Assembly (NCBI GenBank): GCA_029889005.1
Contig: GCA_029889005.1_4349.1
Direction: 5' to 3' (one strand)
Length of the DNA: 44,477 nucleotides
DNA from: a phage
Part shown: piece by piece, positions 1 through 44,477 of the stretch
Layout: the number at the start of each line of letters is the position of its first letter
Numbering within the stretch: the stretch's first letter is position 1
Made by a program: the position numbers and the translations under genes
The notes under the pieces: model-generated
Told to the model about the DNA's origin: nothing
The model's input: the letters and a program-made list of their open reading frames with translations, nothing else
Database searches by the model: none

Positions 1-985
1 CATCGTTGATTATAGTATTACTTGCGGACTCAAACATCACGCACCCTGCTGTTTTATTTGTAGCATACCCGGAGTAGTCGCCCCGTATGCCGCTTACAAT
101 GTATCCAGACGGACCCCCATCGCCAGGGTATGCTATTAAACTAAATCCAGTTCCCTTTGCATTTTTAAAATCAATACCTTTAATAGTAACGTCCTGCCCA
201 CCGGCGAAGGAAACCTGCTGACCCTGTGTGGAGTCCGTTGCCTTATTTCCTACAATACTCAGGGTGCTAAGTAGCCCTCCTGCAGGTTTATCAAAGATTA
301 AGTGGTTTCCAGAATCGTTTGATTGTTTTAAAACCCCACCCCCTGTTCCGAATAGAGAGCATGTCGGGTGGGAGAGTAGCGACGTACTATACTCCCCTTG
401 CGGTACAAGCACCCCGTTACTAGCTGTAAGCGCTCGGTTAAGGGCGTTTGTGTAATCAGGGTCAGTACCTAAATAGAAGTCCAGAACGGAAACTACTTCT
501 CTATTTTTATCGTGTTGCGTCCTGCCGACAGCGTCGGTAAATGGTTGTCGGACGCCGACCATGGCATCACCTAATGTCGCATTGTCTGTGCTGGATAAAT
601 CATTCCGTAAATCAGGGTCAGTCTGCGGCTTCCAGTTAGCGTTACCAACCGGGTTAAACGATGCGGGGACAACAACCGGCAGAGTCCCGGTATATGAGTA
701 CCACGTCTTGCTTACAGGGTCATACACCACTTTGTCGCGGTCATTAACTGTTAACGTACCGCCGGTGGAAAAGTCCCACGATACGGGAGAAAAACCGGCA
801 TCACGCAACACAGCAGGAAGCGTCTTCTGGGTCTGCCCGGTAACAGGGTTGGTCGCGTAATCAATATCGGCGCCACCAGCAACCCCGCCGGATTTACCGG
901 TGATAACCTCGGCTTCAAAAATTTGGTGTTTCTTGGCGGTTTGTAAATCCGCCAGGCTTAAAACGTCACCGCATCCGCTTGACAT
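1..985 (-). CDS. Tailspike N-terminal protein (3' end runs off window start)
   Basis: ATG at 985..983 with AGAGGA 8 nt upstream, directly after fibre gene stop; frame open to position 1; N-terminal anchor-like region then beta-helix-like repeats. Not in ORF track because no in-window stop. Confidence 0.6.
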   Translation of the reverse strand, partial: MSSGCGDVLSLADLQTAKKHQIFEAEVITGKSGGVAGGADIDYATNPVTGQTQKTLPAVLRDAGFSPVSWDFSTGGTLTVNDRDKVVYDPVSKTWYSYTGTLPVVVPASFNPVGNANWKPQTDPDLRNDLSSTDNATLGDAMVGVRQPFTDAVGRTQHDKNREVVSVLDFYLGTDPDYTNALNRALTASNGVLVPQGEYSTSLLSHPTCSLFGTGGGVLKQSNDSGNHLIFDKPAGGLLSTLSIVGNKATDSTQGQQVSFAGGQDVTIKGIDFKNAKGTGFSLIAYPGDGGPSGYIVSGIRGDYSGYATNKTAGCVMFESASNTIIND

Positions 986-997
986 ATAGAGTCCTCT

Positions 998-3565
998 TTA
1001 ATTAAAACCATTGCTGAATCCGTCGGAGAAACCGCTGCCGTATGGCGCGACGCCGTCGTATTTATAGAATCCGTCGTCATAGTTGTAGCCAGTAATCTTA
1101 ACCGTGCGGTCGTCGCCGGGGTCGATTGAAGAAACAACTATCTTCTGAGCATTATGCCTTGCTTCGTTGCCGAATGAAAACTCAGTTTTCAGCGCACTAT
1201 TCCCTGTGTAGATTGCTTCCTCCGGCGCAGAGAGCATAATCACCTCGCGGTCGTGGTTTCCTTTGATAACAGAAATACTCTGCACGGAGCCATCGCGCTT
1301 CTTGAGGATGATGGAGTGGTCATCGCCGGGGGTAAACGTAACCGGCTGTGACAGTGTCAGCGTAAGCCCATTAACGGCAACAACATAGCCATCCTGCGGC
1401 GCGATACGCGAGCCTTTAACGACACTGATTACGCCGCCCGGTGTAGCGAGTGCCCCCTCTTCGGTAGCTTCGAACTCTACGACAACTTTACTTAACGCAT
1501 TGCGCTGATAGCGACGCCACGCCAGCCAGTACGCCTGCTGATAGTTGCGCACGCCTTTCGATTCGTATTCCTCAGTGTTTGCACCGAGTTCTTCCGGGAT
1601 ATAAATAGTTTCCTGTACGTTTGTATCCGGGTCGATGTACGAGAACGCCAGGCTATCGTAGGTAGTAGAATCGTTGAATGTGCGCGTCCATTTCTCTGTA
1701 CCGGTAGTTTTACTGCGGTGGGTGAACACCATTTCAGGCCCTGCAACCGGACGGTCGAAACGCAGCATAATGTCTGCGCCTTTACGGTACGCAGTACAAA
1801 ACACGGCTTCGGCTATAGTCTGAACGATGTCTTGCATGGTTGTGTCGTAGTCGTCGAATGTGTAGCAGAACTGCCCGGCTAATTCACTGTCAAAATACGA
1901 CTCAATTTCTTCCTGCACGGCAAGTAACTTGTCCATATTTGCCGTTGTCAGTTCCAGATTACCCACCACAGGGTCACGCGCCAGCCTGATTAGCGACTGC
2001 ACGGCCTGAGTGTTCGGTGTCATTACCGTATCGAATACGCCGTTACCTAAGTATTTGTAGCACATCTCGGTAGCAATCATGCGCAGTTCCGGTTCTGACA
2101 CCTCGGCTGCACGTGGGGTTTGTTTACGAGCACAGTGCACCGTAGTGCGGTTGCCGTAGTGCGGTGTTGTGTCCAGAGACTGTCCGTACAGGTTAGTGAA
2201 AGTAACCTCGTCGCTAACAGTACCCTCAAAATCTTTATCAGTATCGGAAACACGGCGCATACGGGCGCGGAATCTGGAAGCGGTAGGCAAGCTTCCGTAT
2301 AGGGTAATACCAGTGTAATCGGTGTTTCTCCCTGTAACAGTGCCTTGCACGGTGAATATGCCACCAACGGGCTGTTTCAATTCGTCCACCATCTGGTATT
2401 GCAGTTCCACCGTAACGGAGGCGCGGTTATAATCGCCGTTATATTTATACATGCCGTTGCTGGCGGCGACATTGGCTACAACACGGTTGACCGTACCGCG
2501 GGTGATGTACGCCCATTCAGAGAGGGAAGCCGCGTAAGTGTCCGCCGGACCTATGAGATGGTTACCCTCTTCACCTATAAACCATACAGATGTTCCTAGC
2601 TGGTTCCATATTGATTGATTTGTACTGACGTCCACAATAAGGGTCGTTTCACTAACAGAAAGAACCGTGTACCTCCCGTCCAGGTTAACCTCATTACCCA
2701 AAGACCCTGGGGTTGTATCTGCATATACGTTATCGAAGTATGCCAGGTCCCCGACCGCCAAAAACTCATCGAAACCAGCGTCATCGCCTACTACAACGCC
2801 GGTTGTTCCCTGCCGCTGGACAGTGTAGTCCTGCACGTCTATAGCGATATCATTAGGGGCGGGAAGAACAGCGCCATCGACATCGGCGTTTTTAAATGTA
2901 ACGTACAATTTCTGGTCTATAGGGTCGCCGATATGCAATTGTGGTGTGCTGGTGTTATTCGGCGAAGTGTAAGGAGAATACACCGTCACCGACGAGCCAG
3001 TTATCTCGCTGATTCGGGTATCTGCCTCAGTTACACCGTCTTCCTCAATATGCAGATACCCTCGACCGGCGTCATAGTACGCATATTCAATAAGCGCCCC
3101 CGTGGCGTTAAACACCTTATACGTCTGCATCAGGTCATTGGGTATAGTCTGCACTGTCCCGCAGATGTCATAAGAACGTTCATAAGGACGTGGCTTGTTC
3201 GAGCGGTCAGTAAGACTGTTGTTAGGCGACGTAGCCTGATTGTTGGTAGCGGAATAATTAGCGTTAGCTGCTGTGTTTAGCCCGAACAATTTGGCAATTG
3301 GCTTAAGGATGAAACTGAATACACTACCGATAGCGTCGCCGATACCACCGCCTGCACCCTCGATAATGTGGTACACGGCGTCCTCGTCTTTGAGCGCATT
3401 GAAGTCGTCTGTTACATCTGTATCATCGCCAATCTCACCGAGATAGACGCGCACAGGCACGCCGTAGGGAATACGGTTAACGACAAACTCCATCGGCATC
3501 CCGACGTGTTTTGTACGGTCGAAAGCGCCTTCAGCGTTTCGCGTGTAGTGCAGGATTATCGCCAA
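998..3565 (-). CDS. Large tail fibre / host-specificity (J-like) protein
   Basis: 855 aa ORF, TTG start with GGAG upstream, between distal tail genes and tailspike; call by size and position only. Confidence 0.5.
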   Translation of the reverse strand: MAIILHYTRNAEGAFDRTKHVGMPMEFVVNRIPYGVPVRVYLGEIGDDTDVTDDFNALKDEDAVYHIIEGAGGGIGDAIGSVFSFILKPIAKLFGLNTAANANYSATNNQATSPNNSLTDRSNKPRPYERSYDICGTVQTIPNDLMQTYKVFNATGALIEYAYYDAGRGYLHIEEDGVTEADTRISEITGSSVTVYSPYTSPNNTSTPQLHIGDPIDQKLYVTFKNADVDGAVLPAPNDIAIDVQDYTVQRQGTTGVVVGDDAGFDEFLAVGDLAYFDNVYADTTPGSLGNEVNLDGRYTVLSVSETTLIVDVSTNQSIWNQLGTSVWFIGEEGNHLIGPADTYAASLSEWAYITRGTVNRVVANVAASNGMYKYNGDYNRASVTVELQYQMVDELKQPVGGIFTVQGTVTGRNTDYTGITLYGSLPTASRFRARMRRVSDTDKDFEGTVSDEVTFTNLYGQSLDTTPHYGNRTTVHCARKQTPRAAEVSEPELRMIATEMCYKYLGNGVFDTVMTPNTQAVQSLIRLARDPVVGNLELTTANMDKLLAVQEEIESYFDSELAGQFCYTFDDYDTTMQDIVQTIAEAVFCTAYRKGADIMLRFDRPVAGPEMVFTHRSKTTGTEKWTRTFNDSTTYDSLAFSYIDPDTNVQETIYIPEELGANTEEYESKGVRNYQQAYWLAWRRYQRNALSKVVVEFEATEEGALATPGGVISVVKGSRIAPQDGYVVAVNGLTLTLSQPVTFTPGDDHSIILKKRDGSVQSISVIKGNHDREVIMLSAPEEAIYTGNSALKTEFSFGNEARHNAQKIVVSSIDPGDDRTVKITGYNYDDGFYKYDGVAPYGSGFSDGFSNGFN

Positions 3566-3921
3566 AATTCAATCTCCGTGTACGTGTCTCCGAGGTCCAC
3601 CAGCCTGTCAAGCCGTACCTGACGGGATGCAAGCTCGCAATGACTCACCATCCCGTCGAAGTAAACTCCAGCGTGCCACACGATACGACCCCCGCGGCGA
3701 TAACCCATAAGCACCGCGCAGAAGTTTTCAGGCTTATCAATTTTTGTAAGCCCCTTCGTGTCACGGTGGCCTTCGTCAAACGCTTCGTTAATTGCCGTTG
3801 GGCTTGTAACGTCGAACGCAGGGGTTTCTAACCCGGCATCCGCGCGGACAATGCGCACGTGATGCCAGCAATTGCGCTTGCGAAAGTCGTAAGGTATGCC
3901 CGTGTAGTCGTTAATATTCAT
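3556..3921 (-). CDS. Tail-associated NlpC/P60-like protein (K-like)
   Basis: 121 aa; candidate Cys/His catalytic residues (NCWHH ... WHAGVY ... SH); position between minor tail genes and fibre. Confidence 0.4.
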   Translation of the reverse strand: MNINDYTGIPYDFRKRNCWHHVRIVRADAGLETPAFDVTSPTAINEAFDEGHRDTKGLTKIDKPENFCAVLMGYRRGGRIVWHAGVYFDGMVSHCELASRQVRLDRLVDLGDTYTEIEFWR

Positions 3922-4448
3922 GTGGTCAACAGGCCGCGTAATAACGGTATCTCTTTAGGTGTCATCAGTATACCAGTGCTTCGCTGGTTCATCATAGGTG
4001 TACCGACATCCGCGGAGAACTCGCCCTTCTCCTGGTTGATGGCCTGTAACTCGTACACGACAGGACCGTCAGCCGGATAAGACAGGTCTGTGCTGACATA
4101 ACGACGGAAGACGAACTTAGGCAACTCAGTATTGCTCATCGGGATTTTATCCATCTCATCATCCAGTTGATTGAGGATATCCGGTAAAGTAAACGTCGTA
4201 GTCTGGTCCATATCACTGTTGTTAGCCGCTCCCGACGCCTCCATCGGGGTTGGCTCGAATGTTATTGTTTCGCCTGTCTCCAGTGTTGCCGTAAGTTCCT
4301 GTAGCCCGCGCACAAGATAGTACGTCTTCGACAGCAACGGGTGGCTGATTTGCAACGTGACGTAGTCCATCTCGCCGTCGGGATTTGAGGCCAGCTTACG
4401 GCGATAGGCGGCTTCTACTGATTCCTGACTCATTGCATAGGGTCCCAA
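3918..4448 (-). CDS. Minor tail protein
   Basis: 176 aa ORF coupled by overlapping stop/start within the tail module; position only. Confidence 0.4.
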   Translation of the reverse strand: MGPYAMSQESVEAAYRRKLASNPDGEMDYVTLQISHPLLSKTYYLVRGLQELTATLETGETITFEPTPMEASGAANNSDMDQTTTFTLPDILNQLDDEMDKIPMSNTELPKFVFRRYVSTDLSYPADGPVVYELQAINQEKGEFSADVGTPMMNQRSTGILMTPKEIPLLRGLLTT

Positions 4449-4930
4449 ATTCGTGGAAACGATGATTGTGCGGTCCCGTAGGCTTTAAGGAAACATCCCA
4501 GCCCGTCGCCATAACAACCATACAAATCAGGCAGATTGTTAATCAGACACTGGTTCTCGAGGTCCTGGAACGGTGATTTCTCAGCGGTTGCCGTGAAAGT
4601 AATTGTCCAGTTAATCCCGTCTTCGGTGGACTCCGCGATGGTTGACGTGATAGTTACCTGATAATCCTCGATACCCATGCCGAAGTCATGCGCCATCCAG
4701 AAACTTGACGCACCGCCGTCTACTTTTTCGAGGAACGACAGAAACGCCTGTCGCCCCATTGCGGATGTAATGAGGGTTACGCTCACCGGGAACACGTCGT
4801 AATACGTGTCACGGCCCTGACGCACCCCGCCACCGGCTAAATCAACACTCCAGACGTTGTTACGTCTGGTCATTGAGTAGCCTTTTGATACGATGGGCTT
4901 AAGGCTACGTGGGAAATATAAGTCAGTCAT
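4430..4930 (-). CDS. Minor tail protein
   Basis: 166 aa ORF starting at the tape-measure stop; position only. Confidence 0.4.
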   Translation of the reverse strand: MTDLYFPRSLKPIVSKGYSMTRRNNVWSVDLAGGGVRQGRDTYYDVFPVSVTLITSAMGRQAFLSFLEKVDGGASSFWMAHDFGMGIEDYQVTITSTIAESTEDGINWTITFTATAEKSPFQDLENQCLINNLPDLYGCYGDGLGCFLKAYGTAQSSFPRIWDPMQ

Positions 4931-6933
4931 TATTTGAACCCCGGCGCATTTCTTGTGGCCTTGCGGGCCTTGCTAATCTTACTGTTGCTGTTCCGCAAAG
5001 ATGCCGCAACTTGCTCTTCTATGATGATGCGTAGACGGCCTTCATCATCCTGTTCAGTGGATACGTTGCCGATTTGAGAACTCGTGTTGTTTACGATAGT
5101 AACATTAGATGGCCCACTATTTCCGCTATTATTGCTATTTAACTGTTGTCGTGTTTGACTTGCATTTACCGCCCTGCCAGAACCCACCATCTTGATAATC
5201 TCAGGGCCGCGTTCACCAACCAGATAGCTACCACCAGCGTTCATTTGTCCGCCCTGTTCACGCGCGCCGCTAATCTTGGCGATGTTCGCCACCCCTGCCG
5301 CGACAGCCAGACCCGCGGCAACTGGGGCGAGTGCCGGACCGACAATAGGAATAGCAGCAGTTGATTTATAGGCTTCGATAGCAGCCGTGTAAGTGGCAAT
5401 AGTCGCTTGCGTTATGGCGAACGCTTTGTACGCAGCGGACGTCTCCCCTAGTGCGGATTTAGCATCCGCTGCCATGCTGCCGAATGCGTCGGCGGTGGCG
5501 TTGGCCTGTGCAATATTGCTCTGTTCGTTCAGGTTACGCACCGCATTAGCGTATTCTTCTTCACTGATTAGTTTCTGTTTAAGGAAATCGTCCAGTTGCT
5601 TAAGTTTGGCGTCATTCTGCCGTTGGATTTCCTCAAACTCTGTGCCACCCAGCGCCTGTAGTTTCTCCAGATATGCATCAGCATTGTTATACAGTGCATC
5701 TCGTTGCGCCTGAAACTCAGCCATGATGTCACTTTTCGACTTCTCATAGTCGGCGTCGCTTACAAGTTGCTTGTCGTGGAACTCCTGTAACTTAGCCAGT
5801 TTCTGTTTCTCTTTAGCGTCTATCCGTTCTAACTCTGTTCCGGTGTTTGTGTCTATTTGAGCTATAAACTGGTCTGCTGCTTTCTGTGCGCTTTCCTGCG
5901 CGCGAGCGTCGGCACGGGCTTGGGCATCTGCGCGTTTCTTAGCTGCGGCAGCGATACGATTCTGCCTGTCGATTTCCTTCTGTGCCCTGTCTGCCTTATC
6001 CTTTTCGTATGTCTTCTCGGATTGCTCTACCCCTTTCCGCTCGGCTGCGCGGGTCTTTTCCTCCACACCAAGGTAGTTAAGTTCATTTCGCAGTTTATTT
6101 ATTTCCATCTGCGCTTCTGGCGTTTTGGCCTTTATGCCGTCTAGGTAGGCGACCAGCCCCTCTCGAGCGCCAGGAACCCCGGCTGCGATTGCTTTCTGAG
6201 CAACTTCAATATTGCGTAACTCTTTGGCGGTCAACCCCGCAGCTTCCGCAGCAGATTCGTACTGGAAAGCCACGGCCCCGGCAGCGTTCCCGCCTTGGGC
6301 TATCTGGGACGCGGCAAGGTTGGTAGTCAACTTCTGAAACAGAGACTGGGCTTTCGTTACCTTATCGATAGCTTCAACAATCTTATCCGCGGTGGAGTTA
6401 GCCTGTACGGCGGTTGCCTCTAGTGCCTTATTAAGAAATGCCATCTTCTCCGCTGTTGTCGCCCCGACAGCGTCCAGTTTTTCCAGTGCGTCATTCATAT
6501 CATACACACCGGGTGTGGCCTCATTAAGAGCGTCATCGAGGAACTTAGTAGCTTCCTCCAGTTGTTTAGCGGTATCCGTTGAGTTACTCAAAGACGCGTA
6601 CAGCGCGCCGCCGATTACGGTGGCGATAGTCAATACCGTACCCGCAATTGGATTGAATGCAGACACTAACTGACTACCTTGTTGCGTGAAAGCCGTGAGG
6701 GCGGACTGCCCCCCTTGGATTTGCACGATAAAGTCCTGTACCTGATACCCAGCGTTACCTATTGACGCCCGCATTGCGTTCATCTTCGGTGTTGCCGCGG
6801 TGGTGGTGTCCGTTAGTTTCTTCGTACTGGAATCAGCTTTCCCGGCAGAACTACTAAGGTTATCTAACTGCTTTGCTGCTTGCTCCGCTCCAGTTGCCTG
6901 GACTCGTACCATTAAACTCGCGGTATCAGCCAT
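4930..6933 (-). CDS. Tail tape measure protein
   Basis: 667 aa, Ala/Gln/Lys-rich coiled-coil composition with hydrophobic Gly/Ala-rich C-terminal segment; directly downstream of chaperone pair. Confidence 0.8.
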   Translation of the reverse strand: MADTASLMVRVQATGAEQAAKQLDNLSSSAGKADSSTKKLTDTTTAATPKMNAMRASIGNAGYQVQDFIVQIQGGQSALTAFTQQGSQLVSAFNPIAGTVLTIATVIGGALYASLSNSTDTAKQLEEATKFLDDALNEATPGVYDMNDALEKLDAVGATTAEKMAFLNKALEATAVQANSTADKIVEAIDKVTKAQSLFQKLTTNLAASQIAQGGNAAGAVAFQYESAAEAAGLTAKELRNIEVAQKAIAAGVPGAREGLVAYLDGIKAKTPEAQMEINKLRNELNYLGVEEKTRAAERKGVEQSEKTYEKDKADRAQKEIDRQNRIAAAAKKRADAQARADARAQESAQKAADQFIAQIDTNTGTELERIDAKEKQKLAKLQEFHDKQLVSDADYEKSKSDIMAEFQAQRDALYNNADAYLEKLQALGGTEFEEIQRQNDAKLKQLDDFLKQKLISEEEYANAVRNLNEQSNIAQANATADAFGSMAADAKSALGETSAAYKAFAITQATIATYTAAIEAYKSTAAIPIVGPALAPVAAGLAVAAGVANIAKISGAREQGGQMNAGGSYLVGERGPEIIKMVGSGRAVNASQTRQQLNSNNSGNSGPSNVTIVNNTSSQIGNVSTEQDDEGRLRIIIEEQVAASLRNSNSKISKARKATRNAPGFK

Positions 6934-6934
6934 T

Positions 6935-7312
6935 CTAATCGTCCTCGTTACGGCCTTCGAACAGTGCGTCGAGGCCCATTATTAAGTCTACCTCAAGCAA
7001 CGAGAACGGCTGTTTATGCAACTCTGCGTACGCTGTAAGGTGGTGATATTGGAGCATTTCCCTTGGTATTAGCACATTATTGCGACTTACAAACTTCAAT
7101 GCGTAGTATTTATCCATTATTTTCATCATATCACTCGGGCATTCCGGCGGGGTTTCCTCCGGCTCCTTCGGTACAGGCAACCCCATAGCCGCCATAGCAG
7201 CCTTGTGCCCGTCGGCGATGGAGTCGAACTCACGTCTCCTTTGCCGTATAACCCAGCGATACCTAGCATATTCGTAAAGCGCTTCTACTTTACAGATAAA
7301 GCTTTGCGGCTC
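6935..7312 (-). CDS. Tail assembly chaperone, frameshift-extension (T-like) frame
   Basis: Frame is -1 relative to 7285..7701 and stays open ~39 codons upstream of first ATG (7195) with no ATG/GTG/TTG, overlapping the G-like ORF end; ends at tape-measure start. Confidence 0.45.
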   Translation of the reverse strand, partial: EPQSFICKVEALYEYARYRWVIRQRRREFDSIADGHKAAMAAMGLPVPKEPEETPPECPSDMMKIMDKYYALKFVSRNNVLIPREMLQYHHLTAYAELHKQPFSLLEVDLIMGLDALFEGRNEDD

Positions 7313-7701
7313 TCAGCATGGTGTTGAGCGACAGCCCCTCCCAACCCTTTATACTCCTTCAACAGCTTGACCAACGCTTTCTTAGTGAACTTCTCCTCGA
7401 AGGACCACCCTACAACAACAACGGCAGCAAGTGCATCGTTAAGTTTAGCCAATTCACTGTTTAATTCTGTGTTATAGCGCGCCCAGTCCCCTTTCTCGCG
7501 GCACTCCGCGTCGAGGGGTTTCAGGTGGTCAAGGATGTCGCGGTAAGCGGAGATAAAATCCTTAGCTGCTGCGATTGAGTCGTCGCAGTCCGGCCCCATC
7601 ACCTGCAACCACTCCCCTGAGTCACTGCCGTCCGGTAGTAGGATAGGCATCTTAGTTCCCGCAGCGTGGCGGGACGCGAAATAAAAATCAGAAAGTTTCA
7701 T
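7285..7701 (-). CDS. Tail assembly chaperone (G-like)
   Basis: 138 aa acidic ORF immediately upstream of the T-frame ORF and tape measure. Confidence 0.65.
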   Translation of the reverse strand: MKLSDFYFASRHAAGTKMPILLPDGSDSGEWLQVMGPDCDDSIAAAKDFISAYRDILDHLKPLDAECREKGDWARYNTELNSELAKLNDALAAVVVVGWSFEEKFTKKALVKLLKEYKGLGGAVAQHHAESRKALSVK

Positions 7702-7809
7702 TCTTTAATCCTTTGGTTAAGAGGTTGTTGGTTAAAGAGAAATGCACCAGGCGGTAACCAACCGCTTTTCGTGCGCGACACTAGGTGCAAAATTATTCTA
7801 ACACACTAC

Positions 7810-7838
7810 TTGCACACCCCAATATAATAGGGTACTAT
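7810..7838 (+). promoter_or_regulatory. Sigma70-like promoter, class A (TTGCAC-N17-TACTAT) with AATAG-N4-CTATT palindrome
   Basis: Hexamers with 17 bp spacer; ~35 bp motif recurs at 17957, 28540(-), 29928(-); downstream ATG 7879. Confidence 0.5.
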
Positions 7839-7878
7839 TCACTTACACCAACGTTATTAACTTAAATAAGGAATTAAA

Positions 7879-8205
7879 ATGCGTAAATTAATCATAGCCC
7901 TTGGTCTTATTTCTTTTTGCGCGGTAGGGTCCCAGTGTGAGCAAGTATATAGTGAAACCCCTTTAGTAACTTCCGGGACGCTTGATTCAGCCCCTCCGGC
8001 TGCCGTTAGTGCGTTTAAAACCGCTGCTATTCGCGAATGTAATGCTGCCGTGCGGGCTGGCAGGTCTGGCCTGGGTCTTGAATTGATGACATCCCTTGTT
8101 GTTGAGTCTGTAGATGTTAACAGCCCTACTTTCAGCAGCCTACTGTTAGCCACCCGCCTGCAAATGGTAATGACTGGGTGGGCAATAGGCGCAGAAAGTA
8201 AATAG
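7879..8205 (+). CDS. Small secreted protein (signal peptide)
   Basis: AGGA RBS; N-terminal MRKLIIALGLISFCAVGS hydrophobic signal-like segment; preferred over overlapping antisense ORF 7857..8153. Confidence 0.5.
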   Translation: MRKLIIALGLISFCAVGSQCEQVYSETPLVTSGTLDSAPPAAVSAFKTAAIRECNAAVRAGRSGLGLELMTSLVVESVDVNSPTFSSLLLATRLQMVMTGWAIGAESK

Positions 8206-8269
8206 TCGCCTTTATTTAAAGGAATGCACTGTGGTTAAATAGGACAAATCCTAAACACGAGGAATAAAC

Positions 8270-9400
8270 ATGGCCCGGAAGAAAATAACCGACGAACAGT
8301 TGCAGGAAGAATTGAACGCCGGTATGAAGAATGTAGATATCGCCCGTAAATACGGCATCTCAGACCGCGTAATTCGTATCCGTAAAGCGAAGCTGGCTAA
8401 GAAAGGCGTGGGCCACGGGCGCGACGTTAGCCACCTTGTGCCAGACGGCTACAAGATTAAAGGAACGTCGTCCCTGGTGGACGAGTTCGGCAACACTAAG
8501 TTGCAATGGGTTAAGACCGACGCTGATGCCGAACGTCAGGTTGAATTGATGAAAGCCGTAATAGAGGGCATGAAGTCAGAGATTACGCCCGTTGCGCCTG
8601 TTAAACCGGCACGAGCCAAACGTGACGATAAACTACTCAATCTTTACACGGTATCTGATTTCCATCTCGGTATGCTGGCATGGGCCGATGAGAGCGGCGA
8701 CGACTGGGACATGAAGATTGCAGAAGACCTGTTCTCTCGGTGGTTCGACGCGGCGTTTCAGAAAGCACCGGATGCAGGAACAGGAGTTATTAACCTGCTT
8801 GGGGACTTCGCACACTTCGATAGTCTTGATGCCGTTACCCCCGAGTCGCGCCATGTATTAGATGCGGATACTCGCTATCAGAAACTGGTACGTTACATGA
8901 TTCGTATGGTCCGCCGTGTTGTTGATATGGCGCTGGTTAAGCATCACACAGTAAAACTTTTAATCGTTCAAGGTAACCACGACCCTGTTGGCTCCGTATG
9001 GCTTGCCGAAATGTTCACGGTTTTATACTCAAACGACAGCCGAGTGATTGTTGATACGTCGCCGGATGTTTACAAGATGGTGCAACACGGCAAAACGACG
9101 CTGTTCTTCCATCACGGGCATAAAGCACGATTCGACGCTATCGAACCGGTTATGATTGCCAAGTTCCGTAAAGCGTTCGGCGAGAGTGTTTACAGCTACG
9201 CCCACGTAGGCCATCTGCACCACCAGAAGATTGTAGAAAGCCGTAACATGATTGTTGAGCAACACCGCACCTTAGCGGCTAAAGACGCCTACGCCTCTCG
9301 CGGCGGATGGATGTCGGGCCGCAGTGCAAATGTAATTACTTATAGCGCCGAATATGGCGAGGTCGCACGTTTAACTATTTCACCGGAGATGCTGGGATGA
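8270..9400 (+). CDS. Calcineurin-like metallophosphoesterase with N-terminal HTH-like region
   Basis: Motifs DFHLG, GDFAHFD, GNHD, HHGH, GHLHH typical of metallophosphoesterases. Confidence 0.7.
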   Translation: MARKKITDEQLQEELNAGMKNVDIARKYGISDRVIRIRKAKLAKKGVGHGRDVSHLVPDGYKIKGTSSLVDEFGNTKLQWVKTDADAERQVELMKAVIEGMKSEITPVAPVKPARAKRDDKLLNLYTVSDFHLGMLAWADESGDDWDMKIAEDLFSRWFDAAFQKAPDAGTGVINLLGDFAHFDSLDAVTPESRHVLDADTRYQKLVRYMIRMVRRVVDMALVKHHTVKLLIVQGNHDPVGSVWLAEMFTVLYSNDSRVIVDTSPDVYKMVQHGKTTLFFHHGHKARFDAIEPVMIAKFRKAFGESVYSYAHVGHLHHQKIVESRNMIVEQHRTLAAKDAYASRGGWMSGRSANVITYSAEYGEVARLTISPEMLG

Positions 9401-9885
9401 AAGATATTGTAATTTTCGATTTAGACGGGACATTGGCTGACGGTACCCATCGCTTACACCTGTTACCAAAAGATAACTACGGAGAAACGTGGGCGTGGAA
9501 GCCATTTAACATGGCCTGCAAAGATGACGCTCCGATATACGACAATATCCATTTGTGTAGCGTACTGTGGCATTCCGGACTTACTATAATTATCCTTACC
9601 GGGCGAAGTGATGACGCTGAGGAGGAGACTCGCGAATGGTTACGAGAGAATAACGTTAGGTTTGACACGCTAATCATGCGCAGCAAACACGACAACAGAA
9701 AAGACATCGTAATTAAAGAAGAGGTGTTGCGTGCTTTCGGACTGGAAAGAATCTTGTGTGCGTTCGACGACTCTCCAGCGGTAATAAAGCATTTCCGTGA
9801 CCTCGGCATAACCGCACACGCAGTTACCGAATACGACTGTAACGGGAACTCTACACACTTAAAACCACACGGGAGCGATAAATAA
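9397..9885 (+). CDS. HAD-superfamily phosphatase
   Basis: N-terminal FDLDGTL motif I, downstream LTGR and FDDSP motifs; start overlaps upstream stop. Confidence 0.65.
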   Translation: MKDIVIFDLDGTLADGTHRLHLLPKDNYGETWAWKPFNMACKDDAPIYDNIHLCSVLWHSGLTIIILTGRSDDAEEETREWLRENNVRFDTLIMRSKHDNRKDIVIKEEVLRAFGLERILCAFDDSPAVIKHFRDLGITAHAVTEYDCNGNSTHLKPHGSDK

Positions 9886-10439
9886 TGGCTAAGGTAATTA
9901 TTCTTAATGGCCCTGCGGGTTGCGGGAAAGACACGCTTGCTATGGCGCTGGTAGAAATGGGCTTTGCGAAAGGAACTACCAGTTTCAAGAATCCGATGTT
10001 CAATATTGCTATGGCTGCGTTAGGCCAGGATGCTTACCGCGAGTTTCTCGATGGCTACGACGACCGGGCGCGGAAAGAAAAGCCAGAGGGTTTCCTTAAC
10101 GGGTTGTCTCGGCGTCAGTTCATGATTGCCATTTCCGAGCAATTCATTAAACCGGTGTTCGGTGATGATTATTTCGGTAAGTATCTTGCCGGAAACTTGC
10201 CCGACGGCGACGAAGTTTTTGTGGTGTCTGATGGCGGGTTCGCCAGCGAAGTAGCCCCTATCGTTGCCGTGGGGCATGACGTGCGAATCGTCCGCCTCCA
10301 TCGTGACGGCTATACGTTCATCTGCGATAGCCGTGGCTATCTGTACGATGTTAGTGGTGTAAAAGATTACGACACCTACATCATACCGGGTGACGTTAAA
10401 TCGAACGTTATAGACATTGCTTTAAAATTAGGTTTGTAA
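9885..10439 (+). CDS. P-loop nucleotide/nucleoside monophosphate kinase-like protein
   Basis: Walker A GPAGCGKDT near N-terminus; start overlaps HAD gene stop. Confidence 0.65.
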   Translation: MAKVIILNGPAGCGKDTLAMALVEMGFAKGTTSFKNPMFNIAMAALGQDAYREFLDGYDDRARKEKPEGFLNGLSRRQFMIAISEQFIKPVFGDDYFGKYLAGNLPDGDEVFVVSDGGFASEVAPIVAVGHDVRIVRLHRDGYTFICDSRGYLYDVSGVKDYDTYIIPGDVKSNVIDIALKLGL

Positions 10440-10440
10440 G

Positions 10441-10470
10441 AAAAAGGCCCCGAAAGGGGCCTTAGTTTTA
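10441..10470. terminator. Bidirectional intrinsic terminator
   Basis: AGGCCCC-GAAA-GGGGCCT hairpin flanked by A-run and T-run between convergent gene ends. Confidence 0.7.
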
Positions 10471-11640
10471 TGCGTAGGTGATACGTTGAATTACGATAGA
10501 CGACTGGTACTGATTGCCGGTAGCCTGGCCTTCAATGGACTGAGTGATTGACTCAGGCCCACCAATCTCAGGTGTAACCGCCGTAAGCTCTGCACGTTTC
10601 AAACTGAAAGACATAGCCCCGTTTACCCCTGCCAGAATAGAGTTAATCTCTACCTGCTGCTCGTTGATAAACTTCTGAATCATCGCCATGTCGTACAGCT
10701 TGCCAGAGATAGAGAATGTGTTAGCTGCGCGTCCACGTTCTACAAACGCTACGTTAGTGTTGCCGAGTTCGAACTGCGCGGACGCGCTGTTGTCGTTGGT
10801 GATGGTGAGAGTATCGCAACGCAACGGCGTGGAGCCATCGAACACCGACACATCTACCGACGAGAACGGCTCATCGGTGAACGTAACCCGAGAGAAATCA
10901 GAGCCAGACGGCGGCGTGGTAAGAATCTCCTGACTCAGGCCGATGAACGGGAAACTACCGGTTACCATCGCGTTTACGGCCTGTTCAATGGTGAAACCGG
11001 AGATTTCAACGCCTTTGGTCAGCATGTACGCGCCCGGGTTACCACACTGGCCCTTGAACCACGTCAGGATGGAGAACGTCTTACACGCGTTACCGGTTTC
11101 CAGCTTGTCGCCAGTTTTTGCGTCAGTGGTTACTGTCTCTGCTGTCAGCGTGTGCTGAATACCTGCGCCCGTAACTACCAGAGCGGAAACCGCGGTCACG
11201 ATAAACGGTTTTGCGTTGTCGCCGGTTAAGTCGGTGAACGCAATAAGGTCGCCAACTTTTACACCGTCAGTAATGAAGCTATCGGCAGCGCGGGTGAATG
11301 TTTTACCTGCTGGGGCGACCGTAATTTCGGCGCCAGTAATCTCTACCCCAGCTCGCCACGTAGAAGTCATCGCTCCCGCAAGGAAATCATCCTGGCTACG
11401 AGAGCTAAGTTCGATGGCGTACTCCCCGCTAACCTGTTTGTTACCGGTTCGGATGGATGTAGTTTCACGGCTGCCGTCCAGTTCGTTGGAAGTCAGTGCA
11501 TCGCGGGTTACAGCGGGAACGCCGCCCGTGTTACGCAACGGCGACCATACCGGGTTAGTCGGTGTTACGCCAGGGGTATTTTCCGCCACATAGAATTGCG
11601 CGGTATTCGCGCCCTTAAAAGGAGTTGTAGCCATATTCAC
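10468..11640 (-). CDS. Major tail (tube) protein, putative
   Basis: 390 aa ORF last in the neck/tail run before the chaperone genes; position and size only. Confidence 0.5.
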   Translation of the reverse strand: MNMATTPFKGANTAQFYVAENTPGVTPTNPVWSPLRNTGGVPAVTRDALTSNELDGSRETTSIRTGNKQVSGEYAIELSSRSQDDFLAGAMTSTWRAGVEITGAEITVAPAGKTFTRAADSFITDGVKVGDLIAFTDLTGDNAKPFIVTAVSALVVTGAGIQHTLTAETVTTDAKTGDKLETGNACKTFSILTWFKGQCGNPGAYMLTKGVEISGFTIEQAVNAMVTGSFPFIGLSQEILTTPPSGSDFSRVTFTDEPFSSVDVSVFDGSTPLRCDTLTITNDNSASAQFELGNTNVAFVERGRAANTFSISGKLYDMAMIQKFINEQQVEINSILAGVNGAMSFSLKRAELTAVTPEIGGPESITQSIEGQATGNQYQSSIVIQRITYA

Positions 11641-12053
11641 AGCCTCTTGGTGAATGCAATAAAGTTAATTGACAATGGTCGTTTGGCCCATCCGTTTTCT
11701 ACAATCAGCGGCCCCAGGCTAACCGATTGAACCTCGGCGCAGATGTCGTTACGCGAAAATGCCTTACCTGATTTAAACGCCGTGTTAAGTAAGTCTGCCA
11801 TTTTATTGATTGGCGCGCTACCTTTCACCGATGCGTAGTTAATGTCTATCTGATAGACACCGGCGCGTTGTTCCGTGAAGAATAAGTCAGCCTGCTCGGT
11901 ATCCGCCAGCAACATGTAACTTGCCAGATACGGCGTATCTGTTGACGTCGGCGCGTCGATGTTTTCAAGCGCTACCTTGATGCCGTTGGTGGTTCCGAAG
12001 GCTACCAGCGGCACATCAAACGCTTTTGTTAAGTCCTCAAAGTAGCCCATCAT
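11637..12053 (-). CDS. Tail completion / terminator protein, putative
   Basis: 138 aa, translationally coupled within neck/tail module. Confidence 0.4.
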   Translation of the reverse strand: MMGYFEDLTKAFDVPLVAFGTTNGIKVALENIDAPTSTDTPYLASYMLLADTEQADLFFTEQRAGVYQIDINYASVKGSAPINKMADLLNTAFKSGKAFSRNDICAEVQSVSLGPLIVENGWAKRPLSINFIAFTKRL

Positions 12054-12445
12054 CTCACCTTGCTAGCTTCTTCGTTAATGAGTTGCTGGAAGCGGGACAC
12101 GTTAGTCCTGACGAATCCTTGCGGGGCCTGTTGCGACCAGCCATACTCCAGCCGTTGTGCATACGGCAGGTTATTTGTCAGCGTGAACTCATGCCAGTCG
12201 GTGGCTTTCAGCACGAAACTTGTAGCGTTTCCGGTTGCTGTGTTTCCTGATTTATCCGTAGCATCCGTAATCCCGGAAGCAGGAGTACCGCCAGATGCCA
12301 TCCAGTTCATACGAAAGCGGCCTGTATCTACCGGACTCGCCTTTATGATAGCGGAAAACAGCTTAATAGACACCTGACGCATCACCTTCTCAGGATTCTT
12401 CTTCGCCTTTTCCACGAACTTAGAGACATCAAGCGCGAAACTCAT
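12050..12445 (-). CDS. HK97 gp10-like neck protein, putative
   Basis: 131 aa with PVDTGRFRMNW-type motif; position between connector and tail genes. Confidence 0.5.
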   Translation of the reverse strand: MSFALDVSKFVEKAKKNPEKVMRQVSIKLFSAIIKASPVDTGRFRMNWMASGGTPASGITDATDKSGNTATGNATSFVLKATDWHEFTLTNNLPYAQRLEYGWSQQAPQGFVRTNVSRFQQLINEEASKVR

Positions 12446-12855
12446 TTTCTCACCTGAATAAAATACGCCACGACATCATCGTTAACCATCTTCTTCTCGA
12501 TACCTACGACAGACCATTGCTCGCCGCCGAATTGTACCTTGTCTTCCATCTTCGGAACGACGCTGCAATCGGCTTTAACAATCATGTCGCCCGCCTGAAT
12601 CGCCGTACCGTTTACCAGGCTTGCGTTTACCGGAACCGGAACAGCTTTCAACGGCAGCACTTCATCCGCGGACCGGACATACTCACCGAGAACTTCATCC
12701 CACACTTTCGAGCCAGCGCGAATCAGAGATACCGTGCTACCGAATTTGGTTAACAGGCGTGTACCTACGCCTTGCATACGTTTACTGAAAGCTGTGCTCA
12801 TCAGGCGGCCTCCAGTCTCGAGATAACCAGTAGCGCGGATGGTGCTGTACCCCAT
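12442..12855 (-). CDS. Neck / head-tail joining protein, putative
   Basis: Track ORF overlaps upstream gene by 55 nt; internal ATG near 12801 overlapping the upstream stop is a likelier start. Confidence 0.4.
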   Translation of the reverse strand: MGYSTIRATGYLETGGRLMSTAFSKRMQGVGTRLLTKFGSTVSLIRAGSKVWDEVLGEYVRSADEVLPLKAVPVPVNASLVNGTAIQAGDMIVKADCSVVPKMEDKVQFGGEQWSVVGIEKKMVNDDVVAYFIQVRK

Positions 12856-13415
12856 GCGGTTACGGTAGCCGCTTGCGGGTATACGCCGCCGAAGTTGCTT
12901 CCGGCGCTATCCCGCATAATCTGAACGCCAAACGTCTGGCCTGCTGTTGGGTTAATAACAACGCGAGATTCAATCTGGATTGTGGTGTCCGCGCTTACCA
13001 GTTTCGTGGCGGCAGGTGAGCCGTACTGAGCACCGTTCAGAAGAATGCGTGATAACAGGATAGACGTTCCGCTGGCACCTGTGCGGCCTGCCTGTAACTT
13101 GATGCGAACGGCGTAGTTACCGGCGGTGTTGAATGTAACCAGCCCCGCAGCATTAATCATTACCGGGTCGGATGCACTACCCTGAGCTGCACCGAAAGTT
13201 AACTGCAATGCCGTATCTACCGCGGTAGGCGCTTGGGTTACCGTAGACGCGGCACGGAGAACTTCAACCTCTTTAACACCTGGAGTGGCGTAAATAGGTG
13301 AGTCAGCCATCTGTGTCATTACCTCGCGCAACGCTGCTGGGGTAATAAGCCCGGTAGTGTTATCGGGGAGGTTTGCGCCGATAAGAGTAAACATCTCTGA
13401 TTTAGTCTTCGCCAT
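12801..13415 (-). CDS. Structural protein of unknown function
   Basis: 204 aa ORF in head-tail module. Confidence 0.4.
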   Translation of the reverse strand: MAKTKSEMFTLIGANLPDNTTGLITPAALREVMTQMADSPIYATPGVKEVEVLRAASTVTQAPTAVDTALQLTFGAAQGSASDPVMINAAGLVTFNTAGNYAVRIKLQAGRTGASGTSILLSRILLNGAQYGSPAATKLVSADTTIQIESRVVINPTAGQTFGVQIMRDSAGSNFGGVYPQAATVTAWGTAPSALLVISRLEAA

Positions 13416-13417
13416 TT

Positions 13418-13930
13418 TTAACCCCGGTACACATTAAATGAGAAGCCGTTGTTAAGACCACCACACAGTAACGGGCGTAAGGCGTCGTCAGCGGCGGTAA
13501 TCGCGGTTGTGGCCCCGCTGTTGCCGTTGTTGAAGTAGGTAACTGTTACCGCACCCTCTACACGCTCGGTCTGCACGGAACGTCCATCGGAGTTAGCCCG
13601 AACATCAGTGCCCGCTCCATACGTAATCGCAGCGATTACCTGCGCCCGGATTAACTGCGGTGGGATAACATTATCCGCTACGGTGAAGCCGTTTAGTGTT
13701 GTTCCTGTACGTGGGTACGCCAGAGACTGTTCAGCGGATACGCGACGCCCGCACATCTGAGGTTCCGCAAGCCCAACATAAGTAGCGCCGTTGCGTAGAG
13801 CTACTTCAGCCGCAGTATCATCCGCAGGCAACTCCAGACCATAATTAGCCGCTAACGCGCGGGCGTCAGCCAGTGAGATGTACGAATCGGCCCCTTCTAT
13901 AATTTGACCTGTTTCTACGGTTAAGGACAC
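13418..13930 (-). CDS. Head-tail connector/adaptor protein, putative
   Basis: 170 aa, first ORF after capsid-proximal genes; resembles gp6-like adaptors by memory only. Confidence 0.45.
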   Translation of the reverse strand: MSLTVETGQIIEGADSYISLADARALAANYGLELPADDTAAEVALRNGATYVGLAEPQMCGRRVSAEQSLAYPRTGTTLNGFTVADNVIPPQLIRAQVIAAITYGAGTDVRANSDGRSVQTERVEGAVTVTYFNNGNSGATTAITAADDALRPLLCGGLNNGFSFNVYRG

Positions 13931-13933
13931 TTT

Positions 13934-14626
13934 TCACCCCTTCTTACAGTTATCAAAGTGCCACCTCTTTAGAAGAGATAGCGCCCCTTCGGTTCCGCAA
14001 TGTGGGCATACCCCGCGCGGGCGTTTCATTCCAGTAAGTTTATCTGAAATTTTCTTGACAGTCTCGCCCTTTAACGTATGGCCCTTCTTAAAACTTCCGG
14101 AGTTAGGTTTTCTATTAACCTTGCCAACGATTCTATTTGGGTCCGCGAACTGGCATTTCTTGCAGCAATATTTACGCGCTCGTGATTTAAAACGGTAGGG
14201 GATCGGCTGGTCGCATGTTACACATCGTTGTGGGTTTGCCATGTAATGCTCTATTCTGGCTTTTCTACTTGCAGTTTCCCCGGTAGCAATTCCTTTATTC
14301 CACGCCTTTTGCCCTAGATGTGCTTGTCTGAGATTTTCTATACGTTTATCAGAAAATTTAACACCAGTATTCAACCTGGACATCTCTATAGCCCAAGCCT
14401 CTTTCGCCAACTTAAAGGAATGTGAGTTAACTTTTGACCTTTGATTGTTTTTAGGGTTAATACACATAACCCTCCAGGCGAAAGCTAGTTCTTTAGTCCC
14501 GTGTATCTTATAGAGAAGCCAATGCGCAATAAAATGCTGTCTAGCGCTCAAAGATACAATATTGTCAAAAGTATCTCCACCACCCATGCATTTCGGGTCT
14601 ATGTGATGTTTTTTTGGTATACCCAC
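13934..14626 (-). CDS. Free-standing HNH homing endonuclease
   Basis: N-terminal HHIDPKCMGGGDTFDNIVSLSARQHFIAHW (HNH-like), several CxxC pairs and repeated K/G-rich DNA-binding-like motifs; GTG start; locally AT-rich versus flanks. Confidence 0.8.
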   Translation of the reverse strand: MGIPKKHHIDPKCMGGGDTFDNIVSLSARQHFIAHWLLYKIHGTKELAFAWRVMCINPKNNQRSKVNSHSFKLAKEAWAIEMSRLNTGVKFSDKRIENLRQAHLGQKAWNKGIATGETASRKARIEHYMANPQRCVTCDQPIPYRFKSRARKYCCKKCQFADPNRIVGKVNRKPNSGSFKKGHTLKGETVKKISDKLTGMKRPRGVCPHCGTEGALSLLKRWHFDNCKKG

Positions 14627-14739
14627 TAAACGGATTGATTTTTGCGTTCGATATTAACTGTTCATAGATTTTGGCGTAGTTCATGATTCACCCTTTTCAA
14701 TGGAGGATGGATTCATTATACCAACTACGCCAGATATTA

Positions 14740-14919
14740 CTATTCCTCAGACTTACGGCGACGACGCTTAGTGCCACCGCCGTTGTTGTGCGCTTCTTCG
14801 TTGTCCGGTTGGGTCGCAACCAGTTCATCCGCTTCTACAACACCGCGCACGGGTATCACCTGACCATCAACCATATCAACGTGGGTGTACTTTTCGCGGA
14901 TTACATAATTATCTGCCAT
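14740..14919 (-). CDS. Small acidic protein (59 aa), hypothetical
   Basis: ATG with AGGAAAGG 5 nt upstream; below ORF-track size cutoff; acidic with RRRRK tail. Confidence 0.35.
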   Translation of the reverse strand: MADNYVIREKYTHVDMVDGQVIPVRGVVEADELVATQPDNEEAHNNGGGTKRRRRKSEE

Positions 14920-14955
14920 GACCTTTCCTTATTACGGCCCCGAAGGGCCGCTGTA

Positions 14956-15177
14956 TTAAGACACAGTTGCTACAGTGCTGCTGGAGATAATATTACCATA
15001 CGCATCGTGAACAACCACTTTATACGTACCGGAGTCGGCGGCAGTGGTCGATGCTTTAGCATAGGTAGCTGCGGTAGCCCCGGCGATGGCGTTGTTATTC
15101 TTATACCACTGGTAAGAATATGGCTCCAGACCACCGGCTACCGTTACGGTCAGCGTCATAGTTTCACCTGTGGTCAC
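14956..15177 (-). CDS. Small Ig-like domain protein (possible capsid decoration)
   Basis: YQWYKNN ... SGTYKVVV pattern of bacterial Ig-like domains; internal ATG ~15159 has AGGTGA RBS and may be true start. Confidence 0.5.
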   Translation of the reverse strand: MTTGETMTLTVTVAGGLEPYSYQWYKNNNAIAGATAATYAKASTTAADSGTYKVVVHDAYGNIISSSTVATVS

Positions 15178-15261
15178 TGCGGTAGTAGCCGCCAGCGCGG
15201 AAGAGAAAGACGCCGGTGATACGTCGCTTCAATACGTCTACCATTTAGGAATCCTCTTAGT

Positions 15262-15291
15262 AAATGAAAAGAGGGGCCGAAGTCCCCCTCG
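15262..15291 (-). terminator. Intrinsic terminator after major capsid gene
   Basis: GAGGGG ... CCCCTC hairpin followed on minus strand by TTTTCATTT, ~15 nt after capsid stop. Confidence 0.5.
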
Positions 15292-15305
15292 ATTATAGCT
15301 TAACC

Positions 15306-16355
15306 TTAAGCACCGACACCAGTTACCAGGAAGGCAATCGGTACGTGCTTGCGGTCAACCACACGGTTCCAGTTGGAGGCGTTCGCCAGGTCCTGCCAGG
15401 AAGCAGAGCGCGGGGTAGTCTCGGTGCCGTTGCCAGTGATTACTGCACTGGTGAAGCTGTAACCAAACGGATGTAGCAACCAGGTCTTACGGGTCCACAG
15501 GGTTTCAACGCCGCCGCCGTTGCCGCGGGACGCTTCGCGCTCGTATTCCAGCGGGTTGGACGGAGAACCTTCACCGTAACCGATAGCGCCGTTGCCGAAG
15601 ATGATGGAGATGAACTTACGGGTCGAGCCAGTGCCGACTACGGTCATGCTGTCGTCAACAATCACGCGGTAGCCCTGGTAGGTGGCGAACATGGTGTTGT
15701 TGTCCGCGTCACGGATGAAGTCGATAAGCTGCTGCTTACGTGCCTGCGCATAAACGAAGCTATGCATCGCGATAGCCCCCAGCACTTCACCGCCGTTGCC
15801 CATCAGAGCATCGCCCATAGTCTGGGTAGCGTCGATGAACGCGCCCGCATCGAAGCCCAGAGTAGCAGACACGTCGATTACCATGTCATTCTGCTCGTGG
15901 TATGCGTCGGTAGCGGCTACGTTGTCGTTGTACAGCCCGAGCGCGGTAGCAATCAGACGGCGTTGTGCCTGACGCTGCCAGAAGTTATCCAGACGTGACG
16001 CTACGGATTGCAGCGGGTTCTGGCTGGTCAGTTCAACGGTCAAATCCGCCTGACCGAAACCTTCGTTCAGGTACGCAACGCGCACCATCATCTCGCCGGT
16101 CTGCACGTTACGCGGGGTGGCGATGTCATGGTATACGTCGTTCGAGTAGTTCGGCTCGATAGAGGTATCAATCGCTTTCCAGAAAGGAATATTAGCGACG
16201 TTGGACGGGCCGCGGGCAATCTCGGCGGCGTATGGGGTCGGGGTGAGAATACCAGACTGGAAGAACGCGGTTTTTTCTACCGGGTCCTCGGTCATATAAG
16301 ACGCCAGGACCGGGATGTTGCCAGTTACGATATCGCCGATAGTGGTAATTGCCAT
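15306..16355 (-). CDS. Major capsid protein
   Basis: 349 aa ORF directly downstream of scaffold-like gene and followed by terminator. Confidence 0.8.
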   Translation of the reverse strand: MAITTIGDIVTGNIPVLASYMTEDPVEKTAFFQSGILTPTPYAAEIARGPSNVANIPFWKAIDTSIEPNYSNDVYHDIATPRNVQTGEMMVRVAYLNEGFGQADLTVELTSQNPLQSVASRLDNFWQRQAQRRLIATALGLYNDNVAATDAYHEQNDMVIDVSATLGFDAGAFIDATQTMGDALMGNGGEVLGAIAMHSFVYAQARKQQLIDFIRDADNNTMFATYQGYRVIVDDSMTVVGTGSTRKFISIIFGNGAIGYGEGSPSNPLEYEREASRGNGGGVETLWTRKTWLLHPFGYSFTSAVITGNGTETTPRSASWQDLANASNWNRVVDRKHVPIAFLVTGVGA

Positions 16356-16357
16356 TA

Positions 16358-17113
16358 TTATTTCCTCAGGGCTTTAAGTTGCCGTTCAAATTCGGCAGGG
16401 TTCGATTTATACAGGGCTAAACGCTCTGCTTCACTCATGTCTTTAAACGCTGGTGCGGCCCCGCCGCCTTTGCTACCGGAAGCCCCGCCGCCGGAAGCTG
16501 CATTTGCTTTGATCAAATGCGAAAACGCCTTGTGTTCGCGCAGGTATTTGCGGAACTGTTCCGGGTCAGTCGTGATTACGTTACCGTCTGCACCAACAAA
16601 CTTAGTAACCACATCATCGCCTTCGAACTCAGTCTTAACGAACGGCGCAAGAATGTCCACTGCTTCTGGGGTAATAAAGTCACCCGCGAAAGAGCCTAGC
16701 ACCGCTTTACGTTCGCTGCCGAGGATACGCTCTGCCATTCTGGAGATGCGACCGTCTTTCTCGGCTAACACCGGGTCATACTGGCTACGAATCGTCTTTT
16801 CGAACTCATCCATCTTACCAGCGGCTTTTAACGCCTCCTGGTGCGCGCGCTGCCGTTCTTCTTCGGCCTCTTTTGCTTTGCGAGCGGCTTCTTTCTTCTC
16901 CGCCAACAATGCTTCCTGATTAGCCTTAAGCCCGGCAACTTCTTTCTCAATCAGCGCCTGAACTTCTTCAGCGGTGAACATTTTCGGCGCGTCACCGCCA
17001 CCAGCTTTATCTTCTGCCCCAGCTTCTTCCTGGAACGGATAACGTAAAAAACGATTCATAGTCAGTATGTCCCCTGGACGTTGGAACCCGGGCCACCCGG
17101 ATTTACATGTCAA
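16358..17113 (-). CDS. Scaffolding protein
   Basis: Charged coiled-coil-like (EEAGAEDK ... KEAEEERQRAHQEALKAAGK) ORF immediately upstream of capsid gene; start may be internal ATG ~17059. Confidence 0.65.
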   Translation of the reverse strand: MTCKSGWPGFQRPGDILTMNRFLRYPFQEEAGAEDKAGGGDAPKMFTAEEVQALIEKEVAGLKANQEALLAEKKEAARKAKEAEEERQRAHQEALKAAGKMDEFEKTIRSQYDPVLAEKDGRISRMAERILGSERKAVLGSFAGDFITPEAVDILAPFVKTEFEGDDVVTKFVGADGNVITTDPEQFRKYLREHKAFSHLIKANAASGGGASGSKGGGAAPAFKDMSEAERLALYKSNPAEFERQLKALRK

Positions 17114-17141
17114 GAATAAATTATTCCAACATGCAAGGCAA

Positions 17142-17405
17142 CTATTCCAGAATATTCCTCACGTAATCCTGCAACATGAACACTTTCAGTCTCAGTTGCC
17201 GTACACATTCTGCGTTCTGAACGTCGATAGCCAAATCCTCGTCGGCGTCGCTACTTGGCGCTGCCAGTTTGCACGGAGGCTGCATCATCGTCGTATCCGG
17301 TAATGGAATTAGCGTTTGCGACGGCGCGGGACTTGAGCAGGACGCGAGCATCGTCGAAAGTGCACACGCTGCGACCCGGCGTTTTAATGTATTTAACGAC
17401 TTCAC
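17142..17405 (-). CDS. Outer-membrane spanin (Rz1-like lipoprotein)
   Basis: GTG with AGGTGA RBS; signal peptide ending in lipobox LASC, Pro-rich mature part; starts inside the Rz-like gene in another frame and extends past its stop. Confidence 0.6.
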   Translation of the reverse strand: MKSLNTLKRRVAACALSTMLASCSSPAPSQTLIPLPDTTMMQPPCKLAAPSSDADEDLAIDVQNAECVRQLRLKVFMLQDYVRNILE

Positions 17406-17637
17406 GGGTAATCACCTCTGATTTCGTCTTGCCTTCGTTGTCGGCGGCGGCGGCCTTTGATTCGTCCTGCTGCTGCCGTTGTGTTTTCTTCGCTAACTCA
17501 GCCTGCGCTTTCTGCTGTTGCTGCGAAACGAGATTCGCCCGGCCTTCGTGCCAGCCGCTGCGGTACTGATAAATGCCGTGTGTGTAAGCCAGGATGATGA
17601 AACATGCTCCTGCTACGACGGTTGCTTTAAGATTCAT
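17251..17637 (-). CDS. Inner-membrane spanin (Rz-like)
   Basis: Strong AAGGAG RBS; N-terminal transmembrane segment then Gln/Lys/Ala-rich coiled-coil-like region; contains embedded Rz1-like ORF. Confidence 0.6.
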   Translation of the reverse strand: MNLKATVVAGACFIILAYTHGIYQYRSGWHEGRANLVSQQQQKAQAELAKKTQRQQQDESKAAAADNEGKTKSEVITREVVKYIKTPGRSVCTFDDARVLLKSRAVANANSITGYDDDAASVQTGSAK

Positions 17638-17650
17638 GTTTCTCCTTTCT

Positions 17651-17681
17651 CGATAAGTAAAGCCCCGCCTTAAAGCGGGGC
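17651..17681 (-). terminator. Hairpin terminator/attenuator upstream of spanin genes
   Basis: GCCCCGC-CTTAAA-GCGGGGC hairpin followed on minus strand by TTTACTTAT, then RBS of Rz-like gene. Confidence 0.45.
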
Positions 17682-17758
17682 GCTAGTCCTTATCATTTAA
17701 ACATAGAAACGGCGTAATCTAAGTAAACCTGTTACTTTTTACACAAGCAATAGAGTAT

Positions 17759-17890
17759 GGCCCTTCCGAACGCGTCAGCGTAACTACACTCAGGACTTAC
17801 GTCCCGCTCCGTTACCTGCCCGCGCCGCGGTCGCTTGTTCATACTTCACAAGCTCAGGTGGAGCTTAGCACATTTTCAGTGAAAAGTCAA
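17759..17890. repeat. Conserved ~130 bp non-coding element, copy 1
   Basis: Aligns base-for-base over long stretches with 30133..30265 (GGCCCTTCCGAA ... AACTACACTCA ... CCGCGGTCGCTTG ... TCACAAGCTCAG ... AGCTTAGCA ... AAAAGTCAA), with compensatory hairpin changes. Confidence 0.7.
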
Positions 17891-17956
17891 CTATTCGAAT
17901 AGTTTATTCCAATATTTACAATTTAGTGGAATAAATGGAATAGTCTGTATCTGTGC

Positions 17957-17985
17957 TTGCGCGCACCAATATAATAGGGTACTAT
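17957..17985 (+). promoter_or_regulatory. Sigma70-like promoter, class A (TTGCGC-N17-TACTAT)
   Basis: Same ~35 bp motif as 7810..7838; downstream ATG 18014; opposite strand also reads TTGATA-N17-TATATT (possible divergent promoter). Confidence 0.5.
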
Positions 17986-18013
17986 TCAGATATCAAAACG
18001 AGAGGAGAGTGAT

Positions 18014-18226
18014 ATGTGTGATATTAGAATGGCAAAAATGAAGAAAGCGAAAGATATCAAAGTTGGTGATAAATTGGTGAAGTTTGTTAACGGTAAAATG
18101 AAACGCGCAGAAGTTACATCCGTTGAGACTGTGGAAGGGGAGGTAGTAGGTGTAAACATCTGCATCCGCTACAGCGGTTCCGGTTTCGTTATAGTAAGAC
18201 CTTATAGAGAGCTAGAAGTATGTTAA
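18014..18226 (+). CDS. Small early protein, hypothetical
   Basis: 70 aa ORF with GAGAGGAGAG RBS after class A promoter, followed by terminator; weak similarity to 40883..41074 product. Confidence 0.5.
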   Translation: MCDIRMAKMKKAKDIKVGDKLVKFVNGKMKRAEVTSVETVEGEVVGVNICIRYSGSGFVIVRPYRELEVC

Positions 18227-18228
18227 AA

Positions 18229-18256
18229 CTAAGGCCCCATAATGGGGCCTTTTATC
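18229..18256 (+). terminator. Intrinsic terminator
   Basis: AAGGCCCC-ATAAT-GGGGCCTT hairpin then TTTATCATT. Confidence 0.7.
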
Positions 18257-18716
18257 ATTCTGGCTTAGTAACCTTCGCCGCTTTGCTTACCGCCTCTACT
18301 CCATCGGCATCAGTAACTTTAACGAAGTATTCGCCGACCGCATTAACCGTCAGAGACAGAGCCTCCTCAGGCGCATTCACCACTTCCTTACCGTCTTTGT
18401 ACCAGGTCAGAGAATACGGCGCTTTGCCTGCCTTAACCTCGACAGTGATGGTTGCGCTGCCATCTGTAAGTTCAGTGTCTTTCGGTTGCACAGAGAAATA
18501 CACGTCACCAGCGTCCGCCAGATACGGAATTTCATAAAGCATACCAGCGGCAGAGAGTGCGATACCTGTCTTGTCTGCGTACGGCATCTCGTCTACAGGT
18601 ATACCTAGTACACTTTCATCCTCAACGTAGGTTACGTTCTCACCGGAGCCAGACACCCGAGCGTACTGGACTACGCGACGTGACGGCACATCAGTTACTT
18701 TGAAAAAACCCATCAT
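18255..18716 (-). CDS. Structural protein with C-terminal Ig-like domain
   Basis: C-terminal APYSLTWYKDGKEV ... GEYFVKVTDADG similar to the Ig-like ORF at 14956..15177. Confidence 0.5.
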   Translation of the reverse strand: MMGFFKVTDVPSRRVVQYARVSGSGENVTYVEDESVLGIPVDEMPYADKTGIALSAAGMLYEIPYLADAGDVYFSVQPKDTELTDGSATITVEVKAGKAPYSLTWYKDGKEVVNAPEEALSLTVNAVGEYFVKVTDADGVEAVSKAAKVTKPE

Positions 18717-19759
18717 TAATCCCCTTTCAGATAATCAGCAACACGTTTATCGAGTTCCGCCATCTGCTTAAGCGTAAGCGGATTCCCGAAACCATCTACA
18801 GATTTTACGCGAAACTCTTCCGGCGATATACCGCTGTTACGGAAAATCTTACCTCGCACCGGGCCGAGCGCCTGGTCCTGAAACCACGCCGGTTGTTGTT
18901 TAAGGAACTCGTAGTAAGTGGTGTCTGCGCTTACCTGAGTGCCACCTTCCGCGCCTTTAGCCGCGCGTTTTGCGCCTTTATCGAGGAAGTCGAACTCGGA
19001 ACTGATTACCGGAGCCGTGCACGACCGGCAGTTCGGATGGGCTGGGGGCATCGGCCCCTTACCAATTTCCCACGTCATCCCGTCTCTGACCCTGCAAATC
19101 GTACTGGTGCGGCTGTCAAGCGTTGACACCCACTCGTACTTCTCGATGATGTCGTCGTTCTGGCGGTACGTCTCGTTACGGGCCTCGTTGGATACGTGGG
19201 ACAGCGCGGTGCGGATTACCGTAGTCGCGTTACGTTCTGAGATGTCGGCTAGTCCACCAGCGCCAACAACATTCTTAACAATCTGCCGTGTGGTTTGACC
19301 TTGCACAAAGCCCATCTTAACTCCAGTTACAAGACGTGCTACTTCCGTTTCGCCCCATCCAGACATCAGCTTGGTGAAATCAACGGGCTTGTCGCTCAAT
19401 GATAATGGTTGAAACTCGGCAGCGGCCCATACCTGCTCAGCGGTAGGCGTAACAAATTCCGCGTCTACGTTGGCGGTCAGTGTCTTTACGTTCCACTCAG
19501 CCTCGTACGCCGCCAGTTCCTTAAGGTCGTCTGTTAGCTTTGTTTGCCAGTCACCCGTAATACCGGTTAGTGCTTCTTCCAGGTCGCGTAACAGTTTATT
19601 CAGTCGCGCAGTGCTGCGACCGTCGTCACCGAATAACAGCACCTGCCGTTTGATTTCGTCCCGCATCTCCTGAATGAACGGTGCTAGGTCTTTCACTTCA
19701 CCAGATGCGGTGCGTTGCAGCCAAATCTGGTGGCTGATTATTGATGTCAGTAAGCTCAT
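18716..19759 (-). CDS. Head morphogenesis protein (SPP1 gp7-like)
   Basis: 347 aa with conserved HPNCRSC-type motif; position after portal. Confidence 0.7.
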   Translation of the reverse strand: MSLLTSIISHQIWLQRTASGEVKDLAPFIQEMRDEIKRQVLLFGDDGRSTARLNKLLRDLEEALTGITGDWQTKLTDDLKELAAYEAEWNVKTLTANVDAEFVTPTAEQVWAAAEFQPLSLSDKPVDFTKLMSGWGETEVARLVTGVKMGFVQGQTTRQIVKNVVGAGGLADISERNATTVIRTALSHVSNEARNETYRQNDDIIEKYEWVSTLDSRTSTICRVRDGMTWEIGKGPMPPAHPNCRSCTAPVISSEFDFLDKGAKRAAKGAEGGTQVSADTTYYEFLKQQPAWFQDQALGPVRGKIFRNSGISPEEFRVKSVDGFGNPLTLKQMAELDKRVADYLKGD

Positions 19760-19840
19760 ATACCCTCCTGTTTCGATATGACAATCATATCAGTCGGTAA
19801 CGTATTGGCATAATCATACGCATTTAAGGTTAAAAAGAGC

Positions 19841-19872
19841 TTGATTAAATTCTACATTCAAATGTAGAATTT
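19841..19872 (+). promoter_or_regulatory. Promoter (TTGATT-N18-TAGAAT) overlapping a perfect 26 bp palindrome
   Basis: AAATTCTACATT-CA-AATGTAGAATT perfect inverted repeat covering spacer and -10; 30 nt upstream of 19902 ATG. Confidence 0.5.
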
Positions 19873-19901
19873 AAACGTACACTTAAACAGGAGAAATACA
19901 C

Positions 19902-20555
19902 ATGAAACTGCAAACATTAGAGTTCCCTTATGGAGAAATCACTTTTGACCGTGAAAACTTTATTAACGTAAACGAGCTGGTTGACCAGATGAACCGTTGG
20001 CGTTTAGACAACGGCATGGGGGCCAGAGAGCTTCGCCAGGTCATGGCAACGGATGGCTTCAAGATTTTCAAGGAGGAATGCGAAAAACAACTCGGAATCG
20101 AGAATGCCATAAGGGCGACGAAAGGCCGAAACGGTCGCACCTTTGCATGTCTCCATCTGGCAGTATATATTGCTGAGCAATACAGCGCCTATTTCCATTT
20201 CCTCGTTATCGACCGCTTTATCACACAACGGCAGGTAGAACTACGAAACATTGGCGCGGTGAGCTTTGTCGAGCTTAACGCTGCCGTTAGTCGAATGATC
20301 GAGCGCACGGAGGGAAGAATTGGCCACAGTGGACACTTCATACAGGTGGCTAAAGCGGTAAAGGAATCCGTAGATATCCGCGACGTAACGGGTTTCGATA
20401 CATGGGACTCTCAGGATGCGAAGACCAATCAGTTGCGAAGTGACATCCAGAAAGCTCTGGTGACGCTTCTTGACATGGAGGCCGTTAATGCATGGGGTGA
20501 ACTGAAAGAGGCGATACCTCGGGTTGTGCGTAAATGTGCGGCTAATATACGTTAA
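19902..20555 (+). CDS. KilA-N domain DNA-binding protein
   Basis: KGRNGRTFACLHLAVYIAEQYSAYFHFLV matches KilA-N/APSES core pattern; antisense to flanking structural genes. Confidence 0.6.
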   Translation: MKLQTLEFPYGEITFDRENFINVNELVDQMNRWRLDNGMGARELRQVMATDGFKIFKEECEKQLGIENAIRATKGRNGRTFACLHLAVYIAEQYSAYFHFLVIDRFITQRQVELRNIGAVSFVELNAAVSRMIERTEGRIGHSGHFIQVAKAVKESVDIRDVTGFDTWDSQDAKTNQLRSDIQKALVTLLDMEAVNAWGELKEAIPRVVRKCAANIR

Positions 20556-20557
20556 AA

Positions 20558-20588
20558 CTAAGGCCCCTAGCGGGGCCTTTCTATTTAC
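20558..20588. terminator. Bidirectional intrinsic terminator
   Basis: AAGGCCCC-TAGC-GGGGCCTT hairpin then TCTATTT; between convergent gene ends. Confidence 0.7.
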
Positions 20589-22054
20589 TCCTGTTGTTGC
20601 GCGGACTGCGGAATTTCTCCTGCTACCTGAGCAACCGCACCCAACGGCAGCGGTGCGTCCCCAATAGCGTTCTGAATGTCCTCATCGGTCCAGTCGGTTA
20701 CGCCAGCCTTACGCAACGCGGCGTAGTAAGCAGTAGCTGGTAGCAGGCCTGCGTTAATGTCCGCCATCCACTGAGCGCGGTCCTGAGCTGTCATCGGTTG
20801 CAGGAAGAACTCCATGTTCAGCTTGAATTCAATCTCTGTGTCTTCGCGCAACCCTAGCATCGCCGCTACCCAGCGCAATGCCTCGGTATACGCCATACTT
20901 ACGTTACGTGCGATTGTCGCCATAACAGACGTATCCGCGCCACGTTGCAGGCGGGCGGATTCGGCGGTGATTTGCTGCGTCGGGGTGATAAGCTGCGCAC
21001 CAATCTGAATGGCCTGATTCTCTTTATCCAGCATATTCTGTTTGGCGAGGTTGTTCTCTCCTGCCTGAACAAGAAATGCATTGCCGCCGTAACCGATGTT
21101 ATGGCCCGAACGCGACCCCATGCGCACGCCGTGAGGGTTGGCTTCTTTCCACTGTTCCATGCTCATGTTCTCGCCAGGGGCGATGAACAGAGTAGGCTGG
21201 CCCACAACGAAGCTGGATTCCTCGTTGTCCGCGCTGTTGCGGAAATGCCCGATATTAAGCTCAGCTAACGGCAGCAAAGGTGCATCATCAATGGTCTCAT
21301 CGTTGTTGCTTGCCCCAATGAACGTGAACGGGATTTTGCCCCGTAACTGTTCGCCAAGTTCCGGGAATATTTCGATTACATCATCCTGAGCGCCACCTTC
21401 GGCATCGAAGCGATAGATTCGCTGGCGGTAGCGCCCGTCAATCAAATCGAGAACGCGGTATTGTTCACCGAACTTTGTTTCGAACTCAGCGCCTGGTTCC
21501 GAGTATTCCCACACCTCACGTAACACGACCATCGTCACACGGTTCACTGAGCCGATGCGGGTCAGTCGCCAGTTGATGATGTTCTCAGCAGTGTAGAATG
21601 CAATGACCGGGTTTAGTAACCCCGCGTTCTGTTCGGCTGCCGTTGCCGCGGCTGTCTCCGGGGCGTCCACCAGCAACCCGCCACGACCCACCGAATCAAT
21701 CTCCATTAGCGTATCCTGTGCGTGCTGCCACAGCCCGACACCAGAACCGTCCGCGTTACGTAACAGGTACTCCAGTTCAGGCGGTATAATCTGCTCGGGG
21801 TCTTTGCGCATGACACTGCCGACCATCCCCACCAGCGTGCGTTTGGTGAAATTGTAACAGATAGCGCCGTTCTCGTATTCTTCCTGGCGCTGTGCCGCGT
21901 AGGTCGGGTCCGGCTCATTCTTCCCAACGTTGCGCAGATAGCGGATAAGGTCGCCTTCCAGCGCGTGGCGCACCTTCTGCCATTTATCGAAGTGATGCAG
22001 CCATTCCCGGTGTTTTGTCTTAACACCCTGATTCTGACCGTTCATAGTTAACAT
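20585..22054 (-). CDS. Portal protein
   Basis: 489 aa ORF immediately downstream of large terminase; size and position. Confidence 0.7.
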   Translation of the reverse strand: MLTMNGQNQGVKTKHREWLHHFDKWQKVRHALEGDLIRYLRNVGKNEPDPTYAAQRQEEYENGAICYNFTKRTLVGMVGSVMRKDPEQIIPPELEYLLRNADGSGVGLWQHAQDTLMEIDSVGRGGLLVDAPETAAATAAEQNAGLLNPVIAFYTAENIINWRLTRIGSVNRVTMVVLREVWEYSEPGAEFETKFGEQYRVLDLIDGRYRQRIYRFDAEGGAQDDVIEIFPELGEQLRGKIPFTFIGASNNDETIDDAPLLPLAELNIGHFRNSADNEESSFVVGQPTLFIAPGENMSMEQWKEANPHGVRMGSRSGHNIGYGGNAFLVQAGENNLAKQNMLDKENQAIQIGAQLITPTQQITAESARLQRGADTSVMATIARNVSMAYTEALRWVAAMLGLREDTEIEFKLNMEFFLQPMTAQDRAQWMADINAGLLPATAYYAALRKAGVTDWTDEDIQNAIGDAPLPLGAVAQVAGEIPQSAQQQE

Positions 22055-22066
22055 TGAATAATCCTC

Positions 22067-23338
22067 TTAAAGTGCGAAAGTCACCGGGACATTAATAACT
22101 GGTTTGCGAATCGGCATTTCATACGCGATAGGATATGTGGTCCCGTCGTTCTGGTGGTCCACACCACCCGATTTATCCGGTTCGCCGTTCTTGTCGTAAG
22201 CCTGTTGCTCCAGGCATCGCGCGGTAACCGGGCAAGCCTGCTCATTAATCATGACCATACCAGATTCAAGCGCCTTATTCATCGCCGCTACGCGGTCTTT
22301 AACCGGTGGGTTTGTCGATTTAGCGCGCACTTCGAAGCCGGCCTGCTGTAACTGGGCAATATCAGATGTGCTGGCGTTGTTACTTTTACGGTTTTTACCG
22401 CTTGCGTCGGGGTACATAACGATATAGTGGCCCTTACTTTTCCAGCGCTCTGTTACGGCTCTCACCACATCGGGCGTATCGAACATATCCACCAACTCGG
22501 CGACTGCATGCCAGACTTTGCCACGTTGCACGTAAACTGTACTAGCCATGTGGCCTACGTTAAAGTCCTGCCCGATATACAGAGTCTCGCCTGGTTTTAT
22601 TGTTTCGCGGCTGCTGTTTTTCCTGCGGTCATAGGCGTAATAGACAGTCCCCGCCGTCAGGTTGACGAACTCGCCGTTGATGTAGGCGTCAATCAACTGA
22701 CCTGGGTATGTGTCGCGTAACGACTGCACATAATCTTCTGGCAGGAACGGGTTAGACAGGGTGGACGCCTGAATCATCTCGTAGCCTGGATTCTTTTTGA
22801 CTACCCAGCGGTCATGTACGAAACGGAATCCTTCCGGGGTAGTGAACACGGAAACGGTATTAGCAGGTTTCGGTGTAATAGGTTTATATGTCCGCGGCAA
22901 CTGGCGGTTACGGGCGATGACTTTGTTCCACGCGTGATCGGCGTGCTCCATGTTAAGGGTGTCCAACTCGTCGATTTTCGCACGAAACGATTCGTAGCCA
23001 ACGATTCGTGCTGGATTATCAAGTGTACGCAGAACAAAATCCCCAAATTGTCCGGAAGACGTATAGATTATGTTGTCAGACTTGTTGTATTTGTACCGGA
23101 TACCCCAGTCGGTGAGCTTTTCTTCCATACGCGGTGCAAGGATGAGGCGCACCAGGTCATAAGTCGGCTCATACATGGCGATGATAGAATCGCTACCACC
23201 TTCCATGCTGTCGAGTAGTGCAGAGTTGCACATAACTTCGGATTTACCCGTACCGAAGCCAGCTACGAATGCCGGATACTTGCAATGCATACCGAGAAAC
23301 GCGCCTTGCGGCTCCGTTGCCGTGATATTAACGTTCAC
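22067..23338 (-). CDS. Terminase large subunit
   Basis: Walker A-like GFGTGKS near N-terminus, C-terminal acidic nuclease-like motifs; 423 aa. Confidence 0.85.
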   Translation of the reverse strand: MNVNITATEPQGAFLGMHCKYPAFVAGFGTGKSEVMCNSALLDSMEGGSDSIIAMYEPTYDLVRLILAPRMEEKLTDWGIRYKYNKSDNIIYTSSGQFGDFVLRTLDNPARIVGYESFRAKIDELDTLNMEHADHAWNKVIARNRQLPRTYKPITPKPANTVSVFTTPEGFRFVHDRWVVKKNPGYEMIQASTLSNPFLPEDYVQSLRDTYPGQLIDAYINGEFVNLTAGTVYYAYDRRKNSSRETIKPGETLYIGQDFNVGHMASTVYVQRGKVWHAVAELVDMFDTPDVVRAVTERWKSKGHYIVMYPDASGKNRKSNNASTSDIAQLQQAGFEVRAKSTNPPVKDRVAAMNKALESGMVMINEQACPVTARCLEQQAYDKNGEPDKSGGVDHQNDGTTYPIAYEMPIRKPVINVPVTFAL

Positions 23339-23876
23339 CGGACACCACCTTAATTGTTACTTCGCTGATTGGCTCGTCGCGTACTTCTTCGGCGACAACT
23401 GTTTTATTCAGGCCCAGTTTCGCGGCAGCAAACGTAGCAGAGATGCCCGCGGCCCCCGTTTCAGTGAAGTATGCCTCTTCCAGCGCCTGTGCTGTCTCCC
23501 AGGCTTCTGCAAATGCGGGAATCTCACGCAGCCAAAGCTTAATAATCGGGATAGTGACTCCGATGTGTAAGGCGAAGCGGGCCAGTGACGGTGGTTTATC
23601 CTGAATCAGCGGGCGTTCGTCACCCTTAGACGTAGGCACAAGCTCCCACGACGTGCGGTCGAAGAACTCGATTAACGCGTCACAGTAGTCCGGGTCCCAC
23701 AATGCCGCAGAATTACGGGATGATTGATAAAGGCTCTGTTTACCGCGCGGTCGTTTACGGCGACGGTTTGCGCTAACAGCTTCTTCATGTGCAGCTTGTA
23801 CCACCTCTGGCGATGGCTGCTTAAGTTTCAGCTTCATAGAATCCCCTTGCATATGCGTCTGACCATCAGAGCGCAC
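23328..23876 (-). CDS. Terminase small subunit, putative
   Basis: 182 aa basic N-terminus, overlaps large terminase start by 11 nt. Confidence 0.55.
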   Translation of the reverse strand: MRSDGQTHMQGDSMKLKLKQPSPEVVQAAHEEAVSANRRRKRPRGKQSLYQSSRNSAALWDPDYCDALIEFFDRTSWELVPTSKGDERPLIQDKPPSLARFALHIGVTIPIIKLWLREIPAFAEAWETAQALEEAYFTETGAAGISATFAAAKLGLNKTVVAEEVRDEPISEVTIKVVSGER

Positions 23877-23930
23877 CAGACGCGCCCTACGCGTCTAAAG
23901 GGATTATATAAGGGGATTGGGCGGGATGTA

Positions 23931-23956
23931 CAGAAAAGCCCTCCGTAGAGGGCTTG
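23931..23956 (-). terminator. Intrinsic terminator at early/late boundary
   Basis: AAAGCCCTC-CGTA-GAGGGCTT hairpin followed on minus strand by TTTTC; just upstream of terminase small subunit region. Confidence 0.55.
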
Positions 23957-24013
23957 TATCAGTTATATAGGCCGTGGCGTGGCGCTCGTTTACCGTCGCC
24001 GCCGTAATGGTCG

Positions 24014-24286
24014 TTAGCTACCGCTATAACCCAGGCATTCGGAAAGACTAAAAGTTGCATTAAATTCCTCAAGGTCTATTTTACGAATACATGGTGAAAG
24101 GCAATCAGCGAAAACCAACTCACCAGAATCAATAACGACGAATCGCCAGCCTTTGAATATGTTCTCGGAAATACCCTCCGCAACTTCGCGTACATTAGGC
24201 ATGTGTTCTGGGAAATCGTGGAAGTTTCTGGACAAAAATTCAAGTGCCTCACACCGGTTTATGTGGTAGTTATCATATTCAATCAT
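24014..24286 (-). CDS. Hypothetical early protein
   Basis: 90 aa ORF in locally AT-rich stretch. Confidence 0.4.
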   Translation of the reverse strand: MIEYDNYHINRCEALEFLSRNFHDFPEHMPNVREVAEGISENIFKGWRFVVIDSGELVFADCLSPCIRKIDLEEFNATFSLSECLGYSGS

Positions 24287-24543
24287 TCCCCGCTCTCCTC
24301 TTTAGCGATGCGTTGCTCTGTTTTAGTGATACCGCGGCGCGTGAATAACACCGGGCTTGTCTTAACGTGCGTCATAAGGCGGTTATTATAAATTACATGG
24401 CGCTCGCATTTCACGTCTTTGCTGTACTTCGCAATCGTCATTTCGTTGAGGCCTGTTTGTCGGCACGTCTCCGCCATCGTGCCAAATTCTTTAATAAGGT
24501 TAGGAATGCTGGTAATCATCCTAAGAAATTCCTCGTCGTCCAC
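24283..24543 (-). CDS. Hypothetical early protein
   Basis: 86 aa ORF coupled to downstream gene. Confidence 0.4.
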   Translation of the reverse strand: MDDEEFLRMITSIPNLIKEFGTMAETCRQTGLNEMTIAKYSKDVKCERHVIYNNRLMTHVKTSPVLFTRRGITKTEQRIAKEESGE

Positions 24544-24710
24544 ATCGCATTCGGATATTTGTTATCGCGGTCCTGCACTACGGCGACCATGTTGCCGCGT
24601 TGCACCAGGCAGAAGTGCCGCTGCTGCTCTCCGTTGTAGCGGCGCCAGATTGCCTCTTCGATTGCTGCGTTGATGTCACTGAACACTGTCTCTACCCCAC
24701 ATAAACCCAA
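24516..24710 (-). CDS. Hypothetical early protein
   Basis: 64 aa ORF in same-strand array. Confidence 0.3.
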   Translation of the reverse strand: MGLCGVETVFSDINAAIEEAIWRRYNGEQQRHFCLVQRGNMVAVVQDRDNKYPNAMWTTRNFLG

Positions 24711-24772
24711 TCAATACGCCGATAAAATAACCTGCTGCTACAAGGCCAATAACCACCTCGAGACTCATACTC

Positions 24773-25006
24773 TTACCCCACTATCTCATCACCGAGCCAC
24801 GCCGTTTCTCGTATATCGTCTACCGCACAAGCGGCGTGCTCCCGGCTAATTGCAAAAATGTAGAAGCTGAACTTCTTCCCGTCGGCGTCGATGTGGTTAA
24901 CCGAGTAAGGTTTCCACAGGACGCCCTCAATAACTACCGGCTTAGGCGACTCCATACGCTTTACCGCATTTGATGCACGTGGCCCGATGTAATCCACCAA
25001 CCACAT
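24773..25006 (-). CDS. Hypothetical early protein
   Basis: 77 aa ORF in same-strand array. Confidence 0.35.
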   Translation of the reverse strand: MWLVDYIGPRASNAVKRMESPKPVVIEGVLWKPYSVNHIDADGKKFSFYIFAISREHAACAVDDIRETAWLGDEIVG

Positions 25007-25190
25007 GTAGGTAGTAATCGTGCTCGCAAGGCTTTTCGTCCGCTTTCAACTTATCAAGCAACATCTTAAACGCCTCCAGTTGAAATTCACCGTTAATCGA
25101 CAATTGCCCTCCTAACGTCTGTTTCTCTGACTCAAGCACCAGAATACGGCGCTCCAGCGATGCGATTGTGATTTTAGGCATTGGTGTCAC
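24942..25190 (-). CDS. Hypothetical protein with C-terminal zinc-ribbon-like CxxC
   Basis: 82 aa; C-terminal CEHDYY ... CIKCGK. Confidence 0.35.
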   Translation of the reverse strand: MTPMPKITIASLERRILVLESEKQTLGGQLSINGEFQLEAFKMLLDKLKADEKPCEHDYYLHVVGGLHRATCIKCGKAYGVA

Positions 25191-25647
25191 CTTTGTTCAG
25201 ATTGAAGCGGTTAATCAGTTCACGGCGGCGCTCCATAAGTTTATCTACCTGCCGTAAGTGGTGCTCTATGTGGGCGTCAATCCACACTATTTCAGATTCA
25301 CCAGTCGCGGATTCTACGCTGAGTTTCTCGTATTCGTTGTTAGTCATTATTTACGCTCTCCCCACATGCGATTGAGATACTTGTTCTTGTCCGGCCCCGG
25401 GAAACTGTTACGTTTCATCAGTTCCTCGCGTGTCGGGAACGGGGTGTGACTGACTTTATGGCCTACTCGTAATGGTTGGCTTACTTGACCTTGTTCGCTC
25501 ATTTCTTCTCTCCTGCATAAGCTGCTTTAAGTGTCTGCATCGCAGCGAACCAGAACGCGTCCGCTGGAATGCTGTTGCTCAGGTTACTAACTGCGATGCG
25601 CGCCATCAGTTGCGCGTCTTTGAATGCTTCGATATCTGTGATTTTCA

Positions 25648-25845
25648 TTAGTTATTCTCCAGTATTTCTAACGCTTTCACGATGTAACGTTTACGTAAAA
25701 CATCAGTCTGCGCGCTATTAGCCCTGCGTATGTAGCCCGCAGCGGCCCTCATCTGTAGTTTTTCCACCGAACCATTCCCTATAACTGATGCGATACATTT
25801 AACTTCGAGTTCTTCGGTTATTTCTATCGTCGATACGTTGCCCAT
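25648..25845 (-). CDS. Small protein with GYIRRANSA-TD-LR module
   Basis: 65 aa; shares AAAGYIRRANSAQTDVLRKRYIVKALE with the 28021..28509 product. Confidence 0.5.
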   Translation of the reverse strand: MGNVSTIEITEELEVKCIASVIGNGSVEKLQMRAAAGYIRRANSAQTDVLRKRYIVKALEILENN

Positions 25846-25879
25846 TTCTCTCTACTCCGTTCTCGTTGTCGATGAAGTA

Positions 25880-25908
25880 AATATAATAGGGTCGAGGATA
25901 ATAGTCAA
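25880..25908 (-). promoter_or_regulatory. Sigma70-like promoter (TTGACT-N17-TATATT)
   Basis: Minus-strand hexamers with 17 bp spacer ~35 nt upstream of 25845 start. Confidence 0.5.
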
Positions 25909-25929
25909 CTAGTCATCACAGAAAATAGA

Positions 25930-25963
25930 TAAAAAAAAATCCCGGCTGGGTCAGGGCCGGGAT
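25930..25963 (-). terminator. Strong intrinsic terminator
   Basis: Minus strand hairpin CCCGGCC-CTGACCCAG-CCGGG followed by nine T. Confidence 0.75.
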
Positions 25964-25996
25964 AAAACTGGAGAGCAGAGGGATGGAGCATGAGGT
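25931..25996 (-). ncRNA. Candidate small RNA (~65 nt)
   Basis: Minus-strand TTGACA-N17-GATACT (~26031..26003) then ~65 nt ending at the 25930..25963 terminator; 5' part C/U-rich (CCUC, CCCUCUGCUCUCC); no RBS-preceded ORF. Confidence 0.3.
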
Positions 25997-26160
25997 GATT
26001 TAAGTATCGTCGGATTAGTCTTATGTGTCAACAGAGATTCTCCGGCACGCGTTACCGCACTTTGGCTCGACCTTGTTACAGGTCCGCGAGGGTGATGATA
26101 CCCGGAATTCCCTCAATGTTGTTTAATCTTCTGTTGCCGTTAGTCTATCAAACTACTGGC

Positions 26161-26193
26161 AAAATAAAACCCGGATTCGCGGCCCGGGTTTAT
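26161..26193. terminator. Intrinsic terminator after endolysin gene
   Basis: AACCCGG-N9-CCGGGTT hairpin with T-rich runs on both strands; just downstream of endolysin stop. Confidence 0.65.
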
Positions 26194-26228
26194 GGAGATG
26201 CAAGCACAAGCGGCGTATGACGATTATA

Positions 26229-26768
26229 TCAGCCTTTCACCGCGCGTCCAATAGCAACCGCCTCTTGCCACGGCTTACCGTCGAACAATGCCAGCCGCCC
26301 GGCGGTACGGCGGCGCAGGCCGAGTAACGGTTTGCCGTTCTGGTTGATGAACAGCGCCAGCTTAGCCCGCAGAGTCGTGACGTCACCAGAACGCAGTGCC
26401 TTACCTGTGCCAGTAGTAGCCGCAATCACACCGGCACCAGCGTTATACACCAGGTCGCACACTGCGTCGAACTGAGCCTGTGTCAGTGAGTGATGCGCTG
26501 CAGCGTCAACGGCGGCTACGGCCTTAGCCATATCGCGATTGAGTAGCAGAAGACCCTGGCCGGGCGTGATGGTCTGCCCCGCCTTAACATGCGGGCCATA
26601 GCTTCCATACCCAATAGTCAGGTACTTCTCATTCGGTGTAGCGCGATACGCGGTTCCGCGGAATCCCTCGAACGCGGCAGTGAATTTGATGCCATTATCT
26701 GAAATATTTCGAGACACGCTTATGCCCTCCGTACGACAGCCCCGCCTGACGAATCTGACGCAGCGCAA
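26229..26768 (-). CDS. Endolysin (phage lysozyme-like)
   Basis: FEGFRGTAYRATPNEKYLTIGYG N-terminal catalytic-region pattern and QFDAVCDLVYNAG core; likely true start is GTG ~26717 preceded by GGAGGG. Confidence 0.8.
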   Translation of the reverse strand: MRCVRFVRRGCRTEGISVSRNISDNGIKFTAAFEGFRGTAYRATPNEKYLTIGYGSYGPHVKAGQTITPGQGLLLLNRDMAKAVAAVDAAAHHSLTQAQFDAVCDLVYNAGAGVIAATTGTGKALRSGDVTTLRAKLALFINQNGKPLLGLRRRTAGRLALFDGKPWQEAVAIGRAVKG

Positions 26769-26973
26769 CTAATGTGATTAATGTCTCAGGCAGCGTCGGT
26801 GACATGCTGCCCTGTAACAGGTGGATACATCCGGCGGCGCAGACAATAGCAGTTAGGATATACAGCACACGACCAAACAGGCCATCATCTACGCTGGGGT
26901 GGTATACGTTAAACAGCGATGTGCTCCCGATTGCGAGCATACCACCAAACCAGAATAACTCATTCATTACCAC
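26695..26973 (-). CDS. Holin-like membrane protein (2 predicted TMDs)
   Basis: Two hydrophobic segments then charged C-terminus; immediately upstream of and overlapping endolysin start. Confidence 0.5.
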   Translation of the reverse strand: MVMNELFWFGGMLAIGSTSLFNVYHPSVDDGLFGRVLYILTAIVCAAGCIHLLQGSMSPTLPETLITLVALRQIRQAGLSYGGHKRVSKYFR

Positions 26974-27268
26974 CTCCGCGACGTGCGATGTATTCTCCGG
27001 CGACGATACCGGAGAGACGGGAATAGATGGGCATCCAGAGAATTGCGATGATGAATCCGAGGCCAGCTATCTCGCGCTCGCCAGTAATACCGAACCATTG
27101 AGCGGCGAGAGGCGCACCGAATACGGCGCACGCAAAGCCAGTGGTGAGAAAACAGAGAGCATCGACAGGGCCGGTAATAGTGGCTTTGTGTTGCCGTAAG
27201 CCTATTACCCCACCAGCTAATGCGGCAGCGAGAAGCCACCCCGTCACTGTTTCAGTAAATTTATCCAA
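26960..27268 (-). CDS. Holin (3 predicted TMDs)
   Basis: 102 aa with three hydrophobic helices and charged C-terminus; first gene of lysis cassette. Confidence 0.6.
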   Translation of the reverse strand: MDKFTETVTGWLLAAALAGGVIGLRQHKATITGPVDALCFLTTGFACAVFGAPLAAQWFGITGEREIAGLGFIIAILWMPIYSRLSGIVAGEYIARRGGGNE

Positions 27269-27343
27269 GATGAATCCTCCAGGTGCGTATTAAGTATGCG
27301 GTAACTGGAGGATAGCACGGTTAGGAATTATCTTAATAACGGT

Positions 27344-27682
27344 TTATTTATGACGCCAGATGTATTGTCGTCTCTGCGGTTTAGTCGGAATATCATCGTA
27401 TCCGAGCGATTTCCAGTAATTAAATAACCGATTAGCGATTGCCGCGCGTTCCTGTGTTTTAAACTCTCCTAGATTCACGGCCTTTCCGTTCTGGAATCCA
27501 CAGGCGCGGACCGCTTTGCGCCGTTCTTGTATCTCTGGGTACAGCACGTTACGGCGACGCTTGTGTATACGTGTCTTCGCTCTCGGTGACAGCGGCGCAA
27601 GGCCGCTTCGTTTCAGGATGTCAGTTGCAAGAGACATCACTCCGCCCCCTCCACATGTGTAACTGACCCACAGTTCGCGCAC
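27344..27682 (-). CDS. AP2-like DNA-binding domain protein, putative
   Basis: ACGFQNGKAVNLGEFKTQERAAIANRLF resembles AP2/ERF core (G-K ... LG-F-T-E-AA-A); likely start at internal ATG. Confidence 0.45.
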   Translation of the reverse strand: MRELWVSYTCGGGGVMSLATDILKRSGLAPLSPRAKTRIHKRRRNVLYPEIQERRKAVRACGFQNGKAVNLGEFKTQERAAIANRLFNYWKSLGYDDIPTKPQRRQYIWRHK

Positions 27683-27891
27683 TCAACGTAATCAGGAAAC
27701 TGGTCCTTGTATTTCTGTAACTCGGCTTCGAGTTTCGCGTAATCTTCGTAAAGCACTAACACACCCTCAACATCAGGAGTAAACCCGAATATCTGGTCGT
27801 AGGTATATCTCTGTACCATGTTATTTCTCCTGTTTACCAAGTCGCTTAGGTGAGCAGATAGCGCGTACCTCTGAATCGTTGGGCTTGTCAC
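27637..27891 (-). CDS. Hypothetical protein
   Basis: Track ORF; probable start at internal ATG ~27819 abutting upstream stop; C-terminal CANCGS. Confidence 0.4.
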   Translation of the reverse strand: MTSPTIQRYALSAHLSDLVNRRNNMVQRYTYDQIFGFTPDVEGVLVLYEDYAKLEAELQKYKDQFPDYVECANCGSVTHVEGAE

Positions 27892-28024
27892 CCTGAAACA
27901 GAAAGTGCGCGTTCTCTGCAGCGCGGGCAGCCGACTGGCACGCCTCCATCGAATAAAACGTTTCTGATGCCGCCAGGTGCATCTGGCCTGCGGACAATAC
28001 CCATATAAAGAGGATGCTGGTCAT
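27821..28024 (-). CDS. Small protein with N-terminal hydrophobic signal-like segment
   Basis: MTSILFIWVLSAGQMHLAAS then soluble region. Confidence 0.4.
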   Translation of the reverse strand: MTSILFIWVLSAGQMHLAASETFYSMEACQSAARAAENAHFLFQGDKPNDSEVRAICSPKRLGKQEK

Positions 28025-28509
28025 TCGGTTATAGCTCCACCACAGTTATCACAGACTACAGTGTTGCCGTAGTAAGTTCCGCAGTGAGCCGGAATGCACG
28101 AGCATACAGGTAGTTGAGCGTCTTCTTTCCGGCAACCGGATTGTTCTGGCGCATCCTTACATCCGAGTTCCTCAAGTGCTTTGCTAAGGTATTGGCGGCG
28201 CAGGGTGTCAGTCATTGCACTATTTGCCCGCCGGATGTACCCAATCGCGCCTTTAGGGTCCAGGTCCCCGACTTGCGCTTGAAAGCGCAACGCATCATTG
28301 CGATACGCGGACAATTGCCCGGTCAGATGTGATATATGGTCGGATTTCTTAATGTTGTCTTCCTGCAACTCCGCCACCAGCGCCGACGCGTCACGTAACT
28401 GATTCTTTAGTGACTGCACTTCATGCACCAGGTCTTCGCACTGGTTGCTGTTTACCTGCTGCCGTAGTTGGTCAATCAGGTACTCGAATACTTCGTTTTT
28501 GTTACTCAT
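28021..28509 (-). CDS. Hypothetical protein, coiled-coil plus Cys-rich C-terminus
   Basis: Contains IGYIRRANSAMTDTLRRQYLSKALEEL module shared with 25648..25845; C-terminal CSCIPAHCG ... CDNCGG; AGGAGA RBS. Confidence 0.5.
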   Translation of the reverse strand: MSNKNEVFEYLIDQLRQQVNSNQCEDLVHEVQSLKNQLRDASALVAELQEDNIKKSDHISHLTGQLSAYRNDALRFQAQVGDLDPKGAIGYIRRANSAMTDTLRRQYLSKALEELGCKDAPEQSGCRKEDAQLPVCSCIPAHCGTYYGNTVVCDNCGGAITE

Positions 28510-28539
28510 CTTCTGTCTCTCCTCTCGTCTGTGTAAATG

Positions 28540-28568
28540 AATAGTAGCCTATTCTATCTTAGTGTGCA
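28540..28568 (-). promoter_or_regulatory. Sigma70-like promoter, class A (TTGCAC-N17-TACTAT)
   Basis: Same motif as 7810..7838 in minus orientation, ~30 nt upstream of 28509 start. Confidence 0.5.
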
Positions 28569-28727
28569 AGTAAATTTTATTGGTGTTTGTATTGTTGCAT
28601 TTCCTGCAATAGTCGCTTCGATTGTTGCGTTTGATGAAAGTGTCGCCTTTTGACGACACTAAGTTAAAGTTGTACGCTGCTGTGTAGCAGCGTAAGTCAC
28701 TCAGTAAAATCCCAAACTATTGACCTG

Positions 28728-28943
28728 TTACACCGGCGCCGGTGGCTCAGGTAAGGGCGTCCAGTGCGTTACAATTCCCGCATCATTTGCATACAGCTTA
28801 CTGTAACAATATATTTTCCAAACAGGAGTGTTGTCGGCATACACTAAGTAGTAACCCTCATGCACCTGACTGTCTTCCGTGCAAACAAGAATGTCGGCAA
28901 ATTCTTCCGGCATCCGCTCGCTACACTTAATCCACTTGCTCAT
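28728..28943 (-). CDS. DUF551-like protein
   Basis: C-terminal VTHWTPLPEPP signature. Confidence 0.55.
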   Translation of the reverse strand: MSKWIKCSERMPEEFADILVCTEDSQVHEGYYLVYADNTPVWKIYCYSKLYANDAGIVTHWTPLPEPPAPV

Positions 28944-29252
28944 AAATCGCCTCTCTTCTCAAATGCGCCAGCCATTACATTCGCACCAGCTTTCCACGCC
29001 CGCCACGCGAGACGCGTCTTAACGTTCAGGTACTCTTTCTTCGAACCCTTATTAACCGGCAGACCCTCGACGATGGCCCACCGTTCGAATGCTTCTCTCA
29101 TACCAGAACCTCGCATTCATCCCGATACACGAACAATAATGACCCTTTGTACTCAATCATAAAACCATAATGGTTGCTGCTGAACGCCAGAAAAACATCA
29201 CCTACCGAGATACCGAAATCTATAAGCCTGCGGTCAGTTATTCGAATTTTCA

Positions 29253-29489
29253 TTAACGGCAACCTCCCTCAGAGTCGTCGGCACGAGCATCATGATTAGA
29301 TGCCGTTGTGTATACCTTCGCTTCTGCCTTAGTTACCGGGATTGTGTATCTTCCTGTCTTAATCCACCAGCCATCCTCACAGGAATCCAGTACATTGAAA
29401 ACATCACCCACATTTACGTCTATTTTCTCGAGAGTATCACCATCTTCTTCGTAGATAACGGTGTTATCTGTAATTATGATTTGCATCAC
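29253..29489 (-). CDS. Hypothetical early protein
   Basis: 78 aa; part of a chain of short genes joined by ATGA overlaps (two further sub-60-aa ORFs at ~28940..29101 and ~29098..29253). Confidence 0.4.
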   Translation of the reverse strand: MMQIIITDNTVIYEEDGDTLEKIDVNVGDVFNVLDSCEDGWWIKTGRYTIPVTKAEAKVYTTASNHDARADDSEGGCR

Positions 29490-29680
29490 TTCGCCCCTTT
29501 GAATTTAAAATTGTTGCCGATGAGTTCTAAATCACATTTACGGAGTAACCCTTTACCAAACCCAACTACGCTATTAACCTCTACAAAACCGAACCACATT
29601 AACTCCGACTCTATTACCGTAAATAAATCGCCGGTGGATTTATTCCGAACCAACTGACCCTTCTTAAACATAACCATCAC
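29486..29680 (-). CDS. Hypothetical early protein
   Basis: 64 aa ORF, coupled. Confidence 0.4.
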   Translation of the reverse strand: MMVMFKKGQLVRNKSTGDLFTVIESELMWFGFVEVNSVVGFGKGLLRKCDLELIGNNFKFKGAK

Positions 29681-29689
29681 TCCTCTGTC

Positions 29690-29893
29690 TTATTTAAAGT
29701 AGATAGCAAATTTCTTGTAACCCGCTGGCTCGTTACGAAGTCCTTTACCGTTAGCGAAACGTTGTACGTTAACAAAATCATTTTCATCCATCCCGTCGGT
29801 GTCGAACGTAAAGAAGTTGCGCTTGTTCCCGATAATTACGCGCTCAGAGATATCGATGCCGTAAACTTCTTTGATTGCGGTCGCTTTGTTCAT
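29690..29893 (-). CDS. Hypothetical early protein
   Basis: 67 aa, first gene after class A promoter at 29928..29956. Confidence 0.4.
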   Translation of the reverse strand: MNKATAIKEVYGIDISERVIIGNKRNFFTFDTDGMDENDFVNVQRFANGKGLRNEPAGYKKFAIYFK

Positions 29894-29927
29894 TTCTAAA
29901 TTCCTTATGTCTCGTTCCGATAAGTGA

Positions 29928-29956
29928 ATAGTATCCTATTATGTTGGGGTGTGCAA
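29928..29956 (-). promoter_or_regulatory. Sigma70-like promoter, class A (TTGCAC-N17-TACTAT)
   Basis: Motif CTTGCACACCCCAACATAATAGGATACTATTCAC in minus orientation ~35 nt upstream of 29893 start. Confidence 0.5.
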
Positions 29957-30132
29957 GATAATAGTTACGTTGCCGTTGTGATTCTTTTGTTTCTTAAAAG
30001 AGTACGCAACGCAGTGGGTGGGCTAACGCCCACCCCAGCGGAGTGAAGTACTCTCTACCTTGCTTACGGCAACTATAGAAACTTTTAATTATCAGTGACT
30101 TGAGTATTTAGGCGGGATTAACAATAGACTTT

Positions 30133-30265
30133 GGCCCTTCCGAAAGCGCCAGCGGAACTACACTCAAGTGCCTAATGGCACGCGTTGCGTTCCCTGCCGC
30201 TCCGCGGTCGCTTGCGATATCTCACAAGCTCAGTGAAGCTTAGCATATTTTTAAGTAAAAGTCAA
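30133..30265. repeat. Conserved ~130 bp non-coding element, copy 2
   Basis: Homologous to 17759..17890; contains GTGCC-TAAT-GGCAC and AAGCT-CAGTG-AAGCTT hairpins. Confidence 0.7.
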
Positions 30266-30312
30266 TACCAGTAGCATCTTTTGTATTTTAGTAACTTTGC
30301 GTGGTGTTTTGG

Positions 30313-30341
30313 TTGCTTTTACATTCACGCTATCCTATACT
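30313..30341 (+). promoter_or_regulatory. Sigma70-like promoter (TTGCTT-N17-TATACT)
   Basis: Hexamers with 17 bp spacer ~30 nt upstream of 30373 ATG. Confidence 0.45.
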
Positions 30342-30372
30342 CGTTTTCACCAAACAAACAGGAGATATAAAA

Positions 30373-30555
30373 ATGCAGCATTACATGACACAGAATGAAG
30401 TGGCTGAACGTATCGGGGTGACACGTCAAACCATTAATAACTGGTTGCGCAGCGGTAAATTCCCTGATTGCTGTATTAAGGTTATGGGTCGCCGTTTACC
30501 AGGAACATTTGACCGTAATAAAGTTGAAGCGTGGATTAAGGAGAACGTGAAATGA
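30373..30555 (+). CDS. Small HTH DNA-binding protein (AlpA/Xis-like)
   Basis: AGGAGA RBS; TQNEVAERIGVTRQTINNWLRSGKFP helix-turn-helix; start at internal ATG of track ORF 30301..30555. Confidence 0.5.
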   Translation: MQHYMTQNEVAERIGVTRQTINNWLRSGKFPDCCIKVMGRRLPGTFDRNKVEAWIKENVK

Positions 30556-30764
30556 TTGGGCGTATGGGTTGTTACTTTGAAAACTGTAAAGTTAAATACC
30601 GGTTTAAGTTTGCGTCGGAAATTACTGACAGCGGATTCTATGCGGAAATATGTAAGCCTAATCATTTGTTGGAACCGACACGCATTATTAAGATGCCAAT
30701 CGAGGCTTTAAGTAAGTGTCGTTTCTACGCTTCGGAGCGTGCGTGGATTGCGGGCGTTAAGTAA
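30552..30764 (+). CDS. Hypothetical protein
   Basis: 70 aa coupled ORF. Confidence 0.4.
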   Translation: MIGRMGCYFENCKVKYRFKFASEITDSGFYAEICKPNHLLEPTRIIKMPIEALSKCRFYASERAWIAGVK

Positions 30765-30832
30765 AAGAAACCCCAACGCCAGAACGTCGGGGCTAAAGTA
30801 CAAATCATCAAAGTAAGCATAAGGATTATACA

Positions 30833-30961
30833 ATGACAAAGTTAATAGTTCCACAGCTACGCCGCCAGAAACACGGCGCTGACTTCTTCGCACCGGTAAA
30901 GATGAACCGCGCAATGCGCCGTATGCAGGAAGCCTTAGAACGTGCGGAGAAAAAGAAATGA
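30833..30961 (+). CDS. Small basic protein (42 aa), hypothetical
   Basis: ATG with AAGGA upstream; stop overlaps primase start (ATGA); below track cutoff. Confidence 0.35.
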   Translation: MTKLIVPQLRRQKHGADFFAPVKMNRAMRRMQEALERAEKKK

Positions 30962-33210
30962 ATATTGTTTTTGCAACGCTGCGCAACACATTCGATAAAA
31001 ACCCTGTAGCGCGTGAGATGCCTCTCGAGCAGTTTGTGGAGTATGTCTGCGATACATCGAAGCGTTTATCCGTGGATCCGTCGTGGTCTAAGGAAGAGTA
31101 CGACGCTGCCAAGATTAAGCAGAAAGCTATTGCGCCTGTTGGGGGTCGCCGTAAAAACGCTATCCTGGAAGACAGTGTGGTTAAGTTCGATTTTGACCAT
31201 CTCAACCGTACTCAGTACCGCGACCTTACCCGCAAATTCAAGAACGCACCGTTCTTCAATATTCTGCATACAACGGCATCGCATCAGCATGTGTGTAAAA
31301 ACGGTGATTACGCCTTCCGCGTTCTCGTACCGGCTCGCACGCCGTTTAACTCTAACGACGCGTGGATGGTCCAACGGGCTATTTGTGCAGAGTTAGAAAT
31401 AGATGAAGCCTTGCGTGACCACTGCACGGAAGACGGCAACCGCCTTATCTATCTGCCACATAGAGAGTCAAAGATAACGGTTACAGAAGGGCGTGTTATC
31501 CGTGCCGAGCGGTACATCAAGAAAGCCGAAGAGATGGGGTTGAGTAAACGTGAAGTTAAGACACTTGCCGCCGATGAGTATGGGCTTAATGCTGATATAG
31601 CGCATTTCTGCGAAGCCGAGCTTGGCCTTGACGCTTTATCTTCCGGGCGCGGGTACGAAGTCCCATGCCCTAACGAACATCTGCATACAGGCAAAGGCTC
31701 CACAAGCATCATGCTTGATGGTAAAGAAGTGCGCTTTGTGTGCCAGCATACAAACAACGGCGCTTGCACCGAGCTTAACCGCCGACAGCATTTGGCCCTG
31801 CGTATGTGCGGCCTGCCAGACGAGCTTAACGTAGACAAGCAACCTATCAGTATTAACAGCATTCGTGCGGCTCTGCCTGATTTACCGGATGAAGAGATTG
31901 AAGAACTGCACCGCACAGAGAACGAGGAGCCTGTAACTTGCACGCTGGAAGACCTTGAAGAAGAGGACGAGTTACCAGAACCGGTAAAGGCTGATTTCGT
32001 CGTTGAGGGGTACATGCCGTCTGATTGTATCTGGGATATTGTCGGGGAATCCGGCACGTACAAATCATTCTATACGCTGGGGATGATGTACCTGAGCGCC
32101 GCCGGGTACCGGTTTGCGGGGGCTGACACCCAACGTTGCCACCATTTCTATATTGACGGCGAGGGTGGTGCAGCTACACGAACACGTATTGATGCACTCG
32201 CGGCTAAATATGGCGAGGAAGGTAAAGATTATGTACATGTCATCGATATGGGCGAAATACTCGCTACGCATGGTGATAAAAAAATTCCAGCTCTAATCCG
32301 CAGGATGCGCGAAACCGCAGGGGATGAACCTATTGGCATGGTTGCCTTCGACACCCTTAACCAGACGCTGGCCCTGACGATTGATAAGTTCGACGAGAAC
32401 AGTTCATCAACGGCAATCGGTATGGGTAAAGTTATCGCCATCCTGAAAGAAGTGCGCGATGCAACTAAAGCCGCTGTCGGTGTCGTTCACCATACTCCGA
32501 AGGGCGGAAAGAAAGCCCGCGGCAGTGGAGCATTGTATGCGGGTGTCGACGTGGAACTGACAATCGAACGCGCTACCGACCGTCAGATAAACGTATACCA
32601 CTCTAAATTTAAGCACGGTCCGCAACAGAAGACGGTTGGCATGGTACTGGAGTCTGTACAGTTCCGTGAAGCACCGCCGCCGAAAGAGTACCGCGCGGTT
32701 GAGTTCCTCGGTAGCACAGAGGAATACGGCACAATAGTAAACCTCGACCTGCCTGAGCCGCACAAGGCGCTTGTATTGATGCCGTGGGGCTTCGAGCCAT
32801 TCAAGACCGACGAGGAGAAAGAGAGGGAAGAAGGGTTAACTAACGAAGGTAAACAAAATGTACGTAAAACCATAGAGAACGCCGTCAACAGTTCCGAGGC
32901 CACGATACTCGCGGCGTTTGAACTGGCGGAGGGGACCTACAACGGCAACGAGGGCATCACGGTATCCGCAGCGAATAAGCTCGCGCAGTCTGACCCCAAC
33001 GCAAAGGCGTTTAACTCCAAAGAAGCCATAGAACGCGGGAAGATTAAGAAAATGGTTGAGGCTGGGTATCTTGTTCCGGGTACTGACGAAAACAATCAGA
33101 TAATCCCAGGCCGTTACAGACTGAACACCATGATAACAGATAACAAGATTCCGAAGACAATATACGAGCCGAATGAAATGCTGACAGTGACCGAGGAGGA
33201 TTTGGAATGA
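30958..33210 (+). CDS. Primase-polymerase (AEP-like) / RecA-like helicase fusion
   Basis: N-terminal VKFDFDH and ASHQH motifs, central Cys/His cluster (CPNEHLH ... CQHTNNGAC), C-terminal Walker A GESGTYKS and RecA/DnaB-like ATPase region. Confidence 0.75.
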   Translation: MNIVFATLRNTFDKNPVAREMPLEQFVEYVCDTSKRLSVDPSWSKEEYDAAKIKQKAIAPVGGRRKNAILEDSVVKFDFDHLNRTQYRDLTRKFKNAPFFNILHTTASHQHVCKNGDYAFRVLVPARTPFNSNDAWMVQRAICAELEIDEALRDHCTEDGNRLIYLPHRESKITVTEGRVIRAERYIKKAEEMGLSKREVKTLAADEYGLNADIAHFCEAELGLDALSSGRGYEVPCPNEHLHTGKGSTSIMLDGKEVRFVCQHTNNGACTELNRRQHLALRMCGLPDELNVDKQPISINSIRAALPDLPDEEIEELHRTENEEPVTCTLEDLEEEDELPEPVKADFVVEGYMPSDCIWDIVGESGTYKSFYTLGMMYLSAAGYRFAGADTQRCHHFYIDGEGGAATRTRIDALAAKYGEEGKDYVHVIDMGEILATHGDKKIPALIRRMRETAGDEPIGMVAFDTLNQTLALTIDKFDENSSSTAIGMGKVIAILKEVRDATKAAVGVVHHTPKGGKKARGSGALYAGVDVELTIERATDRQINVYHSKFKHGPQQKTVGMVLESVQFREAPPPKEYRAVEFLGSTEEYGTIVNLDLPEPHKALVLMPWGFEPFKTDEEKEREEGLTNEGKQNVRKTIENAVNSSEATILAAFELAEGTYNGNEGITVSAANKLAQSDPNAKAFNSKEAIERGKIKKMVEAGYLVPGTDENNQIIPGRYRLNTMITDNKIPKTIYEPNEMLTVTEEDLE

Positions 33211-33521
33211 ATATTTACGATTTTATAGATAACCCGTTTAAAGCAGTGAAGGCAGGATACCGCCCGTCATACCTGACATGTGTTTCCGCTGTAAGCAACA
33301 ACTGGTGGACTTTTTGTGTGTATGCAGCGGGGATTTTTGCGGAGTTTAAAGACATTTTAGACATGACGCTGGCAGAGATTATAAAGTGCCTTTTCAAATT
33401 AATTATATCGATAACTATTGTTATAAGTTTTCCTGTAAGTGCGTGGTTTCTCGCCTGGATTCAGTACCTGAACGTGCAACACACTATTAAGAATTTGGAA
33501 GAACTCGATAAGTTGCTATAA
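33207..33521 (+). CDS. Small membrane protein, hypothetical
   Basis: 104 aa with hydrophobic helices, strongly AT-rich codon usage. Confidence 0.5.
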   Translation: MNIYDFIDNPFKAVKAGYRPSYLTCVSAVSNNWWTFCVYAAGIFAEFKDILDMTLAEIIKCLFKLIISITIVISFPVSAWFLAWIQYLNVQHTIKNLEELDKLL

Positions 33522-33547
33522 AAAGAAAGGGGCTTTAAGCCCCTTCA
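33521..33547. terminator. Hairpin terminator between convergent genes
   Basis: AGGGGC-TTTAA-GCCCCT hairpin with A/T-rich flank. Confidence 0.5.
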
Positions 33548-33750
33548 CCTAACGCCAGCCACTTGGCGTCTACTTCCAGAACTTCCGCCAGTTTGAACAG
33601 CGTTGCCGGGCGGACGTCCTGAGTTACTCCAAGTGCCAGTTGGTTAATCGCGCCCTGGGAAACGCCGGTCAGGGCCGCCAAACGGCGCTGGGAGATGCCG
33701 AGTTCTTTACGGCGTTGTTCTACACGGATACCTAGTTCAGATGGTTGCAT
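33535..33750 (-). CDS. XRE-family HTH transcriptional regulator (Cro/CI-like)
   Basis: LGISQRRLAALTGVSQGAINQLALG helix-turn-helix; AAGGAG RBS; divergent from the downstream plus-strand genes. Confidence 0.7.
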   Translation of the reverse strand: MQPSELGIRVEQRRKELGISQRRLAALTGVSQGAINQLALGVTQDVRPATLFKLAEVLEVDAKWLALGEGA

Positions 33751-33814
33751 GTCAATTACTCCTTAGTCAGTTGATATGTGAATAGTACCATATTAATTAT
33801 TTTAGAAAAGCCCA

Positions 33815-33843
33815 TTGACACGTGAATAGTTCGCTATTATAGT
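33815..33843 (+). promoter_or_regulatory. Sigma70-like promoter, class B (TTGACA-N17-TATAGT) with GAATAG-N4-CTAT palindrome in spacer
   Basis: Consensus -35, 17 bp spacer containing TGAATAGTTCGCTAT; second palindrome copy ~33777..33801. Confidence 0.55.
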
Positions 33844-33871
33844 TAACCCATACCAAACGAGAGGGGCAGAT

Positions 33872-34099
33872 ATGAACACAATCACTGGGGCCATAGCTAA
33901 AGGTTTTCGAGCAATTTTCGGAGAATCGCAGGAAGTGTGCACAAAACATAAATTTGTACTTTCTTGCGTAGTCGGGGACGAGTTTGATGGGTTCGATAAA
34001 CTTGTTGTCTGCGACCATTGCGGGCAAGAAGCTATTCAACACCCAAACGGTAAATTTGAATTAATAGACGATAGCCTTACAGAAGGCGACGGCGAGTAA
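33872..34099 (+). CDS. Hypothetical protein with Cys pairs
   Basis: 75 aa; C ... C and CDHC. Confidence 0.45.
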   Translation: MNTITGAIAKGFRAIFGESQEVCTKHKFVLSCVVGDEFDGFDKLVVCDHCGQEAIQHPNGKFELIDDSLTEGDGE

Positions 34100-34123
34100 C
34101 CCAAATAAACAGGAGAATAAATA

Positions 34124-34615
34124 ATGTTAGAGAAATTCTTAGTATTACTGGAACGTTTCGTAGTTGCGCACGAACTGATTGCCGCGAACAGTGCGAAACA
34201 AGTTGTTCAGGTTGCCACGCCGCTGGAAGTAGAGACGGTATCGTACACCAAAGAAGCGGTAGCTGAGTGCGCTGAAGAAGCAACAAAAGAAATCCCGGTT
34301 GAAGGTGAAGACGTAGTTGACACTAAACCGGCGGAGGAAGAGAAGCCAAAACGCAAGCCGCGTAAAGCTAAAGTAGAGGAACCTGCGCCAGAACCGGAAG
34401 AAGAGGTCGATTACAAGTCTCTGCGTGACCAGATTCAGGCCATCGACGATGCAATTAATGAAGGTCCTAGCGAGGCCGCGTGCGATGATTCTGATGAACT
34501 GCTGGAAGAGTTCACAGGTAAGAAGATGAAGATTGCCGCGATTAAAGACGAAGACCTGGTTGAGTACCTGGAACGCCTGACAGCAATCAAGAACAAGTAT
34601 TTCGAAGAAGAATAA
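34124..34615 (+). CDS. Highly acidic protein, hypothetical
   Basis: 163 aa with long Glu/Asp-rich region and KPKRKPRKAK basic patch. Confidence 0.45.
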   Translation: MLEKFLVLLERFVVAHELIAANSAKQVVQVATPLEVETVSYTKEAVAECAEEATKEIPVEGEDVVDTKPAEEEKPKRKPRKAKVEEPAPEPEEEVDYKSLRDQIQAIDDAINEGPSEAACDDSDELLEEFTGKKMKIAAIKDEDLVEYLERLTAIKNKYFEEE

Positions 34616-34658
34616 CTATCTCGCGGCCTTCGGGCCGCTTTAACGGAGGGGCGGAAAT

Positions 34659-34931
34659 ATGATTTACCAACTCTACCGCGCCGTAGACAGGCGGGATAAC
34701 ACAGAGGCGTTGTGGCTGTTGCGTGCGCCGTCCGGTGCGCACCAGATGGAAGAGATGGCGTACTTAGGCAAAGTACCGCGTCCTAAAGATATAGGTCGTC
34801 ACGTGTCGCGGATTAAACGCACGACATTCGCCAAGCCCGACTTTTATGTCTTCGAGTCGATGTATGGATGGGCCTTACATTGCGACCACAAGACACGGCA
34901 TTTAATTGACCAGTGGGAGAACAGAGCATGA
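34659..34931 (+). CDS. Hypothetical protein
   Basis: 90 aa ORF; stop overlaps next start. Confidence 0.45.
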   Translation: MIYQLYRAVDRRDNTEALWLLRAPSGAHQMEEMAYLGKVPRPKDIGRHVSRIKRTTFAKPDFYVFESMYGWALHCDHKTRHLIDQWENRA

Positions 34932-36169
34932 TTCTAAAAGAACGAGGCGGCAATAATGATGTACACGCCTTACTGTCACCGTCAGGCGCTAAAAAGTGGC
35001 TGTCATGCGCTGCGTCGCTGGCGTGTGAAAAAGATATCCCTAACACGTCGGGTAAAGCCGCGGTATTAGGAACCGCCATGCACACCATAGCTGAGGTCCA
35101 TCTCAACGCCTATATACGCGGCACTGCGTTGCCGTTGGAGCGTGAAGTCGGCGCTTACGTACTGGATGAAGGCAAAGGTCAGATTAAGGCGCTAATCAGC
35201 CCGATGAAAGGCGCGGTACTGATTACGGCGGACATGATTGAGCAGGTGCGCAAGTACACCGACTACTGCAAAGCGATTATAGACGTAGCGACTTACGCCA
35301 AGCTGGAAATGCGTGTCAATCTTACTGAGGTATTGCATCCGGGGTATGAAGGCGTTGAGACGTTCGGAACCGCTGACCTCGTTGCTGTCCAGGAACTGGC
35401 AAACACCGACGAGCACATGCTCATTATCGGCGACCTGAAAACCGGGCGGCATCGCGTCGAAGCGAAAGAAAACAAGCAGCTTATGCTTTACGCTCTCGGT
35501 GTTTATCGTCGACTCAAGAGACGTTATAACATAACAACCGTTCGTCTGGTCATCTTCCAGCCTTACGCTGGGGGTGCGACAGAGTGGGGCATCTCGGTTG
35601 AAGGACTGGAACTGTTCGCTAAGTTCGCACAGAAACGCGCGCTGTTAGCGCTTGATGCGTATTTCCGTGGCAAGAAGAACCTGAAAGCGTCGGACTTCAA
35701 GCCATCGGTAGATGGTTGTCAGTGGTGCCGGTTCTCTGAACAATGCGCTGCGCGTACAAAGACGGTTAATTCTGTACTGGCGGAAGAACTGGAAGACGAC
35801 TTTGTGCTGGAACTGACGCCGGAGCAACTCGTAGCTGAGTATGAGAAGTTGCCGCTGTTGCGCCAGCACATCGACAAGGTTGAGAAAGCTATGGCGGCCG
35901 CGTTGCATTCAGGTAAGAAAGTTCCTGGTTACAAGTTGGTTGAGGGCCGCCCGGGCAATCGTGCGTGGAAAGACGCAGAGAAAGTGGCTGGCAAGTATGG
36001 CATAGCGCTAATGAAGCAAGTGCTCATGACGCCAACCGAAGCGGCTAAAGTCATACCGGAAGATGAACTGAAAGACTTCATTACACGTAAGCCAGGCGCA
36101 CCATGTGTCGCAACGGCAGATGACAAACGTCCTGAGTGGAATCAGGTTACAGAGGAGGATTTAGAATGA
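34913..36169 (+). CDS. PD-(D/E)XK Cas4/RecB-like exonuclease
   Basis: GTADLVAVQE ... IIGDLKTG nuclease motifs, N-terminal Cys plus C-terminal CQWCRFSEQC; likely start ATG ~34928 with GGGAGA RBS. Confidence 0.75.
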   Translation: MGEQSMILKERGGNNDVHALLSPSGAKKWLSCAASLACEKDIPNTSGKAAVLGTAMHTIAEVHLNAYIRGTALPLEREVGAYVLDEGKGQIKALISPMKGAVLITADMIEQVRKYTDYCKAIIDVATYAKLEMRVNLTEVLHPGYEGVETFGTADLVAVQELANTDEHMLIIGDLKTGRHRVEAKENKQLMLYALGVYRRLKRRYNITTVRLVIFQPYAGGATEWGISVEGLELFAKFAQKRALLALDAYFRGKKNLKASDFKPSVDGCQWCRFSEQCAARTKTVNSVLAEELEDDFVLELTPEQLVAEYEKLPLLRQHIDKVEKAMAAALHSGKKVPGYKLVEGRPGNRAWKDAEKVAGKYGIALMKQVLMTPTEAAKVIPEDELKDFITRKPGAPCVATADDKRPEWNQVTEEDLE

Positions 36170-36369
36170 TTCAAGTAAATGAAATGCCGACTGATAAAGA
36201 TTTTTTGATGGTATGGCGCTGGGATGGGTATCTACACTCGGAATCGTTCACGTTCTTGAACGGTACCATGATGCGATACGACCATGTGGAGGATGAATTC
36301 GAACCCGTTGATATGAATGATTTCGAGATCATAATCCCTATTGCAAAATTTTATTTGACACATGAATAG
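36136..36369 (+). CDS. Hypothetical protein
   Basis: Likely start ATG ~36166 with AGAGGAGG RBS overlapping nuclease stop. Confidence 0.4.
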   Translation: MESGYRGGFRMIQVNEMPTDKDFLMVWRWDGYLHSESFTFLNGTMMRYDHVEDEFEPVDMNDFEIIIPIAKFYLTHE

Positions 36370-36383
36370 TTAGCTATTATAGT
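36355..36383 (+). promoter_or_regulatory. Sigma70-like promoter, class B (TTGACA-N17-TATAGT)
   Basis: Spacer CATGAATAGTTAGCTAT contains the GAATAG-N4-CTAT palindrome; ~70 nt upstream of 36452 ATG. Confidence 0.55.
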
Positions 36384-36451
36384 TCTAATCACTGGCCGGG
36401 CAGCTTCCCGGAGTAAACTTTGAAATATAAACTGAAAAGCGAGAAATCACG

Positions 36452-37078
36452 ATGGGTATTAAACTGAATCTGCGTAAAGTAAACACTGCATGGGTTAACG
36501 TATTTGAACGTGAAAAAGACCGTGAAAACGATGATGGCTCAATCACTAAAGGCCAGTACAGCGCGACTATCATCCTGCCGTCTGACCATGCTCAAATCGA
36601 TGCACTCTACGACACCGTTTACGCTGTAGTTGAAGAAGCGTTAGGCGCAGCCGCTGCCGAGAAATGGATGAAGTCCAACTACGGTGAAGGTAAGCACATG
36701 GATAAATGCGCGATTAAAGACATTGCCGAGCGCGACAATCCGTTTGAAGACTTCCCGGAAGGCTTCTACTTCAAAGCGAAGGCACAGAAACAGCCGCTGA
36801 TTGTAACCTCTAAAAAAGGTGAGACTCAGGTAGAGCAGGACTTCAACGTAGACGGCGAACAGATTGAAGGTGAACAGGTTTACAGCGGATGCTTAGCTAA
36901 CGTAAGCGTTGAAATCTGGTTCAGCCAGAAATACAAAGTCCTCGGCGTTAACCTGCTGGCGATTAAATACGTTGGCGAAGGCAAAGCGTTCGGCGGTTCT
37001 AAAGTCGCTGCGAGCGTCAATGACCTGGAAGACGACGAAGAAGAGGAAGCACCGCGCCGCGAACGTCGCCGCCGCTAA
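36452..37078 (+). CDS. ssDNA-binding-like protein, putative
   Basis: 208 aa with acidic C-terminal tail (DLEDDEEEEAPRRERRRR); sits between nuclease and polymerase. Confidence 0.5.
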   Translation: MGIKLNLRKVNTAWVNVFEREKDRENDDGSITKGQYSATIILPSDHAQIDALYDTVYAVVEEALGAAAAEKWMKSNYGEGKHMDKCAIKDIAERDNPFEDFPEGFYFKAKAQKQPLIVTSKKGETQVEQDFNVDGEQIEGEQVYSGCLANVSVEIWFSQKYKVLGVNLLAIKYVGEGKAFGGSKVAASVNDLEDDEEEEAPRRERRRR

Positions 37079-37095
37079 TATCTGAATCAATTTAA

Positions 37096-37122
37096 CTAAG
37101 GCCCTTCATTGGGCCTTTTTAC
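37096..37122 (+). terminator. Intrinsic terminator
   Basis: AAGGCCC-TTCATT-GGGCCTT hairpin followed by TTT. Confidence 0.6.
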
Positions 37123-37137
37123 TAGGGGTCAAAAATA

Positions 37138-40100
37138 ATGAGTTACCTGTTCTTAGACTTTGAAACATTCTCAGAAGCCGATTTGAAGAAAGTCGGTTCT
37201 TACGCTTACGCCGAACACCCGTCAACCGAAGTGCTTATCTGTACATATGCTTTTGACGACGAACCTGTGCGGGTATGGGATTGCACCGACGGCAGCGACA
37301 TGCCGGGGGATTTACACCGCGCACTGCGCCGCCTTGTTAAGCCCAACAGCCGCATCAAGATGGTGTGGCACAACGGTGGACTTTTCGATCGCCTAATCAT
37401 GAAACACTGCTGGGACTTTGATATTCCGGTAAGTAACACCATTGATACTATGATTTGGGCGTTCCGTCACGCGCTGCCGGGTTCTCTTGATGCGCTGTGC
37501 GAAGTGCTGGGCGTGTCTGCAGACAACGCGAAAGATAAACGCGGAAAGGCTCTGATTAAGCGTTTCTCTAAACCGACGCCGAAGAACTACAAAATCCGCC
37601 GCTACACCGCAGAAACTCACCCTGACGAGTGGGCGATGTTCATCAGGTACGCCGTGAGCGACATCACTGCGATGCGTGAAGTCTTCCATAAGCTGCCGCG
37701 TTGGGGTAACTCCGAGTTCGAAGACCGTGTACTGGAACTTGACCAGTTAATCAACGACCGCGGATTTAAGGTTGACGTCGCACTGGCGGAAGCCGCGATT
37801 GAAGCCGTAGAGAAGCACAAGGCACAGTTACAGGAAGAAGCTCAACGTAAATACGGCGGCTCGCTTACCGGTAAAGACTTCCTTCCGATTCTGCGTGAAC
37901 TTGCGCCCGCGCACCGCATACACAATGCACAGAAGTCGACGCTTAACGACCTGTTGGCAGATGATGATTTACCGGACGACGCCCGGATGATTATCGAAAT
38001 GCGCCTCGGGGCCGCGTCAACAGCGTCCACGAAATATAACCCGCTGCTGTTAGGCCGCTCGTCGGACGACCGACGCCGCGGTTGTATCCAGTACGGCGGA
38101 GCCAAGCGTACATTACGATTTGCCGGTAAAGGCTTTCAGCCGCAGAACCTCGCGCGGGGGTACTATCACGATGATGAACTGGATAAAGGTATTTCAGCGT
38201 TACTTAAGGGCCGCGCGCATCGCCGTTTCGATGTCGCTAAGCTAACGGCATCGACGGTGCGTAGCTGCATTATCCCGGAAGCCGGAAAAAAGTTTGTCGT
38301 CGCCGATTACTCTAACGTTGAAGGTCGGGGGCTTGCGTGGCTGGCAGGCGAAGAAACCGCGCTCGATACATTCCGTGCGGGATTGGATATTTACTGCGTA
38401 ACAGCAGGTAAGATGTTCGGCATGGACCCTGATTACATCAAGAAAGAACGTAAAGACTTACGCCAGATTGGTAAAGCCTGTCTTCACCGCCATACCCAAG
38501 TTTTGACCGATGGCGGATTTAAGGATATTATGGCGGTCGCATCAACAGATAAAGTATGGAGTGGTGAAAAATGGGTGAATACAAAAGGCGCGCACCTTAT
38601 GGGGTGGAAACCGGTGATAAATGTGGACGGAGTGCTAATGACCGAAGACCACAAAATATTGACGCATTCCTGGAAGCAGGCAAAGCAACTCGTTTCAAAC
38701 AAATATATGATGGACCGCGCCCTGGAGATAGGTATGGACGCCTGGTTATCCTGCGCGAGTTACCAAAACGACAAGGTCATAGACAACTACTTGCTCAATG
38801 TGATTGCGGAGAGATTCCGGGGCGCGTCGGGTACGACAATGTTAGAAGGGGTAAAACCACTCAATGCAACCGCTGCGCACTTGAAGCAACAAAAAAATAT
38901 CGTAAACAGTATTTCTGCTACGAAGACGCAATGCCGGACGACGGGCACAGAGCGCGATTGCTCAACCGGTTATCTGCGGCAATATCGCGAACAACAAAAC
39001 CTAACGACAAAGGCTATAAAAACTATGGTGCCAGAGGGATTACCGTATGCGAAAAGTGGAAGGCCGATAGAAGGGCGTTTCTTCTCTATGTTCAAACTCT
39101 GGAAGGCTGGGATGACCCAAAACTCGAAATGGACAGAATCGACACAGACGGTAACTACGAACCTGGAAACATTCGGTTTGTCAGCCGTTCTGAAAACTGC
39201 CGTAACAGACGGCAAATACCTGAGCTTCAACGAAAGTATGATGCAGCCGTTGCCCGCATTGCTGAGCTTGAACGGGAAATTAACCTACTGCGAGCCGGTT
39301 TACGACCTGATTGATGTGGAAGACGGAAACCGTTTTCTTATAGCCTCCGACTCTGGCTTTCTTGTGGCGCATAACTGCGAACTTGGACTCGGCTACGCCG
39401 GGGGTGTCGGTGCTTTCGTTCAGTTCGCCAAGAACCTCGGCCTTGACCTTGTAGATATGGCAAAAACAATGGATGGGACTTTCCCTGACCACATCTGGGC
39501 CGCTACCGCGCGCGGGTACGAGTGGGCGCGTATTCAGGAAGCCAAGCGACCACCGCGTCCGGGTGAAAAGGATGACCGACCATCATATATTCTTGATAAG
39601 AAAGTCTGGCGTACATGCGACGCAATTAAGCGTATGTGGCGGGAGTCCCACCCGGAAACAGTAGCTTTCTGGCGTGATATTGAAGACGCAGCTATGGCAG
39701 CAATCCGTAATCCGGGGAAAGAGTTCACCGCTGGCCCTCGCGGGGTTAAGTTTTCTCGCAACGTAGAAACAGACAACAACGGCAACAAAGTCGCTGGTTG
39801 GTGGTTGCGCATGACGTTGCCGTCAGGTCGCGTTATGTCATACCCGGGCGTCGGGTTGAGCGTGTCAAAAGAGACAGACGAAGACGGAAAAGTTTCTACT
39901 AACGTGCGCATCAAGTATCAGGGTGAAAATCAGTTAACCAGGCAGTGGGGCTTCCAGTACACCTACTCCGGTAAACTGGTGGAAAACTGCACTCAGGCAC
40001 TGTGCCGTGACTTGCTGGCTAATGCGCTACTTAACGTTGAAGCAAACGGCTACCCGATTGTACTTCACGTACACGATGAGATTATCTGCGAGACACCAGA

Positions 40101-40215
40101 TTTACCAGAATACAATGTTGCAGAGCTTGAGCGATTGATGTGCGAATTACCAGAATGGGCGGAGGGGTTCCCTCTTGTAGCGGAAGGTCAGGAGTTAAAA
40201 CGCTATGCTAAGTAA
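37138..40215 (+). CDS. Family A (Pol I-like) DNA polymerase with 3'-5' exonuclease domain, interrupted by an intein
   Basis: Exo motif FLDFETFSE; motif A VVADYSNVEGRGLAW; motif B split as RQIGKA | intein | CELGLGYAGG; motif C VLHVHDEIICE. Confidence 0.9.
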   Translation: MSYLFLDFETFSEADLKKVGSYAYAEHPSTEVLICTYAFDDEPVRVWDCTDGSDMPGDLHRALRRLVKPNSRIKMVWHNGGLFDRLIMKHCWDFDIPVSNTIDTMIWAFRHALPGSLDALCEVLGVSADNAKDKRGKALIKRFSKPTPKNYKIRRYTAETHPDEWAMFIRYAVSDITAMREVFHKLPRWGNSEFEDRVLELDQLINDRGFKVDVALAEAAIEAVEKHKAQLQEEAQRKYGGSLTGKDFLPILRELAPAHRIHNAQKSTLNDLLADDDLPDDARMIIEMRLGAASTASTKYNPLLLGRSSDDRRRGCIQYGGAKRTLRFAGKGFQPQNLARGYYHDDELDKGISALLKGRAHRRFDVAKLTASTVRSCIIPEAGKKFVVADYSNVEGRGLAWLAGEETALDTFRAGLDIYCVTAGKMFGMDPDYIKKERKDLRQIGKACLHRHTQVLTDGGFKDIMAVASTDKVWSGEKWVNTKGAHLMGWKPVINVDGVLMTEDHKILTHSWKQAKQLVSNKYMMDRALEIGMDAWLSCASYQNDKVIDNYLLNVIAERFRGASGTTMLEGVKPLNATAAHLKQQKNIVNSISATKTQCRTTGTERDCSTGYLRQYREQQNLTTKAIKTMVPEGLPYAKSGRPIEGRFFSMFKLWKAGMTQNSKWTESTQTVTTNLETFGLSAVLKTAVTDGKYLSFNESMMQPLPALLSLNGKLTYCEPVYDLIDVEDGNRFLIASDSGFLVAHNCELGLGYAGGVGAFVQFAKNLGLDLVDMAKTMDGTFPDHIWAATARGYEWARIQEAKRPPRPGEKDDRPSYILDKKVWRTCDAIKRMWRESHPETVAFWRDIEDAAMAAIRNPGKEFTAGPRGVKFSRNVETDNNGNKVAGWWLRMTLPSGRVMSYPGVGLSVSKETDEDGKVSTNVRIKYQGENQLTRQWGFQYTYSGKLVENCTQALCRDLLANALLNVEANGYPIVLHVHDEIICETPDLPEYNVAELERLMCELPEWAEGFPLVAEGQELKRYAK
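38479..39375 (+). mobile_element. Intein (299 aa) inserted in polymerase motif B
   Basis: N-terminal CLHRHTQVLTDGG (block A) and GVLMTEDHKILT (block B); C-terminal VYDLIDVEDGNRFLIASDSGFLVAHN then +1 Cys. Confidence 0.8.
38571..39314 (+). CDS. HNH homing endonuclease encoded inside the intein in a different reading frame
   Basis: 247 aa ORF out of frame with the polymerase; ATG directly follows an in-frame TGA with GGTGA 4 nt upstream; motifs RYGRLVILREL ... CDCG ... CNRC, YKNYGARGITVCEKW, LEMDRIDTDGNYEPGNIRFVSRSEN. Confidence 0.75.
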   Translation: MGEYKRRAPYGVETGDKCGRSANDRRPQNIDAFLEAGKATRFKQIYDGPRPGDRYGRLVILRELPKRQGHRQLLAQCDCGEIPGRVGYDNVRRGKTTQCNRCALEATKKYRKQYFCYEDAMPDDGHRARLLNRLSAAISRTTKPNDKGYKNYGARGITVCEKWKADRRAFLLYVQTLEGWDDPKLEMDRIDTDGNYEPGNIRFVSRSENCRNRRQIPELQRKYDAAVARIAELEREINLLRAGLRPD

Positions 40216-40567
40216 ACTGATTATCGCGGTACTGGCGGGATTTGCCGCAGGTGTCTACTGTCACGAGGGTCAATACGGCATGATGGTTGCCATATTGGGC
40301 ATGTTCATCGCAATTTATCTGTGGGTGCTGGAATGAAAATTTACCGGTTCTACGAAGAAGACTGCCGAATCTGTCCGCGCTGCGGGATTGAGCATACGAA
40401 ACGTGAGAGGTGTGTATTATGACAATGTTTGTATTTAGGACCATAGTAACCATGCTCGCACTGTTACTCGGCGCGGGAATAGCTGCGATGTTCTGTTACG
40501 GCCTGTTCTTTAAGTTTGTTGGCGTTGCCGTTCTCGGAGGAGCGTTTATAACCTGGGTTCTGCGCTC

Positions 40568-40852
40568 ATGACCCCGGAAGGCAAGATTCAGAAATACGCA
40601 AAAGAGCAATTCGAGGCCATTGGCGGCCTCGTTCGTAAACTTTCGTACGAGGGGCGCTCCGGCGCCCCTGACCTGCTGGTAATTCTCCCCGGCGGCATCG
40701 TCTGGTTCGTCGAGGTTAAGAAAGACGAAAACACGAAGCCAGACCCGCACCAGTTACGTGAGCATGAGCGGATGCGTAAACGCGGTGCAAATGTTTTTGT
40801 CGTTGGTTCGTTTAAACAGGTTGACGACCTAATAGCAAACTATTATAGTTAG
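40568..40852 (+). CDS. VRR-NUC domain nuclease
   Basis: GAPDLLVIL ... WFVEVK PD-(D/E)XK-type motif in a 94 aa protein. Confidence 0.7.
   Translation: MTPEGKIQKYAKEQFEAIGGLVRKLSYEGRSGAPDLLVILPGGIVWFVEVKKDENTKPDPHQLREHERMRKRGANVFVVGSFKQVDDLIANYYS
40821..40849 (+). promoter_or_regulatory. Sigma70-like promoter, class B (TTGACG-N17-TATAGT)
   Basis: Lies in 3' end of VRR-NUC gene; predicted leader ACACCAAC ... TAAGGAATT ... ATG matches leader of 7879 gene. Confidence 0.5.
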
Positions 40853-40882
40853 CCATACACCAACAATATAAGGAATTGAGAA

Positions 40883-41074
40883 ATGAAACACGAATATGAC
40901 CGCAAGCCAGCACGTGACATCGTACCTGGCGACATGATTTTCAACGTTAAGACCCGCCAGCCTGTTGCCGTTGATACGGTGTTCGTCGAGTCGAACGGTA
41001 AACTGGTTATCGAAGATGTAACTGGTAACGTTACGGCGTTCGGGCGTAAAGAGCTGGTGCTGGTGGCAAAATGA
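40883..41074 (+). CDS. Small protein, hypothetical
   Basis: 63 aa; AAGGAATT RBS; weak similarity to 18014..18226 product. Confidence 0.45.
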   Translation: MKHEYDRKPARDIVPGDMIFNVKTRQPVAVDTVFVESNGKLVIEDVTGNVTAFGRKELVLVAK

Positions 41075-42495
41075 GTAAGTTTCAAAGGCGCGAATACCAG
41101 AAGCTCATGACTTCGTTCATGCTGCAACACCCTCGCTGTAATATCTGGTGTGGCATGGGAGGGGGTAAAACCTCCTCTACTATGTGGGTGTTAAACCGCT
41201 TGTTCCGCAACGGGCAGCTTACAGAAGAGGACCGCGTGTTAATCCTCGCCCCGTTGCGTGTTGCGTCGGGTACGTGGCCTGCAGAACAAGAGAAATGGAA
41301 CTTCCCTTGTCTGCGTGTCGTCGATGCGACCGGTTCGGAGAAGCGCCGCATCGCGGCGCTGGAGTCAGACGCTAACGTGGTGTGCACTAACTACGAAGTT
41401 ATCGAGTGGCTAATTGACTACTACGGCAAAGACGACTGGCCTTTTACGGTTATCGTTGCCGATGAAAGCACGAAGCTTAAATCGTTCCGCAGCCGTTCGG
41501 GTGGTAGCAAGCGGGCAAAGGCGCTCAGCAAGGTTGCGTTCGGAAAGGTTAAGCGTTTCATCAACCTGACAGGCACACCGTCACCAAACGGCCTCAAAGA
41601 CTTGTGGGGTCAGAACTGGTTTATCGACGCTGGCGAGCGCCTCGGCTCTTCGTACACAGCATTCACCGACCGCTGGTTTAACTCGGTACAGAAAGGTAAA
41701 TCGGCCATGGCCCGCGAGTATCATGCACGACCGGGTGCGGATAATGAGATTCATCAGAAGATGAAAGACATCAGCCTGACCATAGACCCTGCCGAGTGGT
41801 TTGGTTGTGAAGCGCCTGTTATCGTACCGGTGGAAATAGACCTGCCGAAGAAAGCGCGTCAGGCGTACATAGATATGGAGGAGAAGTTATTCGCAGAACT
41901 GGAGAGCGGGGAAGTTGAAGCGGCTAACGCTGCGGCGAAGACCTCAAAGTGCTTGCAGATTGCATCTGGTGCTGTATATGTAACCGGGCCAGACGGCGAA
42001 GCAACCAAAGAATGGGAGAAAGTGCACGACACGAAACTGGATGCGCTCGAGTCGATTGTTGAGGAGTTGCAGGGTGCGCCGTTGCTGGTAGCCTATCAGT
42101 TTAAACACGAACTGGAGCGTATCCTTAAGCGATTCCCACAGGCACAGGCGTTCGCCAAAGGCGCTAGGGGGAACAAGCAGATGGAAGCGTGGAACCGTGG
42201 GGAAATCGAGATTTTATGCGTGCATCCTGCGTCAGCCGGGCATGGTTTGAATTTACAGGACGGGGGTCATCATCTGGCGTTCGTCTCGCAAGGCTGGAAC
42301 CTTGAGCACTATTTGCAGGTTGTTGAGCGCATAGGTCCAACACGCCAGAAACAGGCGGGTCACGAGCGCCCGGTGTTCCTTTATCACATCGTTGCTAAAG
42401 ACACTCTGGACGAGGTTGTCGCCGCGCGTACCGACGAGAAGAAATCGGTACAGGAAGAGTTGCTTAATTACATGAAGAGACGAGGTAAGAAATGA
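41071..42495 (+). CDS. SNF2-family helicase
   Basis: Walker A GMGGGKT, DExx box VIVADEST, LTGTPSPNGLKDLW motif, C-terminal helicase domain. Confidence 0.8.
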   Translation: MSKFQRREYQKLMTSFMLQHPRCNIWCGMGGGKTSSTMWVLNRLFRNGQLTEEDRVLILAPLRVASGTWPAEQEKWNFPCLRVVDATGSEKRRIAALESDANVVCTNYEVIEWLIDYYGKDDWPFTVIVADESTKLKSFRSRSGGSKRAKALSKVAFGKVKRFINLTGTPSPNGLKDLWGQNWFIDAGERLGSSYTAFTDRWFNSVQKGKSAMAREYHARPGADNEIHQKMKDISLTIDPAEWFGCEAPVIVPVEIDLPKKARQAYIDMEEKLFAELESGEVEAANAAAKTSKCLQIASGAVYVTGPDGEATKEWEKVHDTKLDALESIVEELQGAPLLVAYQFKHELERILKRFPQAQAFAKGARGNKQMEAWNRGEIEILCVHPASAGHGLNLQDGGHHLAFVSQGWNLEHYLQVVERIGPTRQKQAGHERPVFLYHIVAKDTLDEVVAARTDEKKSVQEELLNYMKRRGKK

Positions 42496-43007
42496 TGGAT
42501 TTCGAAGAGTTTCTACTTAAAGCTCATCTGCTGGCGCGTGGGTTTGACGCTGACCGTCTCCAGGTAGTCTTAGCCCCTGGAGTAGCTACGTTTTACCTGT
42601 GGGGGTTTGACGGTAGGCTTCGCGGATACCAGCATTACAAACCACATGCCGAAAAGAACTGTAAAAACCCTAAAGACGCGCGGTACTTTACCAGAACAAC
42701 AAGGCCGTGTTTATGGGGGCTTGAGTATTTGCCGGAAAGCGGGGTGGTATTTGTTACCGAAAGCATATTCAAAGCCGTAGCCTTGATGAATTGCGGGTTC
42801 AATGCTGTAAGCGCACTGGGGTCAAATATATCAACAGACCTACGGCAGCAAATGTCACTTTTGCCGTATGACTGGGTGTGCGCTGGCGACAATGATAAAG
42901 CTGGATTAAAGTTCAGCAAAACATTCACCAGAGGATTTGTATCTAACGACCTTGATGAACTTTGTGAAGAAGAAATAACGTATCTTGCGAGGAAATTTAC
43001 CAGATGA
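42492..43007 (+). CDS. Toprim-domain protein
   Basis: VFVTESIFKAVALMNCGFNAVSALG and CAGDNDKAG match Toprim E and DxD motifs. Confidence 0.6.
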   Translation: MMDFEEFLLKAHLLARGFDADRLQVVLAPGVATFYLWGFDGRLRGYQHYKPHAEKNCKNPKDARYFTRTTRPCLWGLEYLPESGVVFVTESIFKAVALMNCGFNAVSALGSNISTDLRQQMSLLPYDWVCAGDNDKAGLKFSKTFTRGFVSNDLDELCEEEITYLARKFTR

Positions 43008-43142
43008 ACATCATAGCCCCAATTCCGGCATTGCAAAAACGTATCAAGGAACTCGAAGAAGAGGTTCTGCGGCTACGTCAGCAAAGAGACGCCGCTAATG
43101 CGCAACTGGCGTTTGTACTGGAGAAGTTATCAGAAGAGTAGA

Positions 43143-43172
43143 GAAAAGGCCCCGTTTGGGGCCTTAGTTTAT
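43143..43172. terminator. Bidirectional intrinsic terminator
   Basis: AAGGCCCC-GTTT-GGGGCCTT hairpin with T-runs on both strands between convergent gene ends. Confidence 0.7.
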
Positions 43173-44477
43173 TTAACTGTTTGTCAGGGTAGCCACTAAT
43201 GTCTCAAGCGCTATAATCCTTTTCTCTAACTGAGCTGCTTTACGTCGCTGTAACGCAGCCTCTAATATCAATACCTCATCATAACGAATACCATACCGCT
43301 CCCCTGCCGCCGTAGCTTTTGTTAATACTTCCCCAGATTCCTCATCAATAATTTCCGGAGACGCTTCCCACTTATCGTAGCACAGGAAACCGTACTTAGT
43401 CGCATCCAACCCGTGCCGGGTAAACGCCTCAATTGCTCGTTGGGCTACTACTCCAAAGTGCCACCTAGCTGCATCCTCCCCCTTCTCTGCAACCCTATCC
43501 AGGTACTTATATTGAACTAAATTAACTTCAGCCCAAGCGTCTAACATAGCGTCAGTTAATTCCAGGGGTAGTGTCTTGGCTCTCTCGTCAGACGTAACCG
43601 TAAACGCTGTTTGAGTGAATCCGCCGGACAAAGCGCGACTTGCCGACCCGATAGCGACGGTGTTTGCACTGGATGGTGTAATAGCCGTCGGGGCTATTTG
43701 AATATACGCCGATGCGTCAGAGGCTAAGCGTAAATCACCATTAACCAGAGAAATAGTTCGAGAAGTACTATCAGATGTGAGTAATTTTATCTGAGAGGTC
43801 GTACCTCCACCAATAGCCAAAGATGTAGCCCCATCGGAAATTAGTCTGAATTTATCAGCTGTCACAAAAGGCAATGCAGAAGTATCTATATACTTAGTGA
43901 ACCACTCAAACCTACCGGACATGGACCCTATGTATTGTCCTATAGCGGGGGCGTGTACCACGTTACTGGTGGTAGTACCATCAATGCTAGAGACTCCGGT
44001 TATAGTAGATAGTGAACTAAGAAGACTGTTCTTGGGTCCAGGGTGCTTTACTTCCACAAAGTTACGGGTAGTCCCTGTCGCTAGTGTAACAACCCCGGAA
44101 GCACTATACATAGGGAAAACCGATGCGTAGTTATTACTAGCTCCGGCTAAAAACCTAACAGAAGTCGCGGTTTGCGTTTGCCCTAAACTATTAGTTCCGC
44201 TGCACCCAACCATTAGAATATTATCAGCGGCATTATAGTTGCCTTGTAATGTAACGCCGTGTGCTTGCGTGGCCTCGGAGGAGGAGTAATCAGCTACAAC
44301 ATTTGTCACCAGATTACCTGAACCCTTGCCGGTGACCACAGCGGCATACTTAGCGTTATCAGCAACAACATTACTGATAATATTACGGCTAGGGGCATTG
44401 GTCGTCTCGGTGCCATTATAAACAACGTGCTGACAGCTTTGCCCAATGACGCCACTAACAACATTACATTTAGCATC
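43173..44477 (-). CDS. Tailspike/fibre C-terminal protein with intramolecular chaperone (S74-like) domain; 5' end at window edge
   Basis: Frame of track ORF 43173..44339 stays open to 44477; beta-helix-like repeats then TVTSDERAKTLPLE ... ARWHFGVVAQRAIEAF, the autoproteolytic chaperone signature. Confidence 0.7.
   Translation of the reverse strand, partial: DAKCNVVSGVIGQSCQHVVYNGTETTNAPSRNIISNVVADNAKYAAVVTGKGSGNLVTNVVADYSSSEATQAHGVTLQGNYNAADNILMVGCSGTNSLGQTQTATSVRFLAGASNNYASVFPMYSASGVVTLATGTTRNFVEVKHPGPKNSLLSSLSTITGVSSIDGTTTSNVVHAPAIGQYIGSMSGRFEWFTKYIDTSALPFVTADKFRLISDGATSLAIGGGTTSQIKLLTSDSTSRTISLVNGDLRLASDASAYIQIAPTAITPSSANTVAIGSASRALSGGFTQTAFTVTSDERAKTLPLELTDAMLDAWAEVNLVQYKYLDRVAEKGEDAARWHFGVVAQRAIEAFTRHGLDATKYGFLCYDKWEASPEIIDEESGEVLTKATAAGERYGIRYDEVLILEAALQRRKAAQLEKRIIALETLVATLTNS

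Follow-up and report, generated by a model that had tools for sequence, protein, structure and literature searches.

Lambdoid and HK97-type phages carry units known as morons, in which an autonomous promoter, gene and terminator lie between the genes of a late operon. Lambdoid phages also exchange repressor/operator immunity modules by recombination, and in these modules the alleles of the operator and of the recognition helix are matched. At a different level, KilA-N domains are among the commonest DNA-binding domains in phages and large DNA viruses. One KilA-N-like protein, the prophage-borne BstA (307 aa), has a C-terminal domain and is suppressed only by a cognate DNA element across its upstream region and 5' end; this element, aba, is 63 bp long, has terminal direct repeats and reaches into the coding sequence (Owen et al. 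2021, PMC8585504). In the literature that we searched, BstA is the only relevant system. We found no paper on the cassette described here, on a phage KilA-N operator or on Jerseyvirus transcription. No phage KilA-N protein in that literature has a defined binding site, and the cassette provides a first candidate operator.

The window analysed here is a stretch of 44,477 nucleotides (GCA_029889005.1, contig GCA_029889005.1_4349.1) and is essentially the complete genome of a virulent Jersey-like siphophage. We describe a mobile cassette in this genome that consists of a KilA-N gene, its terminator and its predicted promoter, which is overlaid by a long inverted repeat. Comparison across two phage genera shows that the repeat and a variable patch of the protein change together.

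Results

Organization of the locus

An earlier note on this DNA had placed a KilA-N gene antisense between the portal and head-morphogenesis genes, flanked by a promoter and a terminator of its own. Our annotation agrees on both counts, with a predicted promoter TTGATT-18-TAGAAT on one side and a terminator hairpin at 20560-20579 on the other. The gene is antisense to the portal, large terminase and Mu F-like genes. Across 19700-20650, Escherichia phage EcoPhCCP1 matches the sequence at 97.6% identity and Salmonella phage Jersey does so at about 84%. The features of the locus are as follows.

18716-19759, minus strand: Mu F-like head-morphogenesis gene
19811 to 19784, minus strand: divergent extended -10 promoter ATGCCA-16-TG-n-TATGAT, from the promoter scan; serves the Mu F-like gene and lies outside the cassette
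19833-20582, plus strand: cassette of 750 bp (promoter with repeat, KilA-N gene and terminator), with boundaries from blastn
19841-19846, plus strand: -35 hexamer TTGATT, from the promoter scan against the consensus
19845-19858: left arm of the inverted repeat, TTAAATTCTACATT, 14 nt, 100% complementary to the right arm, from the repeat search
19859-19860: centre of the repeat, CA, 2 nt
19861-19874: right arm of the inverted repeat, AATGTAGAATTTAA, 14 nt, holding the -10, from the repeat search
19865-19870, plus strand: -10 hexamer TAGAAT, from the promoter scan
19889-19893, plus strand: Shine-Dalgarno sequence AGGAG, 8 nt 5' of the ATG at 19902, kept in relatives
19902-20555, plus strand: KilA-N gene, 217 aa, with the database label 'amidase'
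20019-20150, plus strand: codons 40-83, a hypervariable patch (helices 44-48 and 51-64, beta hairpin 70-82) that co-varies with repeat type
20151-20552, plus strand: codons 84-217, the end of the KilA-N core and the all-helical C-terminal domain, almost invariant among relatives
20560-20579: G+C-rich hairpin terminator with T-rich runs on both sides, bidirectional-looking, common to the converging KilA-N and portal genes
20585-22054, minus strand: portal gene (DUF4055), by Pfam and ORF annotation

The predicted promoter upstream of ORF 19902-20555 is sigma-70-like, and the repeat covers its 18-nt spacer and its -10. At the same position relatives have the -35 hexamers TTGACA, TTGCAA, TTGACG or TTGCAT. 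At the site equivalent to the terminator, phage ASO78B has terminators annotated on both strands. On the other side of the cassette, the promoter motif of the Mu F-like gene, CTGATATGAT, is kept in Jersey-type relatives.

A KilA-N protein by family and predicted fold

The earlier note had also called the product a KilA-N domain protein. Its own match to the Pfam KilA-N profile (PF04383) is sub-threshold: residues 13-105 align to positions 10-100 of the 107 in the profile with 20.4 bits (E = 4.6e-4), below the cut-off of 23.8. An exhaustive phmmer search gave about 90 distant homologues of similar length and 22-35% identity, and of the 41 full-length relatives drawn from it and aligned, 31 match KilA-N, with a best E of 7.1e-18. 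An AlphaFold2 model (pLDDT 80) has two N-terminal beta strands, helices at residues 23-36, 44-48 and 51-64, a beta hairpin at 70-82, a conserved core helix at 84-94 and an all-helical C-terminal half; the beta strands, helix-turn-helix and wing of the KilA-N/APSES fold are all present in this model. Because of the Pfam matches of these transitive relatives and the modelled fold, the assignment of ORF 19902-20555 as a KilA-N/APSES-fold protein holds at the level of family and predicted fold. The annotators of phage Vi II-E1 had likewise recorded a match to P1 KilA. By analogy with APSES domains, we take residues 40-83, which comprise the second helix pair and the beta hairpin, to be the recognition helix and wing. 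The C-terminal domain falls in no named family.

Many database records call this gene an amidase. The source of the label is PHROGs, where the protein is assigned to phrog_6095, named 'amidase', and the name has spread from there across the family. We reject an amidase function: the protein matches no Pfam or NCBIfam amidase family, and its modelled fold is a DNA-binding domain with a helical bundle. The label is therefore corrected here. A role in a lysis cassette was also rejected, given that a lysozyme-type endolysin is encoded elsewhere (26229-26768; Pfam E = 1e-25) and that the KilA-N gene has the portal gene and the Mu F-like gene as its neighbours. ORFs 17142-17405 and 17251-17637 (minus strand) match the position of the Rz-like spanin genes annotated in EcoPhCCP1 and Jersey.

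The cassette moves between genera as one unit

The gene occurs in 342 phage records, nearly all of them from Salmonella phages, and is universal within Jerseyvirus; its close family (at least 70% identity; 35 clusters) is restricted to these phages. A second group of carriers, Vi II-E1, SB28, ASO78B, KFS-SE2 and their kin, belongs to Macdonaldcampvirus or resembles it. When the window is compared by blastn with Vi II-E1 and SB28, only the segment from 19833 or 19831 to 20582 aligns (76-78% identity), with the exception of two short unrelated pieces per genome. The edges of this segment lie 8 bp 5' of the -35 and at the end of the terminator. Jersey has the corresponding segment in common with Vi II-E1 and SB28, as well as another antisense cassette, whose product is a Roi-like DNA-binding protein.

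The surroundings of the gene differ from genus to genus. In Jerseyvirus its neighbours are the portal and Mu F-like genes. In Macdonaldcampvirus it lies antisense between the tape-measure and minor-tail genes (84-89% protein identity), and in the metagenomic relative L048 (70% identity) it lies between replication and terminase genes. Since similarity across genera is confined to 19833/19831-20582 and the insertion sites vary, the promoter, repeat, gene and terminator move between phage genera as one 750-bp unit. Like a moron, this unit has its own promoter and terminator, edges of mobility that coincide with them, and varied insertion sites.

A long inverted repeat overlies the predicted promoter

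The earlier note had pointed to a perfect repeat of 26 bp (12+2+12) that overlaps the -10 of the KilA-N promoter. We find this repeat, AAATTCTACATT-CA-AATGTAGAATTT, as the inner core of a longer one. Its true extent is 2 bp more on each side, 30 bp in all with a 2-nt spacer, and the -10 from the promoter scan (TAGAAT, 19865-19870) does lie inside the right arm. Because the CA centre is not self-complementary, this is strictly an inverted repeat rather than an uninterrupted palindrome; in the 97.6%-identical EcoPhCCP1 and in other relatives, the centre is TG, the reverse complement of CA. The repeat at 19845-19874 is the longest perfect inverted repeat of the entire 44.5-kb window. When the 100 bp 5' of the ATG were shuffled 2000 times with dinucleotides preserved, no 14-nt arm arose (p <= 0.0005). 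The 12-nt half-site occurs exactly once in the window, where we found no other exact copy of it and near-matches only at chance level.

The symmetry of the repeat gives the minus strand the same TAGAAT in the left arm (19854 to 19849). If this were a leftward -10, the two arms would form a face-to-face bidirectional promoter that also feeds the head-morphogenesis gene. Such an arrangement is very improbable. The candidate minus-strand -35 sequences at 16-18 nt (CGTTTA, GTTTAA and ACGTTT) match the consensus at no more than 2 of 6 positions, none being acceptable, and the scan gave no minus-strand promoter there. In addition, the head-morphogenesis gene has its own conserved extended -10 promoter (19811 to 19784), and the same repeat adjoins different genes in Macdonaldcampvirus. 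For want of a -35, a leftward promoter from the left arm was ruled out.

We predict a transcription start near 19875-19877, which would leave the repeat upstream of the transcript. Because the predicted start comes after the repeat, and because transcripts of the neighbouring genes are kept off it by the terminator and by where the Mu F promoter lies, the repeat is more likely to act as DNA than as RNA. A search of Rfam over the repeat and the terminator matched no family and gave sub-threshold noise only.

Unrelated repeats occupy the same promoter position in relatives

Five promoter types can be told apart among the relatives. The repeats of types A, B, C and E are mutually unrelated, yet all of them occupy the same place in the promoter, measured from the -35 and the ATG. 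For each type we list the repeat, the phages that carry it, the shuffle test over the upstream 100 bp, and the beginning of the protein patch at residues 40-83, for which C and E have a common pattern.

Type A: AAATTCTACATT-(CA or TG)-AATGTAGAATTT, with TTGATT or TTGCAA; the window, EcoPhCCP1 and Macdonaldcampvirus; p <= 0.0005; patch G[AT]RE[LI]RQVMATD...
Type B: AAATGGTATAT-N4-ATATACCATTT, directly 3' of TTGACA; Jersey, FSL SP-101, Kenya phages and SB28; p = 0.0015; patch GFKHLRQLMTT...
Type C: GAATACTA-N10/11-TAGTATTC, directly 3' of TTGACG, with the -10 TAGTAT in the right arm; S55, LP31 and nctD30; p = 0.05; patch G[ED]KNLSQLL...
Type D: AAATTA-N6-TAATTT only (6-nt arms), with the near-consensus promoter TTGCAT-18-TATAAT; SE2-like phages; p = 0.56; patch LQPRNLAQILKTDD...
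Type E: AGTTCTAT-N6-ATAGAACT at -49, beside TTGACT-16-TATACT; L048; p = 0.02; patch G[ED]KNLSQLL...

In type E, the main repeat lies downstream of TTGACT-16-TATACT and a weaker copy with 6-nt arms, GTTCTA-N8-TAGAAC, lies upstream, so that the repeats flank the promoter. Repeat A is present in 60 records of the phage collection and repeat B in 121. The commonest type is D, with about 190 of the 342 records, an estimate based on the 191 records whose protein identity falls at 60-80%. Further out, among homologues of 22-33% identity, the enrichment of promoter repeats is marginal (combined p = 0.047) and several homologues have none at all, so that these relatives lend weak support; single distant proteins used as queries in IMG/VR gave one locus or none. 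Two clear examples from this group are L036, with a 10+5+10 repeat directly 3' of TTGATT whose right arm includes TACAAT, and L040, with a 10+13+10 repeat that has TAGAAT inside.

Within a type, the repeats are strongly conserved. The A repeat is identical at 29 of 29 positions between the window and Vi II-E1, though the whole cassette is 77.6% identical, and Jersey and SB28 agree in both arms of the B repeat (11+11). Among relatives each centre flips as a unit, CA with TG and CTAT with ATAG. About 38 Jerseyvirus records (AG11, the ER series, ST521 and others) have a B promoter followed by a 61-bp A-promoter segment, and they encode a B-type protein. In these tandem phages the B repeat, which matches the B-type protein, sits on the promoter that retains a good -35; the A promoter has a decayed -35 (TTGATT > TTGGTT > TCGGTT) and A arms that are still perfect.

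These observations bear on the possibility that the repeat works through nucleic-acid structure, either as a cruciform or hairpin that affects melting, replication or recombination, or as a hairpin in read-through RNA, with the types arising at a palindromic recombination hot spot. As single-stranded DNA the repeat would form a hairpin of -9.8 kcal/mol, which is strong for its composition (z = -7.3). The flips of the centre fit hairpin-mediated template switching, the junction of the tandem B+A promoters lies at the repeat, and the A repeat of these phages stands in the 5' UTR of the B-promoter transcript. We nevertheless consider a structural role quite unlikely. At a single promoter the repeat is upstream of the predicted start and of the Mu F promoter and is shielded by the terminator from antisense read-through, and it matches nothing in Rfam. 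Moreover, the arm sequence itself is kept across saturated divergence, as the A and B comparisons above demonstrate, and structure alone would leave the co-variation with the protein patch unexplained. Hairpin-templated correction, at which the centre flips hint, could account for part of the perfect symmetry in place of selection for binding.

The repeat and a patch of the protein co-vary

In the protein alignment, the C-terminal two-thirds are almost invariant and residues 40-83 are hypervariable. Each repeat type goes with one version of this patch in all loci that were read. The histories of the segments can be compared in a quartet of phages that combines both types with both genera, namely the window (A, genus 1), Jersey (B, genus 1), Vi II-E1 (A, genus 2) and SB28 (B, genus 2). 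Counts of informative sites that group the four by type or by genus are as follows.

Repeat: 7 sites by type, 0 by genus
Codons 1-39, between repeat and patch: 2 by type, 9 by genus
Codons 40-83, patch: 14 by type, 4 by genus
Codons 84-217: 5 by type, 36 by genus
Terminator: 0 by type, 5 by genus

The rest of the gene and the terminator together thus give 41 sites by genus and 5 by type. The difference between the repeat with the patch and all remaining segments of the cassette is significant (Fisher p = 2.3e-9) and two further quartets agree. The support comes from a small number of independent exchanges and, for type B in Macdonaldcampvirus, from one phage. Because the sites of the repeat and the patch sort by type and the rest by genus, these two discontiguous segments have, on the quartet counts, one common history, and in the intervening and following DNA the sites go with the genus. 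The two segments are about 170 bp apart, and co-inheritance through linkage over this distance may contribute, to a degree that the quartet test lessens.

Substitution rates within the patch suggest how old these types are. Its synonymous sites have reached saturation between types, with a pS of 0.69-0.90; in same-genus pairs the flanks have a pS of 0.27-0.48. When type B is compared across genera, the patch has a pN of 0.06 and a pS of 0.67, a pattern of purifying selection. Judged by these rates, the patch types are alleles of long standing that purifying selection maintains. Between the A-type patches of the two genera, 11 of 43 residues differ, and the half-sites are identical.

Candidate proteins that could read the repeat

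We compared every ORF of the window that reaches 50 aa with Jersey, Vi II-E1 and SB28, and none but the KilA-N gene tracks the repeat type. Nor does any of the others have a counterpart in Macdonaldcampvirus that exceeds 47% identity over a substantial stretch. A 49-aa ORF (25499-25648) is shared as well, and it is the same in A and B genomes, so the type is not tracked. The window lacks the Roi-like DNA-binding gene that Jersey and Vi II-E1 share. A BLAST search of 5,426 E. coli genomes returned no sequence similar to the repeat, and on this ground a copy of a host operator was rejected for E. coli and for matches of a length that BLAST detects, isolated 12-bp half-sites being too short for it. 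Because no other window ORF tracks the type, the Roi-like gene is absent and E. coli offers no match, the cassette's own product would be the most economical reader of the repeat. The earlier note had named 'other HTH proteins' as candidates beside the KilA-N protein; the position of the repeat and its co-variation with the patch point to the KilA-N protein itself. The tight dimeric repression that the note had read from the repeat is plausible.

A reader encoded elsewhere must still be weighed. The repeat could be an operator through which a host transcription factor, or another regulator of the phage, times the expression of the KilA-N gene. A site over the -10 would suit any repressor, the genome has other DNA-binding genes according to the earlier note, and the A repeat is kept where the only KilA-N protein encoded is of type B. 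We regard this explanation as rather unlikely. The cassette is the only substantial sequence common to both genera with identical repeats, and neither the other window ORFs, which do not track the type, nor the absent Roi-like protein offers a candidate. A host factor would leave unexplained why phages of the same hosts have four or five unrelated repeat types, and likewise why residues 40-83 co-vary with them; nor is a related sequence seen in the E. coli genomes, within the reach of BLAST noted above.

Discussion

A model of autoregulation

Taken together, the position, symmetry and co-variation of the repeat suggest that it is likely to be a protein-bound operator of some kind. More specifically, it may well be the operator at which a dimeric KilA-N protein negatively autoregulates its own promoter, with matched alleles of the two swapped as a specificity module. 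Early in infection, transcription by host sigma-70 RNA polymerase would begin at TTGATT-18-TAGAAT and give a product whose N-terminal part is a DNA-binding domain of KilA-N/APSES type and whose conserved C-terminal domain is helical. A dimer of this product would then occupy two half-sites of 12-14 bp over the spacer and the -10 and block the polymerase, thereby limiting its own synthesis. The operator and the putative recognition helix and wing (residues 40-83) would form matched allelic pairs A, B, C and E that are traded between phages. The activity of the promoter, the dimerisation and binding of the protein, the sign of its effect and its biological role are, in this scheme, what we infer from sequence.

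Two findings accord with the model. A dyad-symmetric site lies over the core promoter of the putative regulator's own gene, with analogous geometry in types B and C and with flanking repeats in type E, and the candidate operator co-varies with the predicted recognition surface in all loci read (quartet p = 2.3e-9). Also in its favour are the uniqueness of the repeat in the window, the predicted DNA-binding fold of the product, the purifying selection on the B-type patch, the full identity of the repeat between the window and Vi II-E1, and the lack of another window protein that tracks the type. Counting against it, the A repeat persists in about 38 records without an A-type protein. Linkage between repeat and patch, the small number of exchanges, the 11 residues that differ between A-type patches with identical half-sites, and the marginal signal from distant homologues weigh against it as well. 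Because type D is the most numerous and has only a repeat with 6-nt arms (p = 0.56), autoregulation through a long palindrome is evidently not required family-wide. The regulatory design that we propose is ordinary in kind, a dyad operator that overlaps a promoter and is probably autoregulatory.

The significance of the cassette lies elsewhere. Virulent Salmonella and E. coli siphophages of two genera trade a compact gene unit, predicted to regulate itself, that sits antisense in late operons. The unit supplies candidate protein-site pairs, complete with natural specificity variants, natural recombinants and a predicted specificity patch of 44 residues. If the protein is toxic or takes part in competition between phages, its orthogonal operator/regulator pairs could serve as regulatory parts.

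Comparison with known systems

The cassette resembles a moron in having a predicted sigma-70-like promoter and an intrinsic terminator between late genes, in its genus-specific insertion sites, and in that its homology ends exactly at the promoter and the terminator. It differs from morons in that it is found in virulent phages, and so is not expressed from a prophage, and in that it is antisense to its neighbours. It is also universal in Jerseyvirus (342 records) rather than sporadic, and it has a candidate operator of its own. The protein shares its predicted N-terminal fold and conserved core with P1 KilA, the PF04383 family and fungal APSES proteins (Mbp1). In contrast to P1 KilA and PF04383, its sequence falls under the Pfam threshold and its C-terminal domain has no named family.

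The comparison with BstA raises a further explanation. Both loci encode a KilA-N-like N-terminal domain followed by a second domain, both have a short cognate DNA element at their own 5' end (here a candidate one), and in both the specificity varies. By analogy, the repeat could be a cognate recognition element for the main activity of the protein, marking self against co-infecting relatives as BstA and aba do; DNA or a host factor would be the target of the C-terminal domain during infection, and the type-specific repeat in the genome that encodes the protein would exempt or direct this domain. The old, maintained specificity alleles and the nearly invariant, effector-like C-terminal domain fit such a role. 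Several differences stand against it. There is no detectable homology to BstA, and membership in that family was rejected (hhalign probability 0.25%, BLASTP E = 0.056, no match to the PADLOC BstA model). The protein has 217 aa instead of 307 aa, and the phage is virulent. The element lies exactly on the core promoter, where simple autoregulation explains it, aba has terminal direct repeats and no dyad, and type D has no such element. We accordingly give little credence to a recognition element of this kind, and it would surprise us if the repeat and patch alleles proved to be a self/non-self marking system of virulent phages, an evolutionarily independent parallel to BstA-aba. If they did, co-infecting relatives of another type would be put at a disadvantage by a system carried on a 750-bp mobile cassette.

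For the reading that we prefer, in which the repeat is an operator of the KilA-N protein itself, the relevant comparison is with the immunity modules of lambdoid phages. The cassette differs from these modules in having one operator instead of a tripartite array, in belonging to phages with no lysogeny switch, in a KilA-N/APSES domain where they have a helix-turn-helix of the Cro/CI type, and in that binding is predicted. It resembles them in its dyad over the core promoter and in its old types, in which the candidate operator and the predicted DNA-reading surface change jointly while the flanks follow another phylogeny.

Variation in the inverted repeat and its promoters

The two bases at the centre of the type A inverted repeat upstream of the KilA-N gene (19859-19860) read CA in the window, in locus L003 and in ER11, and TG in EcoPhCCP1 (97.6% identical to the window), AG11 and all Macdonaldcampvirus. 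For the type B repeat, the centre is CTAT in Jersey versus ATAG in L015 and SE-W109. Across the window and the loci L002, L004, L005-L007, L015, L019, L020 and L024, the centre changes only by complete reverse-complementation, and no single-step intermediates between the forms were seen. Such whole-unit flips without intermediates suggest that the loop has been inverted repeatedly by a hairpin-mediated mechanism (template switching). In the deposited record of Salmonella phage ZCSE7 (OQ507916.1), a run of Ns falls exactly across the promoter and repeat, perhaps because the palindrome hampered sequencing or assembly.

About 38 records, AG11 and ER11 among them, carry B and A promoter segments in tandem upstream of the KilA-N gene, an arrangement that originated in a 61-bp insertion. 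The -35 element of the proximal A promoter has decayed in these phages (TTGATT to TTGGTT to TCGGTT), and despite this decay all 28 arm bases of the A repeat are unchanged. Near promoters of types C and E, the motifs GTTCTA and TAGAAC recur at these positions relative to the ATG:

L026-L028 and L013: about -102
L048 (metagenomic relative, type E): about -110 and -49

These motifs have a TTCTA core in common with the type A half-site. They may be secondary sites or may represent a common half-site core.

The KilA-N cassette and other antisense units in late regions

The Mu F-like gene next to the KilA-N cassette has its own promoter, which is conserved among Jersey-type relatives:

19784-19811, minus strand: extended -10 promoter, ATGCCA-16-TG-n-TATGAT

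The cassette, with its terminator, appears to divide the late operon in two. Distant KilA-N homologues (24-26% identity) directly adjoin portal genes, in the same orientation, in two unrelated metagenomic phage contigs (L044 and L046); in L044 the neighbourhood also includes another KilA-N gene and one resembling ADP-ribosyltransferase genes.

The late region of the window holds a second antisense block:

8270-10470, plus strand: three genes

They comprise a phosphoesterase-like gene (weak match), a gene for a HAD phosphatase of the PNKP type (Pfam E = 3e-20), and a 184-aa ORF with no family match. The block is closed by a hairpin (10437-10470) similar in sequence to the KilA-N terminator.

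The "amidase" label (PHROG 6095) on the 19902-20555 protein is widely propagated without support among 342 phage records; the annotators of Vi II-E1 had already recorded a DNA-binding domain like that of P1 KilA. Another mobile cassette, about 700 bp long and absent from the window, is common to Jersey and Macdonaldcampvirus at 77% identity, and is likewise antisense in the late region:

Jersey (L052): 14385-15083
Vi II-E1 (L050): 17143-17840

Its product is a Roi/anti-repressor-like DNA-binding protein.

Follow-up and report, generated by a model that had tools for sequence, protein, structure and literature searches.

Does the non-coding DNA behind the lysis genes of a phage encode a small RNA? 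The window examined here, that is, the whole stretch of 44,477 nt that was analysed, is the genome of a virulent siphophage (about 44.5 kb) belonging to the subfamily Guernseyvirinae, with Kagunavirus phages of E. coli as its nearest relatives. Around the locus in question, all genes are located on the minus strand in the order of two holins, the endolysin, the non-coding DNA, several small ORFs in a row, and the terminase and structural genes (coordinates are summarized in Table 1). The initial annotation had predicted an RNA of about 65 nt on the minus strand after the lysis cassette, and this position was confirmed, the candidate being located 3' of the endolysin stop codon. The surrounding non-coding stretch, described as about 270 bp, was measured to be 383 bp. 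Based on the comparative analysis described below, we estimate at about 65% the probability that the predicted unit is a real small RNA gene, transcribed independently; the figure for the proposed mechanism is somewhat lower.

Table 1. Positions of the predicted small RNA unit and its neighbouring elements in the window
Feature	Position	Strand	Description
Endolysin stop codon	26231..26229	minus	
Non-coding stretch between endolysin and next ORF	25846..26228		383 bp
Upstream unit	26160..26250	minus	Promoter-like P0 (TGGACG-N16-TGaTATAAT), about 50 nt, then T_up; window and a few relatives
Second terminator, T_up	26191..26167	minus	Downstream of the endolysin stop
Spacer from T_up to P1	26033..26166	minus	134 nt; partly similar to longer non-coding DNA at this site in distant relatives
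P1 -35 hexamer	26026..26031	minus	TTGACA in 49 of 50 distinct copies, TTGACG in 1
P1 -10 hexamer	26003..26008	minus	GATACT in 49 of 50 copies, CATACT in 1; 17 nt past the -35
Predicted small RNA	25931..25996	minus	About 58-66 nt, depending on the end within the U run; start predicted
Seed, pyrimidine-rich, predicted unpaired	25964..25996	minus	ACCUCAUGCUCCAUCCCUCUGCUCUCCAGUUUU, 33 nt
Intrinsic terminator T1	25931..25963	minus	8-bp stem (AUCCCGGC/GCCGGGAU), 9-nt loop, U9 run
P2 promoter	25880..25908	minus	TTGACT-N17-TATATT, for the downstream small-ORF operon; part of the conserved block
P2 leader with Shine-Dalgarno sequence	25846..25873	minus	...ACGGAGUAGAGAGAA, directly before the AUG
First small ORF of the downstream row	25648..25845	minus	AUG at 25845..25843

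The promoter claimed for this RNA, TTGACA and GATACT separated by 17 nt on the minus strand, is present at 26031..26003 (referred to as P1). Its hexamers score 10 matches out of 12 with a spacer of 17 nt, and the combination of hexamers and spacing is that of lambda PL, a strong promoter. The promoter scan detected 4 promoter-like sites within 3 kb against 3.6 expected by chance. The match in a single sequence is thus at the level of chance, and the evidence for the RNA unit is comparative.

A block of 183 bp (25850..26032) was matched in 445 phage records, all of Guernseyvirinae, of which 422 hold at least 80% of the block. The hosts of these phages are E. coli, Salmonella, Shigella, Raoultella and others. 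Identity to the window is 90-99% for Kagunavirus and some Jerseyvirus, and 75-80% for most Jerseyvirus. Between Kagunavirus and Jerseyvirus the block is 78.8% identical, the values for the endolysin, terminase, portal and tape-measure genes being 72-74%. Upstream of the block at least six different contexts occur, and downstream at least eight, the flanking genes being swapped freely; P1, the RNA, T1, P2 and the leader are inherited as one block. For comparison of the promoter, copies were gathered by anchors that exclude P1 (the downstream leader, and the RNA core with the terminator), giving a collection of 50 distinct versions.

In all 50 distinct copies the P1 spacer is 17 nt long, occurring in 22 different sequences; one copy, L032, carries an unrelated spacer with both the hexamers and the 17-nt spacing retained. 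Variable columns amount to 2 of 12 in the hexamers versus 22 of 23 in the spacer and discriminator (Fisher p=3.7e-6; 50 distinct copies), a count that overstates the independent events because the copies are related by descent. The mean pairwise identity among the 50 copies is 0.993 for each of the -35 and -10 hexamers, 0.717 for the spacer, 0.642 for the 6-nt discriminator and 0.46 for the 20 nt upstream of P1. Comparison of the copies demonstrates that selection acts on both P1 hexamers and on their spacing. The 6 nt after the -10, with the variants TAAATC, AAACCT, GGTGTC and GGTTTC, show the lowest conservation within the unit. Transcription is predicted to start at A25996, the seventh nucleotide after the -10. 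Two Jerseyvirus types, B and B', differ at all 6 nt upstream of the predicted +1 (AAACCT vs GGTGTC) and are identical from +1 on, in agreement with this start.

The C/U-rich 5' end with CCUC/CUCC runs resembling anti-Shine-Dalgarno sequences, as originally described, was recovered in the predicted seed, which contains 14 C, 12 U, 4 A and 3 G (79% pyrimidine). Within the window its motifs are CUCAUG (relatives have CUCCUG), CAUCCCUCU and GCUCUCC, with UUUU coming next. These motifs are kept in relatives, where the RNA falls into three sequence types (A, B and C) with CUCCUG, CAUCCCUCU and GCUC(U)C in common. The first 31-35 nt from the 5' end are unpaired both in the single-sequence fold and in the consensus fold, the latter consisting of an open 5' region and, after it, one terminator hairpin; the z-score of the window RNA fold against shuffles is only -2.1. 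The mean pairwise identity among the 50 copies is 0.84 for the seed and 0.886 for the hairpin, both higher than that of the P1 spacer or the discriminator. The statement that the RNA lacks an RBS-preceded ORF also holds: an AUG exists at +6, without a Shine-Dalgarno sequence and in a frame that runs through the terminator, and this AUG stems from a C-to-A change found in one of the 50 distinct copies, that of the window. Comparison of the distinct copies detected no conserved ORF in the RNA block on either strand. What these copies establish, at the level of sequence, is that the predicted transcript is under selection and that coding capacity is absent.

The strong terminator expected about 65 nt past the promoter was identified as T1, an 8-bp GC-rich hairpin followed by U9. 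The hairpin (25963..25939, about -13.8 kcal/mol) takes the first U of the U9 run (25939..25931) into its last pair; T1 was missed by a simple terminator scan solely on account of its 9-nt loop. Among relatives the U run is 7-14 nt long, and the sequence directly 5' of the stem is UUUUAU, UUUAU or UUUCU across the copies. In the alignment of 26 variants, 99.5% of the stem cells are paired, and one pair is compensated, from C-G to U-A, in 9 of the 26 variants, probably through a single event. This pattern of pairing in the aligned variants demonstrates selection on the T1 hairpin. T1 is needed anyway for ending the lysis operon in most relatives, and thus conservation of the hairpin alone is uninformative with respect to a small RNA. 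The covariance model constructed from the 26 variants gave 90.7 bits at 25933..25996; the search with this model found one copy of the RNA per genome and no second copy.

The RNA had also been described as lying between two terminators. Both T_up and T1 are indeed present in the window, but this arrangement is limited to the window and a few relatives. A 196-bp insert (26033..26228) is located between the endolysin stop and P1, and the upstream unit forms its first part. The core of the upstream unit, ACGCYGYTTGTGCYTGCAY, together with the terminator was present in 11 loci, and the stretch from P0 to T_up may represent a second small unit. Part of the 134-nt spacer resembles longer non-coding DNA in distant relatives, one example being L123 (...ACCTGTAACAAGGTCTAGCCCAAGTGCGGTAATGCGTGCCGGAG). 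Since the insert with its own terminator splits the unit from the endolysin gene, the RNA unit is free-standing in the window.

Loci of Cornellvirus and distant relatives, including FSL SP-031 and Shemara, were fetched via the endolysin gene. At these loci a -35-like sequence, TTGGACG, is located in the last endolysin codons and a -10-like hexamer 3-11 nt past the stop; the RNA, 49-336 nt in length, ends in a hairpin with U8-10; behind it come ATCT, then a second promoter with a conserved leader, and finally an ORF that varies. The Cornellvirus-type RNA differs from the window type and is C-rich, consisting of AUUCCACCCAGCCAGCCUUUG and a hairpin, with about 50 nt beside the terminator conserved and 5' extensions that vary. 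The position of the RNA unit is the same in all three genera of Guernseyvirinae. In view of the same layout in Cornellvirus and the outlying relatives, a unit for a short, C-rich predicted RNA at this site is a subfamily-wide feature. The prediction that a small RNA of about 65 nt is encoded as a free-standing unit is hence supported by the conserved hexamers and their spacing, the conservation of the RNA from +1, the compensatory stem pair, the lack of a conserved ORF and the fixed position across three genera.

The conserved item might instead be a cassette for transcriptional control, of which the short RNA is a by-product: P1-T1 could be antiterminated in the manner of lambda pR'-tR', or could insulate P2 or feed polymerase to it. 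P1, T1, P2 and the downstream packaging and structural genes are all co-oriented, the elements from P1 to the leader form one inherited block, and Cornellvirus keeps the layout with an RNA of different sequence and length (49-336 nt), which fits a sequence-independent role. We nevertheless consider such a cassette unlikely. P2 is a near-consensus promoter located about 30 nt past T1, with an identity among the 50 copies of 0.98 for the -35, 0.74 for the spacer and 1.0 for the -10; the hexamers are variable in 1 of 12 columns versus 13 of 17 for the spacer (p=5e-4). With P2 right after T1, the downstream genes need no read-through. In addition, conservation of the seed (0.84) exceeds that of the P1 spacer (0.72) and the discriminator (0.64), and even in Cornellvirus the RNA is conserved together with the P2 block in the approximately 50 nt by the terminator, only the 5' extensions being variable. 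The stretch just past the -10 is not conserved, making a fixed pause or loading element at this position unlikely.

A function of the C/U stretch in cis is a still less probable explanation. RNA reading through T1, either from P1 or from the lysis operon, would mask the SD-AUG of the first P2 gene, which would then be translated from the P2-started RNA. A precedent is the lysozyme gene e of phage T4, the RBS of which is masked in long transcripts. The P2 leader is 0.91 identical despite at least eight different first ORFs behind it, the first 24 nt of the downstream ORF being only 0.41 identical (50 copies), and such conservation in front of a variable ORF agrees with masking. In the minimum-energy fold of the P1-to-ORF RNA of all six variants folded, CAUC/CCUCU/CUCC pairs with GGAG/UAGAG/(G)AUG, and the predicted probability that the SD-AUG is paired is 0.77-0.86 in 6 of 8 read-through RNAs (L065, with a variant leader, reaches 0.60) as compared with 0.25-0.48 in P2-started RNA. 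Shuffled C/U regions, however, mask at 0.73-0.84, and the specific pairing exceeds that of shuffles at p of about 0.03-0.3 only. The leader variants L033, L065, L020 and L029 disrupt the pairing, their RNAs showing no change that would restore it, and the pairing between RNA and leader in Cornellvirus is 0.00-0.24, no better than shuffled. As T1 looks efficient, read-through RNA should be rare; moreover, lysis transcripts are already stopped by T_up in the window. The modelled pairing between RNA and leader thus appears to be mostly an effect of composition.

Comparably improbable is the absence of a separate RNA gene, in which case the region would consist only of the 3' UTR of the lysis operon and its terminator, and the P1 hexamers would be kept for another reason, for example as a protein site or recombination junction. 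The endolysin stop is located inside or 2 nt before TTGACA in most relatives (TGA inside the P1 -35, or TAG 2 nt before it), and with this overlap or abutment the lysis mRNA of these phages has the RNA as its 3' end. The block further borders on modules that are exchanged between phages. TTGACA is retained, however, where there is no stop-codon constraint, namely in the present window, the Golestan type and SE2. Neither a junction nor a protein site accounts for hexamers at a fixed distance of 17 nt with a free spacer, which was completely replaced in L032. In the window, the lysis operon has its own upstream terminator, yet the unit is intact.

A micro-peptide on the plus strand (GGAG-N9-ATG at 25983, encoding MEHEVI and a stop; MEQEVI-stop or MNKQEQV-stop in relatives) is highly improbable, since this micro-ORF, although most copies have an ATG after GGAG with a frame of 6-7 codons, has no plus-strand promoter-like site within 24500..27500 and no constant frame length (open-ended in 4 copies, GTG in 1, motif missing in 1), its stop codon falls in the least conserved 6 nt, the neighbouring genes are all on the minus strand, and ATG and GGAG result simply from complementarity to the conserved motifs CAUC and CUCC; it was rejected.

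For the small RNA itself, a trans-acting role of the Hfq type is preferred, from the anatomy of the unit (P1, open seed, U-rich stretch, GC hairpin and U tail) together with the anti-SD motifs. Host RNA polymerase with sigma-70 would transcribe the RNA from the strong promoter P1, and the transcript would end at the intrinsic terminator T1. We infer that the RNA accumulates and binds Hfq, and that its anti-SD-like motifs CUCCUG, CAUCCCUCU and GCUCUCC pair with purine-rich RBS regions of host or phage mRNAs. Such pairing in trans would block translation or trigger decay of the mRNA. In most relatives, the lysis mRNA could be a further source of the same RNA, through its 3' end.

Prediction of targets among phage RBS regions, which had been proposed as a check, gave a divided result: the best match in SE2 lies about 2 sd beyond the shuffled seeds, but the other phage stays within the shuffled range, and no convincing target emerged. 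The mean energy of RBS pairing in the two annotated phages was -15.0 vs -14.2 and -13.9 vs -12.6 kcal/mol for real and shuffled seeds, respectively. The best pairing was -27.3 vs -27.6 for shuffled seeds in one phage, and -27.8 vs -23.1 (sd 2.2) in SE2. The neighbouring P2 leader ranked 382nd among 29,626 windows in the sliding duplex scan of both strands, and 4th of 85 and 9th of 61 in the RBS-only scan of the two annotated genomes, shuffled seeds being almost as good. The modelling leaves the P2 leader as a weak candidate for a target of the RNA. The complement of the 9-mer core, AGAGGGAUG, occurs nowhere else in the window. One good match recurred at an orthologous small ORF (MIE..., 24014..24286 in the window), without being convincing.

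A wider reading can be formulated, which we regard as doubtful: the post-endolysin site might serve the whole subfamily as a slot for C-rich riboregulators that evolve fast and can be interchanged, expressed by these virulent phages from host-type promoters at the very start of infection and silencing host mRNAs by anti-SD pairing. Counted in this manner, the slot holds at least four RNA types and longer forms, with two tandem units in the window. If so, the silenced host mRNAs might be those for defence, receptors or translation, for example, and the RNAs would be an RNA counterpart of the protein genes for host takeover.

The origin of the unit in the host or in a prophage was also considered and rejected. 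No match to the block was found in 5,426 complete E. coli genomes. When 185,579 species genomes were scanned for the pattern, matches appeared only in three contigs of one Taishania pollutisoli assembly; the RNA sequences therein are identical to Jerseyvirus-type variants and look like contamination. The Guernseyvirinae records examined carry no annotation of this RNA, and the papers searched describe neither a small RNA nor mapped transcription start sites for Guernseyvirinae. One transcriptome paper on Guernseyvirinae deals with genes only, small RNAs and intergenic regions being unmentioned, and a time-course RNA-seq of vB_Eco_K1B4 has been published (PMC12645636). The sequence comparisons thus point to a predicted small base-pairing RNA encoded by a phage, new and unannotated, though of a kind already known.

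For prophages, small regulatory RNAs have been documented well, but in strictly virulent phages they are still rare. The RNA predicted here would occur in about 445 sequenced genomes of Kagunavirus and Jerseyvirus, many of which were isolated as candidate phages for therapy or biocontrol, and the phage group carrying it is in clinical use. If real, it would offer a simple handle on the action of a phage on host or phage translation, being a short RNA with one promoter, one terminator and natural variants of the seed, and it would direct the search for non-coding genes in siphophages to the intergenic region next to the endolysin. For annotation and engineering, deletion or swapping of the "non-coding" DNA past the lysis cassette would remove the RNA unit.

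How does this unit compare with known RNA families and systems? The search of Rfam with the whole window at the gathering threshold detected no family, nor did the search with the loci of eight relatives including the Cornellvirus type. The best match was RF02278 (Betaproteobacteria toxic small RNA) at 25932..25977, with 25.0 bits against a gathering score of 50 and E=0.0096, this E-value applying to the 701-base stretch that was searched in the region search at E<=10. The alignment is essentially the UCUCC motif and the terminator. The resemblance consists of a short RNA with single-stranded anti-Shine-Dalgarno motifs of the CUCC type and a terminator directly after; the different host range and genomic setting indicate that the phage RNA is not a member of RF02278. 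Matches to anti-hemB, RyhB, AgvB, Hrs1, ncS54 and NsiR1 gave 14-20 bits against thresholds of 39-56 (RyhB 16 and AgvB 15 bits against 55-56) and covered the terminator end only. RsaE/RoxS are C-rich anti-SD regulators, and the candidate RNA resembles them in its single-stranded anti-SD motifs of the CUCC type.

The pR'-tR' unit of lambda, which yields the 6S RNA, is alike in that a constitutive-looking strong promoter yields a short transcript ended by a terminator, with co-oriented late genes lying downstream. The phage unit differs from it in that a second strong promoter follows the terminator, the lysis genes are located upstream instead of downstream, and the initially transcribed region contains no conserved element. 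Small RNAs of the DapZ/MicL type are derived from 3' UTRs; a promoter of their own is located where the upstream gene ends, and they share the terminator with the mRNA. Most relatives resemble this type, the -35 overlapping the endolysin stop and T1 being common to the RNA and the lysis mRNA, as does Cornellvirus with its -35-like sequence in the last endolysin codons; in the window, by contrast, the unit is separated from the endolysin by T_up and 134 nt.

The known Hfq-dependent small RNAs of phages and prophages are few, for example DicF, AgvB/AsxR and lambda PreS. The present candidate belongs to strictly virulent siphophages instead of prophages, and E. coli genomes lack it. In enterobacterial small RNAs, a U-rich stretch, the terminator hairpin and a long U tail together form the Hfq-binding module. 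The predicted RNA shows the anatomy of this class, with a U-rich single strand, an 8-bp GC-rich stem and a U9 tail behind a conserved single-stranded seed. Its size of about 60 nt, a sigma-70 promoter of its own, the unstructured 5' seed and the lack of an ORF are likewise those of the Hfq-dependent small RNAs of enterobacteria.

Directly 3' of the endolysin stop lies what may be another short transcription unit, in which a promoter-like site, TGGACG-N16-TATAAT, with its extended -10 TG supplied by the endolysin stop codon itself, is followed by a stretch of about 50 nt and then by T_up, the terminator downstream of the endolysin gene. The core ACGCYGYTTGTGCYTGCAY was found together with the terminator in 11 loci, behind differing -10-like hexamers, and some copies of this core-terminator unit are longer by an insertion of about 65 nt.

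The stretch separating T_up from P1, the predicted promoter of the small RNA, is common to the window, Ivi and the relatives' loci L026, L035 and L050. One segment of it, ACCTGTAACAAGGTC..AGCC.AAGTGCGGTAA.GCGTGCCGGAG, is also present in the distant relative L123, within a 179-nt non-coding stretch at the equivalent locus just downstream of the endolysin. Two other distant relatives, L119 and L125, carry longer stretches at this place (278 and 336 nt, respectively), sharing other segments with L123. For the T_up-P1 stretch of the window, the Rfam search gave no match, and the fold z-score was only -1.45.

Features around the small RNA locus and candidate pairing sites of its seed
Feature	Position	Strand	Remark
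Putative unit behind endolysin stop	26160..26250	minus	
Promoter-like site TGGACG-N16-TATAAT	within 26160..26250	minus	
~50-nt stretch ACGCCGCUUGUGCUUGCAUCUCCAUAA, then T_up	within 26160..26250	minus	3' of promoter-like site
T_up-P1 stretch	26033..26166	minus	134 nt
Position +6 of the RNA	25991	minus	
P2 leader AUCGACAACGAGAACGGAGUAGAGA...	25846..25873		
13-mer GGAGAGCGGGGAA, first copy	within 24266..24305	minus	ribosome-binding site of small ORF
Small ORF (MIEYDN...)	24014..24286		
13-mer GGAGAGCGGGGAA, second copy	within 41884..41923	plus	near 41900

At position +6 of the RNA, CUCAUG is present only in the window: ATG is absent from the 49 other distinct copies, most of which carry CUCCUG at this site, with CUCCUU in two RP180-type variants. 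With this substitution, one of the three conserved motifs of the seed, the unpaired 5' segment of the RNA, becomes weaker, and an AUG arises that is not accompanied by a Shine-Dalgarno sequence. Both copies of the 13-mer in the window rank among the better predicted pairing sites of the seed, and the ortholog of the small ORF scores well for seed pairing in 22664BS2 and SE2 too; neither result is significant.

Several GenBank genomes, LP31 (NC_073205.1), SLMP1, EnJE1, vB_STM-ZS, vB_SenS_SE1 and PSP2-22, end or start inside or adjoining the block that contains the RNA and its flanking promoters. The terminus concerned lies at the boundary between hairpin and U run in the LP31 record, and in that of vB_STM-ZS within the region of P2, the promoter of the downstream small-ORF operon. 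Such ends may be due to assembly break points or to the authors' choice of the start. The RNA-terminator pattern was also detected on three contigs of Taishania pollutisoli CZZ-1 (NZ_JACVEL010000022, NZ_JACVEL010000045 and NZ_JACVEL010000047; L067-L069). For two of these, L067 and L068, the block could be retrieved in full; it is of Jerseyvirus type, and their RNA sequences are identical to variants in Salmonella phage SHWT1 and SM86. The Taishania copies most likely represent contaminating phage DNA in the assembly.

The P2 leader shows a conservation of 0.91 over the homologous positions of L001-L069, despite the presence of at least eight unrelated first ORFs behind it. Apparently the leader is itself functional; it might, for example, signal translation or be the site of a regulator.

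Follow-up and report, generated by a model that had tools for sequence, protein, structure and literature searches.

A repeated minus-strand promoter and structured leader RNA at the head of two long operons in a Kagunavirus-like phage

Introduction

To our knowledge, very few RNAs are known that directly reprogram RNA polymerase, and the put RNA of phage HK022 is almost a single-family curiosity. This RNA acts in cis, needs no protein other than RNA polymerase to suppress pausing and termination, and loses its effect when the beta' zinc-binding domain is mutated (PMC9378689). It exists as two paralogous copies, putL and putR, each located just past a sigma70 promoter that heads a long operon with terminators. 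The same arrangement is found at the locus described here, a non-coding repeat in a phage DNA of 44,477 nucleotides (GenBank assembly GCA_029889005.1, contig GCA_029889005.1_4349.1; the whole stretch is called "the window" below).

A preliminary description of the window had recognized a conserved functional non-coding element that is present twice and tied to transcription signals, and this is upheld. What changes is its interpretation: it is read here not as a DNA element or an origin, but as a promoter on the minus strand followed by a structured leader RNA. Judged from its sequence, this element is real and functional, whereas its precise function is inferred.

Results

The window and its two long operons

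The window is, on sequence grounds, a virulent siphophage that is Kagunavirus-like and belongs to the Guernseyvirinae. The 501 bp around the second copy of the repeat (copy 2) showed 95-96% identity to E. coli Kagunavirus phages (fPoEco01, fFiEco02 and others) and more distant matches to many Salmonella and E. coli Guernseyvirinae, and the annotated relative fPoEco01 is collinear with the window in reversed orientation. The gene map, which was borne out by PHROGs searches of the window ORFs, and the associated transcription signals are as follows:

29893 to 20585, minus strand: copy 2 operon, ~9.3 kb (~20 small ORFs, holins, endolysin, terminase small and large subunits, portal)
29893..29690, minus strand: first gene of the copy 2 operon
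26191..26167, minus strand: internal intrinsic terminator of the copy 2 operon
About 30313-30341: promoter ahead of the replication genes, distinct from the promoter at 29921-29957
From 30373 rightward, plus strand: genes for an HTH protein, helicase-primase, nuclease, DNA polymerase and helicase
30373..30555, plus strand: gene to the right of the copy 2 gap
30958-33210, plus strand: helicase-primase
37138-40215, plus strand: DNA polymerase
18227-18254: bidirectional terminator upstream of the copy 1 operon
17637 to 10468, minus strand: copy 1 operon, ~7.2 kb (Rz-like spanin, scaffold, major capsid protein and onward to tail proteins)
17251..17637, minus strand: Rz-like spanin gene, first of the copy 1 operon, with its ATG at 17637
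15290..15271, minus strand: internal intrinsic terminator of the copy 1 operon, after the capsid gene

The gap reported as gene-free between divergent genes was confirmed at 29894-30372 (479 bp), bounded by the minus-strand gene 29893..29690 and the plus-strand gene 30373..30555. The copy 1 operon is shut off from upstream by the bidirectional terminator and a convergent gene; moreover the ribosome-binding site and ATG of its spanin gene directly follow a leader hairpin, with no promoter between hairpin and gene. Therefore all transcription of the capsid operon crosses the leader and then the hairpin. At copy 2 another promoter (29921-29957) follows the hairpin, and thus the copy 2 operon can be transcribed without the leader.

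The repeat consists of a promoter and a leader RNA

Within the window, copy 2 (30122-30265) and copy 1 (17748-17890) aligned at 78.9% identity over 147 columns (E 1.1e-26), confirming that a second conserved non-coding copy exists. The range first assigned to copy 2 (30073-30265) held for 30122-30265, which aligns, while 30073-30121 shares with copy 1 only a CTATAGAAAC/CATAGAAAC motif. Covariance models found no third copy in the window. Homologues came from four sources: 41 IMG/VR loci that matched a DNA pattern, 78 loci reached through the capsid gene next to the element, 40 loci from a scan of metagenomes, and GenBank phages. They fall into five sequence types, of which types 1 and 2 are represented by the two copies in the window, types 3 and 5 are variants, and type 4, from Jerseyvirus, has diverged strongly.

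Both copies are one module, in which a minus-strand promoter and a structured leader RNA of ~95 nt head a long operon. Along the minus strand the order is promoter, a 5'-terminal hairpin (P1), an irregular hairpin (P2), an unpaired tail, 60-90 nt of linker, a GC-rich terminator-like hairpin and the long operon. The parts of the module are:

30237..30265, minus strand: copy 2 promoter; -35 TTGACT at 30265..30260, 17-nt spacer ending TGc, -10 TAAGCT at 30242..30237
30227..30232, minus strand: -10-like hexamer TGAGCT, across the predicted transcription start site (about 30230-30231)
30210..30229, minus strand: copy 2 P1, 5'-terminal hairpin GCUUGUGA-GAUA-UCGCAAGC
30140..30207, minus strand: copy 2 P2, irregular hairpin of 68 nt
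30120..30139, minus strand: copy 2 unpaired tail, AAGGGCC-AAAGU-CUAUUGUU
30057..30119, minus strand: copy 2 linker, poorly conserved, with GUUUCUAUAG (30082..30073)
17862..17890, minus strand: copy 1 promoter; -35 TTGACT at 17890..17885, TGc, -10 TAAGCT at 17867..17862
17833..17853, minus strand: copy 1 P1 hairpin, GCUUGU-GAAGUAUGA-ACAAGC
17766..17830, minus strand: copy 1 P2 hairpin of 65 nt
17746..17765, minus strand: copy 1 conserved tail, AAGGGCC-AUACU-CUAUUGCU

The promoter is of the extended -10 sigma70 type (TTGACT-N14-TGn-TAAGCT). The pattern TTGACT-N14-TGn-TAnGCT matched the window twice, solely at the two copies, while 0.07 matches were expected by chance. In 43 distinct upstream variants both hexamers and the TG were fixed (the -10 reading TA(A/C)GCT) while the spacer and the n drifted, which is the signature of a real extended -10 promoter. 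Spacing from the -10 hexamer would place the start site at about 30230-30231 in copy 2 and at about 17854-17855 in copy 1, and P1 begins 0-2 nt after the start site so predicted in every type. Furthermore, the -10 hexamer is repeated 3-5 nt downstream in all types and the two hexamers co-vary between types (TAAGCT/TGAGCT versus TACGCT/TACGCT), a repetition that by analogy may recall the -10-like pause elements at lambdoid PR' and putL (PMC9378689).

The leader is conserved as a folded RNA of the minus strand

In copy 2, P1 and P2 are separated by two nucleotides. From its CCG/CGG base, P2 passes through a bulged C and tandem G.U pairs into a middle helix; above this lie an internal loop, in which a GUA is invariant (GAGUGUAG), and an apical hairpin that varies. 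In the two window copies P2 measures 65-68 nt, and it forms an irregular duplex of about 23 bp. The unpaired tail has the consensus GGAAGGGCC-N5-CUAUUG; its GGAAGG(G)CC and CUAUUG blocks are near-invariant across all five types, while the 5-nt spacer between them is variable.

Several lines of evidence assign the fold to the minus strand: i) consensus folding of the copies gave -31.5 kcal/mol for the minus strand versus -20.0 kcal/mol for the plus strand; ii) single-sequence folds gave -49.3 kcal/mol (z -3.0) versus -38.7 kcal/mol for copy 2, and -42.0 versus -28.5 kcal/mol for copy 1; iii) G.U cells numbered 85 on the minus strand versus 2 on the plus strand; and iv) the paired fraction was 94.4% in sense and 84.9% in antisense. 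A plus-strand RNA is rejected on the G.U asymmetry together with the folding energies.

A covariance model (R1) was built from types 1, 2, 3 and 5, and it recovered type 4 at the syntenic position (E about 1e-9 to 1e-10). Among 31 distinct sequences, standard pairs made up 94.4% of pair cells, versus 27-44% when the partners were slid by 1-3 columns; 14 of the 30 pairs had changed on both sides, and the observed values were reached by none of 500 shuffles. The 31-sequence alignment had been fitted to the R1 model, and the analysis was hence repeated with plain MAFFT and RNAalifold on 13 sequences. P1 was recovered again, as were three parts of P2 (base, middle and apical), and nine of 18 predicted pairs were compensated; P1 pairs were compensated in both analyses. 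In type 4, P1 is wholly rewritten (UACGCU-UUC-AGCGUA replaces GCUUGU...ACAAGC) and the hairpin still stands at the same place. Thus the compensatory changes and the G.U asymmetry identify the element as a structured minus-strand RNA (strictly, as a minus-strand nucleic acid in single-stranded form).

Although helices were rewritten between types, the GUA of the internal loop, the tandem G.U pairs and the tail stayed conserved. Taken together, the promoter, the start of the fold at the 5' terminus and the invariance of unpaired nucleotides suggest a leader RNA that would be recognized by some macromolecule.

The element is confined to Guernseyvirinae and is unlikely to be an origin

Types 1, 2, 3 and 5 were present in 181 GenBank phage records (Kagunavirus-type) at 224 places, about a quarter of the records carrying two copies, and type 4 in a further 268 Jerseyvirus records with one copy each. 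In our searches the element was confined to the Guernseyvirinae (about 450 GenBank phage records), and all 40 metagenome matches came from one phage family of about 44 kb. No copy was found in 5,426 complete E. coli genomes, and the sole match in GTDB species genomes was a 738-bp Jerseyvirus contaminant contig. Distant capsid-related loci, down to 39% capsid-protein identity, yielded no homologue, and a loose pattern scan of IMG/VR yielded chance matches only.

Copy 1, ahead of the spanin, scaffold and capsid genes, is universal among the carriers, while copy 2 is absent from most relatives. At the copy 2 site of K1G, P1 and P2 have been lost and another promoter and leader stand in their place; the flanks are kept, namely a remnant of the tail together with the linker, the composite hairpin and the promoter beyond it. 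The presence of this hairpin without P1 and P2 indicates that hairpin and RNA are not an obligate pair.

This distribution bears on the earlier idea of a possible origin function, taken here to mean a replication origin or a transcript that activates or primes one. In favour of this idea, copy 2 has the replication module as its neighbour, no part of the genome is richer in AT than the one that holds it, and the cumulative GC skew reaches its minimum there (about 30-31 kb); its G-rich tail could, speculatively, favour an R-loop. However, the skew minimum coincides with the switch in gene orientation and is therefore not discriminating, and no iterons were found at copy 2. The copy is missing from most relatives, and its specific loss in K1G makes an essential origin role unlikely. 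The universal copy fronts the capsid operon, far from the replication genes. Furthermore, a conserved extended -10 promoter is immediately upstream, and the constraint is RNA-like and strand-specific, being that of a single-stranded minus-strand transcript. An origin function is thus unsupported and, in our view, highly improbable.

The leader is followed by long composite hairpins

Downstream of the conserved RNA, across a drifting linker of 60-90 nt, both copies carry a hairpin, and at copy 2 a further promoter follows:

29997..30056, minus strand: copy 2 composite hairpin, terminator-like; base AGAGUAC/GUACUCU, top GGGUGGGC-GUUA-GCCCACCC, UUUU end
29921-29957, minus strand: operator-type ("class A") promoter TTGCAC-N17-TACTAT, with repeat families D1, D6 and I1-I3; drives the copy 2 operon
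17651..17695, minus strand: copy 1 leader hairpin; core GCCCCGC-UUUAAG-GCGGGGC at 17681..17662, then UUUACUUAUC; lower stem GAUAAG/CUUAUC

The GGGTGGGC-TAAC-GCCCACCC hairpin of the preliminary description is present at 30016-30035, where it forms the top of the larger hairpin 30056..29997, and the repeated "class A" promoter motif reported next to it was likewise found, at 29921-29957. On the other hand, the statement that these features follow in the same order at copy 1 failed: there the hairpin (17681..17662) leads directly to the ribosome-binding site and the spanin ATG, and the sole operator-type promoter motif near copy 1 (17956-17996) is on the opposite side of the element. Nor does the 29921-29957 promoter serve the replication module, as had been supposed; it points leftward into the small ORFs, holin, endolysin, terminase and portal, while the replication genes are on the plus strand.

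The copy 2 composite hairpin folded at -33.5 kcal/mol (z -4.83) and raised no flag in a simple terminator scan. The copy 1 leader hairpin folded at -22.5 kcal/mol (z -3.9), and its core was terminator-like by the scan; the stem co-varies in Jerseyvirus-type copies (GCCCGGC/GCCGGGC, GCCCGAC/GUCGGGC), and in the 268 Jerseyvirus records the U-tract that follows it is poor (UUAGCGUAU). The downstream hairpins are long composite stems of 17-22 bp in which the U-rich 3' flank pairs with the 5' flank.

Such stems would also fit a leader that governs mRNA stability or processing, with P1 shielding the 5' end from RppH and RNase E, and P2 and the long hairpins acting as processing or stability elements that make late messages long-lived, for instance as RNase III sites like those of T7 early and late mRNAs. 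The position of P1, 0-2 nt from the predicted 5' end in every type, the irregular P2 duplex of about 23 bp and the placement of copy 1 at the head of the operon with the capsid gene, which needs the most abundant expression, are all consistent with this explanation. Stability hairpins normally carry no invariant unpaired nucleotides, however, whereas here the GUA, the tandem G.U pairs and the tail are conserved, and we consider a stability role rather doubtful.

The same stretch from promoter to hairpin could also be a stand-alone small RNA gene of about 200-230 nt whose product acts in trans on targets of the host or phage or titrates a protein, read-through into the operon being incidental. 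It has its own conserved promoter and a downstream hairpin with a U-rich tail, its conserved single-stranded tail could serve as a seed or protein site, and beyond the copy 2 hairpin the operon has an independent promoter. But the capsid operon at copy 1 has no other promoter between hairpin and gene, the Jerseyvirus-type U-tract is poor, and the sequence past the hairpin is not a typical Hfq-type U-run; moreover complements of the tail or internal loop were not enriched within the phage genome. A small RNA gene is therefore an unlikely identity for the element.

The RNA matches no described family

No Rfam family matched the whole window at gathering thresholds, and permissive scans of 4227 families with copy 2, copy 1 and a Jerseyvirus-type copy gave only chance-level hits far below threshold (E >= 0.16). 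No tRNA or tmRNA was found. For transcript maps of Guernseyvirinae, Kagunavirus or Jerseyvirus, the searchable literature held only one gene-level RNA-seq study, which is without intergenic analysis. This RNA family is thus absent from Rfam, and the searchable literature yielded no description of it.

We also considered a sensor leader, either a riboswitch or an attenuator that binds a protein, whose ligand-bound state would locally change termination, Rho access or translation without acting processively. Aptamers are known to use hairpins with a conserved internal loop, and the element's place in a 5' leader, ahead of a hairpin and then a ribosome-binding site, would suit such a sensor. Yet no Rfam family matches, the conserved RNA is not overlapped by an expression platform, and 60-90 nt separate it from the hairpin with no competing pairing apparent: inspection of the sequences for pairing of the conserved RNA with the downstream hairpin arms found partial matches of 4-5 bp, unconserved between the copies. 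The distant hairpin and the lack of conserved competing pairing argue against an attenuator or riboswitch, which we hold to be very unlikely, and they fit action at a distance.

Other candidate identities were rejected as follows: i) a protein-coding element, as only short, non-conserved ORFs were found, whose frames and starts differ between the copies; ii) a leader peptide from the UUG of CUAUUG (SD-like AAGGG upstream), as the mini-ORFs have 3-18 codons and are unconserved (in K1G the tail reads CUAUCG and the UUG is lost); iii) homology to HK022 put, as models R1 and R2 had no match anywhere in that phage's genome (E up to 10 and 1), and putL, placed at about 28310 (minus) in that genome, shows no alignable similarity to the element; and iv) boxA, ops/JUMPStart and CsrA GGA-motif likenesses, none of which, judged by eye, was consistent across the five types. 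A boxA (CGCUCUUA-like) is absent, the nearest sequence being CUCUAUUG in the tail. PHROGs and Pfam searches of about 40 ORFs, many of them small and without assigned function, detected no N-like, Q-like or other antitermination protein, and no Q gene is annotated in fPoEco01 or K1G.

Discussion

A possible role in antitermination

We tentatively propose that the element is a cis-acting leader RNA that makes RNA polymerase terminator-resistant, resembling put in architecture while not being homologous to it; this appears quite possible, though far from assured. The strong extended -10 sigma70 promoter would fire into the ~95-nt leader at the very start of the operon, and the nascent leader would act in cis on the very polymerase that transcribed it, by itself as HK022 put RNA does, or together with a phage or host factor as nut does with N. 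The resulting elongation complex would resist pausing and termination and pass the leader hairpin and the internal terminators, such that the whole operon could be transcribed: spanin, scaffold, capsid and tail at copy 1, and small ORFs, lysis, terminase and portal at copy 2. In this scheme we infer the start site, the RNA ends, termination at the hairpins, read-through and the antitermination activity.

Apart from the strand and fold, the promoter, the passage of all capsid-operon transcription through leader and hairpin, and the lack of an alternative pairing with the distant hairpin, four observations argue for this proposal: i) both operons contain internal minus-strand terminators; ii) two paralogous copies each head a long operon, which is the putL/putR and nutL/nutR arrangement (PMC9378689); iii) the layout parallels the late leader of lambda, PR'-6S-tR'; and iv) the roughly 40 ORFs searched gave no N- or Q-like protein. 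On the other hand, a pair of stem-loops at the 5' end is generic and would be no less expected of a stability element, and the poor Jerseyvirus U-tract together with the unflagged copy 2 hairpin suggests that the proximal hairpins may terminate only weakly and require no antiterminator. The uncoupling of hairpin and RNA in K1G, the second promoter at copy 2 and the lack of homology to put also count against the proposal. That virulent Guernseyvirinae have independently evolved a third class of RNA, besides HK022 put and Bacillus EAR, which by itself would make host RNA polymerase terminator-resistant and drive the late (capsid, tail, lysis and packaging) operons with no N- or Q-type protein, seems to us rather unlikely.

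If antitermination by the leader is true, the element would be a second, unrelated phage example of such RNAs and would show which of their features are essential; it would also offer a compact part of ~95 nt for terminator-proof transcription units. Whatever its function, the motif is a strongly covarying RNA that had not been described, and about 450 sequenced phages of Salmonella and E. coli carry it at the 5' end of their capsid operon. Many of these carriers are candidates for phage therapy, and some are members of the BASEL collection that can be grown on E. coli K-12 derivatives; therefore the hypothesis is directly testable. Annotation can be corrected as well, since several records set "hypothetical protein" ORFs over the RNA.

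Comparison with known systems

The hairpins of T7-group phages cleaved by RNase III are likewise repeated and irregular, of 50-70 nt with internal loops, and lie in leaders and intergenic regions of polycistronic mRNAs. Unlike the element, they are spread between many genes and have neither an attached promoter nor a conserved single-stranded tail. EAR of the Bacillales is, similarly, a structured cis RNA with proposed processive antitermination over a long operon, but it is located inside a bacterial exopolysaccharide operon and has a different fold, and no credible Rfam match was obtained here.

With lambda nutL/nutR and N, the element has in common two copies in two operon leaders and a signal that would reside in the RNA; the differences are that it has no boxA, that its apical loop is variable (GUAA, AUUA, UCACAA) as opposed to boxB, and that no N-like protein was detected. 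The lambdoid late region (PR', qut, 6S RNA, tR') is alike in its constitutive-looking promoter, in the -10-like element across the start site and in a leader of about 170-230 nt that ends in a hairpin and precedes lysis and head/tail genes, a likeness of layout in which pausing and termination at our locus are predicted. There, however, the Q protein binds DNA and the leader fold is unconserved, whereas here it is the RNA fold that has been conserved, and no homologue of Q was detected.

From HK022 put the element differs in having no similarity of sequence or model (R1, R2), in its proportions (put has about 70 nt in two similar stems, the element about 95 nt in a short P1 and a P2 of 65-68 nt) and in the conserved 3' single-stranded tail of the Guernseyvirinae form. 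Furthermore, put belongs to a lambdoid temperate phage, whereas the host phage of the element is virulent and the antitermination activity is putative. The two adjacent irregular stem-loops at or near the predicted +1, with compensatory differences between the copies, are a partial likeness, since the stems of the element are very unequal. Beyond the paired arrangement at the heads of two operons, the element shares with put a -10-like hexamer close to the start of the transcribed region, and a genome with no recognizable gene for a dedicated antiterminator protein.

A candidate operator core is common to eight promoters

A near-palindromic core, TGAATAGTnnnCTATTATA, is common to the "class A" promoters (the earlier name for a repeated promoter motif) and to a second promoter family among the window repeats, with the -10 supplied by either its right or its left half, in either orientation. 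Promoters of this type were located as follows:

7809-7845, plus strand: TGAATAGTnnnCTATTATA-type promoter
17956-17996, both strands: TGAATAGTnnnCTATTATA-type promoter
28526-28572, minus strand: TGAATAGTnnnCTATTATA-type promoter
29921-29957, minus strand: TGAATAGTnnnCTATTATA-type promoter
33771-33800, 33815-33844, 36355-36384 and 40821-40850 (+): TGAATAGTnnnCTATTATA-type promoters

The core looks like an operator common to these eight promoters, two of which flank a DicA-like HTH repressor gene (33535-33750, minus strand). The ends of transcription units are marked by a terminator family, five near-identical bidirectional copies of AAAAGGCCCCnnnnGGGGCCTTAGTTT in the window:

10442-10468: bidirectional terminator
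18227-18254: bidirectional terminator
20556-20584: bidirectional terminator
37094-37121: bidirectional terminator
43144-43170: bidirectional terminator

The stretch 17891-17945, immediately upstream of the promoter for the copy 1 RNA, carries TATTCC/GGAATA repeats and a perfect palindrome, CTATTCGAATAG, that abuts the -35. Equivalent GGAATA/TATTC repeats are present in the Jerseyvirus type, the diverged form of the RNA element; copy 2 lacks them. The copy 1 repeats and CTATTCGAATAG are probably sites bound by a regulator of the capsid-operon promoter.

The RNA element in other records

NZ_JACVEL010000048.1 (738 bp), within the genome assembly of Taishania pollutisoli (Bacteroidota), is a Jerseyvirus fragment, almost certainly a contaminant there, on which the RNA element lies between the end of a decoration-protein gene and the beginning of the spanin gene. 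In many deposited phage genomes (GenBank hits H46, H48, H50, H55, H66, H101 and others), a "hypothetical protein" is annotated over this non-coding element, and such annotations are probably false gene calls.

Comparison with phage K1G

The DNA polymerase ORF (37138-40215) encodes 1025 aa, versus 726 aa in the relative K1G. Its family A polymerase domain is split after residue 447 by an endonuclease-like insert of ~370 aa (phrog_93; residues 465-837, about 38530-39648), which may be an intein or a homing-endonuclease insertion. Where copy 2 would sit, K1G carries a different cassette (K1G positions 36640-36900). It includes a promoter of the form TTGACA-N17-TAAAAT, an inverted GCCCCGC hairpin and, as a degenerate remnant of the tail of the RNA, AAGAAAGCCCCCGTCTATT. 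The leader module is thus exchangeable.

Follow-up and report, generated by a model that had tools for sequence, protein, structure and literature searches.

A 71-aa XRE-family protein resembling the Cro protein of phage 434 is probably the factor that binds, as a dimer, the 14-bp palindrome AATAG-N4-CTATT, which recurs in predicted promoters across the genome of a virulent E. coli phage. The protein is a probable genome-wide governor of this phage that would act by repression and would also regulate its own gene. Its assignment to the motif rests on the geometry of the site, on adjacency and on one phylogenetic contrast.

The analysed stretch of DNA (44,477 nt, here called the window) shares 96% nucleotide identity with a Kagunavirus-type genome, and its close relatives are classed as Guernseyvirinae/Kagunavirus. 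The window represents the genome of an E. coli phage, a virulent siphophage of the Kagunavirus type (Guernseyvirinae). The Kagunavirus group has been described as strictly lytic (PMC7203180, PMC9787291). In agreement with this and with the earlier note, which had found no integrase, the 83 annotated genes of the near-identical (96%) genome include neither an integrase nor a CI-type repressor equipped with a domain for oligomerisation or cleavage. An attachment site is not present, and known RNA families gave no match anywhere in the window. The regulator gene lies downstream of the replicative helicase-primase gene (30958..33210, plus strand; Pfam AAA_25, 2e-20; annotated as replicative helicase-primase in relatives), which is the last conserved gene of a rightward operon beginning at a small HTH_17 gene.

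The XRE gene (33535..33750, minus strand) is convergent with a membrane-protein ORF on one side and divergent from a gene at 33872 on the other. Its product matched Pfam HTH_3 (PF01381) with 49.7 bits (cut-off 23, E 3.9e-13) over residues 11-65. The best PDB matches, over residues 6-68, were 434 Cro, which has the same length of 71 aa (E 8.5e-6), and the N-terminal domain of the 434 repressor (1.1e-5); HipB and HigA were also among the matches. The earlier description of the gene as Cro/CI-like was thus supported. As judged by its sequence, the protein qualifies as 434 Cro-type: it consists of one all-alpha HTH domain, roughly 70 aa long, and has no C-terminal oligomerisation or cleavage domain. 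Homologues occur in 537 phage records. The gene is under strong purifying selection (dN/dS 0.05–0.17), and all Kagunavirus XRE proteins compared share an unchanged recognition helix, GVSQGAINQLALG, even a homologue of only 78% identity. The XRE gene has an intrinsic terminator (33526..33546, minus strand), a hairpin with a stem of 9 bp and, on the minus strand only, a T-run behind it; the hairpin lies 5 nt past the stop codon of the membrane ORF. In a Kagunavirus RNA-seq study with a coarse time course, an HTH-domain gene was one of only four early genes (PMC12645636). Going by gene order only, gene 008 of this K1B4 study would be the XRE gene described here.

The divergent region between the XRE gene and 33872 contains a strong promoter, P_R (33815..33843, plus strand), with TTGACA at 33815, a 17-nt spacer and TATAGT ending at 33843. 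Like all promoters named here, it is a prediction from the sigma-70 consensus; it matches 11 of 12 consensus positions and is kept in all relatives. The consensus promoter reported in the earlier note was therefore found again, with an operator-like palindrome overlapping it. P_R is predicted to drive 33872 and the downstream genes up to the exonuclease gene. Of the two palindromes that had been reported, only one is exact: the candidate operator O2 (AATAGttcgCTATT, 33825..33838) matches the motif perfectly inside the P_R spacer, its centre being near -18.5. The second, O1 (AATAGtaccATATT, 33781..33794), is an imperfect candidate with ATATT instead of CTATT as its right half. O1 coincides in part with the presumed -10/+1 of the promoter predicted for the XRE gene itself (TTCACG-16 nt-TAAAAT, 33799..33826, minus strand), a candidate from a consensus scan only with 9 of 12 positions matched, whose -35 abuts or overlaps O2. 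On the minus strand, O1 contains TACTAT (33787-33782), as found in the class B promoters described below. Both sites are 44 bp apart and lie within a 25-nt direct repeat of 80% identity.

The two palindromes had been taken for a local pair, a view which did not hold for the whole window. Ten sites with at most one mismatch were counted against 1.22 expected, a number reached by none of 100 shuffles, and seven of them are exact. Apart from terminators, no other palindrome is enriched in the window (7 copies of the motif versus 0.04 expected). All ten sites are located in promoter-like contexts 30–90 nt upstream of gene starts, and every exact site has a -35/-10 context facing the gene start. 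Exact operators are also found in class A promoters at 36365..36378 and 40831..40844. The former, in TTGACA(36355)-17 nt-TATAGT, precedes the genes for the ssDNA-binding protein and DNA polymerase, and the latter, in TTGACG(40821)-17 nt-TATAGT, precedes 40883 and the gene for the DNA helicase. In class B promoters the exact operator lies over the -10. Two of these are leftward, with operators at 29927..29940 (-35 TTGCAC(29956), -10 TACTAT; upstream of 29893(-)) and 28540..28553 (TTGCAC(28569); upstream of 28509(-)), and two are rightward, with operators at 17973..17986 (TTGCGC; upstream of 18014(+)) and 7826..7839 (TTGCAC(7810); upstream of 7879(+)). A one-mismatch copy (17882-17895) is situated near the site at 17973..17986. 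Another one, AATAGtcaaCTAGT at 25900..25913, has a minus-strand promoter-like -35 (TTGACT) inside it and is conserved in relatives. The motif is thus placed in the spacer in three promoters, over the -10 in four and over the -35 in one degenerate copy. MerR-type activation, which needs a palindrome in an over-long spacer of 19–20 bp, was rejected because the promoter spacers are 17 bp in the window (17–18 bp in relatives).

The same element was found again in 38 Kagunavirus loci, with 169 exact copies in 683 kb. Among 36 distinct orthologous P_R regions, both half-sites of O2 showed no substitutions, and the most variable columns were the N4 centre and the linker of 4–5 nt to the -35. Invariant half-sites with a variable centre and linker are the pattern expected of a dimer operator. 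The imperfection of O1 is conserved as well (36/36 distinct Kagunavirus sequences). We consider it quite improbable that the motif is simply part of paralogous "phage-specific promoters", read by a phage or host RNA polymerase without any repressor and with incidental palindromy. Such promoters have been proposed in PHIRE analyses, where seven "phage promoters" with the consensus tgAATAGTa-ccTATTat-T (PMC9825357) and again seven (PMC7203180) were reported, and the right half-site does overlap or abut the -10 in all promoter classes. However, an RNA polymerase gene is missing among the 83 annotated genes of the near-identical genome, and the motif is flanked by sigma-70-type -35/-10 hexamers. 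The left half-site occupies spacer positions that are not read by sigma-70, yet it is invariant in the 36 orthologues while adjacent spacer bases vary. Furthermore, the motif is symmetric, for which promoters have no reason, and it occurs in two orientations and in three registers relative to the -10. Given these three registers, the palindrome itself is under selection and not merely the hexamers contacted by RNA polymerase.

If the palindrome is an operator, a second small DNA-binding protein has to be weighed as its ligand. The HTH_17 gene mentioned above (30373..30555, plus strand; Pfam HTH_17, 4.9e-8) encodes a 60-aa "excisionase-like" protein, and either this protein or a host protein might bind the motif, the XRE protein then having a local or unrelated role. 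This is unlikely, though the distribution of the HTH_17 protein speaks for it. It is confined to exactly Kagunavirus and Jerseyvirus, the two genera with the same exact motif, and is 82% identical between them, while the XRE protein is only 48% identical between these genera despite the shared motif. In two Cornellvirus genomes (SE1 and VSiA), which also lack the motif, tblastn gave no match for HTH_17, and gp13 of SE1, encoded by a small gene adjoining the XRE gene, had no HTH by Pfam. Since the HTH_17 protein tracks the presence and absence of the motif across genera, one evolutionary event fits HTH_17 as well as XRE. On the other hand, an inverted repeat of 5+4+5 bp suits dimers of the Cro/434 type, whereas excisionase-type winged-helix proteins are typically monomers on direct repeats. 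The promoter of the HTH_17 operon (30315-30343) contains no motif copy. With regard to host factors, we know of no E. coli regulator whose consensus matches the motif. Antitermination by the HTH_17 protein in the manner of AlpA or Q was rejected on size (60 aa; the XRE protein has 71 aa) and on the type of site; proteins of the Q/AlpA type were defined by a length of about 150 aa or more, an RNA-exit-channel element, a short monomer promoter site and a -10-like pause site. AlpA binds its 6-bp element as a single molecule, with residues 128-142 contacting the DNA (PMC9371919).

Cornellvirus provides the only available contrast between HTH_17 and XRE because HTH_17 is found only in Kagunavirus and Jerseyvirus. 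Although they lack HTH_17, the Cornellvirus genomes still possess a related multi-copy motif, ATTAG-N4-GTATT, with 7 versus 2.06 and 8 versus 2.30 expected copies, counts that none of 100 shuffles reached. It sits in promoter spacers, those of P_R and the XRE promoter among them, which argues for the XRE protein as the binder. What weakens this argument is that the variant was derived post hoc from the genus's own P_R site, emerged only through promoter alignment and has half-sites (ATTAG and AATAC) that do not form a true palindrome. When 20-mers of Cornellvirus genomes were compared all against all in the manner of PHIRE, only terminator hairpins were recovered, and an enumeration of exact palindromes in these genomes yielded none that was enriched. 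Neither was the Kagunavirus motif enriched in Cornellvirus nor the Cornellvirus motif in the window. In each of the three genera, the promoter of the XRE gene itself is flanked by two motif copies. The Cornellvirus XRE protein shows 41–43% identity. A point against XRE as the binder is that its recognition helix in this genus (TQSAISH) is similar to that of Jerseyvirus (SQSLITH) though the motifs differ, while Kagunavirus, with SQGAINQ, has the same motif as Jerseyvirus.

According to the proposed mechanism, O2 would fill the spacer of the strong P_R, the presumed driver of the recombination and replication genes, and the weaker O1 would cover the -10/+1 of the XRE gene's own promoter. With the sites placed in this way, the XRE protein would dampen P_R and keep its own production in check. 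The same site is embedded in no fewer than six further predicted sigma-70-type promoters elsewhere in the genome, and the protein would play the part that Cro has in lytic growth of lambda and 434, without a CI partner or lysogeny. On sequence grounds, a Cro-like repressor, in itself an element of an ordinary kind, is probably used here as a genome-wide regulator. Somewhat more tentatively, the Guernseyvirinae, a strictly virulent subfamily, may run essentially all of their strong promoters via one 71-aa Cro-like protein, a CI-less single-repressor governor with its operator in promoter cores in three registers, the operator apparently having co-diversified with the protein between genera (AATAG-N4-CTATT versus ATTAG-N4-GTATT). 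As a counterpoint to the XRE model, repression of every strong promoter, including those at the head of the long leftward lysis/structural unit, would give no obvious regulatory logic.

The membrane-protein ORF next to the XRE gene (33207..33521, plus strand) encodes a 104-aa single-pass protein with a profile match to phrog_2638, an uncharacterised family (E 6.9e-33, residues 1-98 of 104). Its ATG overlaps the stop codon of the helicase-primase gene (ATGA), with a GAGGAGG ribosome-binding site just before it, and the gene would be expressed at the end of the operon that contains the helicase-primase gene. The AT-richness noted earlier was borne out by a GC-content profile: the ORF has 38.7% GC compared to 50.3% in the window, so that only 0.8% of 315-nt windows are as poor in GC. 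One strongly hydrophobic stretch covers approx. aa 62-85 (Kyte-Doolittle 2.2), in line with the membrane protein proposed at this position. A dN/dS of 0.13–0.27 against relatives indicates a real gene. The protein was found in 14 phage records only, and its homologues form 25 clusters, every one on phage-sized contigs. Pfam gave a sub-threshold DUF4750 match alone, located in the hydrophobic stretch, and the defence-system search with PADLOC gave no match. The AlphaFold2 model is all-helical (pLDDT 86.5) and found nothing at E ≤ 0.001 in BFVD and the PDB. A role in early host takeover or superinfection exclusion is a guess.

The earlier note had paired this gene with the regulator and had seen the locus as an immunity or exclusion switch; neither view was supported by a comparison of 48 Kagunavirus and Jerseyvirus genomes and by the make-up of the regulator itself. 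All 48 have kept the XRE gene together with its terminator and both operators, while the slot that separates the helicase-primase gene from the XRE terminator is empty in 31, holds the membrane gene in seven and unrelated genes in ten, some of the latter encoding unrelated soluble proteins. Given this variability, the membrane gene is not part of the regulator module; these comparisons identify it as a separate accessory gene in a recombination-prone slot. A lysogeny-type switch, in which the XRE protein would be the immunity repressor on paired operators and the membrane protein the exclusion effector, is very improbable. A Cro/CI-type HTH protein does face a divergent promoter with operator-like palindromes, and superinfection-exclusion factors are often small early membrane proteins. 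However, the candidate operators are spread genome-wide, the locus has two sites, one of them imperfect, instead of a tripartite operator, and the membrane gene is missing from 41 of 48 relatives that retain the whole XRE module. The phage belongs to a lytic group without integrase, attachment site or long CI-type repressor. The only XRE gene encodes 71 aa, i.e. a DNA-binding domain only, and the divergent gene at 33872 encodes a 75-aa Cys-rich protein without Pfam match. A separate gene annotated "superinfection immunity protein" is located elsewhere in the near-identical genome. Even less credible, to an extent that makes it a very remote prospect, is a toxin-antitoxin-like or otherwise co-dependent pair of XRE and membrane protein. 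The two genes do adjoin each other in convergent orientation, with a terminator in common, and XRE-type antitoxins are common; still, XRE occurs without the membrane gene in the same 41 genomes, and soluble proteins take the slot in other relatives. A homologue of the membrane protein in Enterobacter phage Mulvp2 lies in a different genomic context, where the neighbours are annotated as hypothetical proteins only and no regulator is annotated. The 33872 gene (33872..34099, plus strand; phrog_32657), the first after P_R, marks a second variable slot and was found in only about 5 of the 37 related loci.

Phages of the genera Kagunavirus and Jerseyvirus are often isolated for use in therapy and biocontrol and serve as a small chassis for phage engineering; their transcription programme is essentially unstudied. 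If the XRE protein acts as proposed, a Cro-like protein with a 14-bp site would give an easy means of adjusting or switching the expression of phage genes. It would also explain the recurring "lysogeny-like repressor" annotations in lytic genomes, which bears on safety assessments, and published claims by which the motif serves as promoter for a phage RNA polymerase would need correction. On either side of the regulator module lies an accessory-gene hot-spot, and the two are obvious sites for the insertion of payloads or for a search for genes of host takeover or anti-defence.

Compared with known systems, the membrane protein is like T4 Imm and Sp, P22 SieA and HK97 gp15 in being small, AT-rich in its gene and patchily distributed, with one TM helix and predicted early expression, but it has no sequence or fold similarity to them. 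The operator is the same sequence element as the PHIRE "phage-specific promoters" of fBC-Eco01 and Golestan, with seven copies per genome; those reports credit a phage RNA polymerase, which is not encoded, whereas the element is read here as an operator in host-type sigma-70 promoters. Mycobacteriophage L5 is a further parallel, with one small repressor and many short sites dispersed over the genome, as is putatively the case here. Gp71 of L5 is the repressor of a temperate phage, and its asymmetric 13-bp stoperators lie in transcribed regions with an orientation-dependent effect on elongation; in contrast, the sites described here are palindromic, lie inside promoter cores and belong to a virulent phage. 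The closest likeness is to 434. The DNA-binding domains of 434 Cro (E 8.5e-6) and repressor align with the whole length of the 71-aa XRE protein, which still has the glutamines that correspond to Gln28 and Gln33 in the recognition helix of the 434 repressor. 434 operators have 14 bp with conserved outer bases and a variable centre, and the candidate site shares all of these features, overlaps a promoter and has a weaker counterpart over the regulator's own promoter. It differs in its half-site (AATAG instead of ACAA), and the phage has no CI partner, P_RM, tripartite O_R or lysogeny. While 434 operators are confined to O_R and O_L, the candidate operators of this virulent genome are found at at least seven promoters.

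XRE is a 71-aa protein encoded on the minus strand at 33535-33750, with a Pfam HTH_3 domain (49.7 bits) and a terminator at 33546-33526(-) that consists of a hairpin and a minus-strand T-run. As claimed in the earlier note for a Cro/CI-like HTH gene, it is transcribed divergently; its neighbour on that side starts at 33872, and the gap of 121 nt between them holds the predicted rightward promoter P_R at 33815-33843(+). With TTGACA-17 nt-TATAGT (11 of 12 consensus positions), P_R bears out the consensus promoter described there. Of the two palindromes reported, the putative operator O2 at 33825-33838 (AATAGttcgCTATT) is an exact inverted repeat, whereas O1 at 33781-33794 (AATAGtaccATATT) has one mismatch. 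Both are parts of one 25-nt direct repeat, 44 bp apart. XRE could be aligned over its full length with the 71-aa Cro of phage 434 (E 8.5e-6), and also with the DNA-binding domain of the 434 repressor, whose recognition helix residues Gln28 and Gln33 are matched by retained glutamines. Its sequence places XRE in the HTH_3/434 Cro-like family. The gene evolves under strong purifying selection (dN/dS 0.05-0.17), and the recognition helix GVSQGAINQLALG does not change in any of the Kagunavirus sequences compared, among them a 78%-identical homologue with the same operators.

The motif AATAG-N4-CTATT occurs ten times in the window with at most one mismatch, against 1.22 expected, and none of 100 shuffles reached ten. 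Seven copies are exact (0.04 expected), and besides terminator hairpins it is the sole enriched palindrome. Each of the seven exact copies is part of a sigma-70-like promoter context that faces a gene starting 30-90 nt away. In class A (33815, 36355 and 40821, all +), with TTGAC(A/G)-4 nt-AATAGnnnnCTATT-ATAGT, the spacer is taken up by the palindrome, which is centred near -18.5. In class B (7810+, 17957+, 28569- and 29956-), with TTGC(A/G)C-10 nt-AATAGGnTACTATT-CA, the -10 hexamer TACTAT is supplied by the right half-site, and the palindrome is centred near -12.5. A third register is found at 25900, where a one-mismatch copy has the -35 hexamer inside. The motif-bearing promoters head genes for recombination/replication, for ssDNA-binding protein and DNA polymerase, and for DNA helicases, as well as leftward units opening with small genes of unassigned function and two short antisense units in the late region. 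These two plus-strand units, 7879-10439 and 18014-18537, sit antisense in the minus-strand structural-gene region, and a motif-bearing class B promoter precedes each of them, at 7810 and 17957 respectively. By synteny with the annotated near-identical genome, the former matches genes labelled there as 'superinfection immunity' protein, DNA repair exonuclease, polynucleotide kinase and dNMP kinase. No palindrome copy was found in the predicted promoter of the operon containing the HTH_17 and helicase-primase genes (30315-30343, TTGCTT-17 nt-TATACT). It is the single predicted major promoter lacking one and may therefore escape the regulation proposed below. Between it and the leftward class B promoter lies a gene-free stretch of 340 nt (29960-30300) that folds better than shuffled sequences (MFE -105 kcal/mol, z -3.3) and includes the GC-rich hairpin GTGGGTGGGCtaacGCCCACCC. 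It had no Rfam match and could serve as an origin of replication or encode a non-coding RNA.

Over the 7 kb surrounding the XRE locus, nucleotide identity is 96% to Escherichia phage SHAK7858 and 88-94% to many isolates of Kagunavirus (such as Golestan, Bas70-76 and K1G relatives); Golestan is classified as Guernseyvirinae/Kagunavirus. The SHAK7858 record (GenBank OR594183) has a 96-nt opposite-strand ORF annotated where the XRE gene sits. It is filed as Autographiviridae/Kayfunavirus and named 'vB_EcoM', while its sequence is that of a Kagunavirus siphophage. For these phages a strictly lytic lifestyle is given (PMC7203180; BASEL extension preprint; PMC9787291). Among the 83 genes of the fully annotated near-identical genome there is no integrase, as the earlier note had found, and no long CI-type repressor or RNA polymerase.

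From an alignment of four XRE proteins, 80 related viral loci were fetched. Exact copies of AATAG-N4-CTATT numbered 169 in 38 Kagunavirus sequences (683 kb) and 32 in 10 Jerseyvirus loci (182 kb); none was present in 4 Cornellvirus loci. Across 36 distinct Kagunavirus intergenic sequences between XRE and P_R, the half-sites of O2 and the entire O1, imperfect half included, show no or almost no variation. Variability across the region is highest in the N4 centre and in the 4-5 nt between the -35 hexamer and the palindrome, a linker that differs in length as well. This contrast is informative because the adjacent XRE gene has a synonymous divergence of 0.2-0.3, which is divergence enough. Constant half-sites, a centre free to vary and the three registers in which the motif stands to the -10 hexamer together indicate that selection maintains a symmetric site for protein binding, beyond the hexamers read by RNA polymerase. 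The repeated element itself is already known as a 'promoter' consensus: PHIRE gave 'seven phage promoters, tgAATAGTa-ccTATTat-T' in one genome paper (PMC9825357) and seven promoters in Golestan (PMC7203180), and one of these two papers names a phage-encoded RNA polymerase as reader of the motif. This reading is improbable, as such a polymerase has no gene among the 83.

The motif could be bound by a protein other than XRE, namely HTH_17, a 60-aa 'excisionase-like' protein encoded at 30373-30555(+). Its Jerseyvirus counterpart is 82% identical, Cornellvirus has none, and the protein is confined to the two genera with the exact motif, a phyletic pattern by which HTH_17 was favoured at first. However, Cornellvirus, without HTH_17, has its own variant, ATTAG-N4-GTATT, and an XRE orthologue (41-43% identity) divergent from the same P_R. 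The variant, which was derived post hoc, is no strict palindrome and provides one phylogenetic contrast only, occurs with at most one mismatch seven times in the Cornellvirus genome SE1 (2.06 expected) and eight times in VSiA (2.30 expected), and 0 of 100 shuffles reached either count. In the window it shows no enrichment (3 vs 2.6 expected), and the same is true of AATAG-N4-CTATT in SE1 and VSiA. The variant sits in promoter spacers or -10 regions, including that of P_R (TTGCAT-aacgg-ATTAGtttaGTATT-ATAGT) and, in VSiA, in the promoter of the XRE gene itself. As XRE and a promoter-embedded 14-bp motif occur in all three genera and HTH_17 does not, the comparison favours XRE over HTH_17 as the binder. 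The recognition helices of Jerseyvirus and Cornellvirus XRE are more alike than their differing motifs suggest, which counts against XRE. In SE1 and VSiA, the orientation of the helicase-primase gene is opposite to that in Kagunavirus and Jerseyvirus. It follows XRE on one strand there, so that the helicase-primase operon begins with XRE and the two are not convergent.

With XRE as the binder, a dimer on O2 would cover P_R from about -25 to -12 and block RNA polymerase. O1 would lie over -10/+1 of the XRE promoter with either candidate, TTCACG-16 nt-TAAAAT or a class-B-like TACTAT with a poor -35. Its occupation, together with that of O2 where this overlaps the -35 of TTCACG-16 nt-TAAAAT, would result in negative autoregulation. 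The mismatch conserved in O1 suggests a lower affinity, so that XRE would repress itself only once it is abundant. The other six motif-bearing promoters would be controlled in like manner, and XRE would be a Cro-like governor that lowers transcription across the genome in lytic growth. The position of the sites is the basis for this proposed direction of regulation. Repression would include the promoters heading the long leftward unit with lysis and structural genes, for which the reason is not obvious. In a Kagunavirus RNA-seq time course, an HTH-domain gene is one of only four early genes (PMC12645636); by gene order only, and from a coarse time course, we infer that it is XRE.

The small AT-rich membrane protein gene noted earlier behind the primase-helicase gene corresponds to ORF 33207-33521(+), whose ATG overlaps the helicase-primase stop codon (ATGA) with GAGGAGG just 5'. 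The suggested GC-content check agreed, with 38.7% compared to 50.3% for the window, within the lowest 0.8% of equal-size windows. The 104-aa product has a single strongly hydrophobic segment at residues ~62-85 (Kyte-Doolittle up to 2.2). Given dN/dS values of 0.13-0.27 against four orthologues, a match to phrog_2638 (E 6.9e-33) and 13 family members that align well with an invariant N-terminal block, the ORF is, judged by sequence, a real gene. In the AlphaFold2 model, the protein is predicted as all-helical with the transmembrane stretch in a long C-terminal helix, and the positive-inside rule points to an N-in/C-out topology. Pfam, PADLOC and structure searches of BFVD and PDB gave no family or fold match. 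A role in early host takeover or exclusion is plausible but only a guess.

The distance from the helicase-primase stop codon to the XRE stop codon was compared in 48 Kagunavirus and Jerseyvirus genomes. This slot is ~18 bp long in 31 of them, 325 bp with the membrane ORF in seven, ~208-212 bp with an unrelated 65-aa soluble protein in six, and 148, 304, 436 or 593 bp with other inserts in the last four. The XRE module is kept whether or not the membrane gene is present. The gene is carried by 14 phage records only, its homologues lie on phage-sized contigs in 25 of 25 clusters, and the cassette is found beside differing helicase-primase C-terminal alleles and, in another genomic context, in an unrelated 58-kb Enterobacter phage. 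It is a cassette separate from the XRE module, a neighbour and not part of one unit, and the single switch of membrane gene and regulator put forward previously was abandoned. The C-terminal 250 aa of the helicase-primase (32460-33210) are mosaic across Kagunavirus, with discrete identity classes of ~34%, ~67% and 97-100% that imply recombination inside the gene. A second variable slot is filled by the first gene after P_R (33872-34099), encoding a 75-aa Cys-rich protein (C23, C32, C47, C50; phrog_32657; GC 0.44). Only ~5 of 37 related loci hold it; in the others, what comes first is a homologue of the 34124 gene or some other small ORF.

The resemblance to an immunity or exclusion switch proposed in the earlier note did not hold: CI, an integrase and a tripartite operator, which characterise a lambdoid immunity switch, are all missing. 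What is new is the rereading of the known element as a putative operator regulon tied to a Cro-like protein, together with a genus-specific variant. Operators of phage 434 span 14 bp, of which the outer bases are conserved and the central ones vary, a geometry matched by AATAG-N4-CTATT, and the XRE system would probably work like 434 Cro on its operators.

What the first reader, a model, noticed from the sequence alone, without database searches (positions are those of the whole stretch)
38479..39375. Intein in DNA polymerase motif B whose interior encodes a complete HNH endonuclease in a different reading frame
The polymerase ORF is unbroken, and residues between RQIGKA and CELGLGYAGG carry intein blocks A, B, F and G with terminal HN and +1 Cys. 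Its ~190 aa central in-frame region shows no endonuclease motifs. A 247 aa HNH ORF with its own ATG and RBS-like GGTGA lies entirely inside the intein in another frame, so ~744 nt appear dual-coding. Both frames being stop-free over that length is very unlikely by chance.
Basis: partly seen in the sequence, partly recalled or inferred. Interest (0 to 1): 0.9.

Follow-up and report, generated by a model that had tools for sequence, protein, structure and literature searches.

The report
Polymerase intein hiding an out-of-frame endonuclease gene
A self-splicing protein insert (intein) in this phage's DNA polymerase carries, in a different reading frame of the same DNA, a separate and selectively maintained endonuclease gene that probably drives the insert's spread; this layout was first described in 2025 for other phages and turns out here to be shared by a large, old family.

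Summary
The 1025-aa family A DNA polymerase ORF (37138-40215) is unbroken. It contains an 897-nt class-1 intein (38479-39375) in motif B, which is exactly the segment missing from intein-less alleles of close relatives. A 247-aa ORF (38571-39314) lies wholly inside the intein in the -1/+2 frame and matches families annotated as HNH endonuclease (PHROG 374, E=3e-47).

Shuffling predicts 4-6 polymerase-frame stops across this ORF; none is seen. In 85 of 86 related loci (40-90% protein identity) the same nesting holds, always in the same relative frame.

Codon-position diversity changes phase. The polymerase frame is under selection at both intein ends. The HNH frame is under selection from about 38688 to 39257, where the in-frame peptide is no more conserved than the non-coding frame and is predicted disordered.

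The intein is 94% identical to Salmonella-phage inteins whose exteins are only 72-88% identical, which suggests recent horizontal transfer.

The intein was already annotated in relatives. The nested ORF was annotated in Sodalis phage SO-1 as intron-encoded, which I think is wrong. The architecture itself was reported in a 2025 preprint with a different endonuclease family. I class this as a new member of a known kind. Caveat: no Pfam HNH hit and no canonical catalytic His, and no activity is shown.

The parts
37138..38478 (+). N-extein of the family A DNA polymerase (3'-5' exonuclease domain, and polymerase domain up to motif B ...RQIGKA)
   Evidence: Pfam DNA_pol_A 3e-13 and PHROG 17. Normal codon periodicity, with diversity highest at position 3 (0.425).
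38479..39375 (+). Class-1 intein, 299 aa, read in the polymerase frame
   Evidence: C1, T55, H58, H298 and N299 are invariant in 46 homologues. Bas74, Jersey and K1ind2 lack exactly 897 nt here. A profile hits PDB inteins at 2e-4. Ent2 annotates the same 897 nt as an intein.
38479..38687 (+). N-terminal splicing region of the intein (block A Cys1, motif LWDGxxWV, block B TEDH at 38641-38652)
   Evidence: Diversity peaks at polymerase codon position 3. Intein-frame identity is 0.47 against 0.28 in the ORF2 frame. Model pLDDT is 71-93 for residues 1-60, all beta strands.
38558..38567 (+). Shine-Dalgarno-like GGAG / GGTGA upstream of the ORF2 start, made from intein codons (W-S-G)
   Evidence: sequence. 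Anti-SD duplex is -8.2 kcal/mol here. It averages -8.9 in the 16 loci whose first ATG is at this site, against a background of -2.6.
38571..39314 (+). ORF2: 247-aa HNH-family (PHROG 374) putative homing endonuclease in the +2/-1 frame of the polymerase. The ATG is built from AAA+TGG (Lys-Trp of the intein).
   Evidence: PHROG 374 at 3.3e-47. More than 1100 homologues of ~240-250 aa. Invariant Cys4, YG.RGI and DRID..YEPGN.RF...N..N.R motifs. AF2 pLDDT 81.7. The start-site codon is ATG, GTG or TTG in 46 of 46 loci.
38688..39257 (+). Central stretch where only the ORF2 frame is under amino-acid selection. In the polymerase frame it is an open, unconserved, probably disordered linker.
   Evidence: Diversity peaks at polymerase position 2, which is ORF2 position 3 (0.183-0.187). 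In the centre (38748-39257) identity is 0.53 in the ORF2 frame, 0.26 in the intein frame and 0.25 in the non-coding frame. pLDDT is below 50 for intein residues 81-255.
39258..39375 (+). C-terminal splicing region (block F PVYDL..., block G GFLVAHN). The first 57 nt overlap the ORF2 C-terminal helix and stop codon.
   Evidence: D276, F286, G293, H298 and N299 invariant. (39315-39375: 46 synonymous / 2 non-synonymous changes in the polymerase frame). (pLDDT 76-83, beta strands).
39376..40215 (+). C-extein of the polymerase, starting with +1 Cys (CELGLGYAGG, the rest of motif B) and including motif C
38503..38531 (+). Sigma-70-like site TTGACC-17-TATTAT about 40 nt upstream of ORF2. A possible internal promoter; this is a weak lead only.
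   Evidence: a 10/12 match, but 3 sites in the region against 1.9+/-1.4 expected; the hexamers are mostly kept in close relatives.

Best explanation
This is a composite selfish element with two parts: a class-1 intein in motif B of the phage's family A DNA polymerase, and a separately translated homing-endonuclease gene written over the intein's middle in the -1/+2 frame.

Ribosomes reading the polymerase frame make a precursor. In it the intein's N part (~70 aa) and C part (~30-45 aa) fold into a Hint domain around a ~175-aa linker. That linker has no sequence constraint other than containing no stop codon. Splicing then removes all 299 aa and restores the O-helix.

Independently, ribosomes initiate at the internal ATG (38571). 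This codon is created by the wobble A of a Lys codon plus the TG of a conserved Trp codon, and it is preceded by an SD-like GGAG/GGTGA that is itself made of intein codons. They produce a 247-aa protein whose first ~50 residues are a disordered leader. Its core (residues ~52-215) is a Cys4 zinc module followed by a beta-beta-alpha nuclease-like motif and a long C-terminal helix.

In mixed infections this protein is proposed to cut intein-less polymerase alleles near the motif-B coding DNA. Repair from the intein-bearing copy would then transfer intein and endonuclease gene together with some flanking sequence.

Shown here: the anatomy, the frame-specific selection, the precise presence/absence polymorphism, the mosaic identity pattern, and conservation of the arrangement across a large family. 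Inferred: splicing, translation of ORF2, nuclease activity and its target.
For: - Open frames: 0 polymerase-frame stops against 4-6 expected, P = 5e-5 to 5e-3.
- Conservation of the arrangement: 85 of 86 loci with ORF2 homologues have the ORF inside a 277-299-aa intein of a ~900-1250-aa PolA ORF. The host frame is always the HNH frame +1, and the third frame is always closed. Two ~0.9-kb metagenome contigs show the same.
- Phase switch of codon-position diversity. At polymerase positions 1/2/3 it is 0.106/0.065/0.425 (N-extein), 0.052/0.011/0.160 (intein N), 0.041/0.183/0.071 (centre) and 0.012/0.000/0.184 (intein C). In the centre, synonymous/non-synonymous changes are 408/293 in the ORF2 frame against 89/639 in the polymerase frame.
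- Deep conservation in the centre: HNH frame 0.53, intein frame 0.26, non-coding frame 0.25.
- Intein identity: blocks A, B, F and G invariant; PDB inteins at 2e-4; Foldseek top hits are all inteins; no group I intron in Rfam.
- ORF2 identity: PHROG 374 at 3e-47, plus five further matched families annotated as HNH, restriction endonuclease or endonuclease VII and one of unknown function; a confident model; free-standing relatives annotated HNH beside polymerase genes.
- Start site: ATG 36 / GTG 9 / TTG 1 of 46, never CTG; SD-like duplex.
- Mobility: intein-less alleles lack exactly 897 nt. The intein is 94.0% identical to VT223 while the exteins are 72.7-88.9% identical, and 84.2% identical to SO-1 while the exteins are 64-77%. 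Across 44 diverse loci, mean identity is 0.56 for the HNH core and 0.51 for the splicing parts, against 0.34 for the extein flanks. HNH and intein distances correlate (Mantel r=0.50, 0 of 2000 permutations).
- A free-standing relative has 10 stops in its +1 frame over 177 codons.
Against: - Nothing here shows translation of ORF2, protein splicing or DNA cleavage.
- No Pfam HNH-type model hits ORF2 or 39 of its homologues.
- The His expected at the end of the first beta strand is an invariant Arg preceded by Asp (D188-R189). The catalytic mechanism, or even catalytic competence, is therefore uncertain.
- No Pfam or NCBIfam intein model hits the in-frame sequence.
- In the 25 loci whose first ATG lies five codons earlier, no SD-like sequence precedes that ATG.
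- High conservation of the element relative to the exteins could in part reflect the double constraint of overlapping frames rather than recent transfer.
Confidence: 0.8

Rival explanations
1. [quoted passage not shown] The open polymerase frame would then be incidental.
For: The SO-1 record labels gp38 'contains type I self-splicing intron' and the nested gp39 'HNH endonuclease; type I self-splicing intron'. HNH-bearing group I introns are known in phage DNA polymerase genes, for example Pf-WMP3 (PMC3428280, listed).
Against: Rfam finds no match at E<=1 on either strand. The host frame is open in 85 of 86 loci, which an intron does not need. Both ends of the insert show polymerase-frame codon periodicity and strong amino-acid conservation (46 synonymous / 2 non-synonymous at 39315-39375). 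The intein blocks C1, TxxH and HN with +1 C/S are invariant. A profile matches solved inteins.
Confidence: 0.03
2. ORF2 is a relic. A free-standing or formerly in-frame endonuclease gene is no longer expressed, and it persists only because stop codons in the polymerase frame are lethal. The intein would now be inherited vertically as a de facto mini-intein with a long linker.
For: No expression data exist. There is no canonical catalytic His and no Pfam HNH hit. Selection against polymerase-frame stops alone would keep that frame open.
Against: Keeping the polymerase frame open does not keep the ORF2 frame open or conserved. Yet ORF2 is full length in 85 of 86 loci. It shows ORF2-phase periodicity and 408/293 synonymous/non-synonymous changes. 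It has 25 invariant residues across sequences down to ~36-40% identity and a conserved start codon. The intein is more similar between phages than their polymerase genes are.
Confidence: 0.08
3. The endonuclease is made as a fusion. A -1 ribosomal frameshift within the intein's N-terminal region moves ribosomes from the polymerase frame into the ORF2 frame, giving N-extein-intein(N)-HNH instead of, or as well as, a free 247-aa protein.
For: ORF2 is in the -1 frame of the polymerase. An A-run, GAAAAAT, spans the junction at 38566-38572 and is kept in close relatives. In several distant loci the HNH frame is open back to the start of the intein.
Against: In the window a TGA at 38565-38567 closes the ORF2 frame two codons before the ATG. 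The A-run is absent from most distant relatives (for example GTTGAATGGGT). A start codon at the fixed site is universal. There is no canonical X XXY YYZ heptamer in the polymerase frame.
Confidence: 0.04
4. The frame difference is a sequencing or assembly artefact (compensating indels), and the real element is a canonical intein with an in-frame HNH domain.
For: Salmonella phage SS3e shows a fusion of the intein N-terminus with the HNH frame (P0007). It is caused by two 1-nt insertions relative to the window.
Against: More than 160 independently sequenced phage genomes and 80 IMG/VR contigs share the same frame relation with no indels. The SS3e insertions break the polymerase ORF, so they look like errors in an old record. 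Phase-specific substitution patterns cannot arise from an artefact.
Confidence: 0.01

Closest known systems
Actinobacteriophage 'non-canonical' inteins with an endonuclease VII-like homing endonuclease in frame 3 (Gosselin, Arsenault & Gogarten, bioRxiv 10.1101/2025.01.02.630785)
   Same: A same-strand endonuclease ORF lies between the splicing blocks in 'frame 3' relative to the intein. The in-frame middle has no recognisable structure. There are signs of continued horizontal transfer. The proposed origin is invasion of an intein by a free-standing endonuclease gene.
   Different: The endonuclease family differs. Theirs is T4 endo VII-like (CxxC...VDHDHxTGxVRGLLCxxCN); ours is the DRID..YEPGN.RF family (PHROG 374). 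The hosts differ (actinophages against enterobacterial Guernseyvirinae and many metagenomic phages), and so does the host site within the host gene (here motif B of family A polymerase, PolA). They call the arrangement rare. Here it holds in 85 of 86 loci of a family with more than 1100 detected homologues, and it is conserved down to ~40% identity.
ShiLan domain: an out-of-frame 'hidden' HNH endonuclease insertion in a mycobacteriophage DNA methylase (Arsenault et al. 2025, PMC11855218)
   Same: The insertion keeps the host frame open while encoding an HNH endonuclease in another frame. Its distribution suggests homing.
   Different: ShiLan has no detectable splicing domains and is thought to stay in the host protein. 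Here, complete intein blocks flank the endonuclease gene.
Canonical bifunctional inteins (in-frame LAGLIDADG or HNH domain between the splicing halves)
   Same: The endonuclease coding region sits at the same position within the Hint domain. The presumed life cycle is the same: homing plus protein splicing.
   Different: The endonuclease is not part of the intein polypeptide. It needs its own initiation, and the in-frame peptide at that position is filler.
Fractured genes: split inteins with a free-standing endonuclease gene between the halves (Dassa et al. 2009, PMC2677866)
   Same: A free-standing endonuclease gene is associated with intein halves. The same evolutionary model applies (a homing endonuclease gene invades an intein).
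   Different: There the host gene and the intein are physically split and splice in trans. Here the host ORF stays continuous because the overlapping frame is stop-free.
The Guernseyvirinae polymerase intein as already annotated (vB_SenS-Ent1/Ent2 mat_peptide 'intein, encoding splicing domains'; many 'intein-containing DNA polymerase precursor' records)
   Same: It is the same 897-nt element at the same site.
   Different: Those records describe only splicing domains and do not annotate the nested ORF. SO-1 does annotate it, but as intron-encoded.

Membership tests
Intein (class 1, Hint domain) | In-frame insertion at a conserved site of a host protein, precisely absent from close homologues | tested here: met
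   Bas74, Jersey and K1ind2 lack exactly 897 nt, leaving ...GKA|CELGLGY intact.
Intein (class 1, Hint domain) | Block A N-terminal Cys/Ser and block B TxxH | tested here: met
   C1, T55 and H58 are invariant in 46 sequences.
Intein (class 1, Hint domain) | Blocks F and G with terminal His-Asn, followed by +1 Cys/Ser/Thr | tested here: met
   D276, F286, G293, H298 and N299 are invariant. The +1 residue is Cys (or Ser in a few) in 83 loci.
Intein (class 1, Hint domain) | Sequence or fold similarity to solved Hint domains | tested here: met
   The profile matches PI-MtuI/RecA mini-intein at 2e-4, plus the Neq polymerase and DnaX inteins. The Foldseek top 13 are all inteins but weak (E>=0.085, probability 0.98).
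Intein (class 1, Hint domain) | Match to curated intein models (Pfam / NCBIfam) | tested here: not met
   No intein or Hint family at E<=1. The family is divergent.
Intein (class 1, Hint domain) | Protein splicing activity | not testable with these tools
   Inferred from the essential O-helix position and from viable phages.
HNH / beta-beta-alpha-Me homing endonuclease | Similarity to families annotated as HNH endonuclease | tested here: met
   PHROG 374 at 3.3e-47; also PHROGs 2081, 3377, 953 (HNH), 8790 (restriction endonuclease) and 1035 (endonuclease VII). GenBank names for SO-1 gp39, SS3e and Soft gp79 agree.
HNH / beta-beta-alpha-Me homing endonuclease | Match to curated Pfam HNH-type models | tested here: not met
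   None for ORF2 or for the 39 aligned homologues, nor for free-standing Soft gp79.
HNH / beta-beta-alpha-Me homing endonuclease | Beta-beta-alpha-metal fold | tested here: inconclusive
HNH / beta-beta-alpha-Me homing endonuclease | Catalytic His at the end of the first strand; conserved Asn residues | tested here: inconclusive
   N200, N209 and N212 are invariant. The expected His position holds D188-R189 (R invariant). H126 is nearly invariant but lies elsewhere.
HNH / beta-beta-alpha-Me homing endonuclease | Site-specific DNA cleavage of the empty allele | not testable with these tools
   -
Inteins with a homing endonuclease in a separate reading frame (Gosselin et al. 2025) | Endonuclease ORF between the splicing blocks, on the same strand, in a different frame; in-frame middle unstructured | tested here: met
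Inteins with a homing endonuclease in a separate reading frame (Gosselin et al. 2025) | Endonuclease of the endonuclease VII-like type | tested here: not met
   Their sequences encode VDHDH...CN motifs. ORF2 has different motifs and only a weak PHROG endo VII hit at 1.8e-5.
Group I intron with an HNH ORF | Ribozyme core detectable; no need for an open host frame | tested here: not met
   No Rfam match at E<=1. The host frame is open in 85 of 86 loci, with polymerase-frame selection at both ends.

The most novel reading that the evidence does not exclude
This is not a transient accident. It is one member of a large, ancient clade of PolA motif-B inteins in which the homing endonuclease has always been a separately translated, overprinted gene, and the arrangement is a stable end-state. 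The start codon and ribosome-binding site are built from the intein's own conserved Trp/Asp/Gly codons. The endonuclease gene and the splicing domain co-diverge. The unit has colonised at least four adjacent insertion points in motif B of very different polymerases. If this is right, uncoupling the nuclease from the intein polypeptide is a viable long-term strategy. It would also be direct evidence for the 'free-standing endonuclease gene invades a mini-intein' origin of bifunctional inteins.
Probability: 0.6. Interest if true: 0.75.

Novelty: new member of a known kind. Interest (0 to 1): 0.62.

Why it matters
Inteins are usually described as one polypeptide with splicing and homing activities. 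Here the two activities are encoded by two overlapping genes kept together for a long evolutionary time.

This gives a tractable enterobacterial phage system (E. coli and Salmonella phages, with natural intein-plus and intein-less alleles about 90% identical). It could be used to test three things:
- how free-standing endonuclease genes become intein-associated;
- how an overprinted gene is expressed from inside an essential gene;
- how much arbitrary sequence a Hint domain tolerates as a linker.

It also corrects database annotation in two ways. The nested gene is missing from most records (only SO-1 and SS3e were seen to name it), and SO-1 calls it intron-encoded. It also shows that gene callers systematically miss such genes.

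Tried and rejected
- Group I intron: an Rfam search of 38200-39700 at E<=1 found nothing. Rejected.
- In-frame endonuclease: Pfam and NCBIfam scans of the in-frame intein found nothing relevant. The PHROG 93 hit is just the same polymerase/intein family.
- Pfam on ORF2 and 39 homologues gave only weak coiled-coil-type hits and CapR, so 'HNH' could not be confirmed with curated models.
- Protein-database searches with the in-frame intein and with a mini-intein profile returned only 5 and 11 hits, probably because of the word index. The MSA for the intein model was therefore shallow (16 sequences, mean pLDDT 52). These searches did reveal related mini-inteins.
- The SS3e exception was examined and attributed to two 1-nt insertions that break the polymerase gene.
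- -1 frameshifting was considered and judged unlikely, given the TGA before the ATG and the non-conserved A-run.
- RNA structure around the ORF2 start is not unusual (z = 0.34).
- The internal promoter-like site is not above chance.
- Literature searches found no paper describing the nested gene in the Guernseyvirinae polymerase intein.
Full report
**1. What is there**

The window is a complete Kagunavirus-like (Guernseyvirinae) Escherichia phage genome. Its structural half is 92-94% identical to phages vB_EcoS-22664BS2 and Golestan.

The 1025-aa ORF at 37138-40215 is a family A DNA polymerase with a 3'-5' exonuclease domain (Pfam DNA_pol_A 3e-13, PHROG 17). Between ...RQIGKA and CELGLGYAGG... 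lies a 299-aa segment (38479-39375). Those flanks align to the motif B / O-helix pattern RRxxKxxNFGxxYG; that assignment is from my own knowledge of family A polymerases. The segment starts with Cys, has TEDH at residues 55-58 and ends in His-Asn, followed by Cys.

A 247-aa ORF with an ATG start (38571-39314) lies entirely inside it. It is offset by 1433 nt from the polymerase start, which puts it in the +2 (= -1) frame.

**2. Is it more than chance?**

Across ORF2 the polymerase frame has no stop codon and the third frame has 27.
- Keeping the ORF2 protein and permuting its synonymous codons gives 5.6 polymerase-frame stops on average, and an open frame in 1 of 20,000 trials.
- Redrawing codons from this phage's own usage gives 4.3 stops and P = 0.005.
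- Other genes of the window have 9-16 stops in the equivalent frame.
- A free-standing relative of ORF2 (Klebsiella phage Soft gp79) has 10 such stops in 177 codons.

**3. The intein**

Intein-less alleles exist in close relatives (Escherichia phages Bas74 and K1ind2, and Salmonella phage Jersey). They lack exactly 897 nt and read GKA|CELGLGY.

I collected 86 loci that encode ORF2 homologues: 80 from IMG/VR, 4 from metagenome contigs and 2 from GenBank phages. In 83 of them the intein limits could be set (277-299 aa). A 46-sequence non-redundant alignment has C1, T6, V8, G13, W27, G29, W32, G37, T55, H58, W65, D276, F286, G293, H298 and N299 invariant.

A profile of that alignment finds solved inteins (PI-MtuI/RecA mini-intein 2e-4, Neq polymerase intein 8e-4, DnaX mini-intein 0.05). 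The AlphaFold model, built from a shallow alignment, is confident only for residues 1-60 and 256-299, all beta strands. Its 13 best Foldseek matches are all inteins, though at weak E-values. Pfam and NCBIfam intein models do not hit. Rfam finds no group I intron. GenBank records of relatives already call this an intein; Ent2 annotates the same 897 nt as 'intein, encoding splicing domains'.

**4. ORF2**

ORF2 matches PHROG 374 'HNH endonuclease' at 3.3e-47, five further families annotated HNH, restriction endonuclease or endonuclease VII, and one family of unknown function. More than 1100 database proteins are homologous, most of 236-250 aa. Forty of them share 25 invariant residues:
- a Cys4 cluster (C77, C79, C99, C102);
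- YG.RGI;
- DRID..YEPGN.RF...N..N.R.

The AlphaFold model is good (mean pLDDT 81.7). Residues 1-27 are disordered. It has a small beta domain, helices, a strand-strand-helix unit at 185-243 and a long C-terminal helix.

Free-standing relatives (~30% identity) in Casjensviridae, Staphylococcus, Enterococcus and other phages align only to residues ~52-215. The first ~50 residues are therefore an add-on specific to the nested form.

Caveats on the 'HNH' label:
- No Pfam HNH model hits.
- The residue where the HNH general-base His is expected is an invariant Arg preceded by Asp.

'HNH' is therefore a family label, not a demonstrated chemistry.

**5. Which frame is selected where**

Among 15 distinct close relatives, nucleotide diversity by polymerase codon position (1/2/3) is:

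| Region | pos 1 | pos 2 | pos 3 |
|---|---|---|---|
| N-extein | 0.106 | 0.065 | 0.425 |
| 38479-38570 | 0.052 | 0.011 | 0.160 |
| 38571-38687 | 0.048 | 0.022 | 0.074 |
| 38688-38747 | 0.019 | 0.187 | 0.055 |
| 38748-39257 | 0.041 | 0.183 | 0.071 |
| 39258-39314 | 0.007 | 0.063 | 0.095 |
| 39315-39375 | 0.012 | 0.000 | 0.184 |
| C-extein | 0.108 | 0.075 | 0.379 |

Polymerase position 2 is ORF2 position 3. The periodicity therefore jumps into the ORF2 phase at about 38688 and back at about 39260-39315. In the centre, codon changes are 408 synonymous / 293 non-synonymous in the ORF2 frame, against 89 / 639 in the polymerase frame.

Among 46 sequences below 80% identity, mean pairwise identity in the centre is 0.53 (HNH frame), 0.26 (intein frame) and 0.25 (the frame that is not coding at all). 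In 38568-38687 the intein frame wins, 0.47 to 0.28.

The in-frame centre is rich in Thr, Ser, Ala and Gly and has pLDDT 27-46. So the polymerase-frame reading of the centre is filler, and its only detectable constraint is the absence of stops. ORF2 is a real gene. Its N-terminal leader is overprinted on the intein's N-terminal splicing region.

**6. The arrangement is old and general**

In 85 of 86 loci the HNH ORF lies inside an intein of a 900-1250-aa PolA ORF. The host frame is always the HNH frame +1, and the third frame is always closed. The exception, SS3e, has two single-base insertions that break the polymerase gene and looks like an error-laden record.

Two ~0.9-kb metagenome contigs are simply the element plus ~60 nt of flank, open throughout in the host frame. 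That explains why so many homologues sit on ~1-kb contigs.

The inteins occupy at least four neighbouring positions in motif B: RQIGK|S, GKA|C, GKVA|C and GKVQELA|C.

The ORF2 start sits at a fixed place, the wobble base before the second Trp of the intein motif WDGxxW. The resulting codon is ATG in 36, GTG in 9 and TTG in 1 of 46 loci, never CTG. The W-D-G codons upstream give an SD-like duplex, with a mean of -8.9 kcal/mol in the 16 loci whose first ATG is there.

Related mini-inteins without the ~175-aa middle exist, at the same PolA site (P0132) and at another PolA site (P0135).

**7. Mobility**

The window's intein is 94.0% identical to that of Salmonella phage VT223, while the flanking polymerase segments are 72.7-88.9% identical. 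Against SO-1 the figures are 84.2% and 64-77%. The nearest intein-less allele (Bas74) is 88-97% identical in the exteins.

Across 44 diverse loci, the HNH core (0.56) and the splicing parts (0.51) are much more alike than 240 aa of flanking polymerase (0.34). HNH and intein distances correlate (Mantel r = 0.50, 0 of 2000 permutations). This is the pattern expected of an element that moves as a unit between polymerase genes. Part of the excess conservation could also come from the overlap itself.

**8. Mechanism (inferred)**

One transcript would yield two products.
- Polymerase-frame translation gives a precursor. Its Hint halves fold around a disordered linker and splice, restoring the O-helix.
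- Internal initiation at 38571 gives the endonuclease, presumably at a low level.
- The endonuclease cuts intein-less alleles near motif B in co-infecting phages, and repair copies the whole element.

A promoter-like TTGACC-17-TATTAT at 38503-38531 is a possible extra route to expression, but it is not above chance.

**9. Comparison with what is known**

- The intein itself is already annotated in relatives.
- The nested ORF is annotated in SO-1 as intron-encoded, and in SS3e.
- The architecture, an endonuclease gene in 'frame 3' inside an intein, was reported as new by Gosselin, Arsenault and Gogarten (bioRxiv 2025). Their case is in actinophage inteins and involves an endonuclease VII-like gene. 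Their sequences belong to a different endonuclease family.
- The same group described an out-of-frame HNH insertion without splicing domains in a methylase (PMC11855218).
- I found no paper describing the nested gene in the Guernseyvirinae polymerase intein.

**10. Verdict**

I class this as a new member of a recently described kind. It adds frame-specific selection evidence, a conserved start-site mechanism, and a demonstration that the arrangement is widespread and old. Nuclease chemistry, expression and splicing remain untested.

Noticed in passing
window 38503-38531: A sigma-70-like TTGACC-17-TATTAT (10/12) lies inside the intein's N-terminal coding region, about 40 nt upstream of the ORF2 start. 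The hexamers are mostly kept in close relatives, but the site count in the region is not above chance.
   Followed up: partly
window 38556-38573: A three-codon mini-ORF, ATG GAG TGG TGA, in the ORF2 frame ends 3 nt before the ORF2 ATG. In Sodalis phage SO-1 the same upstream ATG is in frame and extends the protein (MERRKMGEY...).
   Followed up: partly
L095 (Sodalis phage SO-1, NC_013600.1) 434-3622 and 1918-2676: The record annotates the nested HNH gene (gp39) and the polymerase (gp38) as containing a 'type I self-splicing intron'. The evidence here points to an intein, so the annotation is probably wrong.
   Followed up: yes
L019 (Salmonella phage SS3e, IMG/VR copy) about 2940 and 3215: Two single-base insertions relative to the window fuse the intein N-terminus to the HNH frame and break the polymerase ORF. 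These are probably sequencing errors in an old record.
   Followed up: yes
L087 (Salmonella phage SAP012) about 2480-3040; L088 (Klebsiella phage Soft) 2513-3043: Free-standing ~177-aa relatives of ORF2 sit immediately downstream of an intein-less polymerase gene in a syntenic replication module (ssDNA-binding protein, polymerase, HNH, VRR-NUC, helicase). The SAP012 copy is unannotated.
   Followed up: partly
proteins P0132, P0135, P0126: Related Hint domains occur as mini-inteins without the endonuclease region: at the same PolA site (HN|CGYGGG), at a second PolA site near motif C (SN|CTQA), and in a PolA fragment that carries parts of two inteins.
   Followed up: no
window 41071-42495: The helicase (474 aa) lacks the LAGLIDADG intein that interrupts the orthologous helicase of Salmonella phage Ent2. 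This phage therefore has the polymerase intein but not the helicase intein.
   Followed up: partly
L090 (Escherichia phage Bas74) 2697-3392: The closest intein-less relative carries a 231-aa gene annotated 'endonuclease VII' just downstream of the polymerase gene. The window has only small ORFs before the VRR-NUC gene at that position. It may be another mobile endonuclease at this locus.
   Followed up: no
L096, L097 and the contig lengths: Most metagenomic ORF2 homologues sit on contigs of ~0.9-1.1 kb that correspond to the intein plus ~60 nt of flank. This suggests assembly graphs break at the intein borders because the same element sits in different polymerase backgrounds.
   Followed up: partly

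What the first reader, a model, noticed from the sequence alone, without database searches (positions are those of the whole stretch)
43173..44477. Tailspike C-terminal intramolecular chaperone with predicted autocleavage site
The C-terminus carries the SDERAK ... chaperone signature found in endosialidase and fibre proteins, where the domain is cleaved off at the Ser after folding. The upstream beta-helix-like part is the likely receptor-binding or depolymerase region and sets host range.
Basis: partly seen in the sequence, partly recalled or inferred. Interest (0 to 1): 0.4.

Follow-up and report, generated by a model that had tools for sequence, protein, structure and literature searches.

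The report
Phage tailspike with self-cleaving chaperone
This is the tail end of an ordinary, already-sequenced type of coliphage tailspike gene: a capsule-cutting enzyme related to K5 lyase, followed by a well-known folding-helper domain that is predicted to cut itself off after assembly.

Summary
Window 43173-44477 (minus strand) encodes the last 434 residues of a Kagunavirus tailspike. SDERAK sits at fragment residues 296-301 (43575-43592) inside a Pfam Peptidase_S74 match (E 4.7e-14, 52.9 bits, cut-off 22). Ser, Asp and Lys are invariant in 27 homologues.

The gene is cut by the window ends. Its first 328 codons lie at 2-985 (minus), and 47 nt are missing relative to phage fEg-Eco19 (97.9% identical, 778 aa).

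The upstream part is a close homologue of K5 lyase: PDB 2X3H E 2.3e-115, and 58% identity to K1-5 gp46 over residues 177-768. Residues 1-~130 are the Guernseyvirinae virion anchor.

Predicted mechanism: the C-terminal domain trimerises the chains and templates the intertwined stalk. Ser640, activated by Lys645, then cleaves the Thr639-Ser640 bond. This releases a 139-aa, 15.7 kDa fragment (not ~10 kDa) and leaves a 66 kDa mature lyase spike.

K5 lyases were among the founding families of this chaperone, and 98-99% identical genes are already in GenBank as "tailspike". Heparosan specificity is inferred, not shown.

The parts
43173..44477 (-). 3' part of the tailspike gene: the last 434 codons plus the stop (43173-43175). 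It corresponds to residues 345-778 of the reconstructed 778-aa protein.
   Evidence: Open frame. 99.0% nt identity to the fEg-Eco19 tailspike gene, positions 1-1305 of the plus-oriented gene segment. 11 phage records at 98-99.2%.
2..985 (-). 5' part of the same tailspike gene: codons 1-328, with the ATG at 985-983. 47 nt (16 codons, VIARNYPKFGAVELKT in fEg-Eco19) are absent between window position 1 and 44477.
   Evidence: Translation and alignment to the fEg-Eco19 tailspike. blastn 96.3% over 985 nt, with the gap at gene positions 1306-1352.
572..985 (-). N-terminal virion-anchor domain (aa 1-138), shared with Guernseyvirinae tailspikes that carry other receptor-binding modules (K1G, K1ind3, Jersey-like Salmonella phages).
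   Evidence: 63% identity to the K1G tail protein over aa 1-138. tblastn spread. Pfam Tail_spike_N at 24.3 bits, just under the cut-off of 25. phrog_29731 E 7.5e-51.
43923..44477 (-). C-terminal half of the K5-lyase-like right-handed beta-helix (fragment aa 1-~185). It includes Tyr at fragment aa 20 (codon 44418-44420), which aligns with Tyr229 of the 632-aa K5 lyase.
   Evidence: PDB 2X3H E 2.3e-115. Model pLDDT about 85-90 with regular strands. Foldseek 2x3h_A E 1.3e-24, 63% id. Residue mapping. The boundary at ~185 is approximate.
43593..43922 (-). C-terminal stalk of the mature spike (fragment aa ~186-295), ending ...TAFTVT. By homology it is the intertwined trimerisation region that the chaperone folds.
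   Evidence: Aligns to the last ~110 residues of the 2X3H chain and to the endoNF stalk in 3GW6. Low monomer pLDDT at 187-221 and 272-303, as expected for an inter-chain fold.
43176..43592 (-). Intramolecular chaperone / S74 self-cleaving C-terminal domain: 139 aa, 15.7 kDa. It begins at the nucleophile Ser (43590-43592), with Lys at 43575-43577. The Pfam core lies at 43407-43592 and the terminal long helix at 43179-43283.
   Evidence: Pfam PF13884. 3GUD, 3GW6 and 4UW8 by sequence and by fold, with 3gud TM 0.69-0.70. Invariant S/D/K. Helix 399-433 with pLDDT 83-91. Molecular weight.
43146..43165 (.). GC-rich hairpin (AAGGCCCC-GTTT-GGGGCCTT) between the tailspike stop and the stop of the convergent + strand ORF (43004-43141). 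It is probably a shared, two-way terminator.
   Evidence: Terminator scan. Sequence.

Best explanation
The region is the 3' 1,305 nt of a ~2,337-nt Kagunavirus (Guernseyvirinae siphovirus) tailspike gene on the minus strand. The protein has four parts: a virion anchor (aa 1-~130), a right-handed beta-helix homologous to the K5 capsule lyase KflA (~177-~530), an intertwined C-terminal stalk (~530-639), and an S74-type intramolecular chaperone (640-778). The proposed mechanism has four steps. (1) After translation, three chains are brought into register by the chaperone domains, whose long terminal helices form a trimeric coiled coil. (2) This templates folding of the intertwined stalk. (3) Once the stalk is folded, Ser640, activated by Lys645, attacks the Thr639-Ser640 peptide bond. 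This releases a 139-aa, 15.7 kDa domain and leaves a kinetically stable 66 kDa-per-chain trimer on the virion. (4) The mature spike binds the host capsule and cuts it by beta-elimination, most likely K5 heparosan. That brings the phage to the outer membrane and sets host range. What is shown here: domain homology, conservation of the catalytic residues, cassette boundaries and fold. What is inferred from characterised homologues: trimer templating, cleavage, lyase activity and substrate.
For: S74 domain: Pfam E 4.7e-14, 52.9 bits against a cut-off of 22. All 90 database homologues carry PF13884. Ser296, Asp297 and Lys301 are invariant in 27 sequences. The Ser and Lys align with A911 (the S911A mutant) and K916 of endoNF 3GW6, and with the first residue of the released GA-1 gp12 domain 3GUD. 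The phi92 record annotates its released CTD as starting at the equivalent Ser. Fold: 3gud TM 0.69-0.70, with 3gw6 and 4uw8 also hit. Lyase: 2X3H E 2.3e-115 for the C-terminal half and 2.5e-44 for the N-terminal half. 58.3% identity to K1-5 'K5 lyase' gp46 over residues 177-768. phrog_14895 E 3e-170. The 2X3H chain ends at ...FTVTS, at the Ser of the predicted cleavage motif, i.e. one residue past the predicted Thr|Ser bond. Literature: K5 lyases are one of the four phage families in which this chaperone was defined, and the Ser-Lys dyad is required for cleavage (PMC8326128). Recombinant K5 depolymerase runs at 52 kDa 'after proteolysis' (PMC5696595), matching Ser505 of the 632-aa protein. Phage vKMB36, which carries a 98.4% identical gene segment, makes haloed plaques (PMC11162368). 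Cassette behaviour: the nearest backbone relative vB_EcoS-22664BS2 is 93% and 98% identical on the two flanks. It differs from codon ~130 to the stop and has no S74 domain.
Against: No experiment on this protein or its 98-99% relatives shows cleavage or lyase activity. Two residues I recall as proposed catalytic residues of KflA (Glu206, Lys208) fall in the 47 nt missing from the window. They are seen only in relatives, where FGAVELK is conserved in all 13 full-length homologues shown and in fEg-Eco19. The stalk Arg that helps cleavage in endoNF (R897, 14 residues before the Ser) lies 15 residues before the Ser here and in K1-5 K5 lyase, so that detail may differ. Identity to the characterised K5 lyase is only 32-48% in the first ~120 residues of the helix. 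Relatives have very narrow host ranges: 2 of 137 strains for fEg-Eco19 (PMC9038960) and 3% for vKMB36 (PMC11162368). K1-5-type K5-lyase phages reach 17-22%, although those carry a second spike. Heparosan specificity is therefore not secure.
Confidence: 0.88

Rival explanations
1. Same architecture and same self-cleaving chaperone, but the beta-helix has drifted to a different polysaccharide substrate (another capsule or a modified heparosan). The phage would then not be K5-specific.
For: Only 58% identity to K1-5 K5 lyase, falling to 32-48% in the N-terminal turns of the helix. A separate set of 755-aa anchor-bearing tailspikes is 89-92% identical to K1-5 lyase, so the window type is a distinct lineage. 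Relatives have narrow host ranges: 2/137 (PMC9038960) and 3% (PMC11162368). One relative, EF2-1, was isolated on E. fergusonii.
Against: The FGAVELK motif and the Tyr aligned to Tyr229 are conserved. Identity is 60-75% through the central helix around these residues. A narrow host range can equally come from secondary receptors or host defences.
Confidence: 0.27
2. The S74 domain is present but is not released. It would stay on the mature spike as a structural or receptor-contacting tip.
For: Cleavage has not been measured for this protein. The Arg position in the stalk differs by one residue from endoNF R897.
Against: The Ser-Lys dyad and the surrounding invariant residues are intact. The K5-lyase lineage with the same Arg position is processed to 52 kDa (PMC5696595). 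The 2X3H chain ends at the Ser of the motif, one residue beyond the predicted bond.
Confidence: 0.05
3. The spike binds the glycan but is catalytically dead, acting as an adhesin only.
For: Catalysis is untested. Two candidate catalytic codons are not in the window.
Against: Those residues are present in all near-identical relatives. Haloed plaques are reported for vKMB36 (PMC11162368).
Confidence: 0.04

Closest known systems
K5 lyase KflA of coliphage K5A / gp46 of phage K1-5 (PDB 2X3H; AAG59821)
   Same: Homologous from the start of the beta-helix to the C-terminus: 58.3% identity over 592 columns. Same FGAVELK and Tyr positions. Same ...AFTVT|SD..K junction and an S74 domain of similar size. 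The processed form is documented at 52 kDa (PMC5696595).
   Different: KflA is a 632-aa podovirus (Vectrevirus) spike with a short adaptor-binding N-terminus. The window protein is ~778 aa with a ~130-aa Guernseyvirinae siphovirus anchor. Identity is only 32-48% in the first helix turns. The substrate is not verified.
Tailspikes of Kagunavirus fEg-Eco19, fPoEco01, fFiEco02, vKMB36, EF2-1, PDP21P8 (GenBank)
   Same: Essentially the same gene: 98.0-99.2% nt identity over 1,305 nt and 97.9% aa identity over 778 aa for fEg-Eco19.
   Different: The window's genome backbone is closer to vB_EcoS-22664BS2 (94% over the first 25 kb), which has a different receptor-binding module. None of the deposited records or their papers names the K5-lyase relationship. 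PMC11162368 states there is no similarity to other depolymerases.
Endosialidase endoNF C-terminal intramolecular chaperone (PDB 3GW6; MEROPS S74)
   Same: Same domain family and same Ser-x4-Lys dyad (S911/K916). The chaperone sits after an intertwined stalk and ends in a long helix (PMC8326128).
   Different: About 34% identity. The enzyme upstream is a beta-propeller sialidase rather than a beta-helix lyase. endoNF has longer 'tentacle' insertions. The stalk Arg is offset by one residue.
Bacillus phage GA-1 gp12 neck appendage chaperone domain (PDB 3GUD)
   Same: Best structural match for the released domain: TM 0.69-0.70, 44-45% identity. Its chain begins SDERHK, nearly the same motif.
   Different: It belongs to a Gram-positive podovirus appendage with an unrelated upstream domain.

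Membership tests
Peptidase S74 / intramolecular chaperone (ICD, CIMCD) of phage spikes and fibres | Match to the family profile above the curated threshold | tested here: met
   PF13884 E 4.7e-14, 52.9 bits against a cut-off of 22, full profile 1-58.
Peptidase S74 / intramolecular chaperone (ICD, CIMCD) of phage spikes and fibres | Catalytic Ser and Lys five residues apart (endoNF S911/K916) | tested here: met
   S296/K301 of the fragment (S640/K645 of the full protein) align with A911 (S911A mutant) and K916 of 3GW6. They are invariant in 27 homologues and in K1G, phi92, GA-1, a K1F-like phage and K1-5.
Peptidase S74 / intramolecular chaperone (ICD, CIMCD) of phage spikes and fibres | Fold of the released domain, including the long C-terminal helix that forms the trimeric coiled coil | tested here: met
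   Model helix 399-433 with pLDDT 83-91. Foldseek 3gud TM 0.69-0.70; 3gw6 and 4uw8 at E 1e-6 to 4e-5. The model is a monomer only; the trimer was not modelled.
Peptidase S74 / intramolecular chaperone (ICD, CIMCD) of phage spikes and fibres | Position at the extreme C-terminus, directly after an intertwined trimeric stalk | tested here: met
   The domain runs to the stop codon. The preceding ~110 residues align with the C-terminal intertwined region of 2X3H and the stalk of 3GW6.
Peptidase S74 / intramolecular chaperone (ICD, CIMCD) of phage spikes and fibres | Stalk Arg assisting cleavage (endoNF R897) | tested here: inconclusive
   An Arg is present (GSASRALS) but at -15 rather than -14 from the Ser. 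The K1-5 K5 lyase has the same offset. Its role is known only for endoNF (PMC8326128).
Peptidase S74 / intramolecular chaperone (ICD, CIMCD) of phage spikes and fibres | Autoproteolytic release after trimer folding | not testable with these tools
   Needs expression of wild type and S640A/K645A mutants, followed by SDS-PAGE or mass spectrometry.
K5 lyase (KflA/ElmA-type heparosan lyase tailspikes) | Homology across the whole beta-helix | tested here: met
   2X3H E 2.3e-115 and 2.5e-44. K1-5 gp46 58.3% over 592 columns. Foldseek top hit.
K5 lyase (KflA/ElmA-type heparosan lyase tailspikes) | Proposed catalytic residues Glu206, Lys208, Tyr229. These are recalled from Thompson et al. 2010, which is not held in the library; the residue types at these positions of the 632-aa protein were confirmed. 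| tested here: inconclusive
   The Tyr is present in the window (fragment Y20, codon 44418-44420). The Glu and Lys codons fall in the 47 nt missing from the window, but are present in fEg-Eco19 (VELKT) and in all 13 full-length homologues shown.
K5 lyase (KflA/ElmA-type heparosan lyase tailspikes) | Beta-eliminative cleavage of K5 heparosan and dependence on a K5-capsulated host | not testable with these tools
   No host capsule typing was found for any 98-99% relative (PMC9038960, PMC11162368; searches).
Guernseyvirinae (Kagunavirus) tailspike | Conserved N-terminal anchor, with the gene placed directly downstream of the J-like central tail fibre gene | tested here: met
   aa 1-138 are 55-87% identical to K1G, K1ind3 and Jersey-like tailspikes. 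The 855-aa ORF at 998-3565 (minus) lies immediately upstream of the tailspike start, though its only Pfam match (Phage-tail_3, 19.7 bits) is below the cut-off of 23 and 'J-like' rests on position. Locus rule from PMC11990801.

The most novel reading that the evidence does not exclude
The window/fEg-Eco19-type spike may be a second K5-lyase lineage (~58% identical to KflA) whose substrate has shifted away from plain K5 heparosan. That would explain the very narrow host ranges of its carriers and would add a new glycosaminoglycan-like capsule lyase specificity.
Probability: 0.25. Interest if true: 0.35.

Novelty: already known. Interest (0 to 1): 0.1.

Why it matters
The practical value is better annotation. 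The tailspikes of about a dozen deposited Kagunavirus phages, several of them proposed for therapy, can be relabelled as K5-lyase-family depolymerases. Each would have a defined maturation site (Thr639|Ser640) and a 66 kDa mature form. This tells anyone cloning the enzyme where to truncate it, or to keep the chaperone during expression. It also predicts K5-type capsule as the receptor to test. It corrects a published statement that this depolymerase resembles no other (PMC11162368). It does not reveal new biology.

Tried and rejected
1. I tried to read the primary K5 lyase papers (Thompson 2010 by DOI and as PMC2911314, O'Leary 2013 as PMC3505012, Clarke 2000 as PMC94548). None is held. The catalytic residue numbers therefore rest on my memory, checked only against residue types.

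2. I searched for host capsule types of the near-identical phages (fPoEco01, fFiEco02, VIPECOTPH05A, KMB36, PDP21P8). I found only host-range breadth, with no K typing.

3. The search for homologous proteins returned nothing above 62% identity, although GenBank holds 98% relatives. This is probably the candidate-word limit of that tool. The phage BLAST collection was used for close relatives instead.

4. The monomer AlphaFold model is poor (pLDDT <50) for residues 187-221 and 272-303, including the cleavage site. I did not interpret active-site geometry from it.

5. I considered the 388-aa GTG-started ORF listed at 43173-44339 as a possible true gene. I rejected it because homologues align from fragment residue 2 and the frame is open to the window end.

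6. I considered the + strand ORF at 43897-44130 (77 aa) inside the region. It is an antisense shadow ORF within a gene that is strongly supported on the other strand, and I did not analyse it further.

7. I considered whether the DNA polymerase insertion was something new. It is a known, annotated intein of this phage group.

Full report
**What is at the coordinates**

The minus strand of window 43173-44477 is a single open frame of 434 codons ending at a stop codon at 43173-43175. It has no start codon in the window because the frame runs off the window end.

The missing 5' part is at the other end of the window. Positions 985-2 (minus strand, ATG at 985-983) encode 328 residues that are the N-terminus of the same protein.

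Against the 2,337-nt tailspike gene of Escherichia phage fEg-Eco19:
- window 43173-44477 matches gene positions 1-1305 (plus-oriented) at 99.0%;
- window 1-985 matches positions 1353-2337 at 96.3%;
- 47 nt are absent, covering 16 codons (VIARNYPKFGAVELKT).

The window is therefore a permuted, almost complete ~44.5-kb Kagunavirus genome whose ends fall inside the tailspike gene. When the 16 residues are borrowed from fEg-Eco19, the protein is 778 aa and 97.9% identical to the fEg-Eco19 tailspike.

**The observation**

SDERAK is at fragment residues 296-301, which are residues 640-645 of the full protein. The Ser codon is at 43590-43592 and the Lys codon at 43575-43577. The evidence that this is a real domain and not a chance motif:
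- Pfam Peptidase_S74 (PF13884, 'chaperone of endosialidase') matches residues 296-357 across the whole profile, with E 4.7e-14 and 52.9 bits against a cut-off of 22.
- Solved chaperone domains match by sequence: GA-1 gp12 3GUD at E 1.7e-25 (its chain starts SDERHK), endoNF 3GW6 at 6.7e-23, and T5 pb1 4UW8 at 8e-9.
- In the 3GW6 alignment, the window Ser pairs with the Ala of the S911A mutant and the window Lys pairs with K916.
- Ser, Asp and Lys are invariant in a 27-sequence alignment.
- The Ser and Lys are also conserved in a hand-picked set from K1-5, K1G, phi92, GA-1 and a K1F-like phage.
- All 90 database homologues carry PF13884.

**Where the cut falls and how big the fragment is**

Three lines of evidence bear on the position of the cut:
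- The phi92 GenBank record annotates the released domain as a mature peptide starting SDGTLK, so the Ser is its first residue.
- The 3GUD chain starts at the Ser.
- The K5 lyase crystal chain 2X3H ends at ...FTVTS, one residue past that bond.

The predicted cut is between Thr639 and Ser640. It gives a 139-aa, 15.7 kDa C-terminal fragment and a 639-aa, 66.1 kDa mature chain from an 81.8 kDa precursor.

**What the upstream part is**

It is more than 'beta-helix-like': it is a close homologue of the K5 capsule lyase.
- The C-terminal fragment hits PDB 2X3H (K5 lyase KflA of coliphage K5A) at E 2.3e-115. It also hits a newer 843-aa tail spike entry, 9VVR, at 2e-167.
- The N-terminal fragment hits 2X3H at 2.5e-44 from residue 176 onward.
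- Against the annotated 'K5 lyase' gp46 of phage K1-5, identity is 58.3% over residues 177-768.
- phrog_14895 (tail spike) matches at 3e-170.

An AlphaFold model built with 27 homologues has a confident beta-helix (pLDDT ~85-90 for residues 1-180) and a confident chaperone domain. Confidence is low in the stretches that are intertwined between chains in the real trimer. Foldseek against the PDB puts 2x3h_A first (E 1.3e-24, 63% identity), followed by the three solved chaperone domains; 3gud has TM 0.69-0.70.

From memory, Thompson et al. 2010 proposed Glu206, Lys208 and Tyr229 as catalytic residues. That paper is not in the library. The 632-aa K5 lyase does have E, K and Y at exactly those positions. 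The Tyr aligns with fragment Tyr20 (codon 44418-44420). The Glu and Lys lie in the conserved FGAVELK motif, which falls in the 47 nt missing from the window. It is present in fEg-Eco19 and in all 13 full-length homologues shown in the alignment.

**The N-terminus and the cassette**

Residues 1-138 are 55-87% identical to the N-termini of Guernseyvirinae tailspikes that carry quite different distal domains, such as the K1G and K1ind3 sialidases and the Jersey-like Salmonella spikes. The gene sits directly downstream of a large ORF (855 aa) at 998-3565 on the minus strand; by its position this is the J-like central tail fibre gene, though its only Pfam match (Phage-tail_3, 19.7 bits) falls below the cut-off of 23. 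That position is the usual tailspike locus in this group (PMC11990801).

The closest backbone relative over the first 25 kb is vB_EcoS-22664BS2, at 94% identity. Around the tailspike its pattern is:
- 93% identical up to window position ~597, which is codon ~130;
- 98% identical again from 43170, just past the stop codon;
- a different 661-aa spike in between, with no S74 domain.

The lyase, stalk and chaperone therefore move together as one exchangeable cassette on a conserved anchor. This is direct support for 'sets host range'.

A second group of anchor-bearing 755-aa spikes from metagenomes is 89-92% identical to K1-5 lyase. The window type is thus a distinct lineage of the same family.

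**Mechanism**

The following is established for the family in the literature. The chaperone domains trimerise and drive folding of the intertwined stalk. A Ser-Lys dyad then cleaves the chain, releasing the chaperone and leaving a very stable trimer. K5 lyases are one of the four phage protein families in which the domain was defined (PMC8326128). Recombinant K5 depolymerase migrates at 52 kDa 'after proteolysis' (PMC5696595), which fits Ser505 of the 632-aa protein.

By homology I assign the same sequence of events here, with cleavage at Thr639|Ser640. I did not show cleavage, lyase activity or substrate. Phage vKMB36, which has a 98.4% identical gene segment, makes plaques with halos (PMC11162368), consistent with an active depolymerase.

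**Uncertainties**

- Identity to the characterised K5 lyase falls to 32-48% in the first helix turns.
- Carriers of this spike have very narrow host ranges: 2 of 137 strains for fEg-Eco19 with the receptor unknown (PMC9038960), and 3% for vKMB36 (PMC11162368).
- I therefore put about 0.25-0.3 on a shifted substrate.
- The stalk Arg that assists cleavage in endoNF is one residue out of register here and in K1-5 K5 lyase. Since K5 lyase is processed, this is probably harmless.

**Comparison with what is known, and verdict**

The chaperone and its association with K5 lyases have been known since 2007-2010. Genes 98-99% identical to this one are in GenBank as 'tailspike' in 11 records.

The only new point is a small annotation one. 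Neither the fEg-Eco19 paper nor the vKMB36 paper recognised the K5-lyase relationship, and the latter states that the depolymerase resembles no other (PMC9038960, PMC11162368).

The finding is ordinary, so I score interest low.

Noticed in passing
window 1 and 44477 (the two ends): The window is a permuted, near-complete Kagunavirus genome broken inside the tailspike gene. 47 nt are missing relative to fEg-Eco19. The missing piece encodes VIARNYPKFGAVELKT, which contains the Glu and Lys aligned to KflA Glu206 and Lys208. There is no terminal repeat between the ends.
   Followed up: yes
window ~597 and 43170-43172: These are recombination junctions of the receptor-binding cassette. The nearest backbone relative, vB_EcoS-22664BS2, is 93% and 98% identical on the two flanks. 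From tailspike codon ~130 to the stop it carries an unrelated 661-aa spike without an S74 domain.
   Followed up: yes
window 38479-39375 (+), inside the DNA polymerase ORF 37138-40215: A 299-aa insertion starts with Cys and ends ...HN followed by Cys, splitting the RQIGKA|xELGLGY polymerase motif. It has no Pfam or PDB sequence hit. It is 82-90% identical to segments annotated as an intein in DNA polymerases of Jersey-like Salmonella phages. It is a known intein.
   Followed up: partly
window 42492-43007 (+): This 171-aa ORF matches Pfam Toprim_2 (23.1 bits, cut-off 22.1). The syntenic ORF at the equivalent position in fEg-Eco19 is annotated 'HNH homing endonuclease'. The two were not aligned here, but that annotation is probably wrong.
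   Followed up: no
window 43146-43165: A perfect 8-bp GC-rich hairpin lies between the convergent tailspike gene and the 45-aa ORF at 43004-43141. It is probably a two-way terminator separating the structural and replication modules.
   Followed up: partly
fragment residues 279-283 (window ~43629-43643): The stalk Arg in GSASRALS lies 15 residues before the catalytic Ser in the window protein and in K1-5 K5 lyase. In endoNF (R897), K1G, phi92 and GA-1 it lies 14 residues before. This may be a small mechanistic difference of the K5-lyase lineage.
   Followed up: no
relatives: OR525703 (vKMB36), OL539727 (fEg-Eco19): The published descriptions do not recognise the K5-lyase homology. PMC11162368 says the vKMB36 depolymerase has no similarity to any other depolymerase, while the same paper notes K5-lyase similarity for its Vectrevirus phages.
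   Followed up: yes
P0004, P0006, P0008 (metagenome proteins): These are 755-756-aa tailspikes with a Tail_spike_N anchor. Their distal 600 residues are 89-92% identical to K1-5 K5 lyase. The classical podovirus K5-lyase module has evidently also been grafted recently onto anchor-bearing spikes. Their source genomes were not examined.
   Followed up: no
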